Assembly: GCA_030390025.1 (NCBI GenBank)
Contig: CM059432.1
Span: 48,362,001-48,426,000, forward strand
Source of the DNA: Squalus acanthias
Taxonomy: Eukaryota
Direction: 5' to 3'
DNA: 64,000 nucleotides
How positions within the stretch are numbered: position 1 is the first letter of the stretch; every line of letters starts with the position of its first letter. The position numbers were made by a program, and so were the translations under genes. Shown here piece by piece: positions 1-64,000 of the stretch. The notes beneath the pieces were generated by a model, which had not been told where the DNA came from, did no database searches, and saw nothing but the letters and a program-made list of their open reading frames with translations.

Positions 1-82
1 TGGTTCCACACAGACAAATCCGCCAATACTTCACCCAAATGGCTATTATAGTGCCTGCATGCTATTCAGTTGTGGCAGGCAC

Positions 83-223
83 CAAGTTCCCGTTAATTTT
101 TTTTGGGTGCACGGTCCATTCAAAATACCGTGTATGCGCGGTTTTTCCCACTGAAAAGCTGGCAAGACGGCTGTGCGGGAGGTCCAGAGAGCTGCACGGC
201 TGCGCGGCTTAAACGGAACATTA
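83..223. mobile_element. hAT-type MITE (~140 bp), copy 1
   Basis: Ends CAAGTTCCCGTTAA...TTAAACGGAACATTA. Degenerate 8-bp TSD gcaggcac/gtaggtac. Inverted homolog at 13604-13746. Confidence 0.7.
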
Positions 224-619
224 GTAGGTACCCCAGCCAAACCCAGTGATGTCCGTATACGAGTGCTTTCCAAGCAGGAGTCACTGTGTACAATGACCAT
301 AAGTGGGAAGGCTTGCCCTCTAAGGACTCTTGCCCTAGAGGTTTTACCCTCTAACTTAGAGACAGTGAAGTTAACTGTGATGTCTCGATTTGGCTGAAAA
401 TAGCTAACTCAGCACAAGTCAGGGATTGAGTTTAAGGTTCCACTAGTCTGTACCACTCAGTACCACATCACACTGGGTAACCAGCCAGAAGGAGATCTAC
501 TATCCAGGCATTTAAACCGATAAGTTATTCATTTTCCAATCAGCAGGAATTTATTAACTTTTGGCTAATTATTCAAGGAAATGAATTAAATCTTAAGTCA
601 GTTGATATGTAGCATGGAT

Positions 620-625
620 TTTATT
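620..625 (-). terminator. Candidate polyadenylation signal AATAAA of LRRCC1 (a second one at 550-555)
   Basis: tttatt on the + strand, 27 nt downstream of the stop codon. Confidence 0.5.
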
Positions 626-652
626 ATTATTGGATGTTTGTCTGTTGTAGTC

Positions 653-775
653 TCACAATTCTTGTTTGATATCATTGAGGGCATTGGTCAGCTTCCGTAT
701 CTTCTCCTCCATGTTTTTTTTGCCATTTGCTGTCTCACGGAGAAGCTGACGCATTTCTTCTTCCACTTGATAGAC
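653..775 (-). CDS. LRRCC1: LRRCC1 terminal coding exon VYQVEEEMRQLLRETANGKKNMEEKIRKLTNALNDIKQEL*
   Basis: Acceptor ccttTAG, 123 bp ending in TGA (653-655). Absent from the ORF track and translated by hand. Resembles the LRRCC1 C-terminus (EMRELL.ET..NKK.ME.KI..L..ALN.I.Q). Confidence 0.92.
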   Translation of the reverse strand, partial: VYQVEEEMRQLLRETANGKKNMEEKIRKLTNALNDIKQEL

Positions 776-1225
776 CTAAAGGATTTAAAATCTGATTACC
801 TTTTATGTTGCAAGAGGTTGCTATAAGATTTTTTGAATTTACATGAAAAATGTGTAATACAAAGTTGCATACTAATAACGGTCCATCCAAAATGATAATA
901 CAGCAAAAACCCTTCAACCTATAAATTATTGGGTTTAAACATTGATCATATTATTTGTTAATTTTTACACATCACATTAGCAATCTAACTATAAATGAAC
1001 AGGCAATTAATTGAGCAGTCCAAGAGATGCTTTCCTTCTCACAAGATGTGGAAAATTGTTTAAATGATCCCGTATTCTGAAAACAAATTGCATGTCACAA
1101 ACAGTTTTATTAATTCTAAAGTGCTTTCGATATTCACTATACCCTGCCTTAGTTGCACTATTCTTTGCATCAGCTATTTAAAGTTCTGCATCTTGAACCT
1201 TCATTACTTCTTCACTCTTCAACTA

Positions 1226-4200
1226 CATAGGATTACATAGGATATACGGCACAGAAACAGGCGACTCGGCCCAATCAGTCCCCGTCGGCATTTATAGAAA
1301 CATAGAAAAAAAAATAGGAGCAGGATAAGGCCATTCGGCCCTTCGAGCCTGCTCCACCATTCAATATGATCATGACTGATCCTCTATCTCGATACCATAT
1401 TCCCGTTCTCTCCCCATACCCCTTGATGCCTTTTGTGTCTAGAAATCACAGCCTTCTGTGGTAGAGAATTCCACAGGTTCACCACCCTCTGAGTGAAGAA
1501 ATTTCTCATCTCAGTCCTAAATGTCCAACCCCGTATCCTGAGACTGTGACCCCTCGTTCTAGACCCCCCAGCCAGGGGAAACATCCTCCCTGCATCCAGT
1601 CTGTCTAGCCCTGTCAGAATTTTATACGTTTCAATGAGATCCCCTCTCATTCTTCTAAACTCTACCCAATCTCTCCTCATACGACAGTCCTGCCATGCCA
1701 GGAATCAGTCTGGTGAACCTTCGCAGCACTCCCTCTATGGTAAGTATATCCTTTCTTAGGTAAGGAGACCAAAACTGCACACAGTACTCCAGGTGTGGTC
1801 TCACCAAGGCCCTGTATAACTGTAGTAAGACATCCTTGCTCCTATACTCAAATCCTCTTGCAATGAAGACCAACATACCATTTGCCTTCCTAACTGCTTG
1901 CTGCACCTGCATGTTTGCTTTCAGTGACTGGTGTACAAGGACACCCAGGTCCCTCTCTACATCAACATTTCCCAATCTATCACCATTTAAATAATACTCT
2001 GCCTTTCTGTTTTTCCTACCGAAGTGGATAACTTCACATTTATCCACGTTATACTGCATCTGCCATGTATTTGCCCATTCACTCAACTTGTCTAAATCAC
2101 CTTGAAGCCTCTTTGCACCCTCCTCACAACTCATAATCCCACCTAGTTTTGTGTCGTCAGCAAACTTGGAAATATTACATTTGGTTCCCTCATCCAAATC
2201 ATTGATATATATTGTGAATAGCTGGGGCAAAGCACTGATCCCTGCGGTATCCCACTAGTCACCGCTTGCCACCCTGAAAAAGACCCATTTATTCCTACTC
2301 TCTGTTTCCTGTCTGTTAACCAATTTTCAATCAATGCCAGTATATTACCCCCAATCCCATGTGCTTTAATTTTGCACATTAACCTCTTATGTGGGACTTT
2401 ATCAAAGGCCCTCTGAAAATCCAAATACACCACATCCACTGGTTCTCCCTTATCTATTCTATCAGTTACATCCTCAAAAAACTCCAGTAGGTTTGTCAAA
2501 CACGATTTCCCTTTCAAAATCCATGTTGACTTTGTCTAATCCCATTGATATTTTCTAAGTGTCCTGTTATCACATCCTTTATAATAGACTGTAGCATTTT
2601 CCCTACTACTGATGTTAGGCTAACCGGTCTGCAGTTCCCTGTTTTCTCTCTCCCTCCTTTTTTAAATAGTGGGGTTACATTTGCCACCCTCCAATCTGCA
2701 GGAACTGTTCCATAATCTATAGAATTTTGGAAGATGACAACCAATGCATCCACTATTTCCATGGCTACCTCTTTTAGTACTCTGGGATGCAGATCATCAG
2801 GCCCTGGGGATTTATCGGCTTTCAGTCCCATATGCTCCACACGAGCCTCCTCCCGTCTTTCCTCATCTAAATCTATCAGCATAACCCTCTATTCCCTTTT
2901 CCCTCATATGCTTGTCTAGCCTCCCCTTAAATGCATCTATGCTATTCGCTTCAACCACTCCCTGTGGTAGCGAGTTCCACATTCTCACCACTCTTTGGGT
3001 AAAGAAGTTTCTTCTGAATTCCCTATTGGATTTCTTGGTGACTATCTTATATTGATGGCCTCTAGTTATGCTCGTCCCCACAAGTGGAAACATTCTGTCT
3101 GTATCCATTTGATCAAAAATTTTCATACTTCTTTTTTCAAGAGAAAAGAGACCCAGCCTGTTCATCCTTTCCTGATATGTATACCCTCGTATTTCTGGTA
3201 TCATCCTTGTAAATCTTCTCTGCACCCTCTCCAGCGCCTCTATATCCTTTTTATAATATGGCGACCAGAACTGTACGCAGTACTCTATGTGTGGTCTAAC
3301 TAAGATTCAATACAGGTTTTGCATAACTTCCCTACTTTTCAATTCTATCCCTCTAGAAATAAACCCTAGTGCTTGGTTTGCTTTTTTAATGACCTTGCTA
3401 ACCTGTGTCGCAACTTTTAGTGATTTGTGTATTTGTATACCGAGATCCCTTTGTTCCTCTACCCCACCTAGACTCGTACCCTCCAAGTGATGTGACCTCC
3501 CTATTCTTCCTACCAAAATGTAATACCTCACATTTATCTGTATTGAACTTCATTTGCCAATTATATGCCCATTCTGCAGGTTTATTAATGTCCTCCTGTA
3601 ACTTGTAGCAGTCCTCTTCAGTATTGACTATCCCCCCCCAATTTGGTGTCATCCGCAAATTTAGAAATTGTGTTTTTGATTCCAAAGTCTAAATCATTAA
3701 TGTAAATTGTGAACAGCAGTGGTCACAGCACTGATCCTTGTGGAACACCACTACCCACCTTCTGCCACTGTGAATAGCTACCCTTTACTCTTACTCTGTC
3801 CTGAAGCCAGCCAGCAATCCATTCTGCTACTTGCCCCTAACTCCGCATTCTCTGACCTTGCTCATCGGTCTATTATGGGGTACCTTATCGAAGGCCTTTT
3901 GAAAATCCAGATAAATTACATCTACTGCATTACCATTGTCTACTCTCTCTGTTACCTCTTCAGAAACTTCAATAAGGTTGATCAAACAAGACTTTCCCTT
4001 TTGAAATCCATGCTGACTATTCATTATTACATTTTTTGGTTTCTAGATGTTCTTCTATTTTCTCCTTTAGTAGGGATTCCATTATTTTTCCTGCCACTGA
4101 TGTTAAGCTGACTGGTCTACAATTCCCTGGACATGTTCTATCCCCCTTCTTAAATATCAGTATTACGTTAGCTATCCACCAGTCCTCTGGCACTATACTT

Positions 4201-5872
4201 TTTCCTAACGAATTATTAAATATGCGTAGTAATGCCTTTGCTATCTCTTCCTTAGAATCTTTTAAAATGCGTGGATGCAATCCATCCGGACCAGGGGTTT
4301 TATCCTCTTTGAGTTTGATTAATTTATTTAATATACTCCCTTTTTAAATTTTAAATGCGCTTATCTCATTACTAATCTTATAGGCCAATGTCATGTCCAC
4401 TTGTTCTATCTCCCTGGTAAATACTGAAGCAAAATAATTATTTAATATTTCTGCCATCTTTCTATCGTTACCTGTGGTATTATCCTGACCATCCCTTAAA
4501 ACCCTATTCCCATCCCAACCTTCCTTTTTTAATTGATGTACATATAAAATATTTTACTATTTTGTTTTATGTTCCTTGATAATTTAATTTCATAGTCCTT
4601 CTTTCCCTCCCTAATTGTTTTTTTGACTTCTCTCCTAATCTCTTCGTATTCTCCCTTATCATGCACTCCCCTGCTGTCTATGTACTTAATGTATGCCTCT
4701 TTCCTTACCCTCAATTGTTCCCTTATGGCTTTATTCATCCATGGAGGCTCAATATTGTTTAGTTTGTTCTTTCCTTTTAGCGGAATATATTTTTCCTGCA
4801 CTCTGTTGAACACCGTTTTAAATGTTTCCCATTGCTGTTCTACATCGTTGTTTGACAATATTGTTGCCCATTTTATTTTCCCAAGTTCTATTCTCAGCCC
4901 CTCAAAATCAGTTTTTCTCCAATCTATTAACCTGGTTTTCATCATACTTATGTCCTTCTCAATTATCATCTTGAAGCGTATTATATTATGGCCACCATTG
5001 CCTAGATGTTCCCCTACTTTTACTTCTCTTATTTGCTCTGGTTCATTCCCCCTAACTAGATCTAATAGCGAATCCTCCTTTGTTGGGCGTTTTACATATT
5101 GGGTTAGAAAGGAGTCCTGTACACATTGTAGGAACTCCATTCCCTTATCCCCTTTATCTACCTCTTGTGTCCAATTAATATCGGGGTAGTTGAAATCCCC
5201 CATGATTATTATTCTATGTTTTTTACTCATTTCCCTAATTTGTCTGTATATTTCTTCCCCCACCTCCCTTCCACTATTAGGTAGTCTGTACACTATGCCT
5301 ATTAGTGTGATTAATCCTTTATTATCTTTCATCTCTATCCATATGGATTCTATTTTTGTCTCGCTAATATTTGTGTCACTTTTTTCTATTGCCATTATGT
5401 TATCCCTAATAAGTACAGCTACTCCACCTCCCCTTTTTCCCTCTCTATCTTTTCTAAATATGTTATACCCTGCAATGTTTAATTCCCAGTCCTGATTTTT
5501 CTGTAGCCATGTCTCAGTAATCCCTACTATGTCTGGTTCCTCGCCACGTATGATTGCCTCCAGCTCCCCTGTTTTATTACGGATACTGTGTGCATTGCTG
5601 TACAGACAGTTTAACTCATTTTTAATAGGATTTCCTCTCACCTTATGTTTAACCATCATTTTAGACTTCTGTTCTATTACTCTATTTATTCCCTTGCCAT
5701 GAATGTCCTCCCTTACTTTATTCTTTCCTGTGCTCTCTTTTCCTGTTTTGTTTATATTTAGGCTGGTTACGTTTCTTGTCGATCTCGCCCCCCATCTTAC
5801 TAGTTTAAAGCCCTTGCCACTTCCCTATTTACCCTTTCCGCTAGGACACGGGTCCCATCACGGTTCAGGTGT
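1226..5872 (-). mobile_element. CR1 LINE (family B), 5'-truncated, ORF2 (APE endonuclease + RT) disrupted; interrupted by another CR1 at 1296-2830
   Basis: ORF 4529-5659 has APE motifs (GITETW, MGDFNYP, LLDLV). RT pieces QHGFQKGKSCL and YLDFQKAFDKVPH. 3' tail matches that at 62990-63066. Confidence 0.9.
1296..2830 (-). mobile_element. CR1 LINE (family A) 3' fragment nested in the 3' UTR of family B CR1
   Basis: RT motifs (YLDFQRAFDKVPH, KFADDTKL, RPHLEYCVQFWSP) and (catagaaa)n tail. The host sequence resumes at tatgctccac (2831). Confidence 0.9.
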
Positions 5873-6493
5873 GGAAAAATTAAACATCAGTTTCTGTCCC
5901 CATATTGCTAATCATTGGTATCCATCTCTCCATTGCCAAATATTTCTCATAAAAATGTTTTAACTAAATATATACATATATAAGGGGTAGAGATAGTACT
6001 AAAGAACTGAATATACTAGCCCCTAGTTAAGTGCCAATTAATTTATTCCCCTCCTTAAAATCAACTGCGGACCGGATAGCATATCTTCACATCTGGGCCA
6101 GGGATTCATTTGCAGCCCAGACTGATAGAAGTGTGCTATTTTCAATTAGCTGGGGGTCCTAAGTGACATTTAGTTTTGACAATCTCAGCAAACTTCCTAC
6201 TGGATATGGTTCCATCGCACATAACTGCCCACCATTCATAAAAGTAATCCTGTTATATTGTTCCTATGCAAATATGTGACTTCAATGGAGAGAACATATT
6301 GGTGTGAAGGAGGGAAAGGGTTAAAGCTTTGCAGTGTGTCCACTCCATAACAGTGCTGTCAATGAGATTTGATCTGTTTAAGAGACTAACTATATTTGGC
6401 AAGTATTAGTTAGGCTTTAACTAGAGACAAATATTTACAAGTCCGATTCCTTACCAATGTTTGCCTTAATGGAAATCGATTTATCAATGTTAA

Positions 6494-7155
6494 CTTGGCT
6501 CAGTTGGTAGCAGTCTTGCCTCTCAGCCAGAAGGTTATGGCTTCTAGCAGCAACATGGACGTGAAACCATACAGGCAGATTTTCCTGTTACTGCACTCGG
6601 GCATATTAGATATAGAATACAATCGAGCAATGCCGATCAAGTACCTATCTTGGAACCTGTCCAGTTTTCTGCCAATTAATTCAAATGGACAAAAATAAAT
6701 CAGGTTTATCATTATCAGTGAGAGATCTTGCCCACCCGATTCTCTACACCTAGGTGATCTAATACACGCAAGCACAATAACAGAAGAAGCTGCCCCATAA
6801 CCTCATCTGATCTCAGTGCAATACTGAGGGAATACTGCATTGTCAGAGATGTCACCTTTTGGATGAGACGTTAAACTGAGGTCCTGTCTGCCTGCCTGGA
6901 TGTAAAGAATCCATGGCACAATTCACAGCAGAGCAGGGAGTCCAGGCCAATATTTCTGCTTCAACCAACACCACCAAAAATAGATTATCTGGTCCTTTAT
7001 TCATTCGATGTTTGTGGGACCTTGCTGTGTGTAAGTTGGCTGCCATGTTTACTTAGATAAGAACTGTAACTATGCTTCAAGAGTAATCCCTTGATTGTAA
7101 ACGCTTTGGAACATCCTAGGGATGTGATCAAGTGCTATATAAAGTCGTTCTTTCA
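6494..7155 (+). mobile_element. DeuSINE (SacSINE1-like), interrupted by a MITE
   Basis: tRNA-like head (tggctcagttggtagc), Deu-like core (ggatgtaaagaatccatggcac), L2-like tail. Confidence 0.7.
6572..6796. mobile_element. Harbinger/Tourist-like MITE (225 bp)
   Basis: Imperfect ~22-bp TIRs (caggcagattttcctgttactg / caataacagaagaagctgcccc) and 3-bp TSD ATA. It splits a SINE. Confidence 0.6.
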
Positions 7156-7180
7156 GTGCACAAAAAAGAGAAAGTGTTAC

Positions 7181-7316
7181 CTTTTCTTTTGCTGCTTCAA
7201 TTTCCTTTTGCTTTTCATTGGCTAATTGCAGAAGTTGGGTCTGTTGAGCTACCTGTACAGTCTCAAGCTGGTGCCTGAATGCATCGTCCATGGAATGAAG
7301 TTTTTCTGCTGCAGCC
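7181..7316 (-). CDS. LRRCC1: LRRCC1 coding exon AAAEKLHSMDDAFRHQLE...LANEKQKEIEAAKEK
   Basis: Acceptor cacttAG and donor GTaaca, 136 bp, phase 2/0. EKLHSMDDAF and LANEKQK motifs. Confidence 0.93.
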
Positions 7317-8760
7317 CTAAGTGATTTTGGACCAACAGACATTAAAATGTTCTGAAAACATTATATAAAAAAATACATTTGTACACCAAAATTAAAACTC
7401 AAACAAAATGTCAATCATTTTGCTGTTTTACGCAGACATGTGATAAGAACACATTATGCAGACATGCAAAACTGGATCACAGAAATTATTCTCAGAGTTT
7501 TTCAAATTATGAGGAAACAGAAGTTACTTCGACAATTCAACATATGAACATAGAAAAATACAATGCTGTAACAGTGAATAGTAATGAATACGTTACAAAT
7601 AAAATACAGAACTATTGTAATGTAAAACAATTCAAATGTTCCAAATTGTTCTTTCTGAAAAAAGCAATATATTATGATTTATATCTGTTTTAAATATTCT
7701 GTAAATAAAATTGGAGACTAGGTAATGGGTTTGGAATTGCTAATAGATGGATTTTAGATTTGATTGAATTGCTATGAGGTTTTTCCAGATTTGTCAAGAA
7801 GCATGCAATAGGTTAAGAAAAACGTTAAGATTTTATTTTTGATATTTTACAGCATGGTTTAATGCTCTCTAAAATATTGAACGTCATCATCTATATCTTA
7901 TTAAAAATCTTGTGTCTGTGCAGACTTTCTGTCTACAAAATCTTACTTCGTGCTGTCAATCTCTTCGTCATATATTTGAGTCAACTTTTCCATTATAAAT
8001 TCCAATGTCCCAATTTAAAATGGAAAATATTGAACTTGTCACTCTGTAATTGCACAACCTGGGCCAGCTGGTGGCACTGTATTACATTTTCCCCACATCA
8101 CAGGCACTGCTTTCTGAAAGAAATTCATCTAAATTATTTTGATCTCTCATTTTTTCAGAATTACTGACTAACTAATGTTCAAAATAAGGGTTTAAGCAAA
8201 ATTTTAAAAAGTTACAATTATTAATTGGATTGTCTGTTGTGTCTTTTAATGCCTTCATTAAAGTTTTTTTTACTTGAAACTCTCAGCTTCTCCAAAAGGC
8301 CTGGGTTTGGATTTGATATTTTTGCCCAGAGCTGATGCTGTGAGTTGGATTTGGATTGTGCAGCGTACCCAATTTCCTAAAATTCATCAGTACCATTCAG
8401 TCAGTTGTACTGATATAACATATTATTTTAGCTTCTAGGTTGAAGAAAAGCTGGAGAACAAATTTCAGGTAAAGTTCATATTTAAAACAAAGTGTGTGAG
8501 AGAGAGCGCGCACAAAATAAAGTGATTACACAACTGTTGCAGTTTTTGTTTTGTGCTCTTTCAATCAAGATCATTTACACATGTTAGGAACAGCAGCAAA
8601 GTATCAGGACTGATCCATGAGGTTCCCCGCTGGGTTAAAATGTGGGAGCAAAGGGATAGATTCAGAAACTCAATAATTGAGCAAAAGATTCAGTTACTTA
8701 ACAGAAATATAAAATATTACAAATAGTAAAAATAATTACAAAACAAAATAATTTGTTAAT

Positions 8761-8960
8761 AAAAACAAAAAATGTTGGAAATACTCAGCAGGTCAGGCAG
8801 CACCTATGGAGAGAGAAAAAGAGTAAACGTTTTAGGTCATTAACCTGAAACGTTAACTCTGTTTCTCTCTCCACAGATGCTGCCTGACCTGTTGAGTATT
8901 TCCAGCATTTTCTGTTTTTATTTCAGATTTCCAGCATCCGCAGTATTTCGCCATTTTTAG
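8761..8960. mobile_element. Palindromic Penelope-like remnant
   Basis: Long inverted arms (ggaaatactcagcaggtcaggcagca / tgctgcctgacctgttgagtatttcc). 16-bp flanking duplication aaaataatttgttaat/aaaataaattgttgat. Confidence 0.65.
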
Positions 8961-9225
8961 AAAATAAATTGTTGATTTAGGCGAGTCAAGGAAAAAGACC
9001 TAAGAGTAATTGTAGACCAAACTTTGATAGCCATGTCATAGAATAGGGCAGCAATTGCAACGGCAAAGAAAATGTTGGGGCGTATAAGCAGGACTACCAG
9101 GAAATGATAGATAAAACACTGGTGGACCAAGCATTTACAACTCTTTTTCTACAATACATAGCGTTACTGAAATAGCAAATACAATAACTAGACTTATGAA
9201 ACTTTTTATTGTTGCCAAAACTTAC

Positions 9226-9363
9226 TTCTGAACTTGCAAAGCTTTGTCTCTCTCTTCAACAAGTTTCCTTTCTTTGGCATCAAAGGTTTCTTTCATCTGT
9301 TTGACCTGTGCTTCCAGCATTGTCAGTATCTCTGCTTTATCCTGCCACTTCTTATTGACAGCA
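9226..9363 (-). CDS. LRRCC1: LRRCC1 coding exon AVNKKWQDKAEILTMLEAQVKQMKE...ERDKALQVQ(K)
   Basis: Acceptor cctatAG and donor GTaagt, 138 bp, phase 2/2. Confidence 0.92.
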
Positions 9364-10100
9364 CTATAGGAACAAAACAATTTGAAGGAAACAAAAACAG
9401 CTCTAATATTTATTGAGTAGTTAAACAATACCAGATTTTTTCAGACTTGTATAAAGTAACCTTGCAATTCTTGTTTTCTATCAAACTATTTCTCGCTATG
9501 GTTTCACAGCAGTTCTGATAAACAGACCATGTCACCTCTGATCCAGAGACCATGCCTCTCATAAGCTGTCTTCAGCAAAGGTATCCAACTTGAGAATTAA
9601 CAATTATCCTACTTGCAGCAACGTGCTTACTGAATTAAATGCTGTCTCCCACTACACTATCTCAGTCAGTTGGGAATCGCTGTTATTAAACATAGACCAG
9701 GATTTAGACTATAGTAGCTAATATTTATTTTCCATAAAACAGAGATATGAAGCAGAAATAAAATCAGCAAATATTATAAGTACAATATATAAACTGAAAT
9801 ACAATGAAAAAACTCCACAATGGTTCAACTGCCCTTTGTAAGAATATCTTCAGATGAATAAAATTTTGTGTGAATGGGACATTCTGCCTGTTTACATTCT
9901 TTTGCATCACACACAGTATTATCATATTGTTTTGCCAGTGAAATGCAGTGCAACTCAATCCACACAGAGAATGAAACGGCGTACTTTGTCTGATCACATA
10001 CCAAACAACAACAACAACTTGTATTTATATAGCGCCTTTGAACATTAGTTATAAGACAAAGAATTTGTCGCCAAGCCACAGCAGGAGAAATTAGGGCAGA

Positions 10101-10570
10101 TAAAGAAAAAAAGACTTGCATTTATATAGCGCCTTTCACGACCACCGGACGTCTCAAAGCGCTTTACAGCCAATAAAATACTTTTGAAGTGGAGTCACTG
10201 TTGTAATATAGGAAACGTGGCAGCCAATTTGCCCACAGCAAGCTCCCACAAACAGCAATGTCATAATGACCAGATAATCTGTTTTTGTTATGTTGGATTG
10301 AGAGATAAATATTGGCCAGGACACCGGGGATAACTCCCCTGCTCTTCTTCGAAATAGTGCAATGGGATCTTTTACGTCCAGCTGAGAGAGCAGACAGCGC
10401 CTCGGTTTAACGTCTCATCCGAAATTTGGTACCTCCGACAGTGCAGCACTCCCTCAGCACTGCACTGGAGTGTCAGCCTAGCTTTATATGCTCAAGTCCC
10501 TGGAGTGGGACTTGAATCCACAACCTTCTGACTCAGAGGTGAGTGTACTACCAACTGAGCCACAGCTGAC
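10101..10570 (-). mobile_element. Full-length DeuSINE (SacSINE1-like)
   Basis: tRNA-derived head with A/B-box-like motifs, Deu-like core, (tttc)n tail. Highly similar to 41709-42177. Confidence 0.85.
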
Positions 10571-11241
10571 AGGTAGGTTTTAACGAGTGTCTTAAAGGAG
10601 GAAAGAGAGGTAGAGAGGTGGAGAGGTTTAAGGAGGGAATTCCAGAGCTTACGGCCTAGGCAGCTGAAGGCACGGCCACCAATGGTTGAGCAATTAAAAT
10701 CAGAGATGCTCAAGAGGGCAGAATCAGATGAACGTTGATATCTCGGTGGGTTGTGGGGCTGGAGGAGATTACAGAGATAGGGAGGGGCGAGGCCATGGAG
10801 GGATTTGAAAACCAGGATGAGAGTTTTAAAATCGAGGCGTTGCTTAACCAGGAGATGTGTAGGTGATGGGTGAACGGGACTTGGTGCGAGTTAGGACACG
10901 GGCAGCTGAGTTTTGGATGACCTCAAGTTTACGTACGGTAGAACGTGGGAGGCCAGCCAGGAGTGCGTTGGAATAGTCAAGTCCAGAGGTAACAAAGGCA
11001 TGGATGAGGGTTTCAGCAGCAGATGAGCTGAGGCAAAGGCGGAGACGGGCAATGTTACAGAGGTGGAAATAGGCGGTCTTAGTTATGGCGCGGATATGTG
11101 GTCGGAAGCTCATTTCAGGAACAAATATGACACCAAGGTTGCGAACATTCTGGTTCAGCCTCAGACAGATGCTAGGGAGAGAGGGAGAGGGATGGAGTCG
11201 GTGGTTAGGGAACGGAGTTTGTGGCGGGGACCAAAGACAAT

Positions 11242-11985
11242 GGGCCGAAAATTGATCCCGGGACGCGAGAGTACGCACTGCGTACTCTCGCGTATTCCCA
11301 CTCCAATTGCCGGTTTTCTGCATGCCCTGCGCATGCGCTGAAAACCGGCAATTGCTCTTCTGAAAAGGGGGCGGGGCCTGGGTGCATCGCGTGCGCGCTA
11401 CAGGCTGCGCGCACGCTGTGCACTTCATGCTTTGGACGCGCAGGTAAGTAGGGAAGATTTTGGAAATGTAAAAAGGAGGAGTAAGACCCGCTTTTAAGAA
11501 GGTAAGTAGTGAATTAAGTATTTTTTTGAATTTTTTTTTACAGGTATATCTTTTTTATAGACTTTAAAGACAGGTAAGTTTATTTTTATAACTTTTTAAA
11601 AGATTTTAAATTTTTTCAAAAATTTAATTTTTTATTTAAAATGGTTAATTTAATTAACTATACTTATTTTATTAATGTGATGGTTTTTTTTTTAAATTTA
11701 ATTGAGGTTTAGCTGTTATTTTGGGGGGGTGTAAGATTCATAGATTTCACAGCCATGCTGTGAGACTTATGAATGGAAGATGGTGTGCTGCCATTGGCTC
11801 TAACTGAGTCACGTGATCACACAGCTCGCACGAATTCACTACGCCGCTGGGATACGCAAGCCCAGCACAGCTGATGTCTGGAACATCAAGTTCGTGCGAG
11901 CTGGATCTGAAAAAGCATAAGCGAGGTGAGACATCGCGGGGAAGGCTTACCCCCGCGGGAACAGAGCGAGATCAATTTCTGGGCC
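11242..11985. mobile_element. Non-autonomous Harbinger-like DNA transposon (744 bp) inside L2
   Basis: TIRs GGGCCGAAAATTGATC / GATCAATTTCTGGGCC and exact 3-bp TSD AAT. The L2 sequence is continuous across it (compare 34478-34500). Confidence 0.8.
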
Positions 11986-13379
11986 AATGGCTTTGGTCTT
12001 CCCAATATTTAATTACATAAAATTTCTGCTCATCTAGTACAGGATGTCGGACAAGCAGTCTGACAATTTGGAGGGGTCGAGAGATGTGGCGGTGAGGTAG
12101 AGCTGGGTGTCGTCAGAGTACATGTGGAAACCGACACCGTGTTTTCAGATGATGTCACCGAGGGGCAGCTTGTAGATGAGAAATAGGAGGGGGCCAAGGA
12201 TAGATCATTGGGGGACACCAGAGGTAACGATGCGGGAGCGGAAAGTGAAGCCATGGCAGGTGATTCTCTGGCTACGGTTAGTTTGTAAGGACGGAGGGGT
12301 CAAGGGTTGGTTTTTTGAGGAGAGGGGTGATGATGGCAGATTTGTAGGAGAGGGAGACAGTGCCTGAGGAGAGAGAACCGTTAACAATGTCAGCTAACAC
12401 GGGAGCCAGAAAAGGAAGTTGGGTGGTCAGCAGTTTAGTGGGAATAGGGTCGAGGGAGCAGGAGGTGGGTCTCCTGGATAAGATGAGCGTTGAGAGGTCA
12501 CGAGGGGAGATCGGAGAGAAACTGGAGAAAGATGAGAGTTCAGGGCTAGGGCAGGGGGAACCTTAGAGGAAGTTTGGCCCAGTGGGCTAGAGGAAGGAAG
12601 GGAAATGGCAGAGGCAGCTGATCAGATGGTCTCAATCTTAGAGACAAAGAAGTCCATGAGCTCCTCGCACTTGTTGTTGGAGGTAAGGGTGGAGGAGACA
12701 GGGGAGAGGGGTTTAAAAAGACGGTTAGCAGTAGAGAATAGAAGCTGGGGGTTACCTTTCCATTCCAGAATGATCCTGGAATAGTGAGCAGTTTTGACAG
12801 ACGAGAGCAGGACCCAATAATGCTTTATGTGGCCCAGCCAGATCTGGCGGTGAATGGCTAAAACAGTTGTCCGCCATATCCGTTCAAGTCTGTGTCCCTT
12901 GGACTTAAGGGAGCAAAGATGAGGGCCGTACCAGGGAAGCAGTCAGCGTGAGAAAGAGCAATGGTTTTAAAACGGACTAGGGCATCAAAGGTGGTGGTGA
13001 GGGTGTGGTTGAGCAAATCAGTAGCTGCAGAAATGTTGTGGTGAATTGATGGCCAAAGGCTGGACAATTGGGATTTCACAGTTGCAGTTGTAAGAGAGTT
13101 GGGAGAGAGTATTTTCCAGGGCGGACACAAGGAAGTAGGGTTGGGGCGGATACAGAAGGAAGTAAGGTTGGTGGGAAGGGGGATGTGGGTGGAGAGCGAT
13201 ACAAGGAAGTGGCGAGAGGTGGCCTTATCTGCGATTGACACGATGGGAATAGCGAGGCCACCAGAACTCAGAAGAACAGCTGAATTGATGCGAACTCCCC
13301 CTTACCTTTTTGGTTCTTTTGAAGTTGAGATTTTCAATCATATTCAACAATTGGCATCTAACTGGCAATGCTATAATAT

Positions 13380-14090
13380 ATGAATAAAATGCATTCTGCA
13401 AATGTACAGCATGACCAAATTCACCCAATTGGTGGTGTACAAGTTGGATAATGTCATGGGAAACCTGCACAATGGTCTGGTCAGACCTCATTGTCAGCCG
13501 TTTGTCCAGGTTTGCTGACTAAGTCACAAAGGTGATATTCAAGCTCTGAAGATGATGCAGAAAAGGTGATTCCAAGTCTCGGAGGACTGAGTTATGGGAA
13601 AACCAATGTCCGCTTTAAGCTCTGTGGCTGCGCAGTGCGCTGGAGCTGCAGTGCAGCCAGCTCACCGACTTTTAAATGGGAAAAACCACGCACGCGCGGT
13701 ATTTTGAAGGGACCTCGCACCCCAAAAAAAATTAAAGGGAACACTGGGGAAAACTCTACATAAATTTTGGCTTTTAATCCATGAAAAGCAGCAACTAGGA
13801 GAGTCTTCCTAGAGGTATATAAGGCAGTAAACTTTATATAAAAGAAAGGTAAATCAGAACACTACTTAAAGCTAAACTGGCAAAAGTCAAATTCAAGACT
13901 GATACTAGAAAATTGTTCACACAAAGAATAATGATCTTTGGAATAGAATTCCAGGTAGGGGATGGGGCAAAAACCCTCGTATTACTGAACAAAACATTTG
14001 AATGCTGCGATGAGAGGACCGTTTGTTCTTTCTGGATGGATTCATGAGGATGGGCAAAATGGCCTTCCTTATCTGTATCTATCTTGTGAT
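13380..14090 (+). mobile_element. Old degraded CR1 3' fragment
   Basis: Residual ctggtcagacctca and ttcacacaaaga motifs. Boundaries approximate. Confidence 0.55.
13604..13746. mobile_element. hAT-type MITE (143 bp), copy 2
   Basis: Perfect 8-bp TSD GGGAAAAC (13596-13603 / 13747-13754). Ends CAATGTCC...GGGAACACTG. Confidence 0.85.
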
Positions 14091-14587
14091 TCAGTCTATT
14101 CACACGTTTTCAGACAAATAGCTATATACATCGATACACTGACAAATCAGCTTGTTCAGAATACATGATCCCCTACTAGTTACATCAATGTGACCATAAG
14201 CAATTTAAATCAGCAAACAAATCTGTTCCAAGATCAAACATGTTTTTGTATATTAACGTTTCGGAAATTAATCTTCTTTACTCTCTCGATCAGAAGTTAC
14301 TGTCTAAACTCTATTTAAAATGAAATGAGAAAATCCATAGGTTTCTGGCAAGGAGTGATTTTAGCAAGCTTAGTTTATATCAGTTACTTTATATAAACTA
14401 TTATGTAATTTCTATTTGATTAATTGCAAATAAGACTGTTTTGAGGTGGAATCTCAAATACTGTAATAGAAAAGCTTCAATAGAAAATGTTTGTTTTGCA
14501 TTCATGGCACTTTGTCCACAAAAAAGTTTAAAGTGAAAATGTTAAGCCAATAATCTTTTCGTAAAACACAAGACTCATTAAAACATC

Positions 14588-14983
14588 TAAAAAAAGGATT
14601 TGCATTTAAATAGTGCCGTTCATGACCTCAGGACGTCCCAAAGCGCTTTGTATCCAATTAAGTTTTTTTTTGAAGTGTAATCACTGTTGCAATGTAGGAA
14701 ACGCGGCAGCCAATTTGCGCACAAGGTCCCTCAAGCAGCAATGAGAACATCTGTTTTTTTTTAATGGTGTTGATTGAGGGATAAAGATTAGCCAGGACAC
14801 CGGGAAGAACTCCCTTACTCTTCTTCAAATAGTGCCATGGGATCTTTTACGCTCACCTGAGAGGACAAATGGTGCCTCAATATTGCACTGGAGTGTCAGC
14901 CTAGATTTTGTGCTCAAGTCTTTGGAGTGGGACTTGAACCCACAACCTTCTGATTCAGAGGCGAGAGTGAGCCACAGCTGACA
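14588..14983 (-). mobile_element. DeuSINE copy with internal deletion
   Basis: Colinear similarity to 10101-10570. Confidence 0.8.
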
Positions 14984-15424
14984 TATGAAGCCTGCAAAAG
15001 GAATAATGTAGTTTTGGTAGACAAGGAACTAATTAGTAAGGTAGGGAAAAATTTTCACTGAGGATCAGATGAAACCAATAGAGAAAGACAGAATGAATGA
15101 TTGGAGATAGAAGAACTTGGGAAAGACTGGTTAATAAGTGGAATTTTTGCCAGCTTTAACACCCTTGAAGATACTGTACATGTACGTCACAAAAATGTAT
15201 TGCAGCAAATTAAAAGGCAAATATGGGAGGTGTCTGGAAGTATGGTACTTTAAATTTTATAATAAAAAATCCTGCCTTCGAGAAAATTTGAAGTTTAATG
15301 TAATTGGCCCAATATTATTAACCACAGTGAGACTAATTAATGTTGCAAACTAAAATAGACCATTGCAACATTATTCAGTTGTGTATATAATTTTTTGATA
15401 ATGGTGCCAACATTTAGCATTTAC

Positions 15425-15633
15425 CTAAAGGCCCTTTTTGTTTCCTCCAGCTCGGCTTCTTTTTCTTCAAGCTGTTGCTTTAGTTCTTTTTTCCGCTCTG
15501 AAAGTCTCTCTACTTTTTCATTTAGATCTTGTGATACTGCAGCTTCATCCTCTAATTGTTCGTGGAAGGTCCTTTTATCCTGCAGGTTTTCCTCGCGAAC
15601 TTTCCTCATCTGTTCATCTCTCTCTTGCAAACC
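15425..15633 (-). CDS. LRRCC1: LRRCC1 coding exon GLQERDEQMRKV...ELEETKRAF(S)
   Basis: Acceptor ttgcAG and donor GTaaat, 209 bp, phase 0/2. Confidence 0.9.
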
Positions 15634-16400
15634 CTGCAAGGGCAAATAATAGTTTTTTTCAGTGTGGAAGGCCGATTCAGGAGGTAGGGCAAGCCACAGC
15701 CATATCTGCTTTAATAGGCCCTACTGCCCTCAGGTATTCGATATAAAAGTGGGATTAAATCGCAAATCAATGATTCATTAGAACTTTCCCAAAACTTAGG
15801 TATAATTTAGACACATCAGTTATATTGTTTTTCATCATTAAATTACTTACACTAGAACATTTCTATTCCAAGTTGTTATTTTGGTTAAAAAAAACGTAGG
15901 CATTTCTCATTACCGCATAGTAACACAAACTAGTTATTGGATGCCTTAATGTGAAATGTACCAATATGCAGAATATAGAATTGATGGGGTAGTTTATGCT
16001 GGTTTTACCAGCACAATTCGCCCAAAATTGGCCAAACCAGTGCAAAAGAGCGAGGAATTCCAAGCGCAAGTTACGTCTTGGCAAATTGGGTTTCTGCGAT
16101 GTTTTGCGCTGGTTCAAAAAACATCGCGCTGGAAGCCGGCCCCTCCCACAAAACTGGCCACGTCCCCAGGTTGAATTAATCGCCATTGAGAGTTTCTGCT
16201 AATTGTGTCTGTTTGCAGGCCTTGGAGGAGGCTCTTAAAATTAAGTTGTGTTTTTTTTTAGGCGCAAGGACGCCTTTTAAAAGCTCTTAAATATTAAAAA
16301 GTATTAATTTACTAAGAAACTGACTACTGTACACCAATGAAATAGCAACTGGCTTTGTATAGCTTTTTTTTTAAAAAGTCATTTAGTTTCTGGAATCATT

Positions 16401-16997
16401 GGGCTGGATTTTGATACTGGGGCGGGTTGGGGTCGTGTTATCCACCCGACTGCAATTGGATGTGGGAGATTGATGCAATTTTCACCTAATTGGGCAATTG
16501 AGTTCCAGCATGTGGGAACCCATGAACCAATTAGTGTTTTCAGTCTGAAAGTCGCCTCTGATGCTGTCATCATTGCTGCTGCATTGAAGGTCTGCAAAGA
16601 CTGCCTGGCCTTTGCTATGAGACGACCTGGATGCACAATGAGCAGCAACAGCCCTATTTATTTATTTCCTTCGTTCCTTCCTTCCATCCATCCATCCATA
16701 CTCCCGCCAGATTTCACATTCGTGGTTCAGAACAGGCGTGCTTCACGTAGAAAAAGGGTTAAAATCACAAAGGCCTTTCAAAATGGCATTATAGAGGCAA
16801 TTTAGTGCTTGTTAAGGGCCTTAACAGCCTATCCCGCCTCTTAGAGGCGGGACGGAGTCGGGACCAGCAGACACGATTTAATGAAAATTGCGTGGAGGCG
16901 GGATGGAGGCGGGCTTGTGCCCGCCCACCAGTTTTCGCAATTTTAACCCCCCACACGCCTCCAAACCCACCTCCACGGGTCAATGAAAATCCAGCCC
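16401..16997 (+). mobile_element. Harbinger-like non-autonomous element (597 bp), deletion derivative of the 27367-29530 family
   Basis: Perfect 12-bp TIR GGGCTGGATTTT/AAAATCCAGCCC. Both arms are similar to the ends of 27367-29530. Confidence 0.8.
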
Positions 16998-17309
16998 TTT
17001 GTATTTGACAGTTTCCACCTCATTTATGGAGAGAAAAAGGAGTAGCCTGCACAGACACGATGGGCCGAATGGCTTGCTTCTGTTTTGTATTGTTATATGA
17101 CTGGCCTCTGGTGAGATATTCCACAACGGGGGAAATTATGAACATTTTTCTAATCTGTGCAGCGATCTACACTGCACATGCCTAACAGTACATGCTAGTC
17201 TGTGTGGATGGCCTATTCAAGAGGCAGGGCAGGCTATAGCTAAGTCTCTCTCAGTGGATCCTGTGGCCTTGTTATATGGAATAAGCTCCTGGGAATTAAG
17301 AATTTGGCA

Positions 17310-17827
17310 GGATAGGCGCACCGTCAGTGTTCTCGCTCAGGCCAACATCCCCAGCATCGAAGCTTTGACCATGCTCGATCAGCTCTGATGGACGGGCCAC
17401 ATCGTCCGCATGCCCGAGACTCCCAAAACAAGCGCTCTACTCAGAGCTCTGACACGGCAAGAGAGCCCCAGGTGGGCATAGGAAACGCTTCAAGGACACC
17501 CTCAAAGCCTCCTTGAAAAAGTGCAACATCCCCACCTACACCTGGGAATCCCAGGCTCAAGACCGCACAAAATGGAGGAGAAGCATCCGGGAAGGCGCCG
17601 AACACCTCATGCCTCTTTGCCGGGAACAAGTGGAAGCCAAGTGCAAACAGCGGAAGGAGCGCACGTCAATCCAAGCACCCCACCCACCCGCCCCTTCAAC
17701 CACCGTCTGCCCCACCTGTGACAGAGACTGTAGGTCTTGCATTGGACTCATCAGTCACCTGAGAACTCATTTTTAGTGTGGAAGCAAGTCATCCTCGGTT
17801 CCGAGGGACTGCCTAAGAAGAAGAAGG
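17310..17827 (+). mobile_element. RTE-clade LINE 3' fragment
   Basis: WESQAQDRTKWR motif, C-terminal C2H2 finger CPTCDRDCRSCIGLISHLRTH, (aag)n tail. Confidence 0.8.
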
Positions 17828-18489
17828 CATGCCTAACAGTACATGCTAGCTCACAAACAGAACATACTCTGTGTCTGTGTGGATGGCCTATTCAAGAGGC
17901 AGGGCAGGCTATAGCTAAGTCTCTCTCAGTGGATCGATCCTGTGGCCTTGGGACAAGCTATCATATGGAATAAGTACCTGGGAATTAAGAATTTGGCACC
18001 ATACAATAGCAATTTTAGTCAGGTGCTGCCTCTGTTGGCTAGAAGGGCTTTTAATTTGGTACATTATCAGATCAATGATCTATAAAGAGGACAAGTAATC
18101 AGGATTTACAAAATGTTAATTATATTCCCATAAATATGACTCAATAATTGCAAAGTATCCTGATTATTGACAATATGGACTATATTTCATGATTTTCCAT
18201 ACACTTTTTTCAATATACCATCCATAAAAAATGAGTTATGAACTAGTAAATATATTGTATTTCAAAAGTTATTTTTAAATCTGAGGAAACAATAGTACAA
18301 TTATTTGAACTACTTTGTGTAATTTTATGTCAATGTAGTTTTCTTATAATGTAATTTTTGCACTTGACATTAGAGATGGAGATTATGAAGTGGATAACAT
18401 ATACGGTCAATAGCTATGTAAAATAAAAAGTGAATATCAATTTTCTCCCATGAATGACAAAGACCACATAACATGACTTGAAACAAATC

Positions 18490-19205
18490 AGAATATTTTC
18501 TTAATGGTGAGCAACTAGAAACATTGGAGGAGCAAAGGGATTTGGGTATCCATGTACACAAATCATGAAAAGTAATCACAATGGCTAATGGAATGTTGGC
18601 CTTTATTTGGAATACAAAGGGGAAGAGCTTATGCTTCAGTTGTACACAACCTTGGTCAGATCCCATATGAAGTACTGCGTCCAGTTTTGGGCACCACTCC
18701 TTTGGAAAGATATATTAGCCTCGGAGGGGGTACAGCGCAGATTCACGAGAATACCAGGTCTTAAAGGATTAAATTATGAGGACAGGTTGCATAAACCTGG
18801 CTTGTATTCCATTGAGTTTAGAGGTTGAGGGGCGCTCTAATCAAGGTCTTTAAAATGATAAAGGGATTTGATAGGGTAGATAAAGAAAATCTATCTCCTC
18901 TGGTGGAGGAATCGAGAACAAGAGGGCATAATCATAAAATTAGAGCTAGGCCATTTAGGTGTGAGATCAGGAAGCAATTTTCACACAAAGAGTAGTGGAA
19001 ATCTGGAACTCTCTCCTCCAAAAGGCCGCGGGTGCTGGGTCATCTGAAATTTTCAAAACTGAGATCGATAGATTTTTGTTAGGCAAGGGTATCAAAAGAT
19101 ATGGAGCAATGGTAGGTAAATGGAGTTGAGATACAGATCAGCCATGATCTAACTGAATGGCAGAAATAGCTCCATATGAATGGCCTACATCTGTTCCTAT
19201 ATTAT
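18490..19205 (+). mobile_element. CR1 3' fragment
   Basis: LVRSHMKYCVQFWAP and VQRRFTR motifs; CR1 3' UTR. Confidence 0.85.
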
Positions 19206-20428
19206 GTGGTCTTCACCAAGTTTGGGATAAAATTATATTCCATACTCACTGAGCACTATTTATTTCACAAGCTCTTCTTCAAAGTAAAATACTTGCAAAT
19301 TTAACACTAGTAGATAAGTATAGAGGGTGTTACAGTGGTTCCCCCTTTTGCCTTTCTTCAGAAGAATTGGTTTGTTACTTTGATGATCCTCTAATAAAAA
19401 TTTAGGTAATAATATTGGGTAAATACATGCCCAATTATTATGTAATTCTCTAAGCAGGTCATAGATCCACAGAAGACATTCAGCTCCATCAAAAGTACTC
19501 AAATTTATCAACAGTGGGTTAAAAGAATTGTCTTGCAGCTTTTTTTGCATACCAATACATTGCACTAAAATGGTGGGATGAAATTCATGCTTACAGCTTC
19601 TCTACACTATGAATAGCTGATCTTAGGTTGTTGAAGGTAGAGGTTCAAGGAGAGATTACAGAGTGGAGTCAAGAGGGAAGGAAACTGTGGCATAGGCATG
19701 TACCACACTTCAGTACTTCCCAGCAGCCAGTTACAGCATGGTGTTGCCAAAGGCCTGGGAGGAAGGTGCCTGGACATCAGGCCCACGTGAGAATGGTACA
19801 CGGTATGGAAGAACCGAATAAAATGGGTGAGGGGGGGGGGGGAGGGGGTGAAGAGATAAACTTCCAAAAGGGGAATAGAAATAAAATCAATATATTTTTT
19901 TAATAAAATACTTTTGAGTTTTTCCAATTTAGAAATATGATAGCTGTAAATTTTAATTCAAAATCAGGCCACAAAATTTGAAATGTAATGCAAACACTAA
20001 TTACCAGGCATGCAATTCCATACCAGAATAAAGAGGCAAAATGTTAAATTAATCTTTATGACTACTTGTAAGTTTAAAGCACTCCTCTGTCGCAGAGCTC
20101 AGAGTTTCAGTAGCTCTGAAAACTATTCATTTGGACCGGACAATCCAATTTAGTTCACCTAAACCTTAGGGATTTTTCAAAATGACAGAAAAGGTCTGCT
20201 TCTGAGGTAAGAGTGGGGGGGAAAAAAGCCCAGCTCTAATTGTAAGATTATTCTATGACAAACCACCTAATGACTGTATTTAAATCCAAAGCATAAATTA
20301 AGGTGGCTTTGCATATATACTTTTGGGATCTATTATTAAAAGATTCTTTTATCCTGTCTTATACAAAACTGATTTGTTCCTTATTATTACACACTGACTT
20401 TACAAAGTTTTTAGAATGAGAAACATAC

Positions 20429-20592
20429 TTCTTTAAGTTTTCTAATAGTTTCTGTTTGATCATCCACTATCTTTGTTTTTATCTTCAAAGCATTCATGTC
20501 CTGTTCATTTTGTTTTTTTAGAGACTCCGTCTCTGAAGTTAACATTTCAATCCTTGCCTCGAGCCTTCCTCTGTCTTGAGCCAAAGAAGTGC
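20429..20592 (-). CDS. LRRCC1: LRRCC1 coding exon (G)TSLAQDRGRLEARIE...KIVDDQTETIRKLKE
   Basis: Acceptor tacAG and donor GTatgt, 164 bp, phase 1/0. SLAQ.RG.LEA and DDQTETIRKLK motifs. Confidence 0.93.
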
Positions 20593-21344
20593 CTGTATAA
20601 TAAAAGGAGTACACTGACAGAAACCAGCCAAAAGTACAAAATACGTTTACTAGTACTCTTTATATATTTAATTGCATCCTCATATTGAAGCCTCTTTAAT
20701 AAGTAAGACATTTATGATCTCCACAATGAATGTGAATATAACATGCAGACATAGCTAGCCTGGACAACCACTGCATTATTCATCAGCCTGTAAACAAGTC
20801 ACACTACTTAGTTAATCCTTTAATCCTCTCACCAGTTTTCATCATTTCTATAACCTGTGCTCACAATTTTTATTTAAACTTCTCTGCATCTTCTCATTTT
20901 TAGTTGTGTTTTACCTAGATTTTAAAGAGCCAACTTCCTATCATAATTTGATTGAAAACGTGGGTGTGTCACACTGAATATAATTAAAAAAGGTTCAGAT
21001 ATATTCATTCTAAATGAATTTGTGAAGAGAAGCATAAGAAATTAGGTTAAGTACTTACCGCAAAACCCACTGTACTGGTCACACTGGCATAAAGGTCACA
21101 CCCATGATTTTTACACCTGCCTACTAAAATCTATAAATTGCAATCCACGATATGCATATTAATGAACATGAATATGTGGGGAGTGTGGCAGAATGGTTAT
21201 TGTCGTGGGTGAGAGTTCCACAGATTGTGAGTTCAAATCCCACTTGGGTAAGTCTATGAGTTTAAGTTTAATAAATTTGGTAATTTACAGACTGGCACTT
21301 GGGGTAAAACAAATGGTCACGGGATGAATTATTATCGATAGATT

Positions 21345-22016
21345 TTCCTGAAGGTAGCAGGACAGGTCGATAAGGTGGTTAAGAAGGCTTATGGGATATT
21401 TTCCTTTAATAGCTGAGGCACAGAATATAAGAGCATGGAGATTATGCTTGAACTGTATAAAACACTAGTTAGGCCACAGCTTCACCACATTGCAGGAAAG
21501 ATGTGATTGCACTAGAGAGGGAACAGCGGAGATTTACGAGGATATTGCCAGGACTGGAGAAAATTTTTGCTATGAGGAAAGATTGGATAGGCTGGGGTTG
21601 TTTTCTTTGGAGCAGAGGAGGCTGACAGGAGACTTGATTGAGGTGTATAAAATTATGAGGGGCCTAGATAGAGTGGATAGGAAGCACCTATTTTCCTTAG
21701 CAGAGAGGTCAATAACCAGGGGCATAGATTTAAAGTAATTGGTAGAAGGATTAGAGGGGAGTTGAGGAGAACTTTTTTCACCCAGAGGGTGGTGGGGGTC
21801 TGGACCTCACTGCCTGAAAGGGTGGTAGAGGCAGAAATTCTCATCTCATTTAAAAAGTACTTGGATATGTACTTGAAGTGCTGTAACCTACAGGGCTACG
21901 GAACCTACAGGTCTACGGACCAAGAGCTGGAAAATGGGATTATGCTGGATAGCTCTTTTTTGGCCGGCACAGAGATGAATGGCCTCCTTCTGTGCCGTAA
22001 ATTTCTATGATTCTAT
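21345..22016 (+). mobile_element. CR1 3' fragment
   Basis: YEERLDRLGLFSLEQRRL and FFTQRVV motifs; (ttctatga)n tail. Confidence 0.85.
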
Positions 22017-22431
22017 GCAACTAGTACACCAAATTTTACAGTACATGTAAAGTACAGAACCTGCAATGGTCGGTTTAAAATTGACACCTATCATTTTTCA
22101 ATAACTTCCTGCTGAAAGGTTCTCTCAATTTTATTTTTAACCTTCTAAATAATCAGGTGAATTATGGAAATGCACAATTACAGTAAACTTTCACGACTTG
22201 CAGCAGAGGATGGTTTAAAAACCTATATTCACAGCTTTTAAGAAGATAAAAAATTGAAAACAATGTAACAATGCACCAATTTCATTGTTTAATAATTCTA
22301 TTAAATTATCCAATGTTTGTTTATCCTGCTAAACATTAATAGCAATATCTTGACACACTGAATATATATGGAGTGTAAAAGGAAACCTAGGTAGGGAACA
22401 ACACAAGAACATAACCTCAATGTCCTATTTA

Positions 22432-22617
22432 AGAACATAAGAACAGAGAATTAGGAGCAGGAGTTGGCCATACGGCCCCTCGAGCCTGCTCCACCATTCC
22501 ATAAGATCATGGCTGATCTTCGACCTCAACTCCACTTTCCCCGCATGATCCCCATATCCCTCGATTCCCTTAGCGTCCAAAAATCTATCAATCTCGGCCG
22601 TGAACATACTCAACAAC
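22432..22617 (-). mobile_element. Short CR1 3' tail
   Basis: (aagaacat)n tail and CR1 3' UTR. Confidence 0.75.
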
Positions 22618-22874
22618 ATCCAACATCAGCTCTGCAATAAATGCTGCATTTATATTACAACACTGAGTGAGGCAACAGCATTGTGATTTAAATAAGATCC
22701 AGGCAATAGGGCCTTTAGTGTACTGACACATAGTTCAAGAGGCAATCCTTCTATTTATTGTCAGAGGTACAGAACTGCTGACAAACATAAACAGCAGCCG
22801 GTGATGGTATTGGATGCTGTCAATATCTCTGCCTGCAGATGGGCTGAGCACTCAATCCATTAATAAAGCCAGTC

Positions 22875-25800
22875 AATATGGTTGGAGGTCAAAGATAAAA
22901 AAGGACTTGTTACATTAGTAGGGGTGTATTAATAAGCCTTCAACTTGTGGGAAGGAAATGGAAGGGGAAATCTGCAGTCAGATTAGAGAGATGAAAAGGA
23001 ATAACAAAATTATGGTTCTGGGAGATTTTAATTATCCATTCATCGATTGGAACAGAGTAGATGGAGAAATGGGAATGGAATTCTTAAAATGTGTACAGGC
23101 CTCCTTTCTCAAGCAGTATGTTAGTAGGCCTACAAGGGCGGAGGCATTGCTAGATCTGGTTACAGCTAATGAAATAGATCAAGTAGATGAGCTAAACGTG
23201 GGTGAGCACCTTGGCAGTAGTGACCATAGTATGATATGGTTTAAGATCCAACTGGAAAGGGAAAAATTCACTGCAAAAACTAAAACACCAGAATGGTTTA
23301 GGGCAGATTTTAGAAAGATGAAGAGTAAGCTAGGTGAGGTGAAAGGACAAATTGGTACACGAGACTGTAGAACAAGAGTGGCTTTTAAAAAAGAAATTGT
23401 GACGGTACAGAATAGTTATATTCCATTAAAAAAGGAAACTACTAATCATTTTAGGATGACACATATAATACAAGAAGTTAGAAATCAATTGAAATTGAAG
23501 AAGGTGGCCGATGAAGACTATAAGAATAATAATAATGAAAAACTAAAGGAGAATATGAGAAAAAAAAGGCTATGGAAACAAGGAAAGCTAAGAGGGAGTT
23601 TGAGGGGAAAAAAAATTCAAAAATCATCAAAAGGAACACTGAAGTATTTTGTAAGTATATCAGTAAAGAGAGAATTGTTCAGTGAAGTGCACTCCGAGAG
23701 GAGAGGATAGTCAATTTGTAGATGATTGAAAGGTGGGGGATGTATTTAATAAATAATTCACATCAGTATTTACTAAAAAGGATATCAGAGGAGGTGAATT
23801 CTAAAGTGGTTAAGAGCAAGTTGAGCAGTATTATAATGGATGAGGAAAATTTAGGTTAGTTAAGCTAACTAGATGGGATACATCCTGGGATCCTGAGGGA
23901 GAAAATTGCAGATGCCCTAGAAATTATATTTCAGGGCTCTATTGAGTGTGGATGTATGCGAGAGGACTGGAGAGTGGTCAATGTAGTACTCATTCTTAAA
24001 AAGAGAGACAGAGCTAATCTGGATAATTATAGGCCAGTGTTTAATTAAGGATGAAATTACTATGTACCCGGATAAAGAGAAAATAGTTAGAAGTAACCAA
24101 CACGGATTTCAAAAATGACGATCATGCTTGACAAATCTCAATTCTTTGAGGAGGTAACAAACATGGTAGATGGGGGGGAAATGCAGTGGATGTAGTGTAC
24201 ATGGACTTTAGGAAAGCCATTGACAACGTACCACACAACAAACTGTAGAAAAGATTAAGGGGTAGAGAATTAGGGGGGGAAGATAGCAAATTGGTTGGAA
24301 AACAGAGTGGTTGGAAGTAGATAGTGGTGTCGCTCAGCGTTAATTTCTGGGGTGTAGAATAGTTCAGTCATAATAATTACATAATAATTTCAGTCTGTTC
24401 ACTGTGTATCTCAATGATTTGGATATAATCCTGGAGGAAGTGGTGTCAAAACCTTCAGATGATACTTAAATAAGAGGCAAGGTTAGTTCTTAAAAAAAAA
24501 CAAAGCAAGTTGTAAAGGGATACCGATAAAATGGGGAAATGGGCTAAAAAGTGGCAGATGGAATTCAATGTCAGTAAGTGCGAGCTGAAAAAAATAACAG
24601 CAGTAATTATACTCTGAACGGAAGTAGGCTTGGTCTGTGGAAGAGCAGGGGGATTAGGGGTACAGGTTCACAAGACATTAAGGTAGAAAACGTCCCAGAG
24701 AAAGAAAGAGGGATATAAAGAGAAAAAGTTTTACATCGAAAGCATTTCCCTTTCCTTTAAGTCTCCATACAAAGAACTAAAGATAACATTGCTTATAAAA
24801 CCACAAGGTGGCATTAAAGTTTTACATATAATCCGATTAACTGTATTAACTTTAGAATAATCAAAAGCTTCCCACAAATACATTAGAGTAAACTTGAAAT
24901 TTTTGTTCATTATTTTGGTACAGTCATGTTTCACTTTCTTTTTGCTTTCTCCTTTATTAATATTTACAGTCCTTTCAAGAATTATAGGGTAGAAATCACA
25001 ATTCTTACCAAATTCCTCTCTGCTATTTTAATTAAAATGCTATCCCATTTAAAACAAACATGTTAACGATTCCATTCAAACAGCAGAGAGGAATTTGATA
25101 CAATTATATCAAGTATGATAACATCACCAACAGTAATTTCTACTTTTATATCTTACTTCGTCGTAAAATTCAATAGATGATAATTTATTTAAGATAAACA
25201 ACATAGCAGGTAACGATTTTTCCAGCTTCAAGGTGGCATTTTAGAGGTTTTTTTAAAATAAATTACTGAACTTGGATTGCTGCAGAACAAATTTTAGATG
25301 GCTTAAATTACATCCAAAGAAATCTGGACAGGCTAAGTCAGTGAGCAGAGATGACAGATACAGCTCAACATTGATAAGTTTAAAGTTCATGAGAGTAGAT
25401 GAAAGAAATGTGAATGTGGGGTAGATATTAAATGGCAACATGCTTCAAGAAACAGAGCAGGAAAGAGATTTTGGTGGGTAGGGCTTTAAAGCCATTGGTT
25501 GGGTGTTTGAGACAGTTAAGAAAGCAAAAAAAACACTGGAATGCATAGCTAGGAGTATGACTTATGAGTCAAAGGGGGTAATGTTGACGTTTTGAGCCTT
25601 GGTGAGACTGCTTCTCGAGTAGTGTTGTCTTCTCTGCATTACAGAAAAGAAAAAGAGCCATTAGCGGGTGTTCAGAGGAGGGCTATGAAGCTGATTCCTG
25701 AACTTAAGAGAGCTAAGTTATAAAGAAAGATGGCTTACCCTAGTACTTTATTCTCAGAAGAGGAGGATTGGGGCGGGGGGGGGGGGGCGGGGGTGGAATT

Positions 25801-26015
25801 GGTCAGCAGTCTTTAAAATTTTAAGGTATATGGAGAAAGGTGACAGAAACATGGAATAGATTGGCAGTTGAGATGGTGCAGCAGAAAAGCATGACACATT
25901 TTAAAAACAAGAACTGGGTGGTAAATAGATACAAGGCTATTCATTGTAGAATCACGGAAGGGAACCTGATGGATGGTTTGGGAATACCCTGGGATGGACC
26001 AATGATCTTCTCTTG
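22875..26015 (+). mobile_element. Heavily degraded CR1 ORF2 (EN+RT) with AT-rich interruption
   Basis: ORF 22958-23710 has GDFNYP and LLDLV..HLGSSDH, followed by decayed RT motifs. Confidence 0.75.
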
Positions 26016-27366
26016 TCCAAAACGTTAGTATGTTACATTCACATGCAAACATTTTCTTAGCTGTTCGATACAACAAAGTTCAGATTCTTACATAAGCAAG
26101 TTAAAAAGTTGCTTTAGCGAAGGATCCAAAATTCATTGCATTCCTAGCCTAGCAAAAGTGCAACTAGACAATGTTCCGTAAGCAAGTACTCAACTGATGC
26201 CTGAAAATTTATACAAAACAAAAAGATAAAAAACAGTTTAAGGATAGCTGATTAGGTAATACATTATCACTTCTTGTGATAAAGTTGACATCAATTTATA
26301 GTCACCAATTTCCATTGTGTTGGCATCCATTTTAGTGCAGTAGGTGAACCCAAATTTTCAATTGGGCACTACACTTTACTATAATTTACACTATTTGGGA
26401 AACCACAAATATATATATAAAAAAGTTAAAAACGGAGTCAGTATGGTGCGCATTAATTTTGACAGTCAAAATGGTTGAATAAGATTTTCAACCCTTATTA
26501 CATTTTTTGGGGAAAAAGGCAGATTTACAATCAAGGCAGGTGAATTTTTCATATTTGAAAGGTATTAGAGTCACGTCAGCTTCTATGCTTTGCTGAGCAA
26601 AAGGTTTCACAAAAGCAAAACTTAATTGAAGATTGAGTTATCCACCCTTCCACTTAAGAGTTAGGCTCCTTTCCTAAGTTGCCTAACTGAGAATTTCAGT
26701 GCTACTAAAACAATGTAGTTTAAAAAAGCTTTTCATGAATGATGGGCATCAGCCTCACCTCATGCTGCTCAGTGGAGACCAGGTGGGAGGAGTAGCAAGA
26801 ATCTTCCTGCTGACAACTGCCATTGCAGAATGGAGCAGACGCAAAGAAGTAGTCCCACGCCCCTGCTTTTTCCCCTTGGCCCTGAAAATTTTCCCCCTTC
26901 AAGTATTTATCCAATTCCCTTTTGGAGGTTATTATTAAATCTGCTTCCACCAGCCTTTCAGGCAGTGCATTCCAGATAATAACAACTCGCTGCGTATTTT
27001 TTTCCCCTCATGTCGCCTCTGGTTCTTTTGCCAATTACCTTAAATCTGTGTCCTCTGGTTACCGACCCTTCTGCCACTGGAAATAGTTTCTCCTTATTTA
27101 CTCCATCAAAACCCTTCATAGATTTTGAACACCTCTATCAAATCGCCCCTTAACCTTCTCTGCTCCAAGGTGAACAACCCCAGTTTCTCCACGTAACTGA
27201 AGTCTTTCATCCCTGGTATCATTCTAGTACATCTCTTCTGCACCCTCTCTAAGGCCTTGACATCCTTCCTAAAGTGTGGTGCCCTGAATTGGCCACAATA
27301 CTCCAGCTGGGGCTTAACCAGTGTTTTATAAAGGTTTAGCATAACTTCCTTGCTTTTGTACTCTAA

Positions 27367-29530
27367 GGGCTGGATTTTGCCAATGGGGGCGGGCTGGGTG
27401 CGTGTCAGGTGGTCGGCGATTCCCAACCCCGCCTCCAATGTGATTCATGACAATTGGCCGATTTTCCCCTAATTGGGCACTTGATTTCCAGCGCGTGGAA
27501 ACCCCTGGCCCAATGAGTATTTTCGTACAGAAACTCACCTCCAATGACGTCATCTATGCAGCTGGATTTAAGGCCTGCAAGCAGCCTTGCTTCTTTTTCA
27601 GCCGTACAACTTTATGACCATTCTTCTGAGGGATTCCTTCTGCAAGTATGTCCAGCACTAGACCAAAGTGTGCACCCAGATTCGATGAGGCCTCCCTCCA
27701 AGCTCTGGTGGAGGGAGCAAGAGCAAATAAGGAGGTGCTCTTTCCTTCCTCAGGGAGGAAAAAGTCTCCACAACAGACTAAAGCTGTGTGGCTGCAAGTG
27801 GCACAGCAGGTCTATTTCTATGCGCAGCAGAACCTGGCTGCAGTGCAGAAAGAGGTTTCATAACCTTCTCCGCACAGGAAAAGTGAGTATTACATTCCCA
27901 TCACCCTCAATCTGATCCTCATCGCCTCTCATCACCAGCACTCTGCTTTGTCAACCTCCTCCTCCACATCCCACTTCACCCTTACATCCCTGCACCCTTA
28001 CCCATTCCCTCTCTCTCTATGTTCACATTCATTTAACTATTCGACTATGCAGCTCTCACACTCCCTATCACTGTGATGCAATGACAACAATTTACAACAC
28101 ACAGGGAGGGCCCTTGGTCTTGGCACCTCACTCCAGCTTTGTCTCCTTCTAAGCATCTATGCTATGGATTCTCTACACTCACTCCTTCATTCTCACTCAA
28201 ACTCCACTTGTGTCCCTCATTGCAGGAAAAGAGAGCCCACAATAAGAGGGAAAGGGCGAGGACAGGAGGAGGGCCACCCTCAATAGCCCAGCTCACCAAT
28301 GCAGAGGAGGCAGTCCTGGCGATTGTGGGAGTGGAGGAGGATGCGCAAGTGGGGGACGGACAGATGGGCGCATCACAGCAAGCTGGTGACAGAATAGTTT
28401 TGCATCTCTCTCATTGACATTGCATGAGTGACTGATAATGATTCTGATGCTCTAACAGATTGACTTATGATCATCTGCACAATTCAATGTGCATGCAACC
28501 TTTATCTCACATCTCTAACTCTTTCCTTTACTCCTCCACAGGACCATTGAGAGGCCCCGTCCCCACTGTCCAGGAGGAACAGCCTGAGCCTGAAGACTCC
28601 TCAGAGGAAGCTGCAACCTCTGAGGGCGCAGCGTCAGCAGAATTCAGCGCACCCAGCACCAGTGCAGACACTCACACCTCGGTGGGACCTTTGGGAGATA
28701 GAGTAGTGTTGTCACCTGGTGTATCACAGATCACAAGTGAGCATCAGCAGATGGTGGAGACAGGGACAGCAGTGGAGAATCCTCGTCGGAGGGCGTAGGA
28801 CTCTCCCAGCTCGGCTCAGCTGCATGTCGACCCTGTGGCTCCAGGTCCATCCAGAAGGAGAGTGGTGCTGGAACTCCAGGAACAGGTGCAGGAGTCTCTG
28901 GCTGGTTTTGTCTCCAGGGTCGCTGCGAGTGTGGAGCGAATGGAGGAGTCCATCGCAAACATGAGCAGAGCCTTTGTGGAGACATTGGCGCATGAACGCA
29001 TCACCACGGAAAGGATGGCAACCTCCGTGGAAAGGATGGGTTGAGGAAGCGGTCAGTCAAGGTGGGGAGAGGGATTTCCCAGGAGGTCACACTGGAGATG
29101 GGTGTCAGGCTCCGAACTTCCACAACAATGAGTAGGCCTGCTAAAAGATCCCCCAGACCTCAGACAACAAAGTTCTGCCACCTGCAAATGATCATTGGTG
29201 AAAACTCCTTTTTAATGGTGGAGCTGCAGCTGTTAGTAAGCAATCCACTCGTGAGGCCGCCAGGATTCACTGGCGTGTTCCAGAGAAGACGTGCAGGACG
29301 GGGGAAATGTGCTAAAATCAGAAAGGCCTCTCAAAATGGGATTACAGAGGCAATTAACCGGTTGTTAAGGGCCTATCCTGCCTCTTGGAGGCGGGATGGA
29401 AACGGGGTCTGAAATCATGAATGTGGGAAAATTGCTCAGAGGCAGGATCGGACCCACCTGCCATTTTTTGCGATTTTGACAACTCACACGCCTCCAAGCC
29501 CGCCTCCTCGGGCCTGGTAAAATCGAGCCC
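27367..29530 (+). mobile_element. Harbinger/PIF-like DNA transposon (2164 bp) carrying only a Myb/SANT gene
   Basis: TIRs GGGCTGGATTTT/AAAATCGAGCCC, flanks taa/tat, interrupts a CR1. Confidence 0.85.
27648..29044 (+). pseudogene. Three-exon Myb/SANT-like (Harbinger ORF1 / NAIF1-type) gene: exons 27648-27882, 28226-28385, 28542-29044; one frameshift (~27810) and one in-frame TAG (28796-28798)
   Basis: APRF..ASLQALVEG...LFP...W.QVA...RTWLQCRKRF..L, then RERARTGGGPP, then an acidic linker and C-terminal coiled coil. GT-AG sites with compatible phases. Confidence 0.8.
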
Positions 29531-30592
29531 TATGCCTCTATTAATAAAGCCAAGGATCCCGTATGCCTTTTTAACAGCCATCTCAACTTATCCTACCACC
29601 TTCAAAGGTTTGTGTATATACACTCCCTGGTCTCTCTGTTCTTGCAACCCCTTTAAAGTTGTACCATTTAGTTTATATTGCCTCTCTTCAGTCTTCCTAC
29701 CAAAATAAATCACTTCACACTTCTCTGCGTTATATTTCATCTGCCATTTGTTTGCCCATTTCACCAGTCTGTCTATGCCTTCCTGGAGTCTGTTACTATC
29801 CTCCTCACTTTAATATATTTCCGAGTTTTGTCTCATCTCCAAACTTTGAAATGATGCCCTGTATACCCAAGTCCAGGCCATTAATATATATCAAAAAGAG
29901 CAGTAGTCCCAACACCGACCCCTGGGGAACACCACTGCACACTTCTCTCCAGTCTGAAAAACAACCGCTCACCACTACTCTCTGCTTTCTGTCCCTTAGC
30001 CAATTACGTACCCCCGCTGCCACTATCCCTTTAATCCCATGGCTCCAATTTTGCTAACAAGTCCATTATGTTGTACGTTATCAAATGCCTTTTGAAAGTC
30101 CATATAACGCAACATCAACTGCACTACCTACATCAACCCACTTCGTTACTTCATTAAAGAACTCAATCAATATAGTCAAACACGATTTGCTTTTAACAAA
30201 TCCATTTATTCTTTCATTTATTAACCCATATTTTTCCAAGTGCCAATTAATTTTGTCCTGGATTATTGTCTCTAAAAAATTCCCCCACCACTGACGTTAG
30301 ACTGACTGGCCTATGGTTGCCGTACTTATCCCTCTTCCCTTTTTTGAACAAGGGTGTAACATTTGCAATCCTCCAGTCTTCTGGCACCACCCCTGTATCT
30401 AAGGAGGATTGGAAGATTGTGGCCAGAGCCTCTGCAATTTCCACACTTACTTCCCTCAACAACCTAGGATGCATCCCATCCGGACCGGTTAACTTTTCTA
30501 CTTTAAGCGCTGCAAACCTTTTAAATACCACCTCTTCATCTATTTTAATCCTATCCAATTTCTCTACTACCTCCTCCTTTACTGTGACACTG

Positions 30593-33500
30593 CACTCGTC
30601 TGGTTCCATTCTTATCTATCTAATCGTAACCAGACAATCACCTGCAATGGCTTCTCTTCCCGCTCCCGCATCGTTACCTCTGGTATCCCCCAAGGATCTA
30701 TCCTTGGCCCCCTCCTATTTCTCATCTACATGTTGCCCCTTGGTGACATCATCCGAAAACACAGCGTCAGTTTCCACACGTACACCGACGACACCCAGCT
30801 CTAACTAACTACCTCTTCTCTCGACCCCTCCACGGTGTCTAAATTGTCAGACTGCTTACATAGAAACATAGCAGATAGGAGCTGGAGTAGGCCATTCGGC
30901 CCCTCGAGCCTGTTCCGCCATTTCATGAGATCATGGCTGATCATCCAAATTCAGTACCCTGTCCCTGCTTTCTCCCCATATCCCTTGATCCCTTTAGCCT
31001 TAAGAAATATATCTAACTCCTTTTTGAATATATTTAATGAATTGGCCTCAACTGCCTTCTGTGGTAGAGAATTCCACAGGTTCACCACTCTCTGGGTGAA
31101 GAAATTCCTCCTCATCTCAGTCCTAAATGGCTTACCCCTTATCCTTAGACTGTGACCCCTGGTTCTGGACTCCCCCGCCATCGGGAACATCCTTCCTGCA
31201 TCTAGTCTTGTAATAAGGTCCCGCGTAAGAGATTAGCGTGCAAAGTTAAAGCACATGGGATTAGGGGTAAGGTACTGACTTGGATAGAGAACTGGTTGGC
31301 AGACAGGAAGCAAAGAGTTGGAATATGTTAGAATTTTATAAGTTTCAATGAGAACCCCTCTCATTCTTCTAAACTCTAGCGAATACAAGCCCAATCAACC
31401 CAATCTCTCTTCATACGTCATTCCTGCCATCCCAGGGATCAGTCTGGTGAATCTTCGCTGCACTCCCTCCATGGCAAGAACATCCTTCCTCAGATAAGGC
31501 GACCAAAACTAGACACAATACTCAAGGTGAGGTCTCACCAAGGCCCTGTACAACTGCAGCAAGACATCCTTGCTCCTGCACTCGAATCCTCTCGCTATGA
31601 AGGCCAACATACCATTTGCCTTCTTAACCGCCTGCTGCACCAGCATGCTTACCTTCAGCGACTGGTGCACAAGGACACCCAGGTCTCGTTGCACTTCCCC
31701 TTTTCCCAATCTATTGCCGTTCAGATAATAATCTGCCTTCCTGTTTTTGCCACCAAAGTGGATAGCCTCGCATTTATCCACATTATACTGCAGCTGCCAT
31801 GCATCTGCCCAATCACCCAACCTGTCCAAATCATACTGGAGTTTCTCTGCATGCTCCTCACAGCACACACGCCCACCCAGCTTTGTGTCATCTGCAAACT
31901 TGGAGATATTACATCTAGTTCCCTCGTCTAGATCATTAATATATATTGTGAATAACTGGGGTCCTAGCACTGATCCCTGTGGTACCCCACTAGTCACTGC
32001 CTGCCACTCGGAAAAAGACCCGTTTATTCCAACTCTTTGCTTCCTGTCTGCCAACCAGTTCTCTATCCAAGTCAGTACCTTACCCCTAATCCCATGTGCT
32101 TTAACTTTGGACGCTAATCACTTATGCGGGACCTTATCGAAAGCCTTCTGAAAGTCCAAATACACCACATCCACTGGTTCTCCCTTATCTACTCTACCAG
32201 TTACATCCTCAAAAAATTCCAGTAGATTAGTCAAGCATGATTTACCTTTTGTAAATCCATGTTGACTTTGTCCGATCCTGTCACTGTTTTCCAAGTGCTC
32301 TGCTATTACATCTTTTATAATGGACTCTAGCATTTTCCCCACTACCGATGTCAGGCTTACTGATCTATAATTCCCCGTTTTCTCTCTCCCACCTTTTTTA
32401 AATACTGGGGTTACATTAGCTACCCTCCAATCCATGGGAACTGTTCCAGAGTCTATAGAATTTTGGAAGATGACCAGCAATGCATCTACTAATTCTAGGG
32501 CCACTTCCTTAAGTACCCTAGGATGTAGATTATCAGGCCCTGGGGATTTATCGGCCTTCAATCCCGTCAATTTCCCTAACACCATTTCCCTACAAATACT
32601 GATTTCATTCAGTTGCTCCCTCTCATTAGACCCCATGTTCCCCGACATCTCTGGGAGGTTATTTGTGTCCTCCTTTGTGAAGACAGAACCAAAGTATGTA
32701 TTGGTCTGCCATTTCTTTGTTCTCCATTATAAATTCCCCTGATTCTGACTGCAAGGGACCTACGCTTGACTTCACCAATCTTTTTCTCTTCACATATCTA
32801 TAGAAGCTTTTACAGTCAGTTTTTATGTTCCCTGCAAGCTTACTCTCATACTCTATTTTCCCCCTCTTAATTAATCCCTTTGTCCTCCTTTGCTGAATCC
32901 TAAACTGCTCCCAATCCTCAGGTTTGCTGCTTTTTCTGGCCAAATTATATGTCCTCTCCTTGGATCTTATGCTATCCCTAATTTCCCTTGTTAGCCATGG
33001 TTGAGTCACCTTTTTTGTTTTATTTTTATGCCAAACAGGGATGAACAAATTCTGTAGTTCATCCATGCAATCTTTAAATGTTTGCCATTGCCTATCCACC
33101 GTCAACCCTTTAAGTAATGTTCCCCAATCCATCCTAGCCAACTCGCGCCTCAGACCATCGTAGTTTCCTTTATTTAAATTCAGGACCCTAGTCTCGGAGT
33201 CAAATACTTCACTCTCCATCGTAATGAAGAATTCTATCATATTATGATTGCTCCTCCCCAAGGGGCCTCGCACAACAAGATTGCTAATTAATCCTTTCTC
33301 ATTACATAATACCCAGTCTAAGATGGCCTGATCTCTAGTTGGTTCCTCGACATATTGGTCCAGGAAACCATCCTGTATACACTCTAGGAATTCCTCCTCC
33401 ACAGTATTGTTACTAATTTGGTTAGCCCAATCTATATGTAGATTAAAGTCACCCATGATAACTGCTGTGCCCTTATTGCACGCATCTCTAATTTCTCATT

Positions 33501-35262
33501 TAATGCCATCCCCAACCTCAGCATTACTGTTTGGGGGTCTGTATACAACTCCCACTAACGTTTTCTGCCCCATGGTATTTCTCAGCTCTACCCATACAGA
33601 TTCCACATCATCAGAGCTAATATCCTTCCTTACTATTGTGTTAATCTCCTCTTTAACCAGCAATGCTACCCCACCTCCTTTTCCTTTTTGCCTGTCTTTC
33701 CTGAATATTGAATACCCCTGGATGTTGAATTACCAGCCTTGGTCACCCTGGAGCCATGTCTCTGTAATCCCGATTATATCATATCGTTTACATCTATTTG
33801 TGCAGCTAATTCATCCACCTTATTACGAATGCTCCTCGCATTAAGACACAAAGCCTTCAGGCTTGTTTTTTTAACAATCTTAGACCTTTTAGAATTATTA
33901 TTTACTGTGGCCATGTTTGATTTACACCCTTGATTTCTCTGACTGCCACTTTTGCTTTTCTCCTTCCTGTCTTTTGCTTCTATCCTTGCTTCCCTTTCCT
34001 CTGTCTCCCTGCACAGGTTCCCAACCCCCTGCAATTTTAGTTTAAACCCTCCCCAACAGCACTAGCAAACACTCCCCCTAGGACATCGGTCCCAGTCCTG
34101 CCCAGGTGCAAACTGTCCAGTTTGTACTGGTCCCACCTCCCCCAGAACCGGTTCCAATGTCCCAGGAATTTGAATCCCTCCCCCTTGCACCATTCCTCTA
34201 GCCACGTATTCATCTGAAATATCCTTCTATTTCTACTCTGACTAGCACGTGGCACTGGTAGCAATCCTGAGATTTCTACCTTTGAGGTCCTATTTTTTTA
34301 ATTTACCTCCTAACTCCCTATACTCAGCTTTTAGGACCTCATCCCGGTTTTTACCTATATCGTTGGTACCTATATGCACCACGACAACTGGCTGTTCACC
34401 CTCCCCCTCCAGAATTGTCCGACATACAGTTCTGGATGAGCAAAAATTTTCTCCAATTAAATATTGGGAAGACCGAAGCCATTGTTTTCGGTCCCCGCCA
34501 CAAACTCCGTTCCCTAGCCACTGACTCCATCCCTCTCCCTAACATCTGTCTGAGGCTGAAACACACTGTTCGCAACCTTGGTGTCATATTTGATCCTGAA
34601 AAGAGCTTCCGACCAAATATCCGCAGCATAACAAAGACCACCAACTTCCACCTCCGTAACATCGCCTGTCTCTGCCTCAGCTCATCCGCTGCTGAAATCT
34701 CATCCATGCCTTTGTTACCTCTAGACTTGACTATTCCAATGCACTCCTGGCTGCCCTCCCACATTCCACCCTACGTAAACGTGAGGTCATCCAAAACTCG
34801 GCTGCCCGTGTCCTAACCTGCACCAAGTCCCGTTCGCTTATCACCCCTGTGCTCGCTGATCTACATTGGCTCCTGGTTAAACAGCGCCTCGATTTCAAAA
34901 TTCTTATCCTTGTTTTCAAATCCCTCCATGGCCTCGTCCCTTCCTATCTCTGTAATCTCCTTCAGCCCCACAACCCCCCCGAGATATCTGCTCTTAATTC
35001 TGCCCTTGAGCATCCCTGATTATAATCGCTCAACCTTTGGCGGTCGTGCCTTCTGTTGCCTCGACCCTAAGCTCTGGAATTCCCTCCCTAAACCTCGCCG
35101 CCTCTCTTTTCTCCTTTAAGACGCTCCTTAAAACCTACCTCTTTGACCAAGCACCTGCCCTAATTTATCCTTATGTGGATCGATGTCAAATTTGTTGTCT
35201 TAAAATACTCCTGGGACCTTTTACTACGTTAAAGGTGCTATATAAATACAAATTGTTGTTGT
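30593..35262 (+). mobile_element. L2 LINE 3' fragment (30593-30857 + 34413-35262) split by a younger CR1
   Basis: L2 RT motifs (LQLNIGKTEAIVFG, VRNLGVIFD) and (ttg)n tail. gactgctt|gtccgacat is continuous across the CR1. Confidence 0.85.
30858..34412 (-). mobile_element. CR1 LINE with 3' part of ORF1 and most of ORF2 (disrupted)
   Basis: End of ORF1 esterase (DSLHL), LNARSIRNK, MGDFNLH, FTKGKSCLTNL and KFADDTKL motifs; (catagaaa) tail. Confidence 0.9.
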
Positions 35263-36225
35263 TGACATTGGCAGCATTCTTTTCTTCAGTGAAGACAGAT
35301 GCAAAGTACTCATTTAGTACCTCAGTCATTCCCTTTGCCTCCACAAGAATATCTAATTTTTGGTCCCTAATCGGCCCCACCCTTCCTTTGCTAATACTAT
35401 TTATATGTTTATAAAAGACTTTTGGGTTTCCTTTTATGTTACCCACTAATGTATTCTCATACACTCTATTTGCCCCTCATTTCCTTTTTCAGTTCTCCTC
35501 TGTACTTTTCATATTCAGCTGGGTTCTCTACTGAATTGTGAACTTAACATTTATCATAAGCCTCTTCTAATGGTTATCATATAATGGGTATACAACAAAG
35601 CTTAACAATAAGAACTGGTATGTAGCAAACAGAATGTAGTGATAGCAATGAATTATTTGGAATTAAATATCTCTATTTTGGACCTACAAGGATAGCAACC
35701 ACTTTTTTTTTTAGCTATAAGAACTTAAAGTATGGAATTAGCAAAGCCCATTTGACCTTTTTCCTTCTGCCCAGCCAAATGAAACTTGGACTGCTATGTA
35801 CTCTAATCAATTTAATCTTTTGAGGGATGTGAATATCCCTGACTGGAGCAAATTCCAGGAATGACATTTCCATTGTCCCAGCAGCACAGGAGCAATCATG
35901 TTCCATGTAACATTTGATTATCCAGGTCTAAATTTACTCATGTAACTTTCAATCACATCTCATGGAGATATTGAGCTCTTTAAAAAAAAAACACAAAAAT
36001 TAATCAATATAACAAGTTCTTTTGATGGGAGTTAATATCCAAATATACTATGTGGGGCAAATATATTTAATCTAATCTAGTTTTGCTTTAGGCTTATTAG
36101 TTTTGTACTTGTGTTCTACAATTAAAGTTTAAGTTTCATTATCTGCTTATGGGAGACTGGGGGAGATTGGGTTAGAATATTGTTATTTCAACTCTGGGTT
36201 TAAATCCAACACAGATTGATGTGAT

Positions 36226-36359
36226 AGCAAAATACTGCGGATGCTGGAAATCTGAAATAACAGAAAATGCCGGAAACACTCAGCAGGCCAGGCAGCATCC
36301 TCTCTCTCCACGGATGCTACCTGGCTTGCAGAGTGTTTCCAGCATTTTCTGTTGTTATT
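36226..36359. mobile_element. Palindromic Penelope-like remnant, copy 2
   Basis: Same arms as 8761-8960. 15-bp flanking duplication acagattgatgtgat/acagactgatgggat. Confidence 0.65.
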
Positions 36360-36996
36360 ACAGACTGATGGGATCTGTACTCTGCCAGCTCTAAAGGTCC
36401 AACATGAAATGGATTTGGACAGTCTCAAAATAGTATCTGGTGGGCATTGACCCACTGGACAATTTTCTTTCAATGTTTTCAAGACCCTCTATACTAATGA
36501 CTGGCTAAATAACTAGTTGACCAACTAGTGACTATCCTCCTTGGGGAAGAATGGGAAGGTAAATGAGTTCTCTTTGGGGCTGAGTTGCCTGCAAGATGCC
36601 ACATCTGGAAACAGAAGTTCAGAAATGCAGATTTGGTAATCCGATAGATGAATAAGGCAATTCAACAGTACTTTGAGGTACTAATGATGATTGACAGCCA
36701 ATCAGTCCCATAATGCAATCAGACTGAATCTAATATTGTTAAGATTTCTGTGAATTTTTTGGTAATTAAAAACCCAGTTGTCACTAGATTTTTGTTTCTT
36801 TACAGCTTTTAAAGTAATTCTTAGTTGTTTTTAACCTCCTCATTCAATTTTTTCTCCAACTTTCATGACTCATAGACATATAAAACCTTTGTTATTTGAA
36901 TTACTGGAAAAGTACTTGGTGCTACCACTTTCTTGAAAGCAGGCATTTAAATGTATAATTTTTCAGCCGATACAGTTAAATAACACACAGTCTTAC

Positions 36997-37171
36997 CTTG
37001 TTGGGCTAACTCTTGTCCCCATATCCGCTTTTCAGCTCGAATGCCATCAATCACAGACTCCTGTGCAGTTAGCTGTGAAATCAGTCTCGATTTCTCCTGC
37101 TTAAGTAGTTCAATCTGAACAGTTTTTTTCTTATCTTCTTCAGCTACGTGTTCCAATGCTCGGAACCGGCT
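36997..37171 (-). CDS. LRRCC1: LRRCC1 coding exon SRFRALEHVAEEDKKKTVQIELLKQEK...WGQELAQQG
   Basis: Acceptor atatAG and donor GTaaga, 175 bp, phase 0/1. QIELLK.EK and WG.ELAQQG motifs. Confidence 0.92.
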
Positions 37172-37226
37172 CTATATTAAAATTGAGCAGAATTTCAAAA
37201 ATCAAGATGCTAACAATAATCTTGAC

Positions 37227-37374
37227 CAGGATAATTTCTGCAGAGGTTCTCCCACTTGCCCGCTGTAACTTTGACGGCAGAACCGCGAAAACATGGTGTC
37301 AATGCCATTTTTCCACAGCTCTTCCACAGAAATTACAGCAGACAAGTGGGACCACCTCCTTGGAAATTCACCCC
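37227..37374. mobile_element. Palindromic MITE (~150 bp)
   Basis: ~45-bp imperfect inverted arms (gaggttctcccacttgcccgctgtaactt / aaattacagcagacaagtgggaccacctc). Confidence 0.6.
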
Positions 37375-38564
37375 CTATGTCGCTAACCGACTGACATACT
37401 AATTGGCAGTGAAGTGCTAAAATGCTGATCAGAGAACCAAAATGCCCCAAAGCAATGATGATTTTTTCCAAATAATCATAAAAATGATCGTATGCAATCT
37501 TATTTTGACAGTCTGCAATATCTGTGTATAGAAATTAAATCAAAGAAAGTGTGCTGAAATTGAAATGCTGAATCAAATCTTACCACTTACAAGAGTTGAG
37601 CAGTGCAAATTTGTCTGGATCATATTAGGACATGCACACTAGGCTTAACTGTTCCCGACAATGCCTCATATATGCAACTTGTTACCAATTTGCTGCTTAT
37701 CTTGACCATTTTTGTCTGTTCCAACTGATTGAATATAGCAGGATTCCACTGTATCCATTGTTACTTCAACAAAATATAATGAATGGTCTGTCAAATTTAT
37801 AATTGACTTAATGTTGGATTCATTATCAAATGCACTTGTTTTACAATTGTGAATTATAATAATGCATTGCACAGTGTAATGAAAACTAATTACAAGGATC
37901 AGAATTAAGGCTCACGAAGAGCGGGGGCTGAACAATTATTATACATCACAACATGAACCACAGAAAATTGATGACATTCTTTCATGTGATTAAAAGGTTA
38001 GAATTATTTGTATTCTTGAGCTCCCTCTCCCAGAAACTAGAGGATCCTTAATCACTTACCAAAAAAAATTACAAAAAAGGATAATTGCTAATCTCAGACA
38101 TGACAGGTATAAGAGGGCAAGTTTTGGTGCATTGGAGACTCGGTCTGCTTATGGAATCTGCCTTTTTGCTTTGAACACCAGATCAAACTGTTGGGAGAAA
38201 GCCCAAACCATACAGGTTAGTTGAACCAAAGCAATGAAAGTAAGTTCTGTGTTTCTGTGTGATCTATAGGTTGAAATGAGAATACTATGTTATAAAGATT
38301 TTCAAATGTCTTTAAAATTATGCCCTTAAAGTTTCAGACTAGCAATACAATGTACAGGAAACTCTTGTTTAACCGGCACCTAAATATCCGGAATTCTCTC
38401 TTAACCGGCAAAAATCATACTCCGAAAACTCCTCTCAAATAACCGGCAATGTTGCCGAGTCCGAGTCTCCCGCGAACGCCGAGTTAGTCAGTGGGGGTAG
38501 TTCTCCAAAGTGCCACTACTCGGCCTCCTGGCGCTGTCGGAAGTCCGAACACTGCAGTAACAGG

Positions 38565-38770
38565 AGTCTGATTCTCCCGTGCTGCCGGGAGTCTCTTCTG
38601 ATCGGCCATTTTACTGTGTGTCTCCCGCGCTGCTGGTAGTCCCTTCTGATACACCATTTTACTGTGTGTCTCCCACGCTGCTGGTAGTCTCTTCTGATAC
38701 ACCATTTTACTGTGTGTCTCCCACGCTGCTGGTAGTCTCTTCCTAGCCACCATTGTTCTGTGTGTCTCTC
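38565..38770. repeat. ~4 tandem copies of a 48-bp unit in the Tigger 5' region
   Basis: Unit ccattttactgtgtgtctcccacgctgctggtagtctcttctgataca. Confidence 0.85.
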
Positions 38771-38806
38771 CATCTTTATCGGGAATTATCTCCCCCATCT
38801 TGCATT

Positions 38807-40564
38807 ATGGAATTCCCAAAAGCTGGTCTAAGCAAAAGGAAGAGAGTGGTCTTAACTTTAAAACAGAAAATCGAGATATGCCAACGACTAGAAAGGGGAG
38901 AGAAGCGTATCAACATTATGAATGAATTCAAAATCGGTTCGTCAACAATCTACGACATCAAATCGCAGAAGGATAAGCTGCTCAAGTTTTATTCAAGCTC
39001 GGAGACATCTAAGAGTGTAGAGAAACGGCGTACGCTTCGTAAGCCTAAGCTTGAAGAGCTGGATACCGTGCTTTATGAATGGTTTTCTCTTAAGCGTTCA
39101 GAGGGTGTTCCAATTTCCGGACCCATGCTAATCGAGAAAGCGAAGGATTTCTACGAAAGGATGGAGCTCACTGACAAGTGTGCTTTCTCCGAGGGATGGC
39201 TAACGTGCTTCAAGTTACGGCACGGGATACGACGACTCGATATTTCCGGGGAGAAGAAATCAGCTGATCACGACGCCGCAGAAGAATACTGCGATTATTT
39301 CAATCGGATTGTGCAGCAACATGATTTGTCGCCAGCACAGATATATAATGCCGATGAAACTGGCTTGTTTTGGAGGTTTTTGCCAGAATCAACGCTTGCT
39401 GGGGCTAGTGAGGCTAATGCTTCAGGTTACAAGAAAAATAAAGATCGTGTAACCGTGCTAGCATGTGCGAACGCTGCTGGATCACACTGGGTTAAACTTC
39501 TTGTTATCGGGAAGTATAAAAATCCCCGTGCATTTAAAAATGTGAGGCACTTACCTGTTGAGTACAAAGCTCAGAAAAATGCTTGGATGGATAAGGAAAT
39601 CTTCTCCGATTGGTTCCATCATATTTTTGTTCCATCTGTGAGGGAACATTTCCGTAAAATAGGGAAACCTGAAGATAGCAAATGCATTTTATTGCTTGAT
39701 AATTGTAGAGCCCATCCGCATGAATCCGAGTTGGTTTCGGGAAATATTTTCACCATTTATTTGCCACCAAATGTAACTTCTCTCATCCAACCCATGGACC
39801 AGGGCGTTATCCAAAATCTGAAGCGTCATTACAAGAAAGACTTCCTACGTAAACTGATAAGCCAAGATGACAATATTCAAGCATTTCAGAAGGAATACAA
39901 TATTAAAGATGCCATCTATAATGTTGCATGTTCCTGGAACTTTGTGAAAGGTCACACTCTGAGGCAAGCCTGGTGCAAATTGTGGCCTTCTGTAATGTTT
40001 GCTGAAGGTTCTTCTTCAGAGGAGGAATTTCATGGTTTCAATGTTCGTCCCAAGAAGAGTACAATAATGGAAATGGCTGGCATGGTGAAAAATGCAGGCC
40101 CAGCAAACCCTCTACGTCATCTCAGTGAAAGTGATATCGAGCAGTGGGTTGATGCAGATAGAGAAGTTGGTGTTGTGCATATGCTAAGTGATGATGAAAT
40201 AATTGAGAATGTTTTGAATCCAAAGAAAGAAAAGGAAAGTGAGATGGAAAGTAAAGAGGATGATATTTCTGAAGAGAACAAGATTTCTTGGGCTAAAGCT
40301 GCAGAAGGATTTTCTTCAATCCTCAAATTTGCTGAAAGGCAGACTTGCTACTCTGCCCAAGAAGTTATGCAACTCCATATTCTGCATTCCACGTTTCTAC
40401 AGAAAAGGCAAGAGTCCACTAAGCAAACCGACATCCGCAACATGTTTAAGAAAGCTTCCAAAAGAGTCGAAGCAGCGGAAGTGCCTGAAGAATCTGTGGA
40501 ACTGCATGATATTGATGACCCAGCTGGCACGGATATTCCTGATGAACCAGATGACTCGGAATAA
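38807..40564 (+). CDS. Tigger/pogo transposase, 585 aa (CENP-B-type HTH domains + DDE_1, DD32D); jerky/TIGD-like
   Basis: ATG in ATTATGG context. [46 protein letters not shown] and IQPMDQG motifs. No stops or frameshifts. Confidence 0.93.
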
Positions 40565-41708
40565 GTGTACAGTCAACTACAGTACTGTATACAGTCGTTT
40601 ATAAGTTTTGTTTTACTGTTAAGTAATTAAAGAGTTATGGATTACCCTCAACTGGCAGTACTGTACTTAATCAAGCATCTTCCACCATCCATTTAACACA
40701 ACATTCTGTAGGTGAGTACCCAAATACTGTATACTGCACATTTCTTGATTTTTTAGTTTTGTTTGTTAAAAATAGCCTCGGTAGATATAACTCTCCGTTA
40801 TCCGGAACTTTTGATCAACCGGCACCACGCCGGTCCCGTCGGTGCCGGATACCAAAGAGTTTCCTGTAGTTAACTTGAGGCCTGATCAGCAATAGATCTT
40901 TACGGTGAGCTCCAGCTTCTTTCTTTGGTATTACTACTGTACCTGTTGTGCAAGTCATATACTTGCAGTGGCATAATTGCTGGTGCAATTAAATGTTATA
41001 ATGAGACTTCACGAATGACAATTAAAAATCTGGTTTCTGTTTGAAGATTCTGTATCACGTAGAAATCTACGAACAGGTGTTCAGTGTACACACAGGAGAT
41101 GCAAGATGAATTACGAATAGTGGCAGTAATGTGACCCTGTGTGTGTTTGTAGCTTGTATTGCAAGGCTGTCTGGCTAAATTGTTTTATTGCTCATCAATT
41201 GACTGATAATGATTCTTCATTAATCATCTCAAGGGAACAGTTTAGTTCTGATCTTTTACTGATGGCAGATGCAATTTCATACACTAAACTTTCTTTTCAT
41301 CCTGTTTTCATCCTATATTATATTGTACCTAATTGTATTAGAGTTTGTCATATTTTGCCATCTGTCATACCTTGGACAAGGACAATCATTCTTTCTTTCT
41401 GAAGGTGATTTACCAGCACCTTACTTTTTCAAAACGCTGCATTTGTATACTTATTAAATGCTCAAGCAAATCTCCTGTGGTGTTGCTCATGGAGAGTTGG
41501 AGGTTAAGGTATTGTGGAGAGAGGAGTCTGGGATGAGGGAGGGACAAATAGCACCTCAGTAATTTGGAGAATAGGCAGAAGAATATAATTATTAAATGAT
41601 CTATAATTTGGGAGTGTGGTGTTGGAATGTTAGTTTGATGTACAAGGAGTGGAGAATGTGGGTTTGCCTCTATATTGCTTGATTGTGAGTTCCTGATCTC
41701 ACAATGAA

Positions 41709-42177
41709 AGAAAAGAAAGACTTGCATTTATATAGCGCCTTTCACGACCACCGGACGTCTCAAAGCACTTTACAACCAATGAAGTACTTTTGGAGTGTAG
41801 TCACTGTTGTAATGTGGGAAACGCGGCAGCCAATTTGAGCACAGCAAACTCCCACAAACAGCAATGTGATAATGACCAGATAATCTGTTTTTTGTTATGT
41901 TGGTTGAGGGATAAATATTGGCCAGGACACCGGAGATAATGCCCCTGTTCTTCTTCGAAAGAGTGCCATGGGATCCTTTACATCCACCTGAGAGAGCAGA
42001 CGGGGCCTCGGTTTAACGTCTCATCCGAAAGACGGCACCTCTGACAGTACAGCACTCCCCCAGCACTGTACTGGAGTGTCAGCCTAGCTTTATGTGCTCA
42101 AGTCCCTGGAGTGGGACTTGAACCCACAATCTTCTGACTCAGAGGCGAGTGTGCTACCAACTGAGCCACAGCTGACA
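41709..42177 (-). mobile_element. Full-length DeuSINE (SacSINE1-like)
   Basis: Very similar to 10101-10570, with tRNA-like head gtcagctgtggctcagttggtagc and ggttcaagtccc B-box. Confidence 0.85.
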
Positions 42178-42712
42178 CTATATGCTGTACAGAAAGAAGA
42201 TAAAATTGCATTGTGGGTCATACATTTCCTGGGAACAGCTATCAATGCAAGTATAGTCGAAGGAGCAGCTTCCTGTTGCACCAGGCAGTGGGCATTTGCC
42301 TATCCCTAGTAGAAATGACAAAAGTTGAGCATCAATGATAGGGCCTAGGAAGAGGCGAGCTACTCACATCATGGTTAATGGTGCATGGCATTAATGTCTT
42401 CAGGAGGTGGAGAGGAGAGAAAATTGATGGTAAAATTAGCAAAATAATCTTTTAAGAAGAAAAAAAGATGAAAAGAATAAAGTTAAAAAGAGGCCTGGGA
42501 GGCATACACAGACACACACACAAAAAATCAACCGAAGGTAATTAAAATTAATATTGAGACTCAAGTAAAGATTGGGTTTGTTTATTTCAAAAATTTAGTT
42601 TAGGCCTGTCAAGTAACTCCTTTAAAGGAATATTTAGTCTAAATACATAAGAGTAAATTTATCAGAAAAAATGTTAATCTTTAAAAAGATTGTCCCCCCC
42701 TGTAAAGACTCT

Positions 42713-43571
42713 GGCCGGAATTTTGCCGGCGCTCAGAGTGCGGGTTTGGAGGCGGGACCGCTGTCAAAATCGAAAAGATTGACAGCGGGTAGGAAACCCG
42801 CTGTCAACCCGCCTCCAATCAATCTTCCCAAGTGTCGGGTCCCTGATTTGTGCATGGACCCAACACCTAGCGGCGGGAAGAGGATTAAAGCCACTTACCT
42901 GCCTGTTAACAGGTACTTGATAGTTGTTAATAGGCTCTTTTTCAATTTTGCTGCTTCTGCCTCGGGGTTCCCGACATCCAGACACCACGCCAGGTAAGTG
43001 TGGCGTGTTGTGAGTCTGGTGTAATGTTTCTGCATTGATGACAGCTGCAGAAGTGGTGTCAAGGATCCAATGGTGCACTGGTGAGTTTCAGAGGTAAGAA
43101 AATGTTGGGAAAATCATTTTTAATGCATTTACACTTTTCTGTAGGTAATAAGTTTTGAATTGGCTGTCTAGTCCCACCTCATTGGGAGAACCTCTCTCAC
43201 CAGTGACAGATCGCTTCTGTAATCTCACCTGCAGCTGCCATCTGTTCTAGCCTATGGAGGAAGTCATTGGAGAGTCTGGGTGCAAGAGCTCACCTTTGTA
43301 CAGTGATTGTCAGTGTTTGCAGCACCTCAATGCTGTCAAACACTGAGAAATGAGCTGTCAAAAATAAATTGTGCGTGGTCCCTATAAGAAAACTGGCAGA
43401 TGATGCGTCATCAAATGACATCATCTGGCCGGCTTACTCCTAATTGGCGGGCTTAGCAAGGTCAATCAAGGGAAAATGACGTCCGTGAGCCGGATGCAGT
43501 TGGGGGTGGGACTGGAACCCGGAAACCAGCTGACCCACTCCCAAGCCTCATCCATTTACAAAATCACAGCC
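42713..43571 (-). mobile_element. Harbinger-like non-autonomous element related to 58322-59430 and 60260-62744
   Basis: Ends GGCCGGAATTTT / AAAATCACAGCC. Shared internal segments (ttgacagcgggtaggaaacccgctgtcaa; ctcattgggagaacctctctcacc). TSD not clear. Confidence 0.7.
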
Positions 43572-44847
43572 TAAATGCGCAATTTGGGAATACTTTAAAA
43601 TGTAAATAATCCCATTACATTTTTCTAATTTCCTCCTAAACTCATAGTGCACAGTCATATACAAGCTGAATCATGCATTCTGGATATATGTTTGCTCAAG
43701 TGCAATGAATCTCCTAGTTTGCAGGGAACCAGAGCACCGAGTGTGTTCGACCCATTTAATTTGGTCACACTGCTATTGAACGTACTTCCAGTGAGTATCT
43801 TGGCTGGTAGGGTGTCCAACTTACATCAGTAAATAGTCACAAAAGTTTAATACACATCAGGTATTGTGGATCCCAATTGAGGCAGAGCAGCCAAAACAAA
43901 GGTACTCCACACTATTATGTTTACACCAAATTTATTCTATTATTCAGCAAAATAATACAACCCATAAAATACTCTAGATAGCATCACTTTATACTGTCTG
44001 AATTTCCACTATCTTGATGGATAAAGTTGCGACCATAAAGAATTTAAAAGATTGAACTGGAAATAAATTGTAGCAGTGAGGCTTCATCTCTAAGTGGGAC
44101 TCGGTACCCATGAGAAGTCTATCTCATATGACTGTGCCATTGCCATTGCCATAGTCATTTTCATTTCAGTCTTACACAGATTTCACAGAAGTCTAATCAA
44201 GAAAATATGAGAGGAAAAATAGCTGCCTGTAACCAAGAAAGAGTTCCTGAAGTTAAGCTGCTCTTTACAACTCTGTTCTTATTCAAACTGTAATTGTAGG
44301 AAAGAACAGTATTTCTTTCTGTTCTTCAGATTTGGGCAATTACTTGTCCCTAGTTGCCCTGAGGACATTTAAGAGTCAACCACATAGCGTGGAACTGGAT
44401 TCACACGTAGGCCAGACTGCGTAAGGGTGGCAGGTTCCCTTCCCCTAAAGACATTAGGGAAGAAGTTGGGTTTTTACCACAAAACAGCAGCTTTCATGGT
44501 CATTTTCTGATACTAGCCCATAAATGACCAGATTTTTTGATTTCCATTTCACAACTTGCCATGTTAGGATTTGAACTCACGGCCTCTGGGTTGCTATTCC
44601 AGTATCATAATCACTAGGCGGCCGTACCCTCTGATAGGAATAAAAGAAAATGCTACTCTGTTGGCAATAGTATGGTCCAGAATGAAAAACATCACCAGAA
44701 ACTTCATGCTGATTTATGCAGTTGAGCTGATGTCATGTCTATTTGCGAGTCAATGTCAAATTTCAGTAGACATCAGACAAATTTGCAGCATATGTGCTGA
44801 CTGTGAGACTACTGGGAAGGGATCGTCTCTCAGTAACATTGATGGAC

Positions 44848-45107
44848 ATCATAGAAACATAGAAACATAGAATCTAGGAGCAGGAGTAGGCCATTCAGCC
44901 CATCGAGCCTGCTCCACCATTCAATACGATCATGGCTGATCATCCAAATCCAGTACCCTGTCCCTGCTTTAATCCCCACAGTACACATATCCCACCCTAC
45001 CCCCGTAACCCCACGTATTTAATTCCCCCTAACATAGCCCATCCTATCCCCCCCTAACACTAAGGGTCAATTTATCATAGCCAAATCAACCTAACCCGCA
45101 CATTTTT
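44848..45107 (-). mobile_element. 5'-truncated HE1-like SINE
   Basis: Closely matches 52210-52480. Confidence 0.75.
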
Positions 45108-45800
45108 GTTACATTCAGTTACAATACAAGGCCAAAAAGGCAATTTTTAAAAGTAAAATAAAAATCCTACTTGCTATTCTGTTGCTAAATTTGAATAATG
45201 AAAAAGCTGTCCACTCCATCAGCTGTTTACAGCCATTAAAATCTCACCAGCAGTTAGAAGTCAGGGAGCAGAGCTCAAAGCGCATATATGTGCATGGGGC
45301 AATGCTTTTATCGAATTTTACAGCAATACAACCGAAGTGTAAACATGACTCCACGCTCACACCATGGGACAAGCACCTCTTGTGATTTACCTGGTCAAAT
45401 TTACCCCATGATATGAAATTAAAACTAATTTAGATACAACTACTTTTATAAATTGAATACATTTTAGCACTGCTTTATGTCCAGGGTACAGTAACAGGAG
45501 TGGCACGACAGTAGCTTTACATCTTCCAGAAATAAACTATTAGTGTGATGAAAACTCAAACTCTTGCTTTATGAAAGGACACGATGTTGTATTAACAACA
45601 TTCATATATGAAAGAATCAAGTCTAAATATATTATGTTACAGGATATCTCATTGATTGTAAAAATATATCTAGATTCTAATAGTCAAAAAAGTGCAATTC
45701 AAAAGCAATTTCAAAACCCATTATTCTAATTAAACATCAATAGACTAGCTCCAACAAATGTACATGTAAGTTTAGAATGTATCCTTTGTAATAAGATATT

Positions 45801-46367
45801 GGTTCGTAATTTGCGGTCAGTGGCGAAGCAAAGGCGTTCACCACTGACCCCGAAGTAAGCTTCGTACAAAGATCTTGCGATCTCTGTGTCAAGAAGTTTG
45901 GGTTTTCTGACGTGTAATTGAAATTAACAGAAGTTAATGGAAATTGCCAGCAAAGAGCTACTGTGATGTCAACAAGCTGTCTAAGCAGCCAATCAAAACA
46001 CAGAATTCTCACAGACAGAGAACCAGGAAGTGAGTAAGCTCCTTTGATTCCAACTTTTTAGAAATGTTAGAGAGAGCAAAACAAAGATTGGGGCTCTCAC
46101 ATGGGAAAAAGGCAAACCTGAAGTAAAGATGAACAAACTTTAAAAAAAAGTTACTTTTGTTTCAAATGGATAAATTTGACACTCCACAAAATTAAAATTA
46201 GTTTTTCAGGGCCATAAGCTTAGCTTAGCAGTCAATACGCTGTTAAAACCCCAGTTACACCTAATCAAAAGGGTCTAACTTTTAATGGGATATTTAACAA
46301 CATATTTACCGTGGAAGAGCTGAAATTTTCCATGATTTGTGAGATTACACTGATTGCTGGCTCTGTA

Positions 46368-46403
<36 letters not shown>

Positions 46404-46574
46404 CGGGGGGAGCACAGCGCAGCCTGTGGAGGAGCAGTGAATGACAGACCGCAACTTCAGGATTTCAACGTTAGGCTGCACATGCGCTAAATCCTGCAGT
46501 TGCTGTCAGTTTCAAAGGCAAAATGATGGCGAATGCTGCCAGTTTGCCGTCATCAGGACTGCAAATTCTGGGCC
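45801..46574. mobile_element. Harbinger-like non-autonomous element (774 bp)
   Basis: TIRs GGTTCGTAATTTGCGGTC / GACTGCAAATTCTGGGCC and exact 3-bp TSD ATT. Confidence 0.7.
46372..46401. repeat. (TG)15 microsatellite
   Basis: Direct reading. Confidence 0.95.
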
Positions 46575-46729
46575 ATTATGTTTAAATGTGTTTTCCAGAA
46601 TTAAAAGAGCAAATATTATTGTAAGCAAAATTTGCATGCACTACATTCCACAACACAAATATATTTTCCCACATGGAAAATATTTTTAGTTACAATATCT
46701 CTCCATTTCCTATGATACATTGCATTTAA

Positions 46730-47825
46730 TATGTAGTACAGTCGCTTACAATCCTCGTCACAATTATCCATGCTTCCTAATTTTGTACAGTCTGTAAATG
46801 TTGATATTATGTCCCCTATAACCAAGTTCAGATCATGACATATTTTAAGAGTAATGATCACAACACTGACATCTGGGCGACCCCACTCTTTTTACATCTC
46901 TACTGTCCAGAAAAAAATCCACGATCCATTACTCCATTTTCTGTCCTTTAACCAACTACCTATCCATGCTGTCACTCAGTGCCTTATTTTGATCAACAAG
47001 CCTCATATGCAATACCTTTTAAAAGCCTTTAGAAAATCCATGTACACAACATCCATGGCATTTCCTTTATCAATATACTCCATTATTTCCTCAAAGAACA
47101 CTATTAAATTTGTCAGACACAACTTCCCTTATAGAAAGCAGTGCTGAGGGAGTGATGCACTGTTGGAGGTGCCGTCTTTCGGATGAGACGTTAAACTGAG
47201 GCCCTGTCTGCTCTCAGGTGGACGTAAATGATCCTATGGCACTATTTCGAAGAAGAGTAGGGGAGTTATCCCCAGTATCCTGGCCAATATTTATCCCTCA
47301 AGCAACATAACAAAAACAGATTATCTGGTCATTATCACGTTGCTGTTTGTGGGACCTTGCTGTGCGCAAACTGGCTGCCGCTTGTCCCACATTACAACAG
47401 TGACTCCACTTCAAAAGTACTTCATTGGCTATAAAGCTCTTTGAGACGTCCGGTGGTCGTGAAAGGCACTACATAAATGCAAGTCTTTCTTTATGTCTTG
47501 TCCTATATTATGGCCTCTAGAAGCTTACCTACTACTGATATTAGGATGATTTGGTTTATTTCTTTCTCTCTTTTTGAAAGGAGGTATTATATCTAATCCT
47601 CTGGCACAACTGACTATTCTGACTGGCCTGAGAATTCCAGGATGCAAACCATTGTTGACCTGGTGCCCTTTCCACTTTCAGTTCTATAATTTTCCACTTT
47701 GAGTTCCATAATTTTTTCAGTATCTACAGTTATCCTACCTAATAACCTCGCCTCCTCCTCTTGTACCCTTTCATCCCCACTACCACTACTATGCTCTTCT
47801 GTGAAAACCGAGGCAAAGTACTCAA
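46730..47825 (-). mobile_element. Old degraded CR1 RT fragment, interrupted by a SINE
   Basis: Residual FTDCTKLG peptide and aaagcctttagaaaatccatgtacac motif. Boundaries approximate. Confidence 0.6.
47139..47492 (+). mobile_element. 5'-truncated DeuSINE
   Basis: Reverse complement of the 41709-42070 segment. Confidence 0.85.
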
Positions 47826-50800
47826 TTAGTTTTTAAATTTATTCTCAGGATATGGGCGTAACTTATTTATTACCCATCCCTACTTACTGTAAGAAAGTGA
47901 TGGCGGGCATTCTTCTTGAACCGCTGCATTTGTAGCGATTTGATACAACTTGCTAGGCCACTTCAGAGGGCAGTTAAGATAACCACATTGGGACTGGAGT
48001 CACATAATATTTTTAAACTAATTAAAGAAATGTAAAGCTAGTTCTGTCTGATACTGACATTTGCGCTGTAGGGGTGGGGTTCATTGTAAGGTTCCCCGCG
48101 CTATTATGGGAAGCTGTGGCATACAATCACCTGGCTTCAACCTATCCCCCTGGTGACCCTTTCCTATTAGACAGGATCTCTGCCACCCAACCAGCTTGAG
48201 TCTGATCCCACTATCCAGGGATCTCGTGCCTTGACAGTGAGAGAAGGGGAGGGGGCAGTGGCCAGTGGAAGCTCTAGATCTGCTGGGAGAATGCAGTGCA
48301 GTCTGAACTCCTTTGAGGGTGGGGTTAACAGAAGCATGGAGAAGCTGGCATCCTTAGGGGGCTGCATCCACAGAGGCCAGTGGTGTTTTGGGTTTCTGGC
48401 AGGGAGAGGGCTTCAGTGGCTGGTGCCGTTTAGATTTCTGGGTGGCGGGTGGTGTTCAGCGGCCAGTGGACTCCTCGCAGGGCTTTTCTGTTTTAGAAAG
48501 CCATATACTATTAACCAGCTATATTTGTTGTTTAAATAAAACAGGGTTTTCATATTTTACCCCACCCATCAGAAGCCCGAAAGCCACTGTGATCTGTCGG
48601 CCTGGGGCCTGGCCAGATCCCTTCCTTGACTGGCGTCCTGCAGCCACTATAGAAAAATATGGCCTTCGGCTTTTGGGGACTCCTTACTCTGTCTTGCCAC
48701 CAAACACCTCCCCTCTGAAAGGACAGAAGGGAGAGAGGCAGAAACAGAAGAACACAAAGAGAAGCATATGAAGACAGAGCGAGAAAGAAAAACAGCAACA
48801 TAAAGACGACAGGCAGGTAAGAGAGCAAATCTTCTGATTCACTGTGAACAATGCCACAGGGGAACCACTAGTATCTAATAGAAAGTTTAATTAAAAACTA
48901 AAACAAATTAGGTTGTTTAAACTTTGTGCTTCCAAATTGGATAAGCTAAACAATGGTTTACTTAAGACATATGTCACATTGGTACATCGGCAGAGACACA
49001 CAGAACAGACTTCCATTATATCACTATCACACTAAGGACAACCAGTGTAATCATAACCTGTAAACAGTATTTAGTTTGTGCTGGCGAATTAGCACAGGAC
49101 ATAATGCTAAAGGTAGCATTACCAACAGAATAACGTAACAGATTAGAAAAGTAAGACAAATCTACATTAGCAGTATAAATGAGCAGTCTGCACTAGATTA
49201 AAAAGCTACTGCAGGACTCTTCCCTATAAAACTGTAATTTCCCTACTGCTACATTGACCCAAGTTGAATTCATGATTAAGAACATAACATGTAGAATTGC
49301 AAAGAAATAGCTTGAACTTGTCTCTTGTGAAGTAACTTACCTTCTAAAAATCAAGGTATATAAAAGCCACAAATTCTGGAAAATATCAAACCATCCCAAT
49401 GGTCCAAATTGTTACAGATGACCTGCCTTTCATAACCCTGCATTTGGTTGAAATTAATGGATTTAAGAACATAAGAAATAGGAGCAGGAATAGGCCACTT
49501 GGCCCCTCGAGCCTGCTCCGCCATTCAATAAGATCATGGCTGATCTAGGGCTCAGAGCAACTTCCCAGCCCGCTCCCCATAACCCTTCACTCCCTTATCT
49601 TGCAAAAATTTGTCTATCTCCACTTTAAAATGTATTTAATGACCCAGCCTCCACAGCTCTCTGGGGCAGAGAATTCCACAAATTTACGACGCTCTGAGAG
49701 AAGAAGTTCCTCCTCATCTCAGTTCTAAAAGGACGACCCTTTATTCTGAGACTGTGCCCCCGAGTTCTAGATTTCCCCATGAGGGGAAACATCCTCTCTG
49801 CATCTACCCTGTCGAGCCCCCTCAGTATCTTCTATGTTTCAATAAGATCACCTCTCATTCTTCTAAATTCCAATGGGTATAGGCCCAGCCTGCTCAACCT
49901 TTCCTCATAAGTCAAACCCCTCATCTCTGGAATGAACCTAGTGAATCGTCTCTGAACTGCCTCCAATGTAAGTATATCCTTCCTTAAATAAGGAGACCAA
50001 AACTGTACGCAGTACTCACGGTGTGGTCTCACCAATACCTTGTACAGTTGTAGCAGGACTTCCCTGCTTTTATACTCCAACCTCCTTGAAATAAAGGCCA
50101 ACATTCCATTTGCCTTTTTGATTACTTGCTGTACCTGCATGCTAACTTTTACAGTCCCTCTGAACTGTAGCATTTTGTAATCTCTCTCCATTTAAATAAT
50201 AGTTTGCTTTTTTATTTTTCCTGCCAAAGTGGATAACCTCGCACTTTCCCACATTATACTCCATCTGCCAAATGTTTGCCCACTCACCTAGCCTGTCTAT
50301 ATCCCTTTGCAGATTCTTTGAGTCCTCTGCACAACTTGCTTTCCCACCCATCTTTGTATCATCTGCAAACTTGGCTACATTACACTCGATCCCTTCATCC
50401 AAGTCATTAATGTAGATTGTAAATAGTTGGGGCCCCAGCACCGATCCTTGTGGCACCCCACTAGTTACCATTTGCCAACCAGAAAATGACCCATTTATCC
50501 CGACTCTCTGCTTTCTGTTAGTTAGCTAATTCTCTATCCATGCAAATATATTACTCCCAACTCCGTGAGCTCTTATCTTGTGCAGTAACCTTTATGTGCC
50601 TCCTTATCGAATGCCTTCTGGAAATCCAAATACACCACATCTACTGGCTCACCCTTGTCCACCCTGCTTGTTACATCCTCAAAGAACTCCAGCAAATTTG
50701 TTAAACATGATTTCCCTTTCCTAAAACCATGCTGACTCTGTTTGACTGCAGTATGTTTTTCTAAATGCCCTGCTACTGCTTCCTTAATGAAGGACTCCAG

Positions 50801-52209
50801 CATTTTCCCAATGACAGATGTTAGGCTAACTGGTCTATAGTTTCCTGCTTTCTGTCTCCTTCCTTTCTTAAATAGGGGTGTTACATTAGCGGTTTTCCAA
50901 TCCGCTGGGACCTCTCCAGAGTCCAGGGAATTTTGGTATATTGCAACCAATGCATCCACTATCTCTGCAGCCACTTCTTTTAAGACCCTGGGATGCAGGC
51001 CATCTGGTCCAGGGGACTCGTCGTCTTTTAGTCCCATTATTTTACTGAGTACTATTTCCTTAGTGATAGTGATTGTCTTTAGTTCCCCACTCCCTGTGGC
51101 CCCTTGATTATCCATTATTAGGATGTTGTTAGTGTCTTCTACAGTGAAGACAGATGCAAAATATTTGTTCAGAGTCTCTGCCATTTCCCCGTTCCCCATT
51201 ATTAATTCCCCAGTCTCATCCTCTAAGGGACCAACGTTTACTTTAGCTACCCTCTTCCTTTTTATATACCTGTAGAAGCTCTTACTATCTGTTTTAATGT
51301 TTCTTGCCAGCTTACTCTCATAATTCATGTTCTCTCTCTTTATTATTTTTTTAGTCATCCTTTGCTGGTTTTTAAAAATTTCCCAATCTTCTGGTCTCCC
51401 ACCAATCTTGGCAACATTGTATGCCTTCGTTTTCAATTTGATACCATCCTTTACTTCCTTAGTTAGCCACAGATGGTGCTCCCTTCTCTTATAATCTTTC
51501 TTTCTCACTGGAATATATTTTTGTTGAGAGTTATGAAATATCTCCTTAAATGTCCGCCACTGCATTTCAACTTTCTTACCCTTTAATTTCTTTTTCCAGT
51601 CCACTTTAGCCAGTTCTGCCCTCATGCCATTATAATTGCCTTTGTTTAAGATCAGGGCACTGGTTTGGGATACAACTTCCTCACCCTCCAACTGAATTTG
51701 AAATTCAACCATGCTATGATCACTCTTTCCTATGGATCATTTATTAATTCTGACTCATTACATAGTACCAGATCCAAGATAGCCTGCTCCCTGGTTGGTT
51801 CCATTACATACTGTTCTAGGAAAACATCCCGGATGCACTCTATGAACTCCTCCTCCAGGCTACCATGACCAATTTGATTTGTCCAATCAATATGGAGATT
51901 AAAATCACCCATGATTATTACTGTACCTTTTTTACAGGCCTCCATTATTTGTTGTTTTATACTCTGTCCAATAGCATTGCTACTGTTCGGGGGCCTATAG
52001 ACTGCGCCCACCAGAGACTTTTTCCCCTTATTTTTTATCTCCACCCAAACCAATTCTATATCTTGATCTTCTGAGCCAATATCACTTCTCACCACTGCAC
52101 TGATCCCATCTTTTACCAACAAAGCCACCTCACCTCCCTTTCCTTTCTGTCTATCCTTCCGAATTGTCAAATACCCTGGAATATTCAATTCCCAGCCCTG
52201 GTCACCTTA

Positions 52210-52637
52210 ACATAGAAACATAGAATCTAGGAGCAGGAGTAGGCCATTCGGCCCGTCGAGCCTGCTCCGCCATTCAATACGATCATGGCTGATCATCCAA
52301 ATCCAGTACCCTGTCCCTGCTTTAATCCCCACAGTACACATATCCCACCCTACCCCCGCAACTCCACGTATTTAATTCCCCCTAACATATCCCATCCTAT
52401 CCCCATAACCCCACATATTTAATCCCCCCTAACACTAAGGGTCAATTTATCATAGCCAAATCAACCTAACCCACACATTTTTGGACTGTGGGAGGAAACC
52501 GGAGCACCCGGAGGAAACCCACGCAGACACGGGGAGAATGTGCAAACTCCACACAGACAGTCACCCGAGGTCAGATTCGAACCCGGGTCTCTGGCGCTGT
52601 GAGGCACCAGTGCTAACCACTATGCCACCGTGTTGCC
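52210..52637 (-). mobile_element. Full-length HE1-like V-SINE inserted in the CR1 endonuclease region
   Basis: tRNA-like head, V-domain (gtttcctccgggtgctccggtttcctcccaca on minus) and CR1-derived 3' tail. cacctt duplicated at the flanks. Confidence 0.85.
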
Positions 52638-53095
52638 CTCTATGCCACCTTGCAACCACGTCTCTGTAATGGCGATCCGATCATACCCATTTGTATCTAT
52701 TTGTGCCGTCAACTCATTGATCTCATTACGAATGCTGCATGCATTCAGATATAGAGTTTTTAAGTTTGTCTTTTTACCATTTTTCCTTGTTTTGGCCTTT
52801 TTTTCCTGTTACACTCTTATTTTTAAACATTCTGTCCCTTCCTGTCACACTCTGGTTGTTATTTCCCCCATCTCTAGCCTGCTCTATTGCTTTCTCATTT
52901 CTCATTGACTTTTTATTTTCCCGCTCACCTGGATCCTCCCCCCCTCTCTACAGCCCTAGTTATTCGATTTGCCAGGACTCTAGCCCCAGCATGGTTCAAG
53001 TGAAGCCCGTCCAAACGGAACAGCTCCCTCTTATCCCAATACTGGTGCCAGTGCCCCACAAATCAAAACCCATTTTTCCCACACCAGTCTTTGAG

Positions 53096-53887
53096 CTACT
53101 CGTTCATTTCTCTGATCTTATTTACCCTATGCAAATTCGCTCGTGGCTCAGGTAGTAATCCAGAGATTATTACCTTTGTGGTTCTGCTTTTTAATTTAGC
53201 CCCTAGCTGCTCATACTTTCTCAGCAGAACCTCTTTCTTTGTCCTACCTATGTTATTGGTACCTACGTGGACCATGACAACTGGATCTTCCCCCTCCCAC
53301 TCCAAGTTTCTCTCCAGCCCAGAAGAGATGTCCTTAACCCTGGCACCGGGCAGGCAACACAGCCTTTGGGACTCACACTCTCGGCTGCAGAGAACAGTAT
53401 CTATCCCCCTCACTATACTGTCCCCAATTACTACAACAGTTCTTTTTGCTCCCCCCACTTGAATGGCTCCCTGTACCACGGTGCTGTGGTCAGTTTGCTC
53501 ATCCTCCCTGCAGTCCCTGGCCTCGTCCACACAGGGAGCAAGAATCTCGTACCTGTTGGACAAGGCCAAGGGCTGAGGCTCCTCCACCATTACCTCCTGG
53601 ATCCCATTACCTGCCTCGCTTGTAGTGACACCCTCCTGTCCCTGACCATGGGCCAAATTGGAAGTAATTATTCTAGTGGGTGTGACTGCCTCCTGGAACA
53701 TAGTGTCCAGGTAACGCTCCCCCTCCCTAATGTGTCGCAGTGTCTGAAGCTCAGACTCCAGCTCATCAACTCTGAGCCGAAGTTCCTCGAGCAGCCAACA
53801 TTGGCTGCAGATGTGGTCGCCCTGGACCTCGATGATGTCCACGAGCTCCCACATGCAACAACAACAACACATTGCCTGGTCTCCCAT
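53096..53887 (-). pseudogene. CR1 ORF1 (Cys-rich finger/leucine zipper + SGNH esterase-like), truncated at 3' end
   Basis: C..C.MW...HIC..C..LEELRLRVDELE, VVIGDSIVRG, CLPGARV and HVGTNN motifs. Confidence 0.85.
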
Positions 53888-54100
53888 CTCAATTAATTAA
53901 TTAGTTTTAAAATTTGGAACATTTATATTTTTTAATCTACACCAAGGCACTTAAATTTAGACGCTCAAGTTTGGAAAAAAAGCGAGAAATAGAGAAATAC
54001 TCACCAACCAATCACTTACCTGCTTTCTGGTGACATCACACTTCGATTACTTTTTACTTCTTTACACTCACCGGTCCTTTGTATCTCAGCGTCTCCCATT

Positions 54101-54445
54101 GCTTTTGAACTCTCCCGGGTTTTGGCGCTCTCGCTCTGCTCCCGCTGCTTTTGAACTCTCCCGGGTTTTGGCGCTCTCGCTCTGCTCCCGCTGCTTTTGA
54201 ACTCTCCCGGGTTTTGGCGCTCTCGCTCTGCTCCCGCTGCTTTTGAACTCTCCCGGGTTTTGGCGCTCTCGCTCTGCTCCCGCTGCTTTTGAACTCTCCC
54301 GGGTTTTGGCGCTCTCGCTCTGCTCCCGCTGCTTTTGAACTCTCCCGGGTTTTGGCGCTCTCACTCTGCTCCCGCTGCTTTTGAACTCTCCCGGGTTTTG
54401 GCGCTCTCGCTCTGCTCCCGCTGCTTTTGAACTCTCCCGAGTTTT
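54101..54445. repeat. 46-bp tandem repeat x7.5 at the CR1 5' end
   Basis: Unit gcttttgaactctcccgggttttggcgctctcgctctgctcccgct, starting at 54101, 54147 ... 54423. Confidence 0.95.
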
Positions 54446-55300
54446 CGTATGCTTTCATTGATTTCTTTATAACATGCCCTTTTTTTTCTTACTATATATT
54501 TTTTCATTTTTTTTCCCTACTCAAAACTAATTTTTTGTTGTATTGGGAACTGAGTCAATTTGATGAAGGTAATCTATAATATGAATGTTGACTTATGAAC
54601 AGACTGTCACCTGTGCAGTAAATACTGAATCAGCAATTAGTGTACCAGGTGGCAGGCTGTTCTATAAGTCATTGACTAAGTTTACATTGTAGCTTCTTGA
54701 GCTTATGATTAGAGACATGGTCCTAGAAATTCGTCTTGGGTGGTGGTGCAAAGCGGGCGGTATCGGATCGGATGCCCATTATACGCTGCGCCTGATATTC
54801 AGTTCCATCGCAGTAAATCGGAGGCCTCGGGCAGGGTGTCCAATCGCAGGGGTGGGTGGGTGAGGCACTTACCTCCTGGATCCAGCAGTCCTTGCCTTAC
54901 TTAGCTGGCAGTTCCCCGAGGCCTGAGAAACCCGACGAGCCACAGTTAAATTTGAAATGGTGGTTAGATCTGAGACACGCCAGCCTCATTATAATATTTA
55001 AATGAGCGACCCACCTCCTGCGAGCGGGTTGGCTCCCCGCCCCTCATCCTGCCTCTTTTAAAACCGAAAATGGGCAGGTTAGAGTTGGGATTCAGTTTTT
55101 TAACACTGTAACCTCCCACCTGACCCCAACTCACCCGTTTTTTGGTGTTAAAATTCCTCCCAGTATCCAACGATAAATAGATCAGACATCAGTCAAACAA
55201 CAGTAGAGGATACATAAGATACTATTAGAACGACAACTGTTCAAATATCAATATATTCATTGTCTATTTACTAACTCAGCTAGTACATAGTCCAGTTTAC

Positions 55301-55486
55301 CTTAAGCTCTGAAATTGTTTCCTGTTTGGATTTTGCCAGTTCTGCTATCTTAGCTTTCTGCTCTTTCACCATGGTTGTCAGCTCCTGAACCAAAGTCCCT
55401 GATTGTTTCTCCTTCTGCTGTGACTGAGCAAGGGCCTGTTTGTAGTTTGCTAGTTCTGCTGTCATATGATCAAAGCCACTCTTTAC
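55301..55486 (-). CDS. LRRCC1: LRRCC1 coding exon VKSGFDHMTAELANYKQAL...KSKQETISELK
   Basis: Acceptor tacAG and donor GTaaac, 186 bp, phase 0/0. Coiled coil with LT.MVKEQK.K.AE motif. Confidence 0.9.
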
Positions 55487-56084
55487 CTGTATTTTTTTTT
55501 TAAAAGAAATATATGATTACAGACGACACATTAAACAGAACAAGCTAGTGTTAATTGTACTTACAGCTATCTCTACAGAGTAGTCAACTCTCTATTGCTA
55601 CTACTTTTCTTGTCCAAAATTATTTACCATTGAAGTCAATGCAGAATTTCCTCCTTAAAGGCTGGCTATTTTGCATTGTATACCACTATATTCTACCTTT
55701 ATGTCATGTTTAGGACCCAAGAATAAAATGTAGCCTGAATACTGAGAATTAAACTCCCGCTGTCTGACATTAAGTTGATAAATTTGGGTATACTTTTGCA
55801 TATTAAATAATTTATAACAGTTACTTGTAATATACACTCAAGATTAAAATTGATCTGCCTTACATATCGCCACAAAGTTTTGGGACAGCAACGCTTTTCA
55901 GTGACAATCTGCAATAAATCCAAACTCCACACGAGCAGAGGGAATTATGCCCATCTACACCTGAATTAGGAATATTTGATCCTAATTCAAAAGGAAAATA
56001 GCATTCCATTTCACAGCACTGAGAACTTAATCTCGAGCAAAAATAATGGCAAATGGTGTGGAAAAGCTATATCCAGAAAATTAT

Positions 56085-56340
56085 TTCAAACTAAATTGAG
56101 AGAGTTGGGCAATAGGACACAGGTTCAAATTAGTAAAAGGAAAAATTAGGATTAATATCAGGAAGTTCTTCACACAGAGTGATGAACACATGGTATGGAC
56201 TTTCAGTAGAAGTGTTGAAGCAAAAACCCTGGAATAATTTAAGAAACAATTGAATGCTGCAATAGGGAGACTGAAGGTACTTACTGGAAGGATAAACTAG
56301 AATGGACCTTAAGGCCTTCCTCATCCATAATGATCTTGTA
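56085..56340 (+). mobile_element. Old CR1 3' fragment
   Basis: ttcttcacacagagtgatgaacacatgg motif. Confidence 0.6.
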
Positions 56341-56719
56341 ATATTTAAAAAAAAAATCACCTTATAGGTTAGGACAGAAAGGCCTGTTCGCGTACCTTTG
56401 CTACAGGTGCGGAGTTTATTTTGTTCAAATACTCAGGATATTATTTACTTTCCAAAAGTAGAGGGGCTGTTTTCCTTAATTGATTTTGTTAGTGATAACA
56501 TTGTTATTTTGCCACAAATAATTTGCTAACGCCAAAGCTACTACAATTTTTTTCCTTTTTGTTTGCTCATTAAGGTTACGGTTCTCAGTTCTTTTTAACT
56601 CTTCTCGCTTGCACTGTCGGGCTCAATAACTCATAGTCACAGGCATGGGTACACAGAATTTATTTCAATGCATTTGGCAGTTTCTTTCTCACCCCAAACT
56701 TTAATTGGCCCTGGAGTTA

Positions 56720-57320
56720 CCTACTTAGTCCCATATCCCTTCCCTTTTACTTTAACCTCTTAATTTTTTCTATTTCAAATATTTATCCACTTCCTTTTTA
56801 AAGATTATAAACTTTGCTTCTACCCCTATTTCCGATATCTGCATAAAAAAATCCAAAAGTTTCCCTTTGTTCTTTTGGTGCTGATCTTAAACTTCTGCCC
56901 TCTAATTACTAACTACCCAACCAGCAGAAATAGTTTTTCTTAATTTACCTCATCAAAAAACCTCATAACTTTGAACACCTCCATCAGTTCTCCCATTAAC
57001 CTTCTATGGAAAAATGCTTCAGTTTCTCTAGTCTCTCCTCATAATTAAAGTGACTTATCCCCGGTATCATTTTAGCTTGTCTCTTCTGTCCCCTTTCCAT
57101 GTCCTTGACCTCCTGCTTACAGTAGGATATTCAAAACTGGGCACTATATTCTAACTGCAACCTAACCAATGATTTATATAGGTTTAGTATTAGCTCTTTG
57201 CTTTTGTACTGTATGCCCCATTAGTAAAATCTAGGATTCTTGTATGTATTTTATTGATCAACTTGTCCTCTCGCTTTTAAAGATTTGTGTATTTGAACCC
57301 ATTAGTCTCTCTGCTCTTCT
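56720..57320 (-). mobile_element. Old CR1 3' fragment
   Basis: Similar to 26900-27360 and 29531-29650. Confidence 0.65.
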
Positions 57321-57656
57321 AGTCGTTTTAATGTATATTAAGTCAGTGCTGTGTGTTGCTGCTGGGTCTGTTGTCAATTCTTTATTAATTTTTAAACTAC
57401 AGCTGAAATAATGTACATTTCATAAGTAAGTGTTATAATGAAGCAGACAAGTTGTCTTTACTGATCCAACTAACAAGTCATAACCAAAAATTCTTTACTT
57501 TTATATGACTTAATTGCTTGAAATGGACTCAAAATTATTTATACATTTTGACCACCTTTAAGTGTTTCAATGGTAAACATTAAATCTTCATTTATTTGAT
57601 TCTTATAGGCTGTAGACATTTTTTTCCCTAAAAATATAATTATGACCTTTAATTAC

Positions 57657-57858
57657 CTCTTTAAATCGATTTGCTTCAATGGTAAGAGCCATCCGAAATT
57701 CATCCTCCAAAATAATATACTGCTGGTTTAATAGATCATTTTTTTCTTGATATCCTTTCAATTGCTGAGCATGTCTCTCTTCTTCTTTTGCTACCTCTCT
57801 GGACAAAGCAGCTTGAAATTCTGGTCCGCTCAAAGTAACTCTGGATTCTATTTCTTTC
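57657..57858 (-). CDS. LRRCC1: LRRCC1 coding exon (first exon in window): KEIESRVTLSGPEFQAALSREVAKEEERHAQQLKGYQEKNDLLNQQYIILEDEFRMALTIEANRFKE
   Basis: Acceptor ttccacAG and donor GTaatt, 202 bp (1+201). The peptide resembles the LRRCC1 coiled-coil region as I recall it (EFQDALAKEIAKEE...QQYMDLENEFRIALT.EA.RF). Confidence 0.9.
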
Positions 57859-58321
57859 CTGTGGAAGAAATGCTTTTGCTTTAATCATTTTACACTGCTG
57901 ATAATGCTACATCTTTCAAATCTACTCCAAACTAAAATAAAGCAAACAATATATGCAGCGTTTCCCAAACAAAACAGGAGTGTGTGCTGAATTATCAGGC
58001 CTATGATTACCTTCCAGCACACAATCCAGCATCATGACATCTGCAAGGAAGAGTGCACTTTCTGTAACGGACTATCGGGTTATTTCCCACAGCAGTGCCG
58101 TTAGGTATGTTCTAGACTTAAAATAAAATCATCTTCATGGCCCAGGGAAGCTGTTATGGGTTATTACACAAGAGTTTTGTAATTTTTATATTAATTGTGT
58201 TTGTATTTGAGAGGACCAGTGACCTCCTCCAGGAGTTGATTTTGAAAGAGTACCTGATAATGCCTCAGGTGGAAGTGTAGGATGGGTACATGGCTGAATG
58301 GTGAGAATACAACAACTCAAA

Positions 58322-59430
58322 GGCCAAAAATTTAATGGAGGAGGCGGGATGGGGGCGGGAGAGCTGGTTTCCGGGTTCCGGTCCCGCTCCCAGCTGCATC
58401 CGCTCTGTAGATGTGATTTTCCCTTGACTGGCCTTGTTAAGCGGTCTTACCGGCCAATTAACAGAAAGCAGGTCTGATGACGTCATTTAATGATGCGTCA
58501 TCAACTGGTTTCCTTAAAGGGACCACGTCCACATGGAGTTTGACAGTTGTTCTGTCAGTGTTTGACAACATTGAGGTGCTGCAAACACTGACAAGCACTG
58601 CACAAAGGTGAACACTTGCACCGAGGCTCTCCAATGACTCCCTCCATATGCTTATGGTGTCAACCTGGCGCATCATGCGGCAGCCAGAGTTTACAGTATC
58701 AAGTGAAGAAAATCTGGCCATGGTGATGCCATCGCTGGCCTCCTGGCCAGCAATTTTGTCAGGGGATGATGCCCTGTGTCCAGTGCAGCATCAGGTGATG
58801 GCGGAGAAGGTTGGTGATGTTGGTGTGCCTGGTGATGTTGGTGTTGGGGCTGATCGTGTAAGGATTCAGAGGACCAAGGTCTGATTGCTTCATTGGCAGC
58901 TGCAGGTGAGATGACAGAAGCGATCTGTCAATGGTGAGAGAGGTTCTCCCAATGAGGTGGCACTGGACATACAGTTGGATCTAAAAACTTGTAAGCTAAA
59001 GAAATCTCTATATGTATTAAAAATGCAGTAACCAACATTTTCTGCGCTCTGAAACTCACCATCTGCAACATGGCATTCTTTACACCACTTCTGCAGCTGT
59101 CAGCTTTACACAAACATCAGAGCAGACTCAAAACACGCCAGGTTGAGCTGGCATGTTCCCTGAACAGCGAATAACCCGTGGGGGAGAAGGTAAAATTAGA
59201 AGTAAGCCTCAAAATTCTCTTAAATTGGCTCTTAACAAGCCATTTAAAGTAGCTGAATTGCATCCCCCGCCTCTTGGTGTCGGGTCAGTTATCCGCTGAC
59301 AGACACGACACCTCGGAGACTCGCGTGGAGGCGGGTTGACAGCGGGTTTCCTACCTGCTGTCAATCTTTGCTATTTTGACAGCGGACCCGCCTCCAAATC
59401 CGCTCCCTCAGCGCTATTAAATTCATGGCC
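58322..59430 (+). mobile_element. Harbinger-like non-autonomous element (1109 bp) with stub of the Myb gene
   Basis: TIRs GGCCAAAAATTTAAT / ATTAAATTCATGGCC, 3-bp TSD AAA. ctccctccatatgcttatgg matches the Myb exon near 62430. Confidence 0.8.
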
Positions 59431-60259
59431 AAAATCAGAATTGAACCAGTTATTTTCTAAATATTACAGTCCAGTTAGGTTTCACTTGTCCTAAACTTTC
59501 TTCCTTTCAATCTTACTTCGGTTATATTTCTTTGTTTTCATTATTTTATTCCTTACTTTCTACCTACCTATAAAGTAATGCCCACAAATGAAAAATCAAA
59601 CTGTCAAAAATGAACAGCATAAATGGAACTAGCTGATTTTTACGAGAAACTGGAGCACTCATATTATAGCTAATATCAGATCAATAATATGTTACTTATT
59701 AGATATACTTATTAGATAAACCTGTCAAGTGCTATTGCTGCAAAAAAAAACACTGAACGCTGTCATCCTTAATGTCCAACATTACTATGTTCTATTACTA
59801 CGTCATTATGGCATGAAGTCATGAATGTAAAGGAGCTTCACAACAACTTGATTATTAAAATGATCTGCTATATGTGAATAATTTAAAGTTGAAAAGTATA
59901 GAGAAATTTTCAAATCAGACTTTTCTGTAAAAGGAGCAAGATCATGGCTCTTGCCATTACATAGGCCTGTGAATTGTATATAAACATTTAAAAATAGCTT
60001 GCTTTAGAAATTAGGCAGTTGATGAACCCCAGCCTTTATCTAGTACTGTAACCATTCAAGATGGTAGCTTATCCAGCTATATAGAGGCACCGGAGAGGGT
60101 GCAAACAAGATTTACAAGGATGATACCAGAAATGCGAGGTTATACCTATCAGGAAAGGGTGAACAGGCTGGGTCTCTTTTCTCTTGAAAAGAGAAGGCTA
60201 AGGAGTGACCTAACAGAGGTCTTTAAAATTATTAAAGGTTTTGATAGAGTAGATACAGA

Positions 60260-62744
60260 GGCCGGGATTTTCCGGGGGGGTCAGCGGGCGGGATTGAGCG
60301 GGTAGGGTGCAAAATTTGATTTTTTTGACAGCGGGTCGGGACCCCGTTGTCAGCCCGCCGCAACGCACCTTTCCCAATGTCGGGTCTGCCAGCACTAAGC
60401 AGACCTGACACACAGTGGCGGGCGACCCAATTAAACTCATTACCATCTGGTTGACAGATCATTAACAGCCACTTTAACTTCATGGCCACTGTAAGAAATC
60501 TTTAAACCCAAAGAAATTGCAAGTTATAACAGGAAAAATTATGCTGCAAAAAGTAGGTATGCCAACTCAGCAGATGAGGGCTGGCTGATGACCTAGAGAG
60601 AATTTTGGTCACATCAGCTAAGCACAGAGGGCTCAGATCATCACAAGGACAGGCCTCCCAGCAGACATACCTAAACTGATAAGGAGGACAGAATGGAGCC
60701 GGGAGGATAAGCAAGAGGTCTTTAGAAACACAACAAGACATTTAGAACAGAGATACGGAAATAGCTGACCTCGGCAAAATAGGAGGGGCGGCTGTTAGAG
60801 GTACCCCTTCCCTTGTAATTGGAAAAAAGGTAATAAAAACAGGCGACCGAGAGAGGAAAACAGGCAGTTAGGGGCGAAGGCTTCTCAGAGGTGGATGCAT
60901 GCTGGTTACGGCCTAACACCTTGGTCAAGTTTAGCCTCTGAGGTGGATCAATGCTGGCTGACGGCCTAGCACCTCCAACAGCTCGAGGGATGACCCACGG
61001 AAGTGGCTGCTGCCGCAGACTGCAGGAATCCACCCAATCCGGGACCACCGTACTGCCTCAATGCCCGTCCATCCGTCCGGTCGTTTCGTTCCGTTCCAGG
61101 GTCGTAGGTCGCTCTCATCTGTCACGGGTTGTATGTCTACTGTATCTATTTCAATCGCATGTAGTATCTGATTATGCTTAAACTGTAGCTCTTTAATAAA
61201 ACGCCTTACAACTCCTAAGACCCTTTGGGTAATCTGTGTGTGACCTGTGATCCAAATCTTACACCACGGGAACCACACTGTTCAAGGACCACGGCTGTCA
61301 ACCTGAGGCGGGAGTTAAATGGCTATTGCTCCAGCTGATTAATTGACAGCTTTAAATGTACAGTAAAACTCCCACCTGACAGATCATCACTTTCCTCAGC
61401 CACAAGCTATTTCTCAGTCCATTTCCAGCACAGATTCTGCAGGTTTTCCACTTTCCACTCTCCATCTCACCTCATTGGAAGAACTCTCTCACCACTGACA
61501 GAATGCTTCTGTTATCTCTACTTCACCTGCCATCTATTCCATCAACATGGGTGCCCTTTATACTGACCTTGGTCCTCAGAATCCGACCACGGTCAGCCCC
61601 AACACCAGCAGCACCAGGCACACCAGCAGCACCAACAACACTACCAACCTTCTCCGCAATCAACTGATGCTGCACAGGACAGAGAGCATCAGCACATTGC
61701 TGCCCGGGAGACCAGGGATGGCCTCACCATGGCCAGATTTACTTCACTTGACACTGTACACCCTGGCTGCCACATGATGCGCCAGGTTGGCACCACCTCA
61801 CACCAACACCATAAAGCATCCCTACAATGTCCAAGCCATTCCTTTCACACTCACCACCATTGTGGGGGGTACATTATGTCTCACCATTCACTGCAACTCA
61901 CTAAGCCACTTCCAAAGGTGCACACAAATCTGTCCAAGAACAGAAAGTGTTGAAAATAAAGGTTTCAATGCTTGATAGCACATTAACAGAAACGTTACAT
62001 GAACATTGAATAAAACACCCAAGTGGCTACCCTTGTGTGTGTTTATTGGTATGATTGCACTCGGGTGAGTGTGAGGGGTGGCTAGTGAGATGGGGATGTG
62101 ATAATGTAGATAGAGAGAGAGGGATGGGTGGAGATGCAAGGTAAGTTGGTGTGAGTAAGGATGTGCAGGAGTAGGGTAGGGAAGGTAGAGTGATGGGGAT
62201 GTGATGAGAGGCACAGCAGGATGAAGAGTGTGGCTTTGTACTAACGTTTTGTGATTTAATGAGATAATTGAAAGGTTTGCACCACTGCACCCAGGTCCTC
62301 CTGACAACATCCCTGCTTGTGACCTCCTCTGCAATGTGCAACCAGGCTGTTTTGGTCTCCTGGGGAGGTGTCTTCTGCCTATTGGAAGGGAAGAGGACCT
62401 CCCTGCGTGCTCTGACTCCCTCCATAAGCATATGGAGGGATTCATGAGAACCTGGGTGCAGCCCTGCACCTCTGTGCAGTGCTTCAACGCTGTAGAGCAC
62501 TGACAGCACAAATGTTAAAAGAAAGTTTGCCATGGTCCCTTTAAGGAAACCGGCTGATGACACGTCATGAATGACGTCACCAGACCCGCTTCCTCTAATT
62601 GGACCGGGAAACGCGCTGGGTGGGCTTAACAAGCCCTATCAACATAAAATCATTTTCCAGAGCGGGATAGAGCCAGCAGCGGGGTCGGGACCCGCCACCG
62701 ACATCACCTGCCCCAGACCCGCCGAGGTAAGGAAAATCTCGAGC
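60260..62744 (-). mobile_element. Harbinger-like element with Myb/SANT exon 1 (~62246-62490, minus) and a nested solo LTR
   Basis: Ends GGCCGGGATTTTCC / GGAAAATCTCGAGC. Peptide SLHMLMEGVRARREVLFP...AWLHIAEEV...RTWVQW is homologous to the 27648 ORF. Confidence 0.8.
60490..61263 (+). mobile_element. Solo LTR (774 bp), ERV- or Gypsy-like
   Basis: TGTAAGA...TCTTACA termini, exact 4-bp TSD CCAC, AATAAA at 61195-61200. Confidence 0.85.
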
Positions 62745-63439
62745 ATTTTGATCGAGTGGATACAGAGAGAATGTTTCCACTTGTGAGGAAGAACAAAACT
62801 GGAGGCCATCAATATAAGATAGTCACCAAGAAATCAAATAGGGAATTCAGAACAAACTTCTTTACCCAGAGTGGTGAGAACATGGTTGAAGCGAATAGTA
62901 TAGATGCATTTAAGGGGAGGCTGGACAAGCATGTGGGAGAAGGGAATAAAGGGTTATGCCGATAGTTAGATGAGGAAAGACGGAAGGAGGCTCAAGTGGA
63001 GCATAAACGCCGGCATGGACTGATTGGGCCGAATGGCCCGTTTCTGTATTGTATATCCTATATAATTCATTCTCTCAGCAAAGCCATTTACAGTGTTATA
63101 AAGAAACGACACTGGAAACACTGAACATAGACACATTTACTATTGTGTGGCTACTTTGTCTTCACTAGTGTACATACATTACACAGATCATAAAAAAACG
63201 GATGATGTAGGAGGTCTGAAGCAAAAACAAAAAATGCAACAGCTTACCAGTTTCAAAAAGACATGCCAATAACCTGGCTGCAAACCACCCCCCCCCCTCT
63301 CCCCTCCTGACAAATGTATTCTGACAAAGGATCTATACCCAAAATATCAACCTGTCTTCACTCACCACAGATCCATCCTACCATTACCCCTTGCTGTAAA
63401 GAAAGTGAGGGATATAGCTAAGGTCTGAAGTTACTGAAG

Positions 63440-64000
63440 GTACAGCAAGCAATAAGGAAGGCAAATAACATGTTGGCCTTTATTGCAAGAGTAAGGAAGT
63501 CTTGCTACAATTGTACAGGGCCTTGGTGAGACCACACCTGGAGTACTGTGCAGTTTTGGTCTCATTATCTAATGAAGGATATACTTGCCTTGGAGCAACA
63601 AAGGTTCACTAGATTGATTCCTGGGATGAGAGGGCTGTCCTATGATGAGAGATTGTGTAGAATGGGCCTATACTCTCTGGAGTTTAGAAGAATGAGAGGT
63701 GAACTCATTGAAACATACAAGATTCTGAAGGGGATTGACAGGGTAGATGCTGAGAGGCTGTTTCCCCTGGCTGGAGTGTCTAGAACTAGGGGGCATAGTC
63801 TCAGGATAAGGGGTAGGCCATTTAAGACTGAGATGAGGAAGAATTTCTTCACTCAGAGGGTTGTGAATCTTTGGAATTCTCTGCCCCAGAGGGCTGTGAA
63901 TGCTGTCTTTGAATATATTCAAACCTGAGATAGATAAATTTTTGGACTCTGGGGAATCAAGGGATATGGAGATCGGGCGGGAAAGTGGAGTTAAGGTCGA
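63440..64000 (+). mobile_element. CR1 3' fragment running off the window end
   Basis: RFTRLIPGMRGLSYDERL and FFTQRVVNLWNSLP motifs. Confidence 0.9.

Follow-up and report, generated by a model that had tools for sequence, protein, structure and literature searches.

A full-length copy of a high-copy, JRK-like Tigger transposon family in an LRRCC1 intron of a shark

Positions 38355 to 40866 of the window (the whole 64-kb stretch of Squalus acanthias DNA that was analysed) are, judging by the letters, a full-length copy of a Tigger DNA transposon (pogo superfamily) of the JRK-like group, 2512 bp long. Probably it belongs to a high-copy family, inserted into a TA antisense within an LRRCC1 intron, has drifted neutrally as a passenger since landing, and is an impaired leftover rather than a source; the family would have amplified over a long span and then in a late wave of low divergence.

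Architecture of the element and its transposase

The element is flanked by TA target-site duplications (38353–38354 and 40867–40868, read from the sequence on the + strand) and ends in 26-bp terminal inverted repeats (TIRs) at 38355–38380 (+) and 40841–40866 (−) that start with CAG (CAGGA), as expected of a Tigger; TIRs of Tigger/pogo elements span 8–33 bp (PMC9219625). The two arms are identical at 22 of 26 positions, a score that none of 200 mononucleotide shuffles of both end regions reached (maximum 20). Putative transposase-binding repeats of the motif WAYCCGGMA occur four times at 38370–38449 (starts 38370, 38385, 38402 and 38440) and twice in the 3' subterminal region at 40799–40824 (starts 40799 and 40817), six matches in the element versus two in the remaining 61.5 kb of the window. 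The 5' leader holds a tandem array (38573–38768; 48-bp unit, 4.1 copies, 89% matches) and a single upstream ORF (38449–38487; 12 codons), which is out of frame, terminates well 5' of the main ATG and is missing from the preliminary description. The observed/expected CpG ratio is 0.80 in the leader, 1.08 at 38807–39600 and 0.45 in the 3' part of the ORF, versus 0.28 and 0.43 in the flanks and 0.40 in the whole window. No second copy of the element was found within the 64 kb.

The transposase ORF (38807–40564, + strand like the leader features and the motif copies) encodes 585 aa of a JRK-like Tigger protein with no internal stop, and its ATG has A at −3 and G at +4. Three Pfam domains match, each above its curated cut-off: the helix-turn-helix (HTH) domains CENP-B_N (aa 10–61, 38834–38989; E 1.8e-18; also matching the CENP-B DNA-binding domain 1hlv_A, E 4.8e-08) and HTH_Tnp_Tc5 (aa 83–143, 39053–39235; E 8.6e-15), and DDE_1 (aa 212–389). 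The catalytic region (39353–39973) contains Asp183 (39353), Asp298 (39698) and Asp331 (39797), the DD32D spacing of JRK and several Tiggers. A Tigger ORF is taken to be one of 300–685 aa with these three domains, which is what this single frame provides. The sole poly(A)-type hexamer 3' of the stop is a candidate ATTAAA signal (40626–40631, +). The exact protein is absent from a collection of 15 billion sequences, and its AlphaFold model is poor (pTM 0.22, mean pLDDT 54.7), unusable for judging substitutions. All the structural features listed in the preliminary description were thus found again: the TA duplications, TIRs, intact frame, HTH domains, triad, hexamer, favourable start context and CpG-rich 5' half.

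By analogy with the rest of the family, both HTH domains would bind the TIRs and the neighbouring short repeats, and the DDD centre would excise the element and join it into a TA, which would be duplicated. The same enzyme would mobilise in trans internally deleted derivatives of 300–600 bp that keep both ends.

The intronic location also holds. A tblastn search with sawshark LRRCC1 recovers eight exons in the window, all on the − strand. The element lies between the exon at 55489–55301 (tblastn limits, approximate) and that at 37171–36986, and is therefore antisense within an LRRCC1 intron of ~18 kb. The exon on the 3' side of that intron, placed at about 36996–37171 (−), is 91–98% identical to shark LRRCC1. 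The window has 11 other ATG ORFs of at least 150 aa, the longest of 379 aa. A domain scan of ten, which is not an exhaustive repeat annotation, found partial endonuclease, reverse transcriptase (RT) or Myb domains in five and no match in five, which fits the earlier claim that every other transposable-element ORF here is broken, as far as the scan reaches.

Copy number and dispersal of the family

A word search of sequencing runs found at least half of the element's words in 18 of 24 listed runs (best share 0.74), spanning three organism codes plus unlabelled runs, with small word shares in runs X19 and X20. Run kinds (DNA or RNA) were guessed, none of the listed runs being recorded as RNA. 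Contigs were compared for four of the 24: X3, X7, X18 and X19. X3, a DNA run, comes from the same species or a sister species, and its independence from the source of the window is uncertain; X18 and X19 leave the flanks and the LRRCC1 exon uncovered and are hence uninformative on synteny.

In X3, single-copy flank bins have a depth of 11–15, while a 113-nt interior contig (38966–39078; 0 differences) has a depth of 7280, 489–656 times the flank. The resulting estimate of ~500–650-fold comes from a single contig and is a word depth, not a copy number proper. Summed depth is 20,000–65,000 inside the element and 540,000–586,000 at its ends. Of 4635 X3 contigs that match the element, 1477 are at least 99% identical to it, 1342 are 95–99%, 1394 are 90–95% and 422 are below 90%. 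The family thus appears to comprise roughly hundreds of near-identical interior copies, with ends still more numerous. At least 12 end-to-end deletion joints were seen among 15 of the 37 joints, corresponding to derivatives of about 300–600 bp; the joint 38542>40729 (a ~326-bp derivative) reaches a depth of 6750 in X3 and recurs in X7 and X18.

Loose ends of other copies start before 38353 (11 contigs in X7, 42 in X19) and behind 40868 (11 and 35), so that the TA is common to many insertion sites. Beyond the TA the flanks disagree, with an agreement of 0.48 and 0.45 on the two sides in X7 and 0.39 in X19. Copies with differing flanks together with non-autonomous derivatives, in the contigs of these four runs, make the family a dispersed, multicopy one. 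It is common to the host and to organism D, which holds old frameshifted copies 6–12% diverged. In organism C (X18) the element differs at 18/1305 positions, and the flanks are nearly uncovered.

The preliminary description called the family young, which stands in a relative sense only: low-divergence copies speak for it, but a second sample has the insertion too, and organism D has diverged copies.

Condition and age of this copy

Both junctions of the LRRCC1-intron locus were found in X3, the one other sample in which occupancy was judged (contigs 17 and 24, with 6/1477 and 3/807 flank differences). The left contig runs unbroken through the TA into the TIR, which would fit a sample without an empty allele; no joint across the whole element was seen among 15 of the 37 joints.

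Nine letters of the ORF are private to this copy, the alternative letter making up at least 98% of the depth in X3 and all of it in X7 and X18; they come from 31 ORF entries among 40 of 140 substitution entries. Since contigs drop rare variants, private letters might also stem from misassembly or from a rare source copy that already had them. Six are replacements and three silent (p 0.42–0.72 versus a neutral expectation of 72–78% replacement), a number too small to separate neutrality from weak selection. DNA transposons evolve neutrally inside vertebrate genomes (PMC7070016), and the frame would stay open by chance after nine substitutions ~64–71% of the time. Four replacements hit conserved residues: R228W (relatives R/K in 13/15), C340R (C in 10/12), R390C (R in 10/15, although the relative P0121 likewise has C) and E483K (D/E in 10/13). 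R228W and R390C are CpG decay. With a private divergence of about 0.4–0.5% and these four changes, an impaired leftover is likelier than a source; against impairment, neither the triad nor either HTH domain is damaged, and the effect of the substitutions is predicted from sequence. The autonomy of this copy, put forward as a potential in the preliminary description, is therefore doubtful.

Dating in years was dropped. At the epaulette-shark rate of 7e-10 per generation (CI 1.4–14.1e-10; PMC10587355), 0.4–0.5% would correspond to 5.7–7.1 million generations, or 2.8 million at the upper rate limit; as the rate comes from another species and the DNA is CpG-rich, this says just that the insertion is not a recent one.

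It is improbable that this copy is a competent autonomous source of a family moving now. The intact ORF, triad and TIRs, the start context, the CpG-rich 5' half and the contigs at least 99% alike would suit such a source. So would the majority-type ORF sequence in X7, a run that looks RNA-like from a 2502-nt contig in which the LRRCC1 exon at about 36996–37171 is an isolated block, as a spliced exon would be. Majority letters compared between organisms A and D give five silent to three replacement changes (p 0.015–0.044), which hints that selection for function acted on the source copies. However, the private letters are missing from the contigs of all four runs, so that this copy has no visible progeny; two thirds of its private changes are replacements; its locus in X3 is filled; and the X7 contigs show the majority letters rather than those of this copy, without strand or level, and are explained by read-through from hundreds of intronic copies.

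Relatives and origin of the family

The nearest proteins are JRK-like, the best being from coelacanth (68% identity, among the best 120 of 1175 hits). JRK is a Tigger-derived gene with DD32D/E spacing (PMC7386202, Table 1). In a careful 20-row LG+G4 tree, the sister of the window transposase is a carpet-shark pair (support 100/98). A quick 59-row mixture tree, whose careful search is incomplete, grouped the transposase with JRK (SH-aLRT 96), but the 20-row tree did not recover this grouping; its deep branches are open, and direct JRK ancestry is therefore not claimed. Both trees are without pogoR, Passer, Lemi, Fot and Mover references.

Published reptile Tiggers (Alsi_1 and Almi_2 of alligators; Pesi_2, Chmy_2, Apsp, Plme and Mate_2 of turtles; PMC9219625 Table S1) share the TA duplication and are of similar build: 2432–2753 bp versus 2512 bp, with ORFs of 524–601 versus 585 aa. 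Of the described families, Alsi_1 and Pesi_2 come closest: their TIR motifs agree with the shark TIRs at 20/24 positions on the 3' side and at 18/24 on the 5' side. The shark family starts with CAGGA, these reptile Tiggers with CAGCA or CAGTA. Proteins of Alligator sinensis (P0004, 597 aa, 67%) and Pelodiscus (P0006, 586 aa, 64%), which from their equal lengths may be Alsi_1 and Pesi_2, have both lost the third Asp. The reptile elements number 4–29 copies with at most three intact (PMC9219625), in contrast to some hundreds of near-identical interiors and abundant deletion derivatives in the shark. The names TigC and Tigger10 are absent from supplement 3 of PMC7386202; Tigger10 is named in a list only (PMC5753468).

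The 'jerky protein homolog' cluster of coelacanth, which sits in a different host and forms a family of its own (compared here by protein only), is multicopy as well: P0002 and 14 RefSeq models, with a second cluster of five. Its 15 models lie on records of eight different lengths, are 92–99% identical to one another and keep DDD in 12/15. A coelacanth sequence stands among the JRK entries of PMC7386202, where such sequences are termed JRK pseudogenes; its match to this cluster is by eye, unaligned. Mammalian JRK has CENP-B_N, HTH_Tnp_Tc5 and DDE_1 in common with the element (60% identity to possum and 52% to mouse JRK) but is single-copy and conserved (marsupial set 97–100% identical), unlike a multicopy mobile family with TIRs.

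Recent horizontal transfer into the shark lineage from a non-shark host, one form of the horizontal acquisition that the preliminary description held possible, is very unlikely. DNA transposons rely on transfer for long-term survival (PMC7070016); cartilaginous-fish JRK-like proteins are not one clade (p-AU 4e-6); and the poor flank cover around the element in organism C could be read the same way. With a turtle protein the transposase shares 66% identity, versus 59% for LRRCC1 between sawshark and turtle, but LRRCC1 is only one gene, a fast-evolving one, and protein identity does not stand in for dS. On the other side, no protein exceeds 73% identity (best 120 of 1175 hits) and none is closer among representatives; the sister group is from carpet sharks; a tree that keeps all relatives from lobe-finned fishes and tetrapods in one group also withstands the test (p-AU 0.157); and organism D has the family with its old copies. 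Organism B stands very near the host, its LRRCC1 exon showing 0/178 differences. An ancient transfer is possible.

Hardly any weight attaches to the reading as a domesticated host gene of JRK type, present once and nested in LRRCC1. In its favour, every named best hit is annotated 'jerky protein homolog', the 5' end is CpG-rich, and the sister pair (bamboo shark, Chiloscyllium P0007, and whale shark, Rhincodon P0162; 83% identical, intact DDD, long stem branch of 0.37) looks like a kept gene; marsupial JRK also retains DDD, so that the triad does not discriminate gene from transposon. Against it, depth hundreds-fold over the flanks, many insertion sites and deletion derivatives bear out the earlier assignment to a transposon; this copy's changes show no silent excess (small n); and identity to the carpet-shark proteins is 64–65%, while LRRCC1 of sawshark and of bamboo shark are 80% identical.

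The element is of an ordinary type, since intact shark, coelacanth and reptile Tiggers are already published. According to PMC9219625, no vertebrate genome has more than about eight intact copies, and only one bat and the coelacanth may have current activity. Against this the scale is unusual, with apparently hundreds of near-identical ORF-region copies, the intactness of each aside: among JRK relatives, this appears to be a Tigger expansion of low divergence and of unusual size for a vertebrate. We found no description of this shark family in the literature; Repbase, Dfam and subscription papers were outside the scope, and it is possibly catalogued there.

What is annotated as 'jerky protein homolog' in sharks and coelacanth can be a transposon copy, not a gene. 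We suggest only tentatively, and as less likely than a quiescent family, that other copies than this keep the family moving in sharks: it would be a living high-copy Tigger driving many short derivatives, from the group ancestral to mammalian JRK and the kept carpet-shark gene. Should some copies still move, the family would be one of few active Tiggers in vertebrates, might lend itself to gene transfer as a tool, and would give JRK a mobile relative. Together with the coelacanth cluster, a mobile family would mean that 'JRK pseudogenes' and 'jerky homologs' of these fishes are transposon families, and it would offer a natural working relative for testing what JRK kept and lost.

The element and its host intron

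The Tigger/pogo element occupies positions 38355-40866 of the plus strand and is flanked on each side by a TA dinucleotide. Its terminal inverted repeats (TIRs) are 26 bp long and identical at 22 positions, a score reached by none of 200 shuffles. The transposase ORF (38807-40564, plus strand) encodes 585 aa with CENP-B_N, HTH_Tnp_Tc5 and DDE_1 domains and the DD32D catalytic triad Asp183-Asp298-Asp331. It is preceded by a 12-codon uORF, and the leader contains a 48-bp tandem array (4.1 copies). The CpG observed/expected ratio is 0.8-1.1 in the 5' half of the element versus 0.28-0.43 in the flanks; in the 3' third of the ORF (39824-40557) it falls to 0.45. Eight LRRCC1 exons map to the minus strand and the element, carried in an intron of ~18 kb, is therefore antisense to its host gene; shark LRRCC1 matches one window exon at 91-98%. 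The features of the preliminary description, from TA ends and TIRs to ORF, HTH domains, triad, CpG content and LRRCC1 intron, are all borne out by the sequence; the uORF, the 48-bp array and the motif described next are additions to it.

A short motif is found in four copies at the 5' end and two at the 3' end, that is, six matches in the 2.5-kb element versus two in the remaining window. Pogo elements move by a cut-and-paste mechanism, and their subterminal repeats have a binding role. By analogy, this element would move in the same way, with its subterminal repeats as putative binding sites. Other copies vary in 5' subterminal repeat number (38418-38484; joints run back from 38461-38484 to 38418-38434), and those of organism D, the source of sequencing run X19, skip 68-78 bases just before and in the 48-bp array (38542-38621).

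The LRRCC1 introns also contain fragments of broken LINE-type elements whose endonuclease or reverse-transcriptase domains are only partial (50573-53887, 32118-33456 and 4529-5659, minus strand; 22958-23710, plus strand). A 168-aa Myb/SANT-like ORF (62027-62533, minus strand) matches PF13873 (E 2.7e-06); proteins with such domains accompany Harbinger transposases.

A dispersed family with short derivatives

We compared contigs of four of the 24 listed public runs (X3, X7, X18 and X19) with positions 36900-41650. X3 is DNA from organism A. Its flanks are covered by single contigs at a depth of 11-15, with 9 mismatches to the window in 2284 letters, so that organism A belongs to the same or a sister species. 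Within the element, a 113-nt contig free of differences reaches a depth of 7280, 489-656 times that of the flank. Summed contig depth, which is not equal to copy number, is 20,000-65,000 in the interior and above 500,000 at the element ends, and for this reason we read it simply as hundreds of interior copies, with ends in greater number. Twelve of the 15 listed joints (of 37) connect 5' to 3' ends, implying derivatives of ~140-610 bp; one of ~326 bp, shared by X3, X7 and X18, reaches a depth of 6750 in X3. In 11-42 contigs of X7 and X19 the sequence leaves the element immediately beyond the TA and enters flanks unlike each other. The family is dispersed, with non-autonomous derivatives. The many insertion sites, the derivatives and depth far above the flanks therefore refute a single-copy domesticated gene, against which the preliminary description had rightly argued.

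In X7 an LRRCC1 exon forms an isolated block within a longer contig, the pattern expected of spliced RNA. ORF contigs of this run (336 nt with no differences, 538 nt with three) bear majority letters, not those of the window copy. The contigs carry no information on strand, start or level, and read-through transcription of numerous intronic copies would look the same.

Condition and age of the window copy

X3 contains both junctions of the locus. Since the left contig crosses the TA into the TIR without a break, the sample seems to have no empty allele, bearing in mind that contigs drop rare variants. Of 140 substitution rows 40 were listed, 31 of them in the ORF, and at nine of these 31 nearly all X3, X7 and X18 depth differs from the window letter. 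These nine private letters make up 0.51% of the ORF (with 40 of 140 rows listed); clean X7 contigs carry 4 differences in 1107 (0.36%). Six are replacements and three silent, which fits neutral drift (p 0.42-0.72). Four alter conserved positions (R228W, C340R, R390C and E483K), CpG decay accounting for R228W and R390C; the structure model of the transposase is of too low quality to locate the four. Assembly errors, or inheritance from an infrequent source copy, could instead account for the private letters. The chance that a frame is still stop-free after nine random substitutions is ~64-71% (counting substitutions alone), and selection is therefore not required to explain the open ORF. The element had been called potentially autonomous: ORF and triad are indeed intact, but the copy is ageing and, with four conserved residues altered, probably impaired.

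In organism D the divergence of the copies spans 2-12%, and several of them are frameshifted; X3 contig identity ranges from 99+% down to <90%. This spread indicates a long history of the family plus a late low-divergence wave. The supposed youth is only relative: the family does include low-divergence copies, but the site is filled in X3, the window copy has private letters, and X19 contains diverged copies. At many sites within 39824-40557 (e.g. 40264, 40276-40279 and 40470) about half of X3 depth has another letter, which suggests at least two subfamilies.

Relatives and origin of the family

The best of 1175 protein matches are all annotated 'jerky protein homologs'. Identities to the window protein are 68% for coelacanth, 67% for alligator, 64-68% for turtles, 64-73% for carpet sharks and 60% for possum JRK. 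The coelacanth cluster is multicopy (15 models, 92-99% alike, DDD in 12). In coelacanth RefSeq such models number at least 15 + 3 and form two clusters (P0002, P0122-P0135; P0005, P0146-P0149), the first on records of eight lengths; they resemble copies of a transposon that received gene annotations. JRK-like transposases of softshell turtle and caecilian (P0011, P0071) bear PF01352 (KRAB) and fall in separate tree parts, possibly as independent fusions. A 585-aa JRK-like protein (P0049, P0163-P0170) is 91-100% identical across skates and devil ray, with DDD intact in the two rows checked; possibly it was domesticated as a gene in rays. PMC9219625 lists a single-copy Leucoraja 585-aa element as an intact Tigger.

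JRK originated from Tigger and carries DD32D/E, and the JRK-like sequences found in cartilaginous as well as lobe-finned fishes have been termed pseudogenes (PMC7386202). PMC9219625 lists intact Tiggers for reptiles, coelacanth and four cartilaginous fishes, with a maximum of about eight intact copies in any one vertebrate. The closest described families there are reptile Alsi_1 and Pesi_2 (TIR agreement 20/24), and the element's TIR is absent from all five cartilaginous-fish rows. The literature searched, with Repbase and Dfam outside that search, held no account of the shark family.

The bamboo/whale-shark pair (83% identical to each other, triad intact) is sister to the window protein (support 100/98). 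A quick 59-row mixture tree grouped the latter with coelacanth, reptile and mammalian JRK rows (SH-aLRT 96); a careful 20-row tree does not recover this grouping, its deep branches being without resolution. A host-like arrangement survives the AU test (p-AU 0.157). There are hints of an older horizontal transfer: shark-turtle identity is 66% for transposase versus 59% for LRRCC1, the majority letters of organisms A and D differ by five silent and three replacement changes (p 0.015-0.044), and DNA transposons in vertebrate genomes are described as drifting neutrally, with filtering at transfer (PMC7070016). Horizontal acquisition, proposed earlier as a possibility, has no support as a recent event: no evidence indicates a recent donor outside the sharks (organism C, the source of X18, aside).

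Current Tigger activity is considered possible only in one bat and coelacanth (PMC9219625). We think it quite likely that the family is real, a Tigger of high copy number within the JRK-like group, and that the window copy is an ageing passenger, probably impaired; continued mobility today through other copies seems rather doubtful.
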